Positions 1-35,762 of a stretch of 35,762 nt of DNA are shown one piece after another. Where the stretch lies: positions 1 to 35,762 of IMG/VR virus record IMGVR_UViG_3300044259_000246; one strand, given 5' to 3'. Numbering within the stretch: the stretch's first letter is position 1; every line of letters starts with the position of its first letter. A model generated the notes under the pieces. It searched no databases and had not been told where the DNA came from. It worked only from the letters and a program-made list of their open reading frames with translations. The stretch comes from a virus (lineage: Duplodnaviria > Caudoviricetes). The position numbers were made by a program, and so were the translations under genes.

Positions 1-459
1 GAGGTAGCCACCGACAGACAGATTATCCGGCAGACTGGTGATGCCAGTGTCCTGCAAGTCGAGGTAGCCACCGACAGACAGATTATCCGGCAGACTGGTG
101 ATGCCAGTGTCCTGCAAGTAGAGGGAGCCACCGACAGACAGATTATCCGGCAGACTGGTGATGCCAGTGTCCTGCAAGTCGAGGTAGCCACCGACAGACA
201 GATTATCCGGCAGACTGGTGATGCCAGTGCCGCGCAAGTAGAGGGAGCCACCGACAGACAGATTATCCGGCAGACTGGTGATGCCAGTGCCCTGCAAGTC
301 GAGGGAGCCACCGACAGACAGATTATCCGGCAGACTGGTGATGCCAGTGCCGCGCAAGTAGAGGGAGCCACCGACAGACAGATTATCCGGCAGACTGGTG
401 ATGCCAGTGCCGCGCAAGTAGAGGGAGCCACCGACAGACAGATTATCCGGCAGACTGGT
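1..459. repeat. Tandem array of 60-bp units (7 full plus 1 partial visible)
   Basis: Units start at 1, 61, ... 421 and differ only at unit positions 5, 50, 52-53 and 60. Confidence 0.98.
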
Positions 460-570
460 AATATCAGCACGTCCCAGCAGAGACAGATCGCATTCAATTA
501 CAATAGAGCCATTATCATTAACAACATGGTTAATTTTTTTCTTTTTCAAAACATCCACAAAATTAGACAT
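1..570 (-). CDS. Leucine-rich-repeat protein with 20-aa units, 3' end outside the window (not in ORF track)
   Basis: Manual translation from ATG at 570 (GGAG RBS upstream): MSNFVDVLKKKKINHVVNDNGSIVIECDLSLLGRADITSLPDNLSVGGSL, then repeats of [Y/D]L[R/Q][G/D]TGITSLPDNLSVGG[S/Y]L. Open to base 1 (190 codons, no stop). LxLxxTxIxxLP is an LRR signature. Confidence 0.9.
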   Translation of the reverse strand, partial: MSNFVDVLKKKKINHVVNDNGSIVIECDLSLLGRADITSLPDNLSVGGSLYLRGTGITSLPDNLSVGGSLYLRGTGITSLPDNLSVGGSLDLQGTGITSLPDNLSVGGSLYLRGTGITSLPDNLSVGGYLDLQDTGITSLPDNLSVGGSLYLQDTGITSLPDNLSVGGYLDLQDTGITSLPDNLSVGGYL

Positions 571-649
571 TTAAATTTCTCCACACCAGTTTTTAGATTG
601 AGTTAATCCCTCGCCGTGAGGCGATTAAATTGCACATATAAAGGATTAA

Positions 650-1558
650 TTAACGGGAGGCTTCGCCGCCCAGCACTTCGATCAGGTTTTTAATTAACGC
701 TGACAGTTCACCAGTAATTAATACGAAATCAGCTTCAAATCGCTGGTTAATATCTTCTCGGTCAATATCGTCATTCTGCTCTAATACAGAATCAGATAAT
801 TTCAGTTTCTTCAGTACTCCGTCATCAGCTAACACAAAACTGATTTTTTCCTGCCATTCCAGCGCTAGTTTTGTTACAAGCTTTCCAGCCTCGATGTGTC
901 CGGCTATTTCGCTGGAAATCAGGTCTTGCTTCTTACTTCGCAAGATACCGCCACCTTCCAGAATTGCTTTTAGCTCCGCTTCATCGCGCAATCCGAAGCC
1001 TTGCGGAACGGCACCATTACGAACCCACTCAGTCAGTGTCAGCTCGATAGGGCTTTCCATTGTCAATGGAACCACAGGAAGTGAGCCAAGCGTCTTGCGC
1101 AACAAAGCCAGAGTGTCTTCGGCTTTCCGTGCGCTGGCGGCATCGACAATGAGCAAGTTTGATTTGGTATCGATCCACAACTGCGTTTTTTGAAACTTAC
1201 TGAATGCACGCGGTAGCAGGGTATGAAGCACCTCATCCTTAATGGAGTCCTTTTCGGTCTTCTTAAGTTTGCGATGCTGCTCCAGTTCCGTGCGTTCGAT
1301 TTTTGCTGCCAGTTCACGTTTTATTACAGGTGATGGGATCATTTTCTCTTCACGCTGCACCGTGACAATAATCTGATCACCAACCTGATGGGCTAATGCA
1401 TCACCAGTTGGTAGCGGTGGAACCCAGCCCATTTTCTGCATGTCATTACTTCCACATGGCGTGAATGCGAAGACTTGCATTTGTTCTGCCAGCTTTGATA
1501 AATCAACCCCGCGAGACAGACGGTAGATGCTTGCGTTTTTAAAACTAAGTACGCTCAT
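650..1558 (-). CDS. rdgC: Recombination-associated protein RdgC (phage-encoded)
   Basis: [53 protein letters not shown] motifs. Start moved to ATG 1558 because of the CAGGAG RBS. Confidence 0.93.
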
Positions 1559-1678
1559 TGATATCTCCTGCACAAAGATAGTTTTCTCTACACACAAAGG
1601 CGGATGCCGGAGTTAAAAAACAAATAAACCGATTCATCATTTCAATTTAAATGGCCCGGCATCCGCCTTTATATGCAG

Positions 1679-1734
1679 TAAAAAAAGTGCGGTGACCCGA
1701 AAACCCCTGGTGTGGCATAAACCAGGTCACCGCA
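1679..1734 (-). terminator. Probable intrinsic terminator/attenuator in the leftward transcript
   Basis: Minus strand TGCGGTGACC...GGTCACCGCA followed by CTTTTTTT. Confidence 0.65.
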
Positions 1735-1780
1735 AAGACTACACACAGCAATTTCACAGCTATCACGGTCCTACGTGATT

Positions 1781-1846
1781 TTGTAGGGCGCTCGGAGTCG
1801 AACCGAGTGCAGGGTAGGGAACCCGACAATCACCTGATCACCACAA
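1781..1846 (-). ncRNA. tRNA-like / C4-CI-type structured RNA candidate
   Basis: Minus strand TTGTGG...CTACAA closing stem, GGGT-TCCCT-ACCC hairpin and T-arm-like CTCGG-TTCGACT-CCGAG. No canonical D arm, anticodon arm or CCA. Confidence 0.4.
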
Positions 1847-1959
1847 CTAAAAGAGCACTATCGGTTTTTGCAGCAACCTACGCGTGGATTAGGTTATGAG
1901 CCCGTCATGCGCTAATGCTCTTACAGTTGCGCCCTATAAAAGAGATATAAACTAAATAG

Positions 1960-2079
1960 TTACATCGCTAATTCATTATAAAAATAGACACATCCTGCAA
2001 ACATCAAGGAGATGGCTATTGCTATAGAAATGACAATTACCATTTCTCCAGCCAGTCTTTTTAGTGATGATTTATTCAT
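1960..2079 (-). CDS. Small single-pass membrane protein, 39 aa (not in ORF track)
   Basis: MNKSSLKRLAGEMVIVISIAIAISLMFAGCVYFYNELAM* preceded by GAGGTGG RBS; basic N-terminus plus a hydrophobic helix. Confidence 0.6.
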   Translation of the reverse strand: MNKSSLKRLAGEMVIVISIAIAISLMFAGCVYFYNELAM

Positions 2080-2175
2080 TACCACCTCACCGTTTATTGT
2101 TGGCCTGATTTACTTCATCACCTCAGGCGGCAGTGGTATCTTGGGAGCTCTCACACAGCCAAGAAAGGGAAAACG

Positions 2176-2667
2176 ATGGCCTCATTTGATCGAAAGCTTC
2201 AACTAAAAATCCTTGAGCTCGCCATAGAGTCTTACCCAGAGCAAATAAGCCACATACCACTTGAACTATCATCAATTGACAGCAAAACACTTCTTCAGAA
2301 CATCGCCTACTTATGTCAAGAGGGACTAATAACAGGTGGAATTGAAGATTCCTTCGACGGAATGGAACCAGCAATTGATCTAATCACTGCCACTAATGAC
2401 GCTGTAAACCTACTTAGCGAAGAGGGCAGTGTTTCCGCGTCCCTCAAAATCGTTACCGTCAAACTGCACGATGAAACGCTATCCGCACTGAGAGAGTTCA
2501 TAAATCAGAACATCCCTGACCCAGAAGAAAAGAAAGCGTATTTGCAGCGCTTAAAAGAGCTTCCCGCTGACGCCACAAAACACATTGTGCTTGAACTGCT
2601 GAATCAGGGGCTTGGTCAGATCCCGAACGCAGTGCAGTGGCTACAAACAATGCTCCGTCATCAGTAA
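2176..2667 (+). CDS. Hypothetical moron protein, possible winged-helix N-terminus, antisense to the pL operon
   Basis: 163-aa ORF with AAAGGG RBS and a TG-n-TATCTT extended -10 at 2134-2142. Confidence 0.75.
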   Translation: MASFDRKLQLKILELAIESYPEQISHIPLELSSIDSKTLLQNIAYLCQEGLITGGIEDSFDGMEPAIDLITATNDAVNLLSEEGSVSASLKIVTVKLHDETLSALREFINQNIPDPEEKKAYLQRLKELPADATKHIVLELLNQGLGQIPNAVQWLQTMLRHQ

Positions 2668-2839
2668 ATTCAGATTGCAAACGGAGCTTTTCAAACTTTA
2701 TCCAGCCAACTCCGCCAGTGATTTCTAACCAAAAGTCATCGCGGTTATCAGTTGAAAGTGTCAGTGCTTTTTTCACAAAAGCCATTGCGTAAATACGTAG
2801 TGGCTTTTTGTTGTCACCATCCTGTTCAAGCAAGCTCAT
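2498..2839 (-). CDS. Possible first gene of the pL operon (hypothetical)
   Basis: ATG about 50 nt downstream of the pL -10 with a GGGAG RBS, but the 3' part overlaps the + strand gene by 170 nt. Confidence 0.35.
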   Translation of the reverse strand: MSLLEQDGDNKKPLRIYAMAFVKKALTLSTDNRDDFWLEITGGVGWIKFEKLRLQSEFTDDGALFVATALRSGSDQAPDSAVQAQCVLWRQREALLSAANTLSFLLGQGCSDL

Positions 2840-2889
2840 TACTGTTCGCTCCCGTTCGCGATTTGGCCTGTTCGCTGCTGATACATCAA

Positions 2890-2931
2890 ATATTAGTCCG
2901 ACTTATTTTTCATGTCAACAGTCCGACTAAT
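2890..2931 (-). promoter_or_regulatory. pL promoter with oL operators
   Basis: Minus strand TTGACA-17 nt-TAATAT (2918 to 2890). 15-bp pseudo-palindromes ATTAGTCCGACTTAT (2892-2906) and AACAGTCCGACTAAT (2917-2931). Confidence 0.85.
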
Positions 2932-3039
2932 TATTTAGTGTGAACGAAACTAACAAATTCTTTATGCTATGAATTTGCGAGCATTTTACTTGTGGGATAT
3001 TAGATTTATGGGATTAGCTCACCATTGGACCAGACGAGC

Positions 3040-3573
3040 CTAAGCGCCTGCTTTCTTTGTTCTTCCGCCGCCATTGCCGCTTTCTAGCCACCTTCTTGCT
3101 TTTGACTCAAGTGAGTCAGCATAAGCTCTTGCATCACCATCAGCCCACTCTGGAGAAGGAACGTCTTCTTTATGCAAAATGAAATCGACAACAGCACGCC
3201 GCTCCTCAGGAGATTCTGCGTATTTTGATGTCATGGCCCGATCGTGAGTTATATATGGTGGTGCTGATGGTTCCCTAAAGGCCAGGCTTGCTTTACCCTC
3301 ATTAGTGGCAGAATAGAGTGATATTCTATCAATCTCTCTCTGTATTGAAGGGCTAAAATCAGACACTAAGCAATTGAATCTCTCGGCAAATTTTATTGCT
3401 ACCTCTACGTTAAGAGGCACTCGCCCATTTAGATATTGACTGACTGCGCTTTGGGTAGAAAAACCCAGATCGTCAGCAAGCACAGCCTGAGTTAACCCAG
3501 CCTGTCTCTTGAAAATAGCCATAAGCCTTTCGGCATCAGCTTTCTGCTCTGGTGTAAGTGGTTTTGCTGGCAT
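3040..3573 (-). CDS. cI: CI-like prophage repressor (XRE HTH), 177 aa, no recognisable S24 peptidase domain
   Basis: MPAKPLTPEQKADAERL...LTQAVLADDLGFSTQSAVSQYLNGRVPLN is a lambda CI-like HTH; divergent from cro. Confidence 0.88.
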   Translation of the reverse strand: MPAKPLTPEQKADAERLMAIFKRQAGLTQAVLADDLGFSTQSAVSQYLNGRVPLNVEVAIKFAERFNCLVSDFSPSIQREIDRISLYSATNEGKASLAFREPSAPPYITHDRAMTSKYAESPEERRAVVDFILHKEDVPSPEWADGDARAYADSLESKARRWLESGNGGGRTKKAGA

Positions 3574-3607
3574 CTCTTTACGCGTTTCACTAATTTCACT
3601 CAAGGTT

Positions 3608-3672
3608 ATTACAGGTACTAATAAATAAAAAACAGTCGGACTATTGCCTGAAAATAACAGTCGGACTAATAT
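3608..3672 (+). promoter_or_regulatory. pR promoter with oR operators
   Basis: TTGCCT-17 nt-TAATAT (3644-3672). Operators AACAGTCGGACTATT (3631-3645), AACAGTCGGACTAAT (3656-3670) and weaker ATTACAGGTACTAAT (3608-3622) share the oL consensus. Confidence 0.82.
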
Positions 3673-3706
3673 TAGTCGTGATTTAAATAGAGCAGAAGGA
3701 AGTAGC

Positions 3707-3916
3707 ATGAAGAAATCAAACAACATCAAGTCTGTGCGGGAGAGGCTTGGCTTATCTCAGTCGGCTCTCGCGGCTGAAATTGGAGTATCACAGGGAAATA
3801 TCAGCCACTACGAGTGCCAGCGCCAAAGCGTTCCACAGGATGTATCGAATCGCATCATCGATGTGGCGAAAAAAAGGGGGATTGAGATCTCTTTTAACGA
3901 CATCTACAGCTCTTGA
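3707..3916 (+). CDS. cro: Cro-like HTH regulator
   Basis: MKKSNNIKSVRERLGLSQSALAAEIGVSQGNISHYE; AAGGA RBS; position after pR. Confidence 0.88.
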   Translation: MKKSNNIKSVRERLGLSQSALAAEIGVSQGNISHYECQRQSVPQDVSNRIIDVAKKRGIEISFNDIYSS

Positions 3917-3986
3917 TTAACTCTTCTCTGTCGCATTTTTACGGCAAAGCAGGGCAGGGCGAAACCACAAGAAAAGGTAACTCACT

Positions 3987-4505
3987 GTGGACAATAAAAA
4001 CTTTACTGCTCCAGCGGACATAACAGCAGCCATGCACAAGTTGATCACCGAGTTCGCTGGTGGCTACGAAGCAATGGCTCAGCAACTGGCGCATGACGGC
4101 ACATACAACGCGCTGAGTAATCGCGTTCGGCAGGTGGGCGGACAAATGGTCCCATTCGGTATGGCCATTCAGATGGAGGCAATTTCAAGTAGGACGGATA
4201 TCACTCAGGCGATGTGTAAGCGTGCTGGTGGCGTGTTTGTGAAGTTGCCAGATGTCGAGCAAGCCGACAACGAAGAGTTGCTGGTCAAGTTCAACGAACT
4301 GCTGGCATCGCTTGGGGCATTTGCTGCGGCACACAACGAATTTACGGCGGATGGTGTGCTGGATCGGGATGAAACCAAACGCATGCGAGCGAAGGGTTAT
4401 CGGGTTCAGAGCCTGGTCGCGGAAATCATGGTCGTGACAGAGATGTTGTTTGGAGAGTGTGACGCCAGCAGTGTGCAGCCGCTGGCGTCGAGTGCGCGTA
4501 ATTAA
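3987..4505 (+). CDS. YmfL-family / CII-position regulatory protein
   Basis: GGYEAMA...LSNRVRQ...GGVFVKLPD...DGVLDRDE pattern; follows cro. Confidence 0.8.
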   Translation: MDNKNFTAPADITAAMHKLITEFAGGYEAMAQQLAHDGTYNALSNRVRQVGGQMVPFGMAIQMEAISSRTDITQAMCKRAGGVFVKLPDVEQADNEELLVKFNELLASLGAFAAAHNEFTADGVLDRDETKRMRAKGYRVQSLVAEIMVVTEMLFGECDASSVQPLASSARN

Positions 4506-4527
4506 TCGGTGTAGAGAAACTAAACGC

Positions 4528-4884
4528 ATGAACATATTACAGCAAAAAGCAGGATTACCGCAATTTCGTTGCTTGCCTGTACTGGGCGGCGCTAAACCCG
4601 TTTCGTTTCGGTATGAGCGGATGATAAAGGGGCGCTGGATACCCTGCAACCACAGTCGGGTGAGCGGAATTGTGGGCGTCATTAATCGCAGGGGGTTGGC
4701 GTGGACGAACGAATCACTGAGCTCGATCGGCGTTACCACGATCATTACGGAAAAATCGTCCGCGTTGTTGGCTATGACCGTCAAAACGAGAGAGTCATTT
4801 ACATGCGCGATGGTTATGAGCATGAGTGTGTCAGCCCCTTGTGGCAGTTCCAAGCAAAATTTACGAGGGTGTCATGAGCGTTAA
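4528..4884 (+). CDS. YmfM-like protein
   Basis: MNIL...FRCLPVLGG.. resembles e14 YmfM as recalled and has the same position. The 3' half overlaps the DUF4222 frame. Confidence 0.45.
   Translation: MNILQQKAGLPQFRCLPVLGGAKPVSFRYERMIKGRWIPCNHSRVSGIVGVINRRGLAWTNESLSSIGVTTIITEKSSALLAMTVKTRESFTCAMVMSMSVSAPCGSSKQNLRGCHER
4701..4877 (+). CDS. DUF4222-like small phage protein, 58 aa (not in ORF track)
   Basis: GTG start: MDERITELDRRYHDHYGKIVRVVGYDRQNERVIYMRDGYEHECVSPLWQFQAKFTRVS*. Its stop overlaps the replication gene start (ATGA). Confidence 0.75.
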   Translation: MDERITELDRRYHDHYGKIVRVVGYDRQNERVIYMRDGYEHECVSPLWQFQAKFTRVS

Positions 4885-5896
4885 ATTGTCGGCGTTTGTG
4901 TGGGACGGTTGCGCATCGTCTGGTATGAAATTAGCGTCAGTGGCCGTTATGGCACGTCTTGCTGATTTCTCGTCCGATGATGGCATTTGCTGGCCCTCAA
5001 TTGAAACCATAGCGCGGCAACTGGGAGCGGGGCCGAGCACTGTGCGCACGACGATCGCGAAGCTGGAGAAAGACGGCTGGTTAACTCGCACCCAGCGCCG
5101 TAAAGGCAACAGAAACGCATCGAATATGTATCAGTTGAACGTTGCGAAGCTCTATGCCGCTGCCCAATCTCACCTGTCAGATTCTGACCCGTCAAAATCT
5201 GACACATCAAAATCTGATGCCTCAAAATTTGACCCGTCAAAATCGAGCAAAAAAGGCGGTTTTGACCCGTCAGAATCTGGCGGGGATCCGTCAGTAAGAT
5301 CAAAACAAGATCCATCAGATAAAAAGACTATTGGTCAACCGCCTCCGGCAGCTGACCCGCAGTCAGATAATTTACGGATTGATTATCGGGCTGTTCTGGA
5401 TGCCTACCACACGACACTGCCAGAAATCCCCAAAGTGCTGGAAATGACGGATGACCGTCGCAAGAAACTACGAGCCCTTTGGACTAAGTACGATTTCAAC
5501 CTTGAGCGCTGGTTCGCATATCTGCGCTACATCTCGAAGCATTGCCGCTGGATGCTGGAAAACCGTGCTGACACGTCAACCGGCCGCACATGGCGCAAGA
5601 AGAACTTCGACTACCTGATCACCGAGAAATGCTATCTGGCCGTCAAGGAAGAGCGTGCTAACGACTTGCCTAACGTCGAACGAGCGGACGTTGCCAATCG
5701 TGAAGAAGCGTTTACCCGCCTGGTGTCATCAAAGGGCAAACCTAAAAACCGTACTGAGGAAATTGCTCAGGCCGAAGCTGGCCGTGCAGGGCTGGGACGG
5801 ATGAACGCATTTCAGGCTATGCAGGCATGGAAAACGATTTGGGCATCGGCGGCCCATCAGGCTGGGGAAGAGGAATTACGGAGGCTGGCATCATGA
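4874..5896 (+). CDS. Phage replication initiator (O/YmfN-like, N-terminal HTH)
   Basis: MSVKLS...RLADFSSDDGICWPSIETIARQ; internal iterons; C-terminal W.KKNFDYL motif. Confidence 0.88.
   Translation: MSVKLSAFVWDGCASSGMKLASVAVMARLADFSSDDGICWPSIETIARQLGAGPSTVRTTIAKLEKDGWLTRTQRRKGNRNASNMYQLNVAKLYAAAQSHLSDSDPSKSDTSKSDASKFDPSKSSKKGGFDPSESGGDPSVRSKQDPSDKKTIGQPPPAADPQSDNLRIDYRAVLDAYHTTLPEIPKVLEMTDDRRKKLRALWTKYDFNLERWFAYLRYISKHCRWMLENRADTSTGRTWRKKNFDYLITEKCYLAVKEERANDLPNVERADVANREEAFTRLVSSKGKPKNRTEEIAQAEAGRAGLGRMNAFQAMQAWKTIWASAAHQAGEEELRRLAS
5183..5275. repeat. Replication origin iterons (15-bp units)
   Basis: TCTGACCCGTCAAAA, TCTGACACATCAAAA, TCTGATGCCTCAAAA and TTTGACCCGTCAAAA in tandem (5183-5242), plus TTTGACCCGTCAGAA (5261-5275); dyad core TGAC-CC-GTCA. 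Confidence 0.8.
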
Positions 5897-6117
5897 TTCT
5901 GGACGATATCGAATTAGCAAAAAAGCTCGAAGAAAAACAGCTTTGGCGTCGTGCTGCCCGCCAGTGGCTCACAGTTATGGATCGGACAAAAGGCACGACA
6001 GAACGTGGACTGGTAGCCACTCGCCGATCAATTTGCCTTTCCCGTGCCCGTATAGCTACGCAGCAATACAGCGGTGTTCGGGTTATGACCGCTGCGGGAG
6101 GCATTCTCAATGACTGA
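5893..6117 (+). CDS. PerC-family transcriptional activator
   Basis: AKKLEEKQLWRRAARQWL..M motif; ATGA overlap with the upstream gene. Confidence 0.8.
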   Translation: MILDDIELAKKLEEKQLWRRAARQWLTVMDRTKGTTERGLVATRRSICLSRARIATQQYSGVRVMTAAGGILND

Positions 6118-6979
6118 CTTTTCACAAACCGAGTATGTGCAGTCGCTGAATGACTACAAGTCTGAAGTTGCTCACGAGCTTAAGGATGTTGGCGATCAGT
6201 GGTGTACTCCAGATCAGCTGTTCTGGGGCATCAATGCCATGTTTGGTCCGTTGGTGCTTGACCTGTTCAGTGATGGTGAAAATTCAAAATGCCAGGCGTA
6301 TTACACCGCAGAAGATAACGCGCTGGCACAAAACTGGTCTGTCCGACTGGCTGAGTTGAACGGTGCAGCATTCGGAAACCCGCCATATTCCCGCGCTAAG
6401 CAGCACGAAGGGCAGTACATCACTGGTATGCGTCACATCATCGATCATGTTATGGCAATGCGTGAGCTGGGTGGGCGCTACGTATTCCTCATCAAATCAG
6501 CTACATCAGAAGTCTGGTGGCCGGAACAAGCCGATCACATCGCATTTATCCGCGGTCGAATTGGTTTTGACCTGCCGAACTGGTTCAAACCGAAAGATGA
6601 AAAACAGGTTGCGACCAGCGCATTCTTCGCCGGCGCCATAGCTGTTTTTGATAAGCGGTGGAGCGGTCCGGCAATTACCTACATCGAACGTGATCGGCTG
6701 TATGCGCAGGGTGAAGCATTCATGGCGCAGATCCGTAGAGAGGCGGAACGGCTGGTACCACAACAGCAACCGATAGTCATTCCTGATACTGAAAATACCG
6801 TCTGGCCCGCAGAGGTTAATTTCCTGTTCGAGAAAGTCCCAACAGCGGCAATGCTTTCAGACCATTTGCAGCACAAGCTGCGCAGCCACATCAACCGCCT
6901 GAAACTTGAGGGCATCCCCGATAACACCATTATCACGACCGCAGAAGCGCTAACCGCAGCAATGGGAGCAGCAGCATGA
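6110..6979 (+). CDS. Phage Dam-type DNA N6-adenine methyltransferase
   Basis: DQWCTP, LDLF, FGNPPYS and FIRGRIGF motifs. Confidence 0.9.
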   Translation: MTDFSQTEYVQSLNDYKSEVAHELKDVGDQWCTPDQLFWGINAMFGPLVLDLFSDGENSKCQAYYTAEDNALAQNWSVRLAELNGAAFGNPPYSRAKQHEGQYITGMRHIIDHVMAMRELGGRYVFLIKSATSEVWWPEQADHIAFIRGRIGFDLPNWFKPKDEKQVATSAFFAGAIAVFDKRWSGPAITYIERDRLYAQGEAFMAQIRREAERLVPQQQPIVIPDTENTVWPAEVNFLFEKVPTAAMLSDHLQHKLRSHINRLKLEGIPDNTIITTAEALTAAMGAAA

Positions 6980-8823
6980 AGGAAATTATTGTTGATAACT
7001 TTGCAGGTGGCGGCGGTGCTTCCACTGGAATTGAAATGGCGATCGGTCGCAGTGTCGATATCGCGATTAATCACGACCCTAACGCTATTGCAATGCACAC
7101 GACGAATCACCCAGACACATTGCATTACTGCGAATCAGTGTTTGATATCGATCCTGTCGCTGCGACTTCTGGCCGTCCCGTAGGGCTCGCATGGTTCTCG
7201 CCTGACTGCCGCCATTTTTCAAAAGCCAAAGGCAGCAAGCCGGTGAAGAAAGAGATTCGCGGCTTGGCGTGGATCGTGTTGCGTTGGGCGCTTTCGGTTC
7301 GTCCGCGCGTGATGATGCTGGAGAACGTGGAGGAATTTAAAACGTGGGGGCCATTACTGACTAATGACGATGGAACGCAGCAGCCAGATCCGGCGCGGGC
7401 GGGAGAAACGTTTGAAGCGTTTTGTGGCATGTTGTCGGGTGGCATTCCTGCCGATCACCCAGCTTTAGCCGAAGCGTGCGAATTTCTGGGGATTGAGCCA
7501 GCCAGCGAGCATGGCAAACGGCTTATTTGCGGGCTGGGCTACAACGTCGATTACCGCGAGCTGCGCGCGTGTGATTACGGTGCTCCAACGATCCGTAAAC
7601 GCTTTTTTATGGTGATGCGCTGTGATGGGCTGCAAGTTACATGGCCGGAGGCTACACACGCGGATCCGAAATCACCTGCCGTACAGGCTGGCAAGTTGAA
7701 ACCGTGGCGCACAGCTGCTGAGTGTATAGATTGGTCGATCCCTTGCCCGTCGATTTTCGAGCGCAAAAAGCCTTTGGCCGAAAACACGTTGCGACGTATT
7801 GCGAGGGGGTTAGAGCGGTTCGTGATTAATAATCCAGAGCCGTTTATCGTTAAGTGCAACCACACATCAACGAAAACCCGCTACGAATGCTTTCGCGGTC
7901 AGTCAATCGATGAGCCATTGCATACAATTACGCGCACGCCCGGATTTGCTGTTGTTCAGCCTTTTTTGGTGGGCGCTGGTGGTCCGAAGTATTCAGCAAA
8001 ACCACGTTCAACAGAACAACCCATGAACACGCTCTGCAATACGAATCACTCTGCTCTGATAACGCCGTACATTGCACGAATCGGCCAGACTGGTTTCGGT
8101 GGCGATCGCATGGCATACGACGCTACAGACCCGCTGACGACCGTCGTAAGCAAAGCAGAGCATCTGCTGGTTGCTCCAGTTATTGCGCGTCAGTTCGGTA
8201 ACAGCGTAGGCCATGGTGCTGACGAGCCAAGCGGCACTATTACGGCTGGCGGTGGCGGAAAAAGCCAGTTGGTATCCGCGTTTCTGGCTAAACATTTTGG
8301 TGGCAATTACACGGGACCCGGCGCGAATCTGGATGAGCCGGCACACACAATAACGACCGTTGATCATCATGCACTAGTAACCTCGAACCTCATAAAAATG
8401 AGAGGGACGAACATAGGTCAGCGCACTGACACGCCGCTGCAAACGGTGACCGCTGGCGGAAACCATTTCGGCGAGGTTCGTGCTTTTCTCTTGAAGTATT
8501 ACGGTAATGAGAAAGAAGGCGTCAGCCTGAATGATCCGTTGCATACAGTCACGACGAATGACCGGTTCGGGCTGGTTACGGTTGAGGGCATCGATTATCA
8601 GATCGTTGATATCGGGATGCGCATGCTGCAACCGCATGAACTGTACGCCGCTCAAGGATTCCCAGACTGGTACATCATCGATCAGGATTTTCGAGGCGTG
8701 AAATACGCAAAGGACAAACAAGTAGCCAGATGCGGCAACGCTGTGCCTCCTCCATTTGCCGAAGCGCTTGTGCGTGCAAATCTGCCAGAGATGTGTACAG
8801 CGCGTCACGGAGTGGCAGCATGA
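6976..8823 (+). CDS. DNA C5-cytosine methyltransferase with a long repetitive variable region
   Basis: DNFAGGGG, FSPDC (catalytic Cys), ENV, RKRFF and GNAV motifs. Confidence 0.92.
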   Translation: MKEIIVDNFAGGGGASTGIEMAIGRSVDIAINHDPNAIAMHTTNHPDTLHYCESVFDIDPVAATSGRPVGLAWFSPDCRHFSKAKGSKPVKKEIRGLAWIVLRWALSVRPRVMMLENVEEFKTWGPLLTNDDGTQQPDPARAGETFEAFCGMLSGGIPADHPALAEACEFLGIEPASEHGKRLICGLGYNVDYRELRACDYGAPTIRKRFFMVMRCDGLQVTWPEATHADPKSPAVQAGKLKPWRTAAECIDWSIPCPSIFERKKPLAENTLRRIARGLERFVINNPEPFIVKCNHTSTKTRYECFRGQSIDEPLHTITRTPGFAVVQPFLVGAGGPKYSAKPRSTEQPMNTLCNTNHSALITPYIARIGQTGFGGDRMAYDATDPLTTVVSKAEHLLVAPVIARQFGNSVGHGADEPSGTITAGGGGKSQLVSAFLAKHFGGNYTGPGANLDEPAHTITTVDHHALVTSNLIKMRGTNIGQRTDTPLQTVTAGGNHFGEVRAFLLKYYGNEKEGVSLNDPLHTVTTNDRFGLVTVEGIDYQIVDIGMRMLQPHELYAAQGFPDWYIIDQDFRGVKYAKDKQVARCGNAVPPPFAEALVRANLPEMCTARHGVAA

Positions 8824-9845
8824 GGGCTCTGTTTAAGCCTGTCATCGTGCCTGAACTGGGGCAAGTGATATTACGTCCCGGTAAGGACCTTGTTCCGTTA
8901 TTTACTGGTCGCGTGCTGGTGGTTAGTGAACCGGATGAGCTTAAAGGACTTCCATCAGGCTTGCTGCCAAGCCAAGAGCAACAACTCGCCAATGATCCGC
9001 GCTGGCGTCCATTCCTCACGAACGAACGTGTGATAAATGCCGCTGGTGGCACTGATAGCCTTATTAACTGGCTAAATCAGGCTATGGTCTGCCAGCGGGA
9101 AAGTGATTACCACTCACAGCATATGACCACCCTTAAATACGGGCATAGCGCCATTCGCCTGTGTTGGCATTGCGACAATCTGGTGCGCGAACATGAAACA
9201 CCAGCACTGAATGAATTAGCTGATCGCAATGCCGCTGAGTGGGTAATTCATCAATCCAGAACCTGGCTGATGCTGCCTGAAGGTCATCAGGTCACTTCTC
9301 ATGAGTTGAGTTGGTGGTCAGTAGTGAAGGGTGTTTCTGACCTGCTGCCAGCCCATGCAATACGCATCAGCCTGCGTATGCCTGCACCAGAAGAGAAACT
9401 AGGGCCACAGCGGGAATGCGACATCGAATGGACAACACCAGTACGGGACATCATTGATGAGCGCATAGAGCGCGTTAAGCCGGTTATTAAGCTGGTTGAG
9501 GATGCCGAACCACCAGCAGGGTTTCTGCTGCGCCCGAAGCTAAAACGCATTGAATGCGAGAAGTACACCAGATGGATTAAGTCACAGCCTTGTGCATGTT
9601 GTGGCGCTCCTGCTGATGATCCGCACCACGTAATAGGGTATGGACTCGGCGGGATGGGTACAAAAACGCATGACCTGTTTGTTATTCCCCTGTGCCGCCG
9701 TCACCACGACGAACTGCATCGTGATGTCGCAGCATGGGAAGCGGAATACGGCAGTCAGTTACTTTTATTGGTCCAGACCCTCAACCGTGCATTGGGGATC
9801 GGGGCTATTTCAATCGGGAAACTAAAAGGTGTAGAGAATGAGTGA
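8820..9845 (+). CDS. DUF968 (YdfU-like) protein with C-terminal HNH-like Zn site
   Basis: LCWHCDN and QPCACCG..ADDPHH...HDLFVIPLCRRHHDELH; ATGA overlap at 8820. Confidence 0.85.
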   Translation: MRALFKPVIVPELGQVILRPGKDLVPLFTGRVLVVSEPDELKGLPSGLLPSQEQQLANDPRWRPFLTNERVINAAGGTDSLINWLNQAMVCQRESDYHSQHMTTLKYGHSAIRLCWHCDNLVREHETPALNELADRNAAEWVIHQSRTWLMLPEGHQVTSHELSWWSVVKGVSDLLPAHAIRISLRMPAPEEKLGPQRECDIEWTTPVRDIIDERIERVKPVIKLVEDAEPPAGFLLRPKLKRIECEKYTRWIKSQPCACCGAPADDPHHVIGYGLGGMGTKTHDLFVIPLCRRHHDELHRDVAAWEAEYGSQLLLLVQTLNRALGIGAISIGKLKGVENE

Positions 9846-10200
9846 TATGTATGAGCGTTTAGATCGCTGGGGTGCGTGGGCTGTATCGGAACAAAGCGGG
9901 GTAGACTGGCAACCAATCGCAGCTGGCTTTAAAGGACTTATCCCTCACGGTAAAAAGTCACGTTCTCAATGTTCCGACGACGAAGGGTTGATGATCGATG
10001 GCTGCGTTGCTCGGTTGAAAAAATATAAGCCTGAAGAATATGACCTCGTTGTCGCACATTTTGTTTTAGGAATTTCGCTCCGAGCTATAGCCAAAAAACG
10101 AAAGTGTTCTGATGGTACAATTAGGAAGGAAATGCAGAATGCCGAAGGGTTTATAGATGGTTGTCTAGCGATGCTGGATGTGAGAATGGATATGGAATAA
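9838..10200 (+). CDS. Q: Late-gene antiterminator Q
   Basis: LDRWGAW...AAGFKGL...CSDDEGLMIDGC...AEGFIDGCL pattern; position upstream of the lysis genes. Confidence 0.88.
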   Translation: MSDMYERLDRWGAWAVSEQSGVDWQPIAAGFKGLIPHGKKSRSQCSDDEGLMIDGCVARLKKYKPEEYDLVVAHFVLGISLRAIAKKRKCSDGTIRKEMQNAEGFIDGCLAMLDVRMDME

Positions 10201-10204
10201 AACA

Positions 10205-10603
10205 CTACTTATCGTCCACACTCATTTCTTTTGTATGAAGTGAGTGTGCTGCTTTTATCTCAATGTCATATCTTTTAAGCTCTTCCATATCGATAAGATC
10301 TAATAAATCTGTAAGTCGTTGGCGATGTTCGGGGGTAATAGGTGGTTGCCTATTAAGAGCTTTTTGGATTGCTTTTCTCTTTTTTGCTATCGATTGTTTG
10401 AACATGAGTGATGATAAGCTTGGTATATTTAACCATGCTAATAATAATATTGCTAAGTGGGATATTCCAACCGAAAGACCAGGTAGGAAGGGTTTGACAT
10501 CGGCAGGAATTATATTTTGAGAGGCCAAGCATGATTCAAGAATAAAATTAACAACAGGGATTAACCATACTTGGCAGAGCAAATAACTTTTACCACCGAT
10601 CAA
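10205..10603 (-). CDS. Hypothetical membrane protein (about 2 TM plus helical tail)
   Basis: TTG start overlapping the upstream stop (TTGA), AGGAGG RBS, two hydrophobic segments. Confidence 0.7.
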   Translation of the reverse strand: MIGGKSYLLCQVWLIPVVNFILESCLASQNIIPADVKPFLPGLSVGISHLAILLLAWLNIPSLSSLMFKQSIAKKRKAIQKALNRQPPITPEHRQRLTDLLDLIDMEELKRYDIEIKAAHSLHTKEMSVDDK

Positions 10604-10848
10604 CTATTTTTCCTCCTAACTTTGCCATTAGCACGAAGTTCAGCGAGGAAGTCAATAAGTTCGCCATCTTCATCAGAAAGATTGACTAACTTTGTATGTT
10701 TTTTCCCTTCTTTATCCACATAAGATAATTTTATCGATTTTGGTGGAAAGAAAAATGCCAATGCATGGAAAACCACACCTCTTGCGACAAGAAGTGAAAC
10801 CACCGTCAGGGTGATAAGGGTCATGTACTCCATGATTTCTGTTGGCAT
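10600..10848 (-). CDS. Hypothetical single-pass membrane protein
   Basis: GAGGA RBS; hydrophobic N-terminus and charged C-terminus. Confidence 0.75.
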   Translation of the reverse strand: MPTEIMEYMTLITLTVVSLLVARGVVFHALAFFFPPKSIKLSYVDKEGKKHTKLVNLSDEDGELIDFLAELRANGKVRRKNS

Positions 10849-10860
10849 TTTCCTCTCTCG

Positions 10861-11772
10861 TTAAACAATTTTCCTATCGCCTGCAGCCCTATGGCGAACA
10901 ACTCGTTCGATTTCGTATCGAGGACGCCCAAGCTTTTCGCCTGCTTGGGTTTGTGTGTAAGTATATTCCACAACGAAGAGGTCATCTTTGCTAAATGTGG
11001 CTTTATTAAGGTTTATCCTCTCAAGGAAAGCGTCGTCATTCATGGCGGTAGCCACTTCATTTCCGTTAGGTAGTATCATTTTCCAGCCAGTTTTTGCAAG
11101 GAAATTAACACATGAAATGTGAACGTTTGCGGTGACAGTTTCAGCAAATTTTTCTTCCTTAACAAGAGACCTTGTTGCTTTGAATGACTTTTTATCCTCT
11201 TCAGTGACGGTAACTAATGGTTCGTCATCACGTTCAACAGAAAAGGTGGATATCCCTTCGCTTGCTAATGGTTTGTAAACTAGATCATCAAATCCTTTTC
11301 GTACTGAGGGGGACGATAAAACCTTCTGAACAACAATAGGGCACTCTATTTCTTCATTATCTTTGGCGATCAGCGTGGCTGTTCCCTTTTCTTCATCAAC
11401 AGCAACTTCTGCTAACTTTCTCCCCTTTAACCACTTTATTGCCCCAAGAACAGTTCCTACACTAGTACCAGTTGCAATTGCGACTATTTCTTTCGATAGT
11501 CCCAAAATCTCTAATACGTTAATGTTATCAGCTTGTTGGGCAACAGAGACTACGACTTCAAATGAACCTTCTTGATGTGCCTTTACATTCACCTGAACAT
11601 CGGAAGATTCACCATTAATAATTTTATCGGATTGTTCAATGATGTCACACAGAGAGGTTATTGCATTACCAAGAATTCGCGCATCAATTTGATGCTCTTT
11701 AGGGCCGCCAGGCTCATTGCCGTTATATTTGATTTCAAAGTCAGTAACGTTAAACGCGATCGGTTCCGCCAT
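10861..11772 (-). CDS. Hypothetical soluble protein, 303 aa, first gene of the antisense cassette
   Basis: Start MAEPIAF after a CAGGA RBS; candidate promoter TTGCAA-17-TAGCCT (11848 to 11820). Confidence 0.85.
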   Translation of the reverse strand: MAEPIAFNVTDFEIKYNGNEPGGPKEHQIDARILGNAITSLCDIIEQSDKIINGESSDVQVNVKAHQEGSFEVVVSVAQQADNINVLEILGLSKEIVAIATGTSVGTVLGAIKWLKGRKLAEVAVDEEKGTATLIAKDNEEIECPIVVQKVLSSPSVRKGFDDLVYKPLASEGISTFSVERDDEPLVTVTEEDKKSFKATRSLVKEEKFAETVTANVHISCVNFLAKTGWKMILPNGNEVATAMNDDAFLERINLNKATFSKDDLFVVEYTYTQTQAGEKLGRPRYEIERVVRHRAAGDRKIV

Positions 11773-11859
11773 TTTTTTATTCCTGCGCATGGTATGGGTA
11801 AGAGCCTGACAATCCGGGCAGGCTATTGAAGATAAAAAATCTTTGCAAATATACAAAAT

Positions 11860-11903
11860 CTCTAACGCGTACGCAAAAATTGTAGTAGCGTGATAAGAGT
11901 GGT
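11860..11903 (+). promoter_or_regulatory. Probable late promoter pR'/qut region
   Basis: TAACGCGTACGCAAAAA...TAAGAGTGGTC resembles the sequence recalled directly downstream of this Q type in related phages; a terminator follows. Confidence 0.5.
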
Positions 11904-12021
11904 CGCGACGTTAAGCGGCTTAATTGCCAACTCCCCTAATTTGGGGGTTAACGAAAAGGGCCGTTTACTGACCCGCACTTGCAGTAATTCCCCGCGTTGT
12001 GGGGTGCCAAAAAAACTTACT

Positions 12022-12047
12022 AAACCCGCCATCAGTGCGGGTTTTTC
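12022..12047 (+). terminator. Intrinsic terminator (tR'-like)
   Basis: AAACCCGC-CATCAGT-GCGGGTTTTT. Confidence 0.8.
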
Positions 12048-12098
12048 ATTTCTCAAGAGTAATTGGTATTATCACTTAGATACTAACCAGGAGAGCTC

Positions 12099-12434
12099 AT
12101 GAGAAAAATACAGCATTACTCCATCTCTATCCCCCAGGATACGCCGAAGACGCTCCAGGGAGTGAGGGTGCTTATCGAAAGCCACAGTCATATTTTCGAA
12201 GATGCTGTTATGGCTGAGTATCGCGGCGATCAGCGTTATACATATGTTAGCGACAACTTTGAAGTTACAGAGATTGAGGAAGGAGCTTTCACCTTTGAAG
12301 TAGATGTTTCGTATTTTGAAGGGTGCAAAGATAGAGATGGGGTGGATAGACAAGAAATGAATGTTGAGTTTGATATACGAAATGGTTGTATCGAGTTCGA
12401 TCTTGATGAAACGGTTTGGAATACTGATAACTAG
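12099..12434 (+). CDS. Acidic hypothetical protein (moron)
   Basis: CAGGAG RBS, 111 aa, followed by a hairpin and T-run at 12456-12484. Confidence 0.75.
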   Translation: MRKIQHYSISIPQDTPKTLQGVRVLIESHSHIFEDAVMAEYRGDQRYTYVSDNFEVTEIEEGAFTFEVDVSYFEGCKDRDGVDRQEMNVEFDIRNGCIEFDLDETVWNTDN

Positions 12435-12629
12435 AGCTATCAAAGAATATCGAGAGGGCTGCCAAATCTGAACGGCCTTTTTTTATTTTCTGTAAATCAC
12501 ATCGCGCCCGCGCATTGCAGAACAAGGAAGAAGTAATCCAGTTTAATAAGTTGTGATAATTCCTCTATGTACACTTTACTTGTCCGAGTGACGCATACAC
12601 TGTACATACATCAAAGAGGGATACATCGC

Positions 12630-13487
12630 ATGAAAATGAATTTCATCAAACTGCTTCCAGTTCTGTTACTGGGTGCTTGCTCAACGTACCAACCGCAAGA
12701 GACAGCCGAACAGCAACCTCAGCAGCAAACTGTAACGCCGGAACCAGCTCGTCAGGCAGCGGTTGCAGCGGTCGCGGCAGTGTCGAAAGATAACTGTCTC
12801 GTGGGTTGCCCGACTGGCGGCAGTTCTCAAACGCTGATTCGTGATGCATATACGCTGAACAATAACAGTTCGACAAAATTCGCGAATTGGGTAGCGTATA
12901 AAATGACGTCAAGCAGCCAAGCGAGCGGCCGTTCACGCACATGGCGTCAAGACCCTGATTTACCTGCTGCTGATACGCTGGCACCAGCAGCATACACTGG
13001 CGCAAATGCTGCGCTGGCTGTTGATCGAGGCCACCAGGCACCGCTTGCTGGGCTCGGAGGATCGTCAGACTGGCAGTCTTTGAATTATTTATCGAACATC
13101 ACGCCGCAAAAAGCCGATCTCAACCAAGGCGCGTGGGTGCGACTTGAAGATAAAGAACGGGCTCTGTCTAATAGTAAAACTGTCTACACCGTGACTGGTC
13201 CGTTGTTCGAACGCAATATTGCAACGCTGCCTAATGCGCCAGCAGTTCAAATCCCGAGTGGTTATTGGAAAGTCCTGTTTACCGGCTCAAGTCCGGCTGA
13301 CGGCCAATTCGCCGCATTCATCATGGATCAGAACACACCACGCAACGCGAATTTCTGTAATTTCCAAGTGACGGTTAGTCAAATTGAACAGAAGACCGGC
13401 TTAAACATCTGGTCTGCTCTGCCTGCGAACGTAGCCAGCACAATCAAAGCGCAGAAAGGTTCGCTCGGTAGTGACCTCGGTTGTTAA
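12630..13487 (+). CDS. DNA/RNA non-specific endonuclease (NucA/NucM beta-beta-alpha-Me family), lipoprotein
   Basis: DRGHQAP active site, YLSNITPQ...LNQGAW..LE; signal peptide with lipobox LLGA-C; GAGGGA RBS; terminator at 13522-13553. Confidence 0.93.
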   Translation: MKMNFIKLLPVLLLGACSTYQPQETAEQQPQQQTVTPEPARQAAVAAVAAVSKDNCLVGCPTGGSSQTLIRDAYTLNNNSSTKFANWVAYKMTSSSQASGRSRTWRQDPDLPAADTLAPAAYTGANAALAVDRGHQAPLAGLGGSSDWQSLNYLSNITPQKADLNQGAWVRLEDKERALSNSKTVYTVTGPLFERNIATLPNAPAVQIPSGYWKVLFTGSSPADGQFAAFIMDQNTPRNANFCNFQVTVSQIEQKTGLNIWSALPANVASTIKAQKGSLGSDLGC

Positions 13488-13594
13488 TGCCGCTCAGCAG
13501 TAACTAATCAATAAATCACATAGCCCGCCACTTGCAGAGGTGGGCTTTCTTTTCCCCTCGTTCAGAGAGGATGCACAGCAACAGAGGGGGCTAA

Positions 13595-13900
13595 ATGTCC
13601 GAACCTTTTACCAGTACCGGCGCTGCTGGTTCTGCGCTGGTGCCGTATACCGACGTGTGGACATACCCGCCTGTTCAGTTTTACCCAGGTAAACATCCCT
13701 GCGAAAAACCCGCTGAGATGATGCGTGACATTATTGCGGCCAGTAGTCGCCCCGGTGATGTAGTCGCTGATTTCTTCATGGGTTCCGGCACAACGATTAA
13801 AGCTGCAATGACGTTAGGGCGGCACGCACTGGGCGTAGAGTTAGAAAAAGAACGCTTTGAGCAAACGCAAGAAGAAATTAAAGCATTAAAAACACCATAA
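13595..13900 (+). pseudogene. Chimeric remnant: holin-like N-terminus fused to the C-terminal part of an N6/N4 DNA methyltransferase
   Basis: MSEPFTSTGAAGSAL followed by VPYTDVW...GKHPCEKP...DFFMGSGTT. The catalytic DPPY half is missing. Confidence 0.75.
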
Positions 13901-13972
13901 GGCTGCGCTCATGCGTGGCCTTTTCTTTTCCTGTAAATCACACAGCGCCACGGCAACGCCGGAGGTGAGGCT

Positions 13973-14185
13973 ATGCGTATGTCAAATTTCACAACAGGAG
14001 CCGCATACGGCGCGTCCGGTGGCAGCTTCTTATTCTGGTTTAAAAAACTGCTAGACGGTTACTCACCTGAGCAGTGGGCTGCGATCGGTGTGCTGGGTAG
14101 CCTGGCGTTTGCTGGCCTAACTTTTCTAACGAATCTGTATTTCAAGATTAAAGAAGACAGACGCAAAGCGGCGCGGGGTGAGTGA
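13973..14185 (+). CDS. Class II holin (phage 21 S-like pinholin) with dual-start motif
   Basis: M-R-M start, two TM segments, [28 protein letters not shown]. Confidence 0.9.
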
Positions 14186-14715
14186 TGTCATCACTAAAAA
14201 CAAAACTCAGCGCTGCGATGCTGGCTCTGATTGCTGCTGGCGCGTCAGCCCCTGTGCTCATGGCTCAGTTTCAGCAAGAAAAAGAAGGCGTGCGGCTGGT
14301 GGCTTATCCAGACGGCGGCGGAATCTGGACTATTTGCGGCGGTGTAACTCGCGTTGACGGTAAGCCGGTAGTAAAGGGTATGAAGTTGACCGCCGAGCAG
14401 TGCGCGAAGATTGATGCTCTGGAGCAGAAAAAGGCGCTCGACTGGGTGGATCGCAACGTTAAGGTGCCACTCACTGAACCTCAGAAAGTTGGTATTGCGT
14501 CGTTCTGCCCGTGGAACATCGGTCCGGGGCGCTGTTTCCCGTCTACGTTCTACCGCAAATTAAATGCTGGTGACCGTATTGGCGCCTGCCGCGAGATTAA
14601 ACGCTGGATTTGGGATGGTGGCCGCGATTGCCGCATACGCTCAAATAACTGTTACGGGCAAATAGAACGCCGTGACCAAGAAGCGGAATTATCGTGCTGG
14701 GGGTTAGATGGATGA
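14185..14715 (+). CDS. SAR endolysin (GH24 lysozyme)
   Basis: Ala-rich N-terminal SAR segment; catalytic E-8x-D-5x-T triad (EKEGVRLVAYPDGGGIWT). Confidence 0.92.
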   Translation: MSSLKTKLSAAMLALIAAGASAPVLMAQFQQEKEGVRLVAYPDGGGIWTICGGVTRVDGKPVVKGMKLTAEQCAKIDALEQKKALDWVDRNVKVPLTEPQKVGIASFCPWNIGPGRCFPSTFYRKLNAGDRIGACREIKRWIWDGGRDCRIRSNNCYGQIERRDQEAELSCWGLDG

Positions 14716-15260
14716 CAGCCGCCGCTATCGCTATTTTCAAAGCACATTGGAAGCCATTGGCGCTGATAACGCTGGGGGCTTTTTTAATATGGGGATTCTC
14801 GCACTGGCGATATACGGCAGGGCGTGATGATGCCAATGCTGTGTGGCAAACGAAGTGGGATCGGCGCAATACAGCAGATGCTGAAGCGCTCGCGAAACGT
14901 CAATCTGATGAGCGTCAGGAAGAGCGACGCAGACAGGAAGCGATCAATGCGATATCGACTAATGCGCAGCGTGAAATTGAACAAGCGCAGGCTGATGCTG
15001 TTAACGCTCAGTCTGCTGCTGTTGGGTTGCAGTCAGCAATCGGAAAACTCAAGCGGCAGTTGGCAGCAAGTGAAACCGGCCGCATTTCCGCAATTGCCGC
15101 AACAGGCGCGGCAAAAGCCGAGGCCGCAATACTGCTTGCCGAGCTGCTTAGCGAATCTGACAAAGCAGCGGGAGAGTATGCAGCAGAAGCTGACGCCGCT
15201 TACAGAGCAGGATTGACGTGTGAACGCGCCTACGACGCAATAACAGGAGGGGCATTATGA
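14712..15260 (+). CDS. Rz: Rz-like inner-membrane spanin
   Basis: N-terminal TM, coiled coil, C-terminal AGLTCERAYD; ATGA overlap with the endolysin. Confidence 0.85.
   Translation: MTAAAIAIFKAHWKPLALITLGAFLIWGFSHWRYTAGRDDANAVWQTKWDRRNTADAEALAKRQSDERQEERRRQEAINAISTNAQREIEQAQADAVNAQSAAVGLQSAIGKLKRQLAASETGRISAIAATGAAKAEAAILLAELLSESDKAAGEYAAEADAAYRAGLTCERAYDAITGGAL
14962..15216 (+). CDS. Rz1: Rz1-like outer-membrane lipoprotein spanin nested in Rz (+1 frame)
   Basis: MRSVKLNKRRLMLLTLSLLLLG-C lipobox; Pro-rich mature part with two Cys. Confidence 0.82.
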   Translation: MRSVKLNKRRLMLLTLSLLLLGCSQQSENSSGSWQQVKPAAFPQLPQQARQKPRPQYCLPSCLANLTKQRESMQQKLTPLTEQD

Positions 15261-15526
15261 GACAGTATTTATCAGACTTGGCGAGTAAGTGTCAGGGAAT
15301 TGCGGGAAGTATCTCTTTTGATGAGGCAAATAAAGGATATCCTCCGCAAACTAAGCATATCTTGCTTGAGGTATCTCACGCGCTTGACAGTAATTCGGTG
15401 CGTGTTGTTTATCCACCAAAAGGTGTACCGCTAATAATAAACGCCAGAGGCAAAGAGCGGGCGCTTAACTGGAGAGAGCGGTTAGCAATAATTCTCCTCA
15501 AGGGGTTAACCGAAGTACGTCCATAG
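15257..15526 (+). CDS. Hypothetical protein
   Basis: AGGAGG RBS; ATGA coupling to Rz. Confidence 0.65.
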   Translation: MRQYLSDLASKCQGIAGSISFDEANKGYPPQTKHILLEVSHALDSNSVRVVYPPKGVPLIINARGKERALNWRERLAIILLKGLTEVRP

Positions 15527-15602
15527 CATCAGTATTACAACAGGCATTCACTGAGTGCCTGTGATAATGCTGTTATATACTCTCTGAAACACTGGAGGGG
15601 AT

Positions 15603-15857
15603 ATGTCATACAATTTAGGTGATTTGCCGCGCGACGAGCGGGACAAGATTAACGTCGATCTGGCGGCGTCTGGCGTAGCGTACAAAGAGCGCATGAATAT
15701 GCCTGTCATTGCCGAGCAGGTCGAACGCGAACAGCCTGAGCATCTGCGCGAATACTTTCGTGAACGAGTGGCGCATTACAGGCAGATGAGTAGAACGCTA
15801 CCGCGCGGCACTGACACTGTGTATCAGCAGATGGCTGAGGCCAACGGTAAGAAGTAA
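15603..15857 (+). CDS. holE: DNA polymerase III theta subunit homologue (HolE / P1 Hot-like)
   Basis: [42 protein letters not shown] closely matches the HolE core; GGAGG RBS; terminator at 15875-15900. Confidence 0.92.
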
Positions 15858-15932
15858 CCAAGCTAACATTATCTAGCCCTGGCATCTGCCGGGGCTTTTT
15901 GTTTCCGCAATCATTACTGTAAGGCGTTAGCC

Positions 15933-16262
15933 ATGAGCAAACTAAAACCGTATGGCAGCAAGTGGCAGCGCTCACGCCTTGAATACCTTCGAGCAAATCC
16001 GCTTTGTGTTATGTGCCGTGAAGCTGGTCGATATGAGCCCGCCGTTGTTGTTGACCATATCAAACCTCACAAGATGCATGAGGCCAAGACACCCGCGGAA
16101 ATGGCGACGGCGCAGCGCTTGTTCTGGGACAGGAAGAACTGGCAGGGACTGTGTAACCCACACCACAACTCAACTAAGCAGCGAATGGAGAAGAGCGGTA
16201 AGGTCGTTGGATGTACTGAGGATGGCGTACCGCTGGATACCAACTCGCACTGGTTCAAATGA
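15933..16262 (+). CDS. HNH endonuclease (terminase-associated, HK97 gp74-like)
   Basis: PLCVMC...VVDHIKPH...NWQGLCNPHHN; directly upstream of terS. Confidence 0.9.
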   Translation: MSKLKPYGSKWQRSRLEYLRANPLCVMCREAGRYEPAVVVDHIKPHKMHEAKTPAEMATAQRLFWDRKNWQGLCNPHHNSTKQRMEKSGKVVGCTEDGVPLDTNSHWFK

Positions 16263-16413
16263 GAATGAATATCAAAACAATGAAATGATAATTATTCTCA
16301 ACATTACGAAGGGGAGGGCGGGTCGAGAGTTCAGAGGGTGGACTCTTGAATACCGACCACCGTCATTTTTGTGCACAACCGCGAAATGAAAAGTTTTTTT
16401 CTGGGAGGTTCCG
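16263..16413. other. Probable cos packaging region
   Basis: Intergenic gap between HNH and terS with a G-rich GGGGAGGGCGGGTC motif. The exact cut site was not determined. Confidence 0.5.
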
Positions 16414-16878
16414 ATGGCAGGACGACGCCCGAAACCGACCCACCTTAAAGTGGTGACCGGTAATCCGGGCAAGCGAAAACTTAATAACAAAGAGCCTCTG
16501 CCGGCTCGAGAAATTCCCAGCCCTCCAGCTCATCTCTCTGATTGGGGGAAAACAGCCTGGGGGCGAATGACCGTACTTCTGGATGGCATGGGGGTGTTAA
16601 CGGTAGCAGATGTTTTTGCGCTGGAACGTCTGTGTGACATTTATGCCGATATCCTGCAACTGCGCAATACGATCGCTGATGAGGGAAGAACGTATACGGT
16701 TCAGACTGAGGGCGGGTTTCTTATCAAGGCAAATCCTGCTGTTGCGATGCTGGCTGACGCTGATCGCCGCTTCAAAAGCTATTTAGTGGAATTTGGCCTG
16801 ACGCCAGCGGCGCGATCTAAGGTACATGTTGATGGTGGAGAAAAAGAAGAAGACCCGCTCAACCAGTTCTTCGGTTGA
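16414..16878 (+). CDS. terS: Terminase small subunit (P27 family)
   Basis: GRRPKPT..K...GNPGKR and EFGLTPAARSK motifs. Confidence 0.93.
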   Translation: MAGRRPKPTHLKVVTGNPGKRKLNNKEPLPAREIPSPPAHLSDWGKTAWGRMTVLLDGMGVLTVADVFALERLCDIYADILQLRNTIADEGRTYTVQTEGGFLIKANPAVAMLADADRRFKSYLVEFGLTPAARSKVHVDGGEKEEDPLNQFFG

Positions 16879-18574
16879 TCCAGCCACGCAGTACGCGATG
16901 GATGTAACGTCGGGTAAAGAAATTGCTGGTCCAGATATCCGAAATTCCTGTAAGCGGCATCTTGCCGATCTGGAATCCTGTCATGCCCGTGGGTTGATTT
17001 GGGACGCCGCAGCCGCACAGCGAGCGATCGACTTTTTCGCAAAAGTACTGAAGCTAAACGGCGGTGAACATGAAGGTAAGCCATTCAATCTTCTTTCATG
17101 GCAGTGTTTCATTGTGGGGTCGATATTCGGCTGGAAAAACCATGATAACTATCGTCGATATCGCATGGCGTATGTTGAATCTGGGAAAGGTTCGGGTAAA
17201 TCCCCATTGGCCGCTGGAATAGCGCTTTACTGCCTGGTAGCTGACAAAGAACCGCGTGCTGAGGTATATGCGGCTGCAACGAAAAAAGACCAGGCCATGA
17301 TCCTCTTTCGTGACGCCGTGGCGATGGTTGATCAGTCTCCTGCACTGGCGCAGCGAATTAATAAATCCGGTGGTGCAGGGAAGGAGTGGAACCTGGCCTT
17401 TTTGCAGACCGGTTCTTTTTTCCGACCTATCAGTTCGGATGATGGTCAATCTGGCCCACGCCCACACTGCGCATTAATTGACGAAATCCACGAGCATAAG
17501 AGTAATCAGGTTGTTGAGATGATGCGTGCCGGTACGAAAGGTCGGCGGCAGGCATTGATTTTCATGATTACAAACAGCGGACACGATAAAACTAGTGTTT
17601 GCTATGACTATCACGAGTATGGACGCAAGGTCGCCGATGGCTCGATTGAGGACGACAGTTTCTTTTCGTTTATTTGTTCTCTGGATGATGGCGAAGACCC
17701 GTTCAAAGATGAATCGTGTTGGAAAAAAGCCAATCCATCATTAGGACACACATTCACAGATCGCTATCTCCGCGAGCAGGTGACACAGGCGCGTGGCATG
17801 CCATCGAAAGAAAGCATCGTCAGACGTCTGAATTTCTGTCAGTGGGTTGATGCTGATAATCCGTGGATGAGTAGTGATGTCTGGATGGGATGCGAAGATG
17901 ATTTCGATCTGGATGAATTGCGGGGGGAGGAATGCTACGGCGGTCTTGATCTCTCTGGTTCACGTGACCTTACGTCTCTGGCTTTGTTTTTTCCAAAACA
18001 GCGGAAATTGTTTGTCGAGTTCTGGACACCGAAAGAAACGTTATTAGACAGGGCGAAAACTGACCGTGTTCCGTACGACGCTTGGGAGCGTAAGGGATTC
18101 ATTCATACGACACCAGGTAAGGCTGTTAAATATGGTTTTGTTGCCGAACGAATAGCCGAACTCTCCCTGATGTTTTTTATCCAAGCCATTGCTTTTGACC
18201 AATATCGAATCAAGTATCTGGAGCCTGAACTGGAGCAGGCGTCCGTTTACGTTCCGCTTATTCCTCACGGACAAGGCTATTACAAGGCGCAGGATTCAGG
18301 GCTATGGATGCCACACTCCATAGAGCTGTTTGAACAAGCTCTGGATGACAGCGCAATCATTATCAAAACCAATCCCTGCTTGCGCTGGAATGCAGCATCT
18401 GCGGTAACTGAGGCAGACCAAAAAGAAAACCGCATATTTGCCAAGAAGAAAAGCACGGGGCGCATTGATGGCATTGTGTCTTCAGCGATGGCGATCGGTG
18501 CTGCTGAAGGGTATGAGCCTGATGATGGCGATGTTGAGGGCTTTTTCGATGATCCGATCATAGTGGGTATCTGA
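16826..18574 (+). CDS. terL: Terminase large subunit (start uncertain, alternative ATG at 16898)
   Basis: Walker A GKGSGKS, Walker B LIDEIHEH, nuclease GGLDLS and RIDG motifs. Confidence 0.95.
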   Translation: MLMVEKKKKTRSTSSSVDPATQYAMDVTSGKEIAGPDIRNSCKRHLADLESCHARGLIWDAAAAQRAIDFFAKVLKLNGGEHEGKPFNLLSWQCFIVGSIFGWKNHDNYRRYRMAYVESGKGSGKSPLAAGIALYCLVADKEPRAEVYAAATKKDQAMILFRDAVAMVDQSPALAQRINKSGGAGKEWNLAFLQTGSFFRPISSDDGQSGPRPHCALIDEIHEHKSNQVVEMMRAGTKGRRQALIFMITNSGHDKTSVCYDYHEYGRKVADGSIEDDSFFSFICSLDDGEDPFKDESCWKKANPSLGHTFTDRYLREQVTQARGMPSKESIVRRLNFCQWVDADNPWMSSDVWMGCEDDFDLDELRGEECYGGLDLSGSRDLTSLALFFPKQRKLFVEFWTPKETLLDRAKTDRVPYDAWERKGFIHTTPGKAVKYGFVAERIAELSLMFFIQAIAFDQYRIKYLEPELEQASVYVPLIPHGQGYYKAQDSGLWMPHSIELFEQALDDSAIIIKTNPCLRWNAASAVTEADQKENRIFAKKKSTGRIDGIVSSAMAIGAAEGYEPDDGDVEGFFDDPIIVGI

Positions 18575-19878
18575 TGGCTAAGAATAAACAACCAGGGCGC
18601 GTAAAAAGCGCCCTTTTAAATTGGCTGGGCGTGCCAATCAGCCTGACGAACGGGACATTCTGGCAGGAATGGTTCGGCACCAGTAGCAGTGGTAAAACCG
18701 TTACAGCAGATAAAATCATGAGGTTGTCAGCGGTCTGGGCGTGCGTTCGGCTGTTAAGTGAATCGGTTTCAACACTACCGCTGAAAATTTATGAGCGTCA
18801 GCCTGACGGTTCACGAAAACTGGCTCAGGGAAATGTGGCTTATCAGGTGCTGTGTCGCCGCCCCAATCCGGAAATGACGCCATCGCGCTTTATGCTGCTG
18901 GTGGTTGCCAGTATCTGTTTACGCGGTAACGCGTTCGTTGAAAAGTTTTTCATAGGAAGCAAGCTTGTCTCTCTGGTTCCGCTATTACCCCAGAACATGG
19001 TGGTAAAGCGGCTGGATACTGGCCGATTACAGTATACCTACACGGAAAACGGCAAGCAGCGAGATATATCCCCAGAGCGTTTGATGCATATTCGCGGGTT
19101 CGGGCTGGATGGGGTGTGCGGCATGATGCCAACGATGGCGGGTGTCGATGTGTTTGGTGCTGCTATGTCGGTTGATGAAGCGGCCGCAAAGATTTTTGAG
19201 AACGGGTTACAAAGTACGGGATTCCTGTCATCAAAAACGGCACTGAATAAAGAGCAGCGTGATCGCCTACGTAAAAATCTGAACGCATTTATCGGTTCAA
19301 AAAATGCCGGGAAGTTAATGGTTCTGGAAAATGAACTGACTTATCAGAATGTCACGATGAATCCAGAAGCCGCCCAACTTCTTGAAAGCCGCTCTTTCAG
19401 CATCGAAGAGATTTGCCGCTGGTTTCGTGTGCCGCCGTTTATGGTCGGACACACGACAAAACAAAGCAGTTGGGCGTCCTCACTGGAGGGGATGAACCTG
19501 CTGTTTCTCACCCATACACTGCGCCCACTTCTTGTAAATATTGAGCAGGAAATTTCCCGCTGTTTGCTGAATGGGGATGAAGACCTGTTTGCTGAGTTCT
19601 CTGTAGAGGGGTTACTACGTGCAGATAGTGCAGGCCGTGCAGCGTACTATACGAGCGCGCTGCAAAATGGATGGATGTCCCGTAATGACGTTCGTCGTCT
19701 GGAGAATTTACCTCCAATTGAAGGCGGCGATATCTATACCGTTCAGTTGAACCTGACCCCGCTAGAAGATTTGAGAAACGGGAATCTGGCGACTCAGGCT
19801 CTGGCATTGCGACAACTTCATAGCCACGTATTCCCCGACATTCCCTTCGAACAATCGCCGCTTAAACAGGCTGCGTAG
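18574..19878 (+). CDS. Portal protein (HK97 family)
   Basis: AVWACVRLLSESVSTLPL, EEICRWFRVPP and NDVRRLENLPP motifs. Confidence 0.95.
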   Translation: MAKNKQPGRVKSALLNWLGVPISLTNGTFWQEWFGTSSSGKTVTADKIMRLSAVWACVRLLSESVSTLPLKIYERQPDGSRKLAQGNVAYQVLCRRPNPEMTPSRFMLLVVASICLRGNAFVEKFFIGSKLVSLVPLLPQNMVVKRLDTGRLQYTYTENGKQRDISPERLMHIRGFGLDGVCGMMPTMAGVDVFGAAMSVDEAAAKIFENGLQSTGFLSSKTALNKEQRDRLRKNLNAFIGSKNAGKLMVLENELTYQNVTMNPEAAQLLESRSFSIEEICRWFRVPPFMVGHTTKQSSWASSLEGMNLLFLTHTLRPLLVNIEQEISRCLLNGDEDLFAEFSVEGLLRADSAGRAAYYTSALQNGWMSRNDVRRLENLPPIEGGDIYTVQLNLTPLEDLRNGNLATQALALRQLHSHVFPDIPFEQSPLKQAA

Positions 19879-19890
19879 GAGCTATTTTCC

Positions 19891-20742
19891 ATGACAAAAA
19901 AACAACTTCCGGCAGCGCCGGTGGGTCGCCCCTGCGCGGGAATTACCTGTGAGCCGTTGCCATCCGCACTGGAACGCTGGAATGGAGGCATTCGAGCGGC
20001 TGCAAGTAATGACAACAGCATCTCTGTGTTTGATGTGATCGGACGTGATTACTGGGATGAGGGCGTTACAGCAAAACGTATTGCGGGTGCGTTGCGGTCA
20101 ATGAATGGCGCTGATGTCACCGTAAACATTAATTCCCCTGGTGGGGATATGTTTGAAGGTCTGGCGATTTACAACCTGCTACGCGAATACGAAGGGAAAG
20201 TAACAGTGAAAGTGCTGGGTATTGCTGCCAGTGCCGCATCTGTTATTGCAATGGCGGGCGATGAGGTACAGATAGGTCGCGGTGCTTTTTTAATGATTCA
20301 TAACTGCTGGATTGTCGCGATGGGTAATCGTCACGACTTTGCTGAGTTGGCTGACTATTTAAAGCCATTTGATAGCGCTATGGCGGATATCTATGCAGCG
20401 CGTTCTGGTCTGGATGTCGACACCATATCGAAGTTGATGGATGCAGAAAGCTATATCGGTGGAAGTGATGCGGTGGATAAAGGTCTGGCTGACAGCCTTC
20501 TTTCTGCTGACGCGGTTTCTGACGGTGATGATTCTCCCGCCGCCGCACTGCGCAAATTAGATGCTCTTCTGGCAAAGGCTAATACGCCACGCTCAGAGCG
20601 TCGCCGTCTTATCAAATCTTTAACGGGTGGTACGCCTGGCGCTACCCCTGGCAACGAAAGCACGCCAAGCGCTGCTGAAATCAAACCTGAAACTCTTGCC
20701 AATCTGGATGCCGCATTAAGCGGCCTGGTATCGGCGTGCTAA
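19891..20742 (+). CDS. Prohead maturation protease (ClpP-like)
   Basis: INSPGGD, GIAASAASVIAMAG and LMIHN motifs. Confidence 0.93.
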   Translation: MTKKQLPAAPVGRPCAGITCEPLPSALERWNGGIRAAASNDNSISVFDVIGRDYWDEGVTAKRIAGALRSMNGADVTVNINSPGGDMFEGLAIYNLLREYEGKVTVKVLGIAASAASVIAMAGDEVQIGRGAFLMIHNCWIVAMGNRHDFAELADYLKPFDSAMADIYAARSGLDVDTISKLMDAESYIGGSDAVDKGLADSLLSADAVSDGDDSPAAALRKLDALLAKANTPRSERRRLIKSLTGGTPGATPGNESTPSAAEIKPETLANLDAALSGLVSAC

Positions 20743-20757
20743 TCATCTGGAGATATT

Positions 20758-21975
20758 ATGTCTGAAGTAAACGATATTCTAAAAAAGGTCACTGCCAGCA
20801 TTGAAGAAGCGACTGGAAAATTCAATGCAAAGGCTGAGGAAGCGCTGGGTGAGGCGAAAAAATCCGGCAAATTGTCAGAAGAGACTAAAGCGGCCGTTGA
20901 CAAGATGACCTCTGAATTTAACGCACTGGTGGCCGCTGAAAAAACGCTGAAGGCTGCGCTGGGGGAGTTGGAGCAGCATGTAGCACAGATGCCGCTTGCG
21001 AATGCGAAACAGGTTATCGAATCCGTCGGTCAGCAAGTGATTTCTGCTGAAGCCCTGAAAACTTTTGCTGCCAGCGTGGCTGCAAGCCAGCGTTTATCTA
21101 TTCCGGTGAAAGCCGCGATGATTTCCAGCGATGTTCCGGGGAATATTGTTGCACCGGATCGTTTACCCGGTATTGATACCGCACCAAAACAACGCCTGTT
21201 TATTCGTGATCTAATCGCACCAGGCACAACGGCTTCTAACACCATTTACTGGGTACAACAAACCGGCTTCACGAATAATGCTGCTGCTGTGGCGGAAAAT
21301 ACAACGAAACCATACAGCAATATTGAGTTTGAAGAAAAAATAACCCCAGTACGCACGATTGCGCACCTGTTTAAGGCTTCTAAACAGATTCTGGATGACT
21401 TTGCTCAATTACAGTCACAGGTCGATGCGGAAATGCGCTATGGACTGAAATATGTGGAAGAGCAGGAGATTCTTTTCGGGGATGGGACCGGGGTGCATCT
21501 GGAAGGCATCATCCCGCAGGCGTCAGCATACAGCGCTGCTTTTCAGGTCGAAAAACAGAACGGTATTGACGATTTGCGCCTGGCTATGTTGCAGGCACAG
21601 TTGGCGCGTTTCCCTGCCTCTGGGCATGTCCTGCATTTCATTGACTGGGCAAAAATCGAACTGACTAAAGACTCTCTGGGTCGTTATATCCTCGCAAACC
21701 CTGCTGCGCTTACTGGGCCTACTTTGTGGGGGCTTCCGGTTGTCGCTACCGAAGCCACTGCATTCCAGGGGAAATTCCTGACGGGGGCGTTTAGCGCGGG
21801 CGCGCAGGTATTTGATCGTGAAGAAACGAATGTTGTTATCTCTACCGAGAACGCCGACGACTTCGAGAAAAACATGATCACAATTCGTTGTGAAGAGCGG
21901 CTGGCACTGGCAGTTAAACGCCCTGAAGCCTTTGTTTATGGCTCGTTCACAGTGCCTGCTGGTAACGGTGGCTAA
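20758..21975 (+). CDS. Major capsid protein (HK97 fold)
   Basis: N-terminal coiled-coil delta domain; EEQEILFGDGTG, LWGLPVV and RCEERLAL motifs; terminator at 21993-22015. Confidence 0.95.
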   Translation: MSEVNDILKKVTASIEEATGKFNAKAEEALGEAKKSGKLSEETKAAVDKMTSEFNALVAAEKTLKAALGELEQHVAQMPLANAKQVIESVGQQVISAEALKTFAASVAASQRLSIPVKAAMISSDVPGNIVAPDRLPGIDTAPKQRLFIRDLIAPGTTASNTIYWVQQTGFTNNAAAVAENTTKPYSNIEFEEKITPVRTIAHLFKASKQILDDFAQLQSQVDAEMRYGLKYVEEQEILFGDGTGVHLEGIIPQASAYSAAFQVEKQNGIDDLRLAMLQAQLARFPASGHVLHFIDWAKIELTKDSLGRYILANPAALTGPTLWGLPVVATEATAFQGKFLTGAFSAGAQVFDREETNVVISTENADDFEKNMITIRCEERLALAVKRPEAFVYGSFTVPAGNGG

Positions 21976-22025
21976 TCCGATCCTCTTTGTGTAGCGACCT
22001 GCGGGTCGCTTTTTTGGGAGCCAGT

Positions 22026-22256
22026 ATGAAACTTATCGCTATTAAGCCTATTTATCTCGACGGCGTAGTCGTTGTGGAAGGTACGGAGTTTGAAACACGG
22101 GAGCAGCATGGCCGCGAGCTACTTAAAAAAGGCTATGCAAAAGAAATCACCGTGGACAATCTTGCAGAGCAGCCAGAGCAGCCAGAGCAGCCAGAGCAGC
22201 CAGAGCAGCCAGAGCGGCCAGAGCAGCCAGAGCAGCCCAAAAAGGCTAAAAAATAA
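22026..22256 (+). CDS. Small head-associated protein with EQP repeat tail
   Basis: GGGAG RBS, MKLIAIKPIY start; lies between capsid and connector genes. Confidence 0.75.
   Translation: MKLIAIKPIYLDGVVVVEGTEFETREQHGRELLKKGYAKEITVDNLAEQPEQPEQPEQPEQPERPEQPEQPKKAKK
22167..22238 (+). repeat. 9-bp coding VNTR (GAGCAGCCA) x8
   Basis: Direct reading; encodes (EQP)5-ERP-(EQP)2. Confidence 0.95.
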
Positions 22257-22264
22257 GGGTTATC

Positions 22265-22588
22265 ATGCTGGATATCGACTTGGTTAAACAGCATTGCCGC
22301 GTCGAATCCGGCAATGATGACGATACGCTATTGAATGCGTACATCACTGCTGCGGAAAGGTATGTCGAGACATTCACTCGCCGTAAACTTTACGAAAATG
22401 CAGCAGCGGAAGGTTACGCAGAGGATGACGATCATCTTCTCCCAACAGAGGATGTTCAGGTAGCAATGCTGTTATTGATTGGTCACTGGTACGAAAACCG
22501 TGAGGCTGTAAATATTGGAAATATAACCAGTGAAATACCTTTCGCGACCGAATCTCTGTTGCAGCCATACCGTATTTACGGACTGTGA
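22265..22588 (+). CDS. Head-tail connector (HK97 gp6-like)
   Basis: VKQHCRV..DDD.L...AMLLLIGHWYENRE motif. Confidence 0.92.
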   Translation: MLDIDLVKQHCRVESGNDDDTLLNAYITAAERYVETFTRRKLYENAAAEGYAEDDDHLLPTEDVQVAMLLLIGHWYENREAVNIGNITSEIPFATESLLQPYRIYGL

Positions 22589-22594
22589 GGCGCT

Positions 22595-22936
22595 ATGAAA
22601 ATAGGACGGCTGCGACACCGCGTCACAATCCAGATTTTCACTACGATCCGCGATGCTGGCGGACAACCCATTGAGACCTGGAGCGATGGCGCTACAGTGT
22701 GGGCTGAAGTTTCTCCGATCAGTGGCCGTGAGCTAGTGGCTTCCGGTGCGGTATCTGCTGAAGCGACGATCCGGGTGTGGATGCGGTTTCGTCGTGATGT
22801 GTCTGCGGCGTCCCGTCTACTGTGTCTCAATGGCCCATTCAAGGGACTGACGCTTGATATCATTGGTCCGCCAATTCCAGACGGCAAATGCACGCGGCTG
22901 GAAATACTGTGCAAGCAGGGGGTGAAACGTGATTGA
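22595..22936 (+). CDS. Head closure protein (SPP1 gp16-like)
   Basis: GRLRHRVTIQ...VWAEV.PISGRE motif. Confidence 0.9.
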   Translation: MKIGRLRHRVTIQIFTTIRDAGGQPIETWSDGATVWAEVSPISGRELVASGAVSAEATIRVWMRFRRDVSAASRLLCLNGPFKGLTLDIIGPPIPDGKCTRLEILCKQGVKRD

Positions 22937-23378
22937 TTTTGGCCTCGACTTTTCCGGCTTGAGCGATATTGCCAAAGATTTGGAAAAACTTAGTCGGGCA
23001 GAAAACAACAAGGTGCTGCGTGATGCGACTCGTGCCGGTGCTGATGTGTTGAAAGAGGAAGTTATCGCTAACGCCCCAGCACGCACTGGCAAAATGCGTA
23101 AAAACGTTGTGGTAGTGACGCAAAAGTCACGACGAAATGGGGAAATCTCATCCGGTGTGCACATTCGCGGCGTTAATCCCAAAACGGGTAACAGCGACAA
23201 TAAAATGAAGGCCAGTAACCCGCGTAATGCGTTCTACTGGCGTTTTGTTGAAATGGGGACGGTAAACATGCCCGCTCACCCGTTTGTTCGCCCTGCATTT
23301 GACACGCGACAGGAGGAGGCCGCTAACGCCGCTATAGCACGCGCCAATCACGCTATTGATGAGGTGCTGAGAAAATGA
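22929..23378 (+). CDS. HK97 gp10-family tail morphogenesis protein
   Basis: AFYWRFVEMGT..MPAHPFVRPA motif. Confidence 0.9.
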   Translation: MIDFGLDFSGLSDIAKDLEKLSRAENNKVLRDATRAGADVLKEEVIANAPARTGKMRKNVVVVTQKSRRNGEISSGVHIRGVNPKTGNSDNKMKASNPRNAFYWRFVEMGTVNMPAHPFVRPAFDTRQEEAANAAIARANHAIDEVLRK

Positions 23379-23722
23379 CGGAAACCGATATTTACCCGTT
23401 AATTTCTACGCTGGCTGGCGGTAATGTTTATCCTTACATCATTCCGCTAAACGCCGAAGGAGAGCCAGCCATTTCCCCGCCGTGGGTGGTGTTCTCGTTC
23501 GTGTCTCAGCCGTCCGCTGATGTGTTGTGTGGCCCAGCAGAAACAACATCATCCGTTCAGTTTGACGTGTACGCGAAAACCATCGCACAGGCGCGTGAGA
23601 TTTGCGGCGAGGTCATAGATGCATTATCGCCATTATCTCCAGGCAACCAGATGCTGACGCATGGGCATGACTCTGACACAGGATTGTACCGATCAACAGC
23701 AGAACTCCAGTTCATCGACTAA
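23375..23722 (+). CDS. Tail terminator / completion protein (DUF3168-like)
   Basis: Gene position; PPWVVF...VQFDVYA; terminator at 23743-23764. Confidence 0.8.
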   Translation: MTETDIYPLISTLAGGNVYPYIIPLNAEGEPAISPPWVVFSFVSQPSADVLCGPAETTSSVQFDVYAKTIAQAREICGEVIDALSPLSPGNQMLTHGHDSDTGLYRSTAELQFID

Positions 23723-23778
23723 CCCCACGTAATCATTATCCCAACCCGCTACGGCGGGTTTTTTATTTGGAGACGACT

Positions 23779-24480
23779 ATGTCCGCAAAATATGAAAAAT
23801 CGCAAGGCACGAAGATTTCTATCACGTCACTACCAGCAATTCTCTCAACGCTAGCTTCGGCTACGTGGCTGTCTTTATCCTGTTCGTTAAAAGAAACGCA
23901 ATATACTGCTGGGCAGAAAAACGATATTGACGTGACCGTTTTATGTTCCGATGAAACTGAGAATATCAATGGATTGGCCGCTCAGTCTGAAATTACGTTC
24001 AACGGTAACTTTTACCCAGATGAAGCGCAAAACGCATTGCGTACAGCGTACGACAATGACGATACGTACGGATTTAAAGTGGTTTTCCCGTCTGGTAACG
24101 GCTTTCTGTTTATTGCAGAAGTTCGCCAGCATACCTGGTCTGCAGGAACCAATGGTGTTGTTGCTGCGACATTCTCATTGCGAATGAAAGGGAAGCCCAT
24201 CAAGATCACACCACTCACTTTGGTTACAGACCTGAATGAAACCTTGTCAGTTGCTGCTGGTTCAGCGCTGACAATGTCTGTTGATGTTGCGGGCGGCACC
24301 GAGCCATATACGTATAAGTGGCTTAAGGGGTTAGTTGTTATCAGCGGGCAAACAACCGCAACGTTTAATAAAGCCAGTGCGGTATCGGGTGATGCTGGTG
24401 ATTATACTTGCGAAATCACCGACGCTGCGACCCCACCAAACACGATCACCTCTGCAACTTGCACTGTAACGATTAGCTAA
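23779..24480 (+). CDS. Major tail tube protein with C-terminal Ig-like domain
   Basis: MSAKYEKSQGTK..DIDVTVLCS; Ig motif GGTEPYTYKW...DAGDYTCEITD. Confidence 0.9.
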   Translation: MSAKYEKSQGTKISITSLPAILSTLASATWLSLSCSLKETQYTAGQKNDIDVTVLCSDETENINGLAAQSEITFNGNFYPDEAQNALRTAYDNDDTYGFKVVFPSGNGFLFIAEVRQHTWSAGTNGVVAATFSLRMKGKPIKITPLTLVTDLNETLSVAAGSALTMSVDVAGGTEPYTYKWLKGLVVISGQTTATFNKASAVSGDAGDYTCEITDAATPPNTITSATCTVTIS

Positions 24481-24497
24481 TCTGGAGCAACAAAATC

Positions 24498-24872
24498 GTG
24501 GAAAAGAAAAATATTAAATCGCTGGCGTTAGCGCCGGGCGCGGGTTTTCTCACGAAGTCTATCGAGGTGCCGGAGTGGGAAGGGGTGAAAGTCACGCTAC
24601 GTGAACCATCAGCTGAAGCGTGGTTGCGCTGGCAGGATGCGGTAAAAACTGACGATGACAGTGAATCTCTCTCTCTGTCAGAGCGCGCCCGCCGTAATCT
24701 TCACGCTGATGTCACATTATTTATCGATATTCTGCGTGATGAGGATGGTGAGCCTGTGTTCTCAGTCGATGAGATCGAAGAAGTGGAGCACGCCTACGGT
24801 CCGGTGCATAGCAGATTGTTACGTCAGGCGCTGGATATCATCAACGATACCGAGATCGCCAAAAAAAAGTAG
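24498..24872 (+). CDS. Tail assembly chaperone (G-like)
   Basis: VPEWEGVKVTLREPS..YGPVHSRLLRQA; ends in a slippery A-run. Confidence 0.88.
   Translation: MEKKNIKSLALAPGAGFLTKSIEVPEWEGVKVTLREPSAEAWLRWQDAVKTDDDSESLSLSERARRNLHADVTLFIDILRDEDGEPVFSVDEIEEVEHAYGPVHSRLLRQALDIINDTEIAKKK
24861..24872 (+). other. Programmed -1 frameshift site A AAA AAG
   Basis: GCC AAA AAA AAG TAG; the -1 frame reads K-V-A-Q-P-G-M-Q-F-L, continuous with the ORF at 24884. Confidence 0.85.
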
Positions 24873-24883
24873 CGCAGCCGGGA

Positions 24884-25171
24884 ATGCAGTTTTTGATGGC
24901 GCTGTCGCTCAGGATGGGGCGCACGCTGTCAGAACTGCGTCAGGAAATGACGGCCAGTGAACTGAGGATGTGGATTGAGTACGACAAAATTTCTCCGATC
25001 GGTGATATGCGAGGCGACATTCAGGCAGCACAGATTGTCAGTGCTGTATATGGCGCTCAGGGCGTAAAAGTTCCGCTTACTGATGCCACGCTGAACTGGT
25101 CAGGGAAGAAGGAAGAGGAGGCCGATCCCTTTGGCAATCTGGAAGCATTTCTTTCGCAAGCAGCGGGTTAA
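24884..25171 (+). CDS. Tail assembly chaperone T portion (expressed as a GT fusion)
   Basis: FLMALSLRMGRTLSEL...SPIGD.RGDIQAAQI; in the -1 frame of G. Confidence 0.82.
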   Translation: MQFLMALSLRMGRTLSELRQEMTASELRMWIEYDKISPIGDMRGDIQAAQIVSAVYGAQGVKVPLTDATLNWSGKKEEEADPFGNLEAFLSQAAG

Positions 25172-25424
25172 GGCGCATCCCTGCGCCGCAAACATTACCT
25201 AACTGCGCGCGCTATTCTATCCGTCCAGAGAATGAGGCTACGAGCTCGATAACCGACTAACCCGTTTAAATCGGGTCTGTTCTTAAATTCTTTTCATTCC
25301 TGATTGGTTAGCTTGAAGTAATGCTTTCCGCAAATAAAGCGCTGTGCATTATTGAGGTAGTTGTCGGAAATGTAAAATTTACATGCTAGGATGTTTCCGA
25401 TAGCAATCATAAGGAAACATTAAC

Positions 25425-25781
25425 ATGAAAAAAGTTTTGGCCATTGCGCTAGGAGCGCTATTATTGTCTGGATGTACCGTTCGTGTCGCCGATCTCACCG
25501 TGGCGAGCACTAAAAATTACAACCTCAACGGCGCTAAATTCGTAAAGGGTGCGCGGGTTAGTGCTGAGGACAGTTACCCAGTCATTATCTTCCCGATGGG
25601 TATCCCCAACGTCAAAACAGCCGCAGATCGAGCCATCGAGAAGAACCGGTGCGCGGTTGGATTGTCAGACGTTGTTGTAACACAACTTAACCATTCCTTC
25701 CTATTCGGTAAAATCGGCCTGCGTGTTGACGGTGACTTGATTATTGATCGCAGCCTGCCGGGTTGCGAGAATGCGAGTTAA
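25425..25781 (+). CDS. Moron lipoprotein
   Basis: Lipobox LLSG-C; AAGGA RBS; TG-n-TAGGAT extended -10 (25384-25392); terminator AACCCTC-TTCG-GAGGGTTTTTT at 25832-25853. Confidence 0.85.
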   Translation: MKKVLAIALGALLLSGCTVRVADLTVASTKNYNLNGAKFVKGARVSAEDSYPVIIFPMGIPNVKTAADRAIEKNRCAVGLSDVVVTQLNHSFLFGKIGLRVDGDLIIDRSLPGCENAS

Positions 25782-25872
25782 AAGAATCGTCCACCTACGT
25801 TTCTAAGCTTCCTGTACGGCAGTGAACCAATAACCCTCTTCGGAGGGTTTTTTATTATCTGGATAAAATAAA

Positions 25873-28800
25873 ATGGCAACCTTACGTGAACTAATAATAA
25901 AGATTTCCGCTAATTCGCAATCATTCCAGTCAGAAATAGCACGAGCTTCACGTATGGGGAGTGATTATTACAGGACTATACAAAATGGCGGGCGGCAATC
26001 CGCAGCCGCATCACGCGAGAGCAGTCGTGCATTGGCTGAAATAAATTCTCAACTTGTCTCGGTAAAGTCTACAGCTCTGGGAATGACTGGCGCATTAGCG
26101 GGGGCATTTGCTACCGGGAATCTGATTAGTCTAGCCGATCAGTGGAATATGGTTAATGCGCGACTGAAGCAGGCATCAGTATCTACACAAGACTTCACCA
26201 GTAATCAGGCCGCGTTGATGGCGCTGAGCCAGCGCACAGGGACAGCATTTGCTGACAACGCCGGATTATTTGCCCGTTCCGCTGCTTCTCTCCGTGAATA
26301 CGGCTACACGTCACAGGATGCATTAAAGGTCACAGAAGCACTAGCAACCGGCCTGAAACTTTCCGGAGCTGGCGTTCAGGAATCCAGTTCTGTTATTACC
26401 CAATTCAGCCAGGCACTGGCGCAGGGTGTCTTGCGCGGGGAAGAGTTCAACTCCGTAAACGAAAATGGCGATCGTGTTATCCGTGCGCTGGCTGCGGGGA
26501 TGGGGGTTGCACGCAAAGACCTTAAGGCGATGGCTGATGACGGGAAACTCACTGCTGACAAAGTTGTTCCTGCTTTAATCAGTCAACTTGGCGCGATGCA
26601 AAATGAATTTGCTGCAATGCCAGCCACTGTTGGTGGATCAGTAACTAAAGTGCAGAATTCCTTTCAACAATGGGTTGGTGGGGTCAATGAAACGTCCCGA
26701 ATCACGGCTACGTTATCAGGAACATTGAATTCACTGGCCGATAACATTGATGACGTTGCGACCGCCGCTGGCGCATTGGTGGCGATTGGTGCGGCTCGTT
26801 ACTTTGGGAATATGGCGTCAGGCGCATATAGCGCCACGGCTGGTTTAATTTCAGCAGCAAAAAGTGAGGTGACTTTAGCTGAGGCACAATTAAGAGGAAC
26901 TCAGATTGCTACCGCCCGCGCACGTGCTGCTGTATATCGCGCACAACAGGCATTAGTGGCTGCACGCGGAACTGATGCACAGGCGGCGGCCGAAAAACGA
27001 TTAGCCGCGACTCAGATAATGGTAACGCGGAATATTGCTGCGAGAACAGCAGCACAAACAACTCTGAACAATGTCACTGCCGCTGGATCGCGGCTAATGT
27101 CCGGCGCTTTAGGATTGGTGGGCGGCGTCCCTGGTCTGTTGATGTTGGGGGCTGGCGCTTGGTACTACATGTATCAGAACCAAGAGCAGGCACGGCGTTC
27201 AGCGCAGGAGTACGCAAATACAATTGACGAAATCAGGAAAAAATCAGGTGCAATGTCTTTAGCTGACGCGTCTGATAATTACAATAAAACACAATCATCA
27301 CTATCAGAACAAAACCGATTAATTGACGAACAGAAAGAAAAAATTCGCTTGATACGCGTTGAAATCGAAGGCTATCAGAAGATGCTGGCAAATCCCGGTT
27401 TAACAGTCGGCGGTTACATGGTTAATCATCTGATGAGCGTCGAGGACGCAACAAACGGCCTATCATCAGCGACAGAAAGCCTATCTGTCGAGCAGGATCG
27501 CCTATCGCGCCTGCAAAGTAAGGCTCAAGATATTCAAAACGTTTTGGCCGGTCTAGAACATCGCCGAGTCGCGTTAATCCGACAACAGGCCGCAGAACAG
27601 AATGCGGCGTATCAATCTCTTTTGCGAATGAATGGCCAGCACACGGAATTTAACCGCCTACTGTCTCTGGGTAATGATTTATTATCAGCTCGCCAGGGTA
27701 ACGCATCATTCCCGTTTCGAGTTCCAGATGCAGCACTGACTGATAAGCAAAAGGATGCGTTAGAGAAAAGCCGTCAAGATTTGGAACTTTCAAAGCTAAA
27801 AGGGGAAGCCAAAGAACTGGCGCGTCTGCGATATTCTGCCGATGAATTAGGGTTAACAGATAATCCAGCAAATCAGAAGTCCAGACAGGATTATATTAAT
27901 AATAATCTGGCTAAATGGAGAAATGACGAAGCAAACAAGCCGACAAAAAAGGGACCAAAAACTGACGAAGAAAAAGCCGTTGATACTTATGAACGCCTGA
28001 TTAAACAGCAGCGTGAACAATTAACGCTTGGTAGCCAAAATACCGAATTGGCAAAAATAAAGTATCAGACGACGCAGGGGGAGTTATCAACCCTCTCTGA
28101 TATGCAAAAAGCTGAATTACTCAACCTCTCAGCAGCACTGGATCACTTGAAAGTGCAAGAACGATTTAAAGATCTACAAGAGGAATTATTAACCCCTGAA
28201 GAAGCACTGCTTAAAAAAACTCGTGAACGAATTGAGTTACTGAAACAGGCAGTACCAGCAACAGAAGCGTACCGCGATGCAATGGAAAGAATATCCAAAT
28301 CAACTGTTACTGAAGCTCCTAAATTTGGCGGAATTGATGCATCTGTTGGCGGTCCAAGTGGAGAATTGTTAAAGGTGGCTGACGCAGAAAAGGATTTGAA
28401 AAAATGGCACAAGCAGCAGTTAGATCTGCAACAGGAATTGCTGGACCAAAAGTTAATTAATGAACAGACCTATGCTGATCGTGTGGCAGAGATAAACCAA
28501 ACCAACAACAGCAGGCTTCAGGACATTCAAGCTGGCTACACCTCAGCCAGTCTGAGCATGTTTTCAGATTTGGCCGGGCAGTCCGCATCTTTACTGGCTG
28601 GTATGGGGAAAGAGGGAAGCGCCGCATACAAAATGTTGTTTTTAGCTAGTAAAGCAGCGGCCATTGCTCAGGCAGTAATAAACACCGAATTGGCAGCCAC
28701 AAAAGCGATGGCGGAAGGTGGAATGATTTTCGGTATACCTGCCGCGACAGCTATCCGGGCTGTTGGGTATGCCTCCGTTGGGCTCATTGCAGCTCAGTCT

Positions 28801-29160
28801 ATAGCAGGTATGGCCCACGATGGTATCGATCGCGTTCCAGAAACAGGGACTTGGTTACTCCAGAAAGGAGAACGGGTTGTAACGGCTCAAACCTCCGCAA
28901 AGTTGGATTCGACATTAGAGAGAGTGCATCAGCGTCAGGAGGAGAGAGACGCAATGATTGCGTCATCAGCGTTTAATTACTCCCCGATTGTTAACGTAAA
29001 CGGAAACCCCGATGATCGCACAATGGTGATGATGCAAAACGCTGTGCGGCAGGGAGCAATGCAGGGCTATCAAATGGTCGTAAATCATTTAGCTTCAGGC
29101 CAGGGGCAGGTATCTAAAGCACTTGGCAGCGGATGGGGTACGTCTCGGAGAAAACGATAA
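25873..29160 (+). CDS. Tail tape measure protein
   Basis: 1095 aa, Ala-rich; QFSQALAQGVLRGEEFNSV and GMAHDGID motifs. Confidence 0.95.
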   Translation: MATLRELIIKISANSQSFQSEIARASRMGSDYYRTIQNGGRQSAAASRESSRALAEINSQLVSVKSTALGMTGALAGAFATGNLISLADQWNMVNARLKQASVSTQDFTSNQAALMALSQRTGTAFADNAGLFARSAASLREYGYTSQDALKVTEALATGLKLSGAGVQESSSVITQFSQALAQGVLRGEEFNSVNENGDRVIRALAAGMGVARKDLKAMADDGKLTADKVVPALISQLGAMQNEFAAMPATVGGSVTKVQNSFQQWVGGVNETSRITATLSGTLNSLADNIDDVATAAGALVAIGAARYFGNMASGAYSATAGLISAAKSEVTLAEAQLRGTQIATARARAAVYRAQQALVAARGTDAQAAAEKRLAATQIMVTRNIAARTAAQTTLNNVTAAGSRLMSGALGLVGGVPGLLMLGAGAWYYMYQNQEQARRSAQEYANTIDEIRKKSGAMSLADASDNYNKTQSSLSEQNRLIDEQKEKIRLIRVEIEGYQKMLANPGLTVGGYMVNHLMSVEDATNGLSSATESLSVEQDRLSRLQSKAQDIQNVLAGLEHRRVALIRQQAAEQNAAYQSLLRMNGQHTEFNRLLSLGNDLLSARQGNASFPFRVPDAALTDKQKDALEKSRQDLELSKLKGEAKELARLRYSADELGLTDNPANQKSRQDYINNNLAKWRNDEANKPTKKGPKTDEEKAVDTYERLIKQQREQLTLGSQNTELAKIKYQTTQGELSTLSDMQKAELLNLSAALDHLKVQERFKDLQEELLTPEEALLKKTRERIELLKQAVPATEAYRDAMERISKSTVTEAPKFGGIDASVGGPSGELLKVADAEKDLKKWHKQQLDLQQELLDQKLINEQTYADRVAEINQTNNSRLQDIQAGYTSASLSMFSDLAGQSASLLAGMGKEGSAAYKMLFLASKAAAIAQAVINTELAATKAMAEGGMIFGIPAATAIRAVGYASVGLIAAQSIAGMAHDGIDRVPETGTWLLQKGERVVTAQTSAKLDSTLERVHQRQEERDAMIASSAFNYSPIVNVNGNPDDRTMVMMQNAVRQGAMQGYQMVVNHLASGQGQVSKALGSGWGTSRRKR

Positions 29161-29621
29161 TGCCAGATATCTACTATCCGCATGACTATTTGCCGCTCCC
29201 GCTGATGGATGGCTACGGATTTCAGCCAATATCTCCACTGTCACGAACGGAAATGACATCTGGGCGGGCTCGGCAGCGGCGAAAATACAAATCAACACCC
29301 ACGCAGGCAAGTGTGAAATGGACGTTTAAAACTGACGGGGAGTCGATGCTGTTTGAGTCATTTTTTCATGATTCGCTGACTGACGGTTCTGCATGGTTTT
29401 ATATGAAACTCCACACCCCGCGAGGTCTGGAGTTTTATAAATGCCGATTCATCGATATTTATCAGGGGCCAACGTTGATAGCACCAAAATATTTCCAGTT
29501 CTCTGCAACGCTGGAATTATGGGAGCGACCGATTCTCCCTGACGGCTGGGGGGAATTTCCTGATTACATTGCTAACAGCAGTATTATCGATCTAGCGCTA
29601 AACAGGGAGTGGCCTCAATGA
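29160..29621 (+). CDS. Minor / distal tail protein
   Basis: TAATG coupling to TMP; YPHDYLPLPL..GY...RTEMTSGRARQRR. Confidence 0.8.
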   Translation: MPDIYYPHDYLPLPLMDGYGFQPISPLSRTEMTSGRARQRRKYKSTPTQASVKWTFKTDGESMLFESFFHDSLTDGSAWFYMKLHTPRGLEFYKCRFIDIYQGPTLIAPKYFQFSATLELWERPILPDGWGEFPDYIANSSIIDLALNREWPQ

Positions 29622-30109
29622 CAGGTTCTGCTGTATTACATCGCGTTTATGCGTCCAGCGGGCGCGAGGTTCGCATACTGACGTTAGAAATAATTATTGG
29701 AACCGATCGTTATTATCTCACGCAGGGATGGGATGATATTCCCGCAAAATTGGAGTCTGGTGTAGACGTAATGTTTACGGCCTGTGCAATGGATATTGCG
29801 CTTCCTGCACGAAACGCAGACGGCACTCAAGACCTGAGATTCGCTATCAGCAATATTGACGGGGTTGTATCAAACAGAATCCGCATCGCTCTTGATGCCA
29901 ACGAACGAATGCTTATTACGTATCGTGAGTATCTGGACGCATATTTATCAGCTCCAGCGAAACGACCGTGGACAATGAAAGTGAAAGGAGGCTACTGGAC
30001 GGCTCCAGAGGTTCAGATTACAGCTGGTTACATGAATGTGCTGGATACGGCATGGCCTCGCCGCCGCTTTACCCTTCCTGAGTTTCCCGGATTACGCTAC
30101 ATCTCGTAG
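29618..30109 (+). CDS. Minor tail protein (DUF1833-like)
   Basis: IALPARNADGTQDLRFAISNIDG; gene position. Confidence 0.8.
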   Translation: MTGSAVLHRVYASSGREVRILTLEIIIGTDRYYLTQGWDDIPAKLESGVDVMFTACAMDIALPARNADGTQDLRFAISNIDGVVSNRIRIALDANERMLITYREYLDAYLSAPAKRPWTMKVKGGYWTAPEVQITAGYMNVLDTAWPRRRFTLPEFPGLRYIS

Positions 30110-30117
30110 GGATTAAT

Positions 30118-30498
30118 ATGATTAACATTGATAAATACCGTTCTGTCATTTGGCAGAAGGGCGGGCGCACTTATCCGCATCTTGACTGCTTCGGGATTGT
30201 AAATGCAGTGCGGCGTGATCTGGGGTTGTCTCCGTGGCCTGATTTTAACGGTGTAACCAAAGACGATAACGGGCTTGATCGCGAAGCTAAGGGGCTGATG
30301 CAGGAATTGTCGATTTGCGCTCCAGTGAATGGGGCTGGTATCGCCTGCTATAGCGCCTCTCTGGTAACTCATGTAGCTGTCGTCGTGGAATTAAATGGTG
30401 TTCTCCATGCGATCGAATGCAATCCCAAAACCAACGTAACGATTATGCCGCTTAGACGGTTTGAGCGTCGTTTTGTTAATGTGGAGTATTACAAGTGA
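30118..30498 (+). CDS. NlpC/P60-type tail assembly protein
   Basis: GGR..P.LDCFG...HVAVV catalytic Cys/His. Confidence 0.82.
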   Translation: MINIDKYRSVIWQKGGRTYPHLDCFGIVNAVRRDLGLSPWPDFNGVTKDDNGLDREAKGLMQELSICAPVNGAGIACYSASLVTHVAVVVELNGVLHAIECNPKTNVTIMPLRRFERRFVNVEYYK

Positions 30499-33284
30499 CT
30501 ATCCGCATTTATCCGTCTCGTTTGCCCGGCGAGCCACTAGAGACCCACGCTCACGGAACGCTGACGCTGCATGATTGGTTTTTGCATAACGTTCGTGGAT
30601 GGCAGTTTGAAATGACTCATCCGATCGTTGTAGAAATCAACGGAGTTCCTATTCATCCAGCGCAATGGCAAAGATGTAATATCTACGCTGACGATGATGT
30701 TCGGATGTACCCGATACCGTACGGCCTCGAAGCTGCTACTCTGGCGTGGATTGCTGTTGCCGTTGCTGTTGCATCTGTTGCTTACTCATTGATAATGATG
30801 AGTAATATAGACACGAGCGGATATTCACAAACTGGTTCTGGTGACTCTCTGGAACTGAATCCGGCAAAAGCCAATAGTGCAAAGTTGGGCGACCCAATCA
30901 GGGAGATATTCGGAAGATATAAAATTTTTCCTGATTATGTTGTTCCGCCCGTCAGCCGCTTTATCGATAAGAAAAAATACTATACCCATCTATTCCTTTG
31001 TGTCGGAGTTGGAGAGCATTCAATTCCGCGATCCGGGATAAAAATCGGTGCTACACCGATATCGTCATTTGGCGATGATGTTCAGTACACCATTTATCCA
31101 CCTGGTGCTGATGTGTCTGCTGATGAGCGTTCAGAAAATTGGTACAGCGCCCCAGAGGTCGGGGGAACGAATGCTGGCACTGCTGGCCTTGATCTTGGCT
31201 CTAGTGGGCCAGAAACCACATCCGTTAATGCGGACGCGGTTACTGTATCTGGTACGTCAATCTCATTAACTGGCGAAACGACTGAATCCAATCCTGTGAT
31301 TCCAGAATCGTGGGAAGAGGGGACGATTATTTATGTCCGTGCTCCTGACGATTTTAATGTCAGCACAGTAAGTGGATATAACGTCATCAGCGGCCCTCTT
31401 GATGAACTGGCCCCGTATGTAGGTATGCCTGTCATTCTCGACTACAACGACAAGGATTTTTCCCTATTTATTGCCAGCTTTTCCCCTGCGGAAGAGGCCG
31501 ATCCTGAGGATGATTTAAGTATCGCCTCACCTGCAAAAATCACACTGGCGTACGGTAGTGAAACGGGTGCTGCGTTTAATGGCATACCGACAGGTGTGCA
31601 GCGGCTGACAGTAGGCACATCTGATTTCCGTTATCGCATCACAGAAATAGACGGTGTGACGATCAGTGTTGTCCGTGTCATCGATGTAACAACGACAGTC
31701 ACCGATCCGGATACCGGAGATGAGACCACAACAAAAACAACAGAGGTTGACCCTTCGTGGCCTGGTTTTATCGAGCGAACAATGCTTGATGCGTCAGTTA
31801 CAGGGCTGAATGACGAATACAATTGGCTGGGGCCATACATGGCATGTCCGGATAGTGAAACGACTAATCGATTTGAGATTAATTTTGCGTTTACGAGTGG
31901 ACTGTGTTCTTACGATAACAAAGGGAACAAAGGTGGGGCCGGCGTTACAGTTGCTATTCAGTATCGCGTAGTCGGTGATGATGAGTGGACTGAAAAATCA
32001 ATATATTATGCAGATGCATCAGAGGACGCCGTGGGGTTTACCGAAGTTTTCAATATCCCTGTTGCTGGGCAAGTTGAGGTCCGCTGTCGTCGTGCAACAG
32101 CAACCGCAGGCGGATCGACTCGAGACCTAGTTTACTGGCAATCATTGCGCTCTTTATTGCCTCGTCGGCCTGCCAGTTACGCAGGAATCACAACTATTGC
32201 GCTGACAGTCAGAACGGGAAATCGCATCGCAGCACAATCCGATCGCCGTGTCAGTGTTATAGCGACACGCGACTACGGACGTAAAATCAGCGGCGCTATA
32301 TACCATGTTCTACATAGCCTGGGCGTAACTGATGATGAGATTGATCACGGTGCAATAGACGAACTGGAAGAAAACTACTGGACCCCTCGCGGAGAAACGT
32401 TTGATTGGGCAGCGGGTGAAAGTAGTACATCAGCGCTGGAAGTTTTGCAAAAAATCACCGGCGCAGGGATGGGGTACTTCCTTTTATCAGATGGAATGAT
32501 GTCGGCAGGGCGAGAGGGTATTAGACCTTGGACTGGTGTTATAACACCGCAAGAAATGCCTGAGCCGATGCAGACCGCCTTTTCCGCCCCTTCTGAGGAT
32601 GACTATGACGGTGTAGACGTCACATACATCAACGGTGTCACATGGGCTGAAGAAACCGTTCAGTGCCGTACTGATGATAACCCGACCCCCCGAAAAGTTG
32701 AGGATTTCAAGCTAGATGGAGTACTGGAACCTGATAGAGCTTATCGTATTGGTATGCGTCGTTTGATGTCGTATCTATACCAAAAATTAACACACACAAC
32801 TACTACTGAGTTGGATGCACTGTGCTACGAGTACAAGGACCGCATCATCCTTACTGATGATATTCCTGGCAGTAACACCATCAGTTGTCTCATCACCGAA
32901 ATGCACTATCACGATGATGTGATCACGTTGACTGTAAGTGAACCACTGGATTGGAACTTTGAAAATCCACGTGTGTTAATCAGGCATCAAGACGGCTCGG
33001 CATCTGCATTGCTGACACCAACCCGCATTGATGATTACACACTGACGGTGCCAAACAGTGGAGCATTAGCGCCGGAAAGCTGGATTATGGATGACCCGTG
33101 TATTGAATTTCCGCGCCTGATTTTCTGTTCATCATCACGCATTGGATACGATGCGATTATTGATTCTATTGAGCCGGATTCTGACGGAACGTGCGGAGTA
33201 ACAGCTAAGCAATACACCCCATTACTTTATCAGTATGACGACGCGACGTATCCAGGCGATACAGATAACACGTCTGACGACTAA
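30495..33284 (+). CDS. Tail tip / central host-specificity protein
   Basis: 929 aa; AKLGDPIREIFGRYKIFPD; position after NlpC; terminator at 33308-33330. Confidence 0.85.
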   Translation: MTIRIYPSRLPGEPLETHAHGTLTLHDWFLHNVRGWQFEMTHPIVVEINGVPIHPAQWQRCNIYADDDVRMYPIPYGLEAATLAWIAVAVAVASVAYSLIMMSNIDTSGYSQTGSGDSLELNPAKANSAKLGDPIREIFGRYKIFPDYVVPPVSRFIDKKKYYTHLFLCVGVGEHSIPRSGIKIGATPISSFGDDVQYTIYPPGADVSADERSENWYSAPEVGGTNAGTAGLDLGSSGPETTSVNADAVTVSGTSISLTGETTESNPVIPESWEEGTIIYVRAPDDFNVSTVSGYNVISGPLDELAPYVGMPVILDYNDKDFSLFIASFSPAEEADPEDDLSIASPAKITLAYGSETGAAFNGIPTGVQRLTVGTSDFRYRITEIDGVTISVVRVIDVTTTVTDPDTGDETTTKTTEVDPSWPGFIERTMLDASVTGLNDEYNWLGPYMACPDSETTNRFEINFAFTSGLCSYDNKGNKGGAGVTVAIQYRVVGDDEWTEKSIYYADASEDAVGFTEVFNIPVAGQVEVRCRRATATAGGSTRDLVYWQSLRSLLPRRPASYAGITTIALTVRTGNRIAAQSDRRVSVIATRDYGRKISGAIYHVLHSLGVTDDEIDHGAIDELEENYWTPRGETFDWAAGESSTSALEVLQKITGAGMGYFLLSDGMMSAGREGIRPWTGVITPQEMPEPMQTAFSAPSEDDYDGVDVTYINGVTWAEETVQCRTDDNPTPRKVEDFKLDGVLEPDRAYRIGMRRLMSYLYQKLTHTTTTELDALCYEYKDRIILTDDIPGSNTISCLITEMHYHDDVITLTVSEPLDWNFENPRVLIRHQDGSASALLTPTRIDDYTLTVPNSGALAPESWIMDDPCIEFPRLIFCSSSRIGYDAIIDSIEPDSDGTCGVTAKQYTPLLYQYDDATYPGDTDNTSDD

Positions 33285-33347
33285 AACCACATTAACCAAC
33301 CTATTGAAACCCGCTTCGGCGGGTTTTTTTATGCCTGAGGTATTTAG

Positions 33348-35525
33348 ATGACCACTTATAACACCAGGAATCCGCTGGGCTCTGCTGCTGCAAAAGATCT
33401 GTACGATAACGCCGAAAATCTGGATGGCTTTGTTAACGACACTCAAAATGAGTCACTCCCTGATCGTCTCGGCGTTGATCGCAAAACGTGGTACGGCATG
33501 CAGCAGATGTTTATTCGTGCTATGTCTAAAATGGGTTGGTTGCCAATGCCGGATGTTTCATTTGAAACCGGAGCTACACTGAGTGATTCAACGCAGGCTC
33601 TCCAGCATAGTGATAATAATTATTACGCGTGGCATGGAGTATTTCCTAAAATTGTTCCAGCGGGGTCATCGCCAGATAGTACCGGTGGGATCGGAAGTGG
33701 CGCATGGGCAAACGTAACTGATTTAACATTACGCTCAGCTCTCTCTCAGCCGGATGGATTTCAATTTGTTGGCGGCACACAGATTGCGCGAATAACTCTA
33801 TCCGACGCTAAAGGATTTAATGGTTTTTTAGATGGTCAGCAGGTATTTATCACTGATATCGGCTATCTATTCAAATTTAATGCTACACGTAACATCATCC
33901 CTGGCCAGCCAGCATCAGTGATATCAACTGACGACGAATTACATAAATTAGTCGCGTCAGGCGGCATGCTTGAGTTTGACGATTACGATAAGTTACGCGG
34001 ACTTGAGTCGCAAAATTACGCTAAATACTTGTCTCGACTACGTACGAATAAATCGATCGGGCTGGTGGCTTACGGAGACTCGATTACTTGGGGGCAGCGA
34101 CCGGACGGGGGGCAGTACCCGCTGAACTATCCAGTGCAAATCGCGCAAACAATGTCTACCCGCACACAGTGCGCCTGGTCCGCGCAAAACATGGCATCGC
34201 CAGGCGATCGAGCGCTGACAAACTACGTGCGGAATATCAATGACGGCACGACGGGGCATATTTCTACGATAATGCTCGGTGTTAATGACATTAAGGCAGC
34301 AACTGATAACGGCAACAACCCCGAAGATATCGAAGGAGATACGCTATACGGCGTCAAAAGTTATGCTGTAGTGATGCGTAAATTTATCGCACGTGAGCTG
34401 TTACGTGGCCGATGTGTCGTAATTTTGGGTACCACGCAATGGGTGAGCGGTGCGAACACATCACCCATGAGCAACATGACGGAATGTTACCTATCACAGA
34501 CATACGACTCCGCCGCTAACGCGGTAGCCAGTGAGTTTGGTTGTATGTTTGTAGACACAATGCGTGACGTGATTCAGCAGTTCGGAATCAGTGAAAGCTG
34601 CCATGACGGCATCCACCTTCGCGCCGATTTTCTTGAAATAATCGGCAAAAGATTTGCTTGCGTATTCATGCATATAGACTATAAAAAACCTCGTAAGATA
34701 CGTCACGGTGATGTGTTTATACCCGGATTTTTTCAGAATCCTATCTCATCGAATCGAACAATAACTCACAGCTCGTTTACTAATGGCTCATCCCCACCAC
34801 TTGGCGGCGGCACCGATAGCCCGGAAGCCATTGGTGTTCTACTGCCCAACGATGATATAGGCGGCAGCGTAACGTTCGCGATGTATATTGATGAAGATAG
34901 CGTGGTGGCATTTCCATCAATAAATTCAGACGGAACACCGTATACGCTTGATGTGATAGCTGATGATGGTGCTACTCAGCCTGATTACCCTTCTGATGTG
35001 GAGATAATCCCTGTATTACGTGATCGGCAATATATTGTATCTGGTCGATCCGTTGGTGGTTCAGGGCAGAAAAATCGCACAACTGAAAAATACACAGTAG
35101 GACGTGTAGACGGATGTTATATCCATTTTACGACGCGCGGATGGCATATGCTGACGTTCGCAGTTGGGCAAAACGCTGGCGTTGCTGCTGTGGAAGGGAT
35201 CGTTTTTGACAGTTGGTCGAACGTGAGAAACAACGACGTGTACGGCGGTGTTTCCGGGACTTTATTCAGGCGTGGGGTCGCAAGCACAATGACTGGATTT
35301 GTGAATGCTTGCACATCCGAAGCTACAGGCGTATTTGATGTAGCGATCAGTAATCTTGTGCCTGAAAATTATCGCGTCGAAGTCGAGTACACTGAAGACG
35401 CTGCGCTTATTAACCACAGAGTGATATTTAAAGCCGAAGGATCATTCAGGATTCAGTTTTATAACTCAGCTAACGCACTCGTTAACCCTACGTCATTTAG
35501 AGCTACAGTGATCGGCGGCAGATAG
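33348..35525 (+). CDS. Tail spike with SGNH/GDSL esterase domain
   Basis: Virion-attachment N-terminus (MTTYNTRNPLGS..KDLYDNA; W.G.FPK.VPAGSSP.STGGIG.GAW); SGNH blocks YGDSIT, MLGVND and DGIH. Confidence 0.85.
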   Translation: MTTYNTRNPLGSAAAKDLYDNAENLDGFVNDTQNESLPDRLGVDRKTWYGMQQMFIRAMSKMGWLPMPDVSFETGATLSDSTQALQHSDNNYYAWHGVFPKIVPAGSSPDSTGGIGSGAWANVTDLTLRSALSQPDGFQFVGGTQIARITLSDAKGFNGFLDGQQVFITDIGYLFKFNATRNIIPGQPASVISTDDELHKLVASGGMLEFDDYDKLRGLESQNYAKYLSRLRTNKSIGLVAYGDSITWGQRPDGGQYPLNYPVQIAQTMSTRTQCAWSAQNMASPGDRALTNYVRNINDGTTGHISTIMLGVNDIKAATDNGNNPEDIEGDTLYGVKSYAVVMRKFIARELLRGRCVVILGTTQWVSGANTSPMSNMTECYLSQTYDSAANAVASEFGCMFVDTMRDVIQQFGISESCHDGIHLRADFLEIIGKRFACVFMHIDYKKPRKIRHGDVFIPGFFQNPISSNRTITHSSFTNGSSPPLGGGTDSPEAIGVLLPNDDIGGSVTFAMYIDEDSVVAFPSINSDGTPYTLDVIADDGATQPDYPSDVEIIPVLRDRQYIVSGRSVGGSGQKNRTTEKYTVGRVDGCYIHFTTRGWHMLTFAVGQNAGVAAVEGIVFDSWSNVRNNDVYGGVSGTLFRRGVASTMTGFVNACTSEATGVFDVAISNLVPENYRVEVEYTEDAALINHRVIFKAEGSFRIQFYNSANALVNPTSFRATVIGGR

Positions 35526-35540
35526 CCGATCACGCACACA

Positions 35541-35762
35541 TCACGCAAAAAACGAAAGTCTGCCGGCGATGATGTCGAGTGCGCATTCCAGTGTTTCTAC
35601 TGGATCTGTGTGAATTGCTGGCGCGTCAGTTTCTCCGACGCGTACAGCGACATAAAACCCGCTATCTTCGATCACTGCGTATGAACCGACAGGGCAGTCT
35701 GTGAGCATGTCGCTGTCGTCGAGTACGCAGATTGTCGTTCCGTGATAATCGATTTGTCTCAT
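35541..35762 (-). CDS. Hypothetical protein (ATG at the window edge)
   Basis: 73-aa ORF convergent with the tail spike; upstream context not visible. Confidence 0.5.
   Translation of the reverse strand: MRQIDYHGTTICVLDDSDMLTDCPVGSYAVIEDSGFYVAVRVGETDAPAIHTDPVETLECALDIIAGRLSFFA

Follow-up and report, generated by a model that had tools for sequence, protein, structure and literature searches.

The window analysed here is an entire contig of 35,762 bp that was classed as a provirus with a completeness of 54%. Its layout is that of a lambda-like prophage, with cI-, cro-, cII- and O-like genes, Q, lysis genes and HK97-type head and tail genes. At its left end lies the 5' part (190 aa) of an LRR gene (1..570, minus strand); the contig end falls inside the repeat array of this gene, and the minus-strand frame from 570 to 1 stays open for 190 aa until it runs off the contig start. 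The preceding gene on the same strand is rdgC (650..1558, minus; Pfam PF04381, E 5e-112; phrog_724), the upstream gene of the early-left operon, which ends 79 nt upstream of the LRR gene. Both lie left of the cI-, cro-, cII- and O-like genes, and the cI-like (minus) and cro-like (plus) regulators at 3040..3916 place the LRR gene in the leftward early operon. The position in the pL operon beside rdgC that had been assigned in the original prediction was thus borne out. The intergenic leader after rdgC (571..649, minus) is near-identical in relatives in which either the LRR gene or an HD-hydrolase gene comes next, and a ribosome-binding site, GGAG (579..582, minus), is located 8 nt before the ATG. 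A scan of positions 450-2200 for promoters and terminators gave no signal above shuffles, and in RNA runs the share of words found was at most 0.11. The product had also been predicted to lack a signal peptide and, indeed, the best 11-residue hydropathy near the N-terminus was 1.7, with no obvious signal peptide. A comparison of the LRR gene product with PADLOC gave no match.

The rest of the prophage carries several other features. Upstream of rdgC, a gene-free leader (1583-1862) is 96% identical in three other loci (L001, L025 and L101), there without rdgC, and is a candidate regulatory RNA or antitermination leader. The O-like replication gene contains a 15-bp repeat (5.3 copies, 5166-5244), likely origin iterons, and two methylase genes follow at 6110-8823; a 101-aa ORF (13595-13900, plus) matches only the last third of an N6/N4 methylase profile and is possibly a remnant. 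A 331-aa gene among three reverse-oriented genes after Q (10205-11856, minus) matches phrog_3243 and the candidate defence system PDC-S42 in PADLOC (E 3e-48). A DNA/RNA non-specific endonuclease (12567-13487, plus; PF01223, E 1.5e-48), likely a moron, lies between Q and the lysis genes, and a HolE-like (DNA polymerase III theta) gene (15603-15857, plus; PF06440) after the lysis cassette. A 9-bp repeat (8.1 copies, 22165-22237) directly follows the major capsid gene. The tail spike (33348-35525, plus; PF18668 and PF13472) has a GDSL esterase-type domain, which suggests a polysaccharide deacetylase receptor-binding protein.

TRF detected a repeat with a period of 60 at 1-459 (7.7 copies, 96% matches, no indels). 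In the protein, an N-cap without signal peptide (residues 1-36; 463..570, minus), predicted from the model of the homologue P0087 to form a helix and strands including a degenerate first coil, is followed by seven full 60-bp/20-aa units ITSLPDNLSVGGxLxLxxTG, delimited by TRF and translation (43..462, minus; in unit order 403-462, 343-402, 283-342, 223-282, 163-222, 103-162 and 43-102). A partial eighth unit (1..42, minus) with the Tyr allele at position 13 is truncated by the contig end. The unit matches, in tandem, the VxGxLxLxxNxL consensus (N being N/T/S/C) as V-G-G-x-L-x-L-x-x-T-G-I. The seven full units differ at five nucleotides, which fall in four codons, and each of these differences alters the amino acid: codon 13 is TCC or TAC (S/Y), 15 TAC or GAC (Y/D), 17 CGC or CAG (R/Q) and 18 GGC or GAC (G/D). 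The 16-nt variable core of unit 1 spans 410..425 (minus), with variable bases 425, 420, 413, 412 and 410, and the same offsets recur every 60 nt downward. Re-reading of the seven units confirmed both the four biallelic codons and the core order SYRG SYRG SDQG SYRG YDQD SYQD YDQD. The claim that there is no synonymous difference between the units stood in the plus-strand register 1-420; if the units start at Ile, one ATT/ATC difference appears at the N-cap junction. The window by itself is thin evidence of shuffling, because all four gametic combinations occur for only one of the six site pairs (15 x 18). Synonymous changes make up 29% of single changes, so that four non-synonymous sites without a synonymous one are likewise not significant by themselves in the window; the significance of amino-acid-only variation comes from relatives, not from the window alone.

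The 3' end of the gene was recovered from two sequencing runs (X1, which may be the source, and X2), in which a 4,480-nt contig joins the array. Read on in frame, the contig gives SCESLYLDPQ, with which the C-terminal domain begins in complete homologues from Pectobacterium, Symbiopectobacterium, Serratia, Dickeya and Lonsdalea. The LRR gene therefore continues in frame, beyond the window, into a C-terminal domain of about 85 aa, and there was no sign at this junction, in either run, of the frameshift that had been considered as a threat to the original prediction. The exact number and order of units in the window are uncertain. In X1, scaffold k-mers occurred at 5.8x single-copy depth versus seven copies in the window, which suggests about six scaffold copies, not seven; separate contigs carried Y-DLQD, S-YLRG and a one-mismatch Tyr/RG unit, and S-DLQG and S-YLQD units were not among the X1 contigs listed. 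X2 lists RG-type contigs only, with depths of 4.4 and 3.2 copies versus 5.2 and 3.9 expected from the window; since these depths also fit dropped variants, no difference between the two samples is claimed. Many assemblies of relatives break inside the array, and the five-unit P0087 resembles a collapsed version of the eight-unit L101, so that the two may be one array that was collapsed in P0087. Short-read assemblies are unreliable for fungal repeat arrays too, according to the available text of PMC12222747. Assembly collapse was rejected as the source of the pattern in the family, since mosaics are present in complete-genome or chromosome records and separate unit contigs in X1; in the window itself, it may have affected the unit count and order. 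Two off-register events elsewhere in the family, a 4-residue duplication in L046 (6001-6528) and a 12-residue frame-shifted stretch within L003 (4914-6203), are either slippage or assembly errors.

The structure was modelled on P0087, a complete homologue that is 83% identical in alignment A3 and is not the window protein itself (pLDDT 86). By sequence, the top match of P0087 was FlrP of Vibrio alginolyticus (8z5u, E 3e-23). The same entry was the top match of the model in Foldseek (E 1.6e-5, rmsd 2.6) and in VIA (Z 17.2, rmsd 3.0, 164 aligned; the next match had Z 13.2). The rod is thus predicted to be a FlrP-like LRR beta-solenoid, and the earlier call of an LRR solenoid was upheld by the VxGxLxL consensus and by this model. 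According to DSSP on the homologue model, positions 13, 15 and 17 flank the LxL strand. On the predicted strand, their alternation with Leu14 and Leu16, both invariant, would turn them outward on a single face. The concave face of the original prediction is a candidate at most, given that the best structural match is the beta-solenoid FlrP. The LxL strand is the usual binding face of LRRs, as stated in the available text of PMC9525666.

Homologues were gathered with the window protein as query, which favours arrays with the same alleles, and several of the arrays are close kin. The DNA set contained 43 arrays with at least three units, of which 25 with a mean unit identity of at least 0.85 were counted and 18 older, diverged arrays were excluded. 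Of 363 proteins in the protein set, 160 had at least three units and 101 passed a whole-unit identity of 0.8. Amino-acid polymorphism at positions 13, 15, 17 and 18 was found in 24, 23, 23 and 12 of the 25 DNA arrays, synonymous polymorphism in 0, 0, 1 and 0. Extra alleles that change the amino acid versus synonymous ones numbered 102 to 1 in the core, 19 to 19 at the other x positions and 5 to 30 at conserved positions; the Fisher p of 4e-12 for the core excess is overstated, since some arrays are kin. Variation on the x positions of xLxLxx, as originally predicted from the seven units, therefore extends to the family, with its excess in the core. In the 101 protein arrays, heterozygosity at 13, 15 and 17 was 0.52-0.56 within arrays versus 0.51-0.68 between arrays; at positions 3, 6, 7, 9 and 20 it was 0.30-0.58 between arrays and 0.02-0.12 within them. 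The alleles form a small alphabet (Ser, Tyr, Trp and Asp at 13; Asp and Tyr at 15; Arg, Ser, Glu and Gln at 17) that recalls minimalist Tyr/Ser binder libraries.

The silent sites next to these alleles behave differently within and between arrays. Most enterobacterial arrays have no more than one synonymous codon column internally, and the scaffolds of eight gammaproteobacterial arrays differ from each other by 2-12 synonymous changes. Leu14 and Leu16 showed no synonymous polymorphism within any of the 25 arrays, yet four and six codons, respectively, are used across arrays. Likewise, the wobble base was common to the Tyr and Asp codons at position 15 in all 23 arrays that carry both. The scaffold is thus homogenised within arrays, in line with the original prediction, and diverged between them, the mark of concerted evolution. 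Homogenisation extends to 1-2 bases from sites that are still polymorphic, and drift alone does not account for this. A few codons per repeat are likely under diversifying selection, as indicated by counts (allele counts and the wobble test).

Reassortment of the alleles was assessed by the four-gamete test, which 10 of 20 DNA arrays of at least five units failed, among them four from complete-genome or chromosome records (L045, L057, L061 and L064). Among protein arrays, only 5 of 33 failed, versus 14.6 expected under free recombination. The shuffling of alleles that had been predicted is thus supported by half of the DNA arrays, but it is partial: the deficit in the protein arrays points to a partial linkage of the variable sites. 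Identical neighbours would be in excess after recent tandem duplication. The units had 36 identical neighbours in 289 pairs versus 32.5 ± 4.0 after shuffling, an order indistinguishable from random, and there was no signal of charge alternation between neighbouring coils (like-next-to-like z -0.02 to 1.2 at all positions). Arrays of relatives differ in number and order of units. In Lonsdalea quercina, all nine alleles are different, with 1-6 cores joined to an end domain that hardly varies, the shortest being the single-coil allele P0208, and the 12 alleles closest to that of the window are all different. Unit number in the family ranges from 1 to 19.

The repeat was found in 85 of 400 longer and 507 of 657 similar-length candidates. 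Of the repeat loci, 44 are viral and 39 genomic, the latter from several phyla; hosts include Bacteroidota, Campylobacterota, Alphaproteobacteria and others. Complete homologues have 129-370 aa and consist of N-cap, LRR and a small domain. In relatives, the gene has rdgC or a DUF2303 gene on one side and a YfbR-like HD hydrolase on the other, and ParB-like, methylase or HNH and then xis/int-like genes are found further along; in the Edwardsiella phage Edno5, the repeat gene precedes recE/recT in the early-left operon. No recombinase was found among the neighbours scanned. The four closest rdgC loci (L109-L112, 91-97% identical) have the LRR gene in three cases; in the fourth, L109, it is absent and the HD gene sits right behind the same leader. 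The other 76 of 80 rdgC loci gave no match to the LRR or end-domain patterns. The isolate run X9 is without the LRR gene, and in X5 and X7 a different N-terminus begins at base 565. The LRR gene is thus an optional accessory cassette. A second C-terminal domain, of about 150 aa and with the motif YRxITGAC, follows the same repeat in many members, Bacteroidota loci among them (L003-L019, L057, L060, L065, L068, L069; P0001-P0009); it had no Pfam match in the proteins scanned. Further, three proteins (P0215, P0216 and P0225) have hydrophobic N-termini and two or three tandem LRR plus end-domain modules, and Gilliamella genomes (L075-L082) contain several diverged long-rod copies; both are possibly domesticated members.

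The likely host of the prophage is Pectobacterium, as judged from two CRISPR spacer matches and the closest named homologues. Two spacers of Pectobacterium carotovorum DSM 30168 (spacer loci L084:6026-6057 and L084:2563-2594) each match the window with two mismatches; one of them targets the repeat scaffold, the other position 30089, and the remaining 13 of the 15 spacers tested did not match the window. The scaffold match at 124..155 (plus) is one of eight with 2-3 mismatches. A search of the genus with P0087 revealed one full gene in 28 representatives and four weak matches.

The end domain is widespread and is also found on rods of other types. Its profile retrieved 447 representatives (E at most 1e-3, 50% clustering). 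By crude patterns, 70 of 149 newly listed end-domain proteins carry this LRR, 14 a helical repeat, 7 a pentapeptide repeat, 7 other repeats and 51 other sequence or none; Pfam found pentapeptides in six, DUF285 in one and classical LRRs in two of 20 picked proteins. Some end-domain proteins carry almost no rod. Since the end domain occurs on several rod types and the same rod on another, longer end domain, the two are interchangeable modules. The end-domain model (pLDDT 90) has four strands and two helices. No Pfam family matched the end domain above noise, NCBIfam gave no match, and a weak match to phrog_20532 (function unknown) was seen in 10 of 15 members. There was no match among PDB sequences (best E 0.11) and no Foldseek match of the model at E of at most 1e-3, and the best VIA match had Z 5.6, a value that does not show a new fold; in the ESM Atlas, only hypothetical, LRR_1 or pentapeptide clusters were found. 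The conserved C-terminal domain is probably the constant working part of the protein.

Taken together, we consider it fairly probable that the gene encodes an early binder in which ordinary recombination diversifies a strip of the surface, selection filters the variants and the end domain has a fixed job. Such recombination, driven by the 44-nt identical scaffold, would take the form of unequal exchange and of gene conversion over short stretches, both of which would erase silent differences between units, and selection would keep a small Tyr/Ser/Asp/Arg/Glu/Gly/Trp alphabet segregating. The product would be a small cytoplasmic protein binder made early in infection or induction, the rod would pick a fast-changing partner, and the end domain would do a constant job, capping the rod and recruiting or blocking a conserved partner. 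If the rod is a binder, its partner may, as we suggest tentatively, be a host or rival-prophage defence protein, as inferred from operon position, accessory status and turnover. A wider reading, which we regard as doubtful, is that temperate phages in several phyla have, in a single gene, a binder library that diversifies itself, an adaptor that is retargeted within a phage population so as to neutralise changing host defence proteins. Four codons would then toggle a Tyr/Ser/Asp/Arg-type alphabet as in synthetic binary-code antibodies, the rod would plug into a conserved effector domain that is also paired with pentapeptide and other rods, and the adaptor system would correspond, on the side of the phage, to the HNWD immune receptors of fungi. 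Three observations speak against a binder: the substantial linkage between variable sites; the single-coil P0208 and the near-rodless proteins, according to which the rod may be dispensable unless these records are collapsed; and the random unit order, which fits poorly with a precise, fixed interface.

The main rival, which we hold to be rather improbable, takes the end domain as the functional unit and the rod as a spacer, shield or polyelectrolyte-like surface in which mixed Tyr, Asp, Arg and Ser serve solubility or general charge instead of a specific partner, so that the composition of the rod would count but the unit order would not. The presence of the end domain on unrelated rods, the random order, the wide range of unit numbers and the recurrence of few alleles across phyla (Y/D at position 15 in 70 of 89 runs) all fit a spacer. 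However, a mixed surface of this kind agrees poorly with neighbours of like kind not being depleted at any position, with arrays that are uniform at position 15 (L047, seven Asp) and with variation that is restricted to the LxL strand instead of all exposed positions.

Neutral turnover, in which positions 13, 15, 17 and 18 are merely tolerant and slippage and drift make the mosaic, is strongly disfavoured. Tandem 60-bp repeats are inherently unstable, the sites are partly linked and the gene can be lost, as this explanation would have it, but within arrays, synonymous sites are uniform even 1-2 nt from variable bases, although they are freer to change than these, other tolerant positions are fixed within arrays, and neutrality does not account for the 102:1 ratio of the core.

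It is very improbable that the variation is an escape from host CRISPR spacers aimed at the repeat. The P. carotovorum spacer with two mismatches to the scaffold has a protospacer with the 5' flank GAG, and its position 2 falls on the S/Y base, as an escape would suggest, but an escape should enrich synonymous changes and let the scaffold diverge, and the opposite was seen. Further, the Ser allele is kept in five of the eight matches, the protospacer does not reach positions 15, 17 and 18, only one of the 28 genus representatives contains the scaffold pattern, namely in the spacer itself, and the wide host range of the family suggests that the variation also occurs in hosts without such spacers. 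Equally little speaks for a moron-type effector that acts on the plant or insect host, in the manner of type III LRR effectors or of the repeat proteins of Liberibacter prophages: the likely host is a plant pathogen and there are weak matches to XopAC, XopAE, SspH2 and XopL models, but these reach 17-27 bits versus cut-offs of 450-1243, complete homologues have no E3 or other effector domain, the gene is oriented in the repressed early operon, and the family also occurs in Bacteroidota, Campylobacterota, Alphaproteobacteria and others.

A dedicated diversifier of the DGR or cassette-switching type that rewrites the core is, in our estimate, just as hard to credit. The alleles at 15 and 18 (D, Y, N, H and G) resemble AAY-derived codons, and the uniform wobble bases suggest that alleles are often re-created. 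Against this, RVT_1 (PF00078) was found in none of five records, two of them at least 90% complete (the control was positive in 3 of 14), and the variation is not adenine-specific, an A allele being absent from the coding strand at 46 of 117 polymorphic core bases. No recombinase is encoded among the scanned neighbours, and the window, a record of 54% completeness, contains no core copy outside the array (seven matches, all within it). In VLRs, separate donor cassettes or a template are copied into the expressed gene; TAL effectors consist of helical repeats of about 34 aa that read DNA, one repeat per base. The phage gene has in common with both a constant scaffold, few variable residues per repeat and modular reshuffling. 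Unlike for VLRs, no cassette library, template or dedicated enzyme was found, and VLR structures fit the P0087 model less well (Z about 10.6-10.9); unlike in TAL effectors, the rod is built of 20-aa beta-coils and is not helical. The VLR- or TALE-like system of the original prediction was therefore not upheld in the strict sense, as the window contains neither a donor cassette nor a template or RT and the rod is predicted to be a beta-solenoid, not helical; judged from the window and the five records searched for RT, the LRR gene is neither a DGR nor a VLR-type system.

In mechanism, the early binder favoured here is closest to the HNWD NLRs het-d/het-e of Podospora anserina (PMC1805685; PMC12222747, as far as their texts are available). 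The accessible part of PMC1805685 describes near-identical intragenic repeats with concerted evolution and variable copy number, in which four codons per repeat are diversified on the predicted interaction surface. In both HNWD genes and the phage gene, repeats of one gene resemble each other more closely than those of different genes, and this holds for silent sites as well. However, HNWD proteins, in the same available texts, are fungal immune receptors of the NACHT type that carry a WD40 propeller and have HET-C as ligand, with about 70 units across 10 loci, whereas the phage gene is one small gene for a 20-aa LRR rod without NTPase; Pfam found neither a NACHT NTPase nor WD40 in the complete homologues, which are not members of the HNWD NLRs. 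In structure, FlrP (PDB 8Z5U/8Z5W/8Z60) is closest, with the same 20-aa VxGxLxL-type coil in a beta-solenoid. The available text on FlrP (bioRxiv 10.64898/2025.12.04.692373) describes a secreted, LRR-only protein with a Sec signal that binds proteins and is a component of the flagellar rod. Its repeats are diverged and it has no C-terminal domain, whereas the phage gene, a prophage accessory, has near-identical repeats and an extra domain. The LRR gene product, without a hydrophobic leader and with the in-frame C-terminal domain, thus appears not to be an orthologue of FlrP, which gives the fold of the phage rod, not its function. The unit also fits the 'novel' VxGxLxLxxNxL class of LRRs that the available text of the review PMC8181103 attributes to Miyashita et al. 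2014; that text is silent on phages, concerted evolution and an end domain. HyvI/HyvII (LasAI/LasAII) of Liberibacter prophages (PMC3708911) also have near-identical intragenic repeats of variable copy number that were called LRR-like, but the repeat is an unrelated 44-aa one in autotransporter-like surface proteins, and site-restricted variation is not described in the part of that paper available.

In sum, repeat class, fold and evolutionary mechanism are each known separately, but their combination in phages was not found in the literature searched, nor was a description of this phage LRR family in those sources, which lay mostly outside subscription journals. Diversification of the surface is well supported by the comparison of array sequences. 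If the rod is merely a spacer, the end domain remains a widespread, uncharacterised phage module. If it is a binder, the genes would represent a family of phage adaptors with a constant domain and interchangeable repeat rods, and the 20-residue unit a very simple binder scaffold. The alleles would then form a natural series in which one end domain is combined with dozens of defined surface codes, including natural deletions, in culturable hosts.
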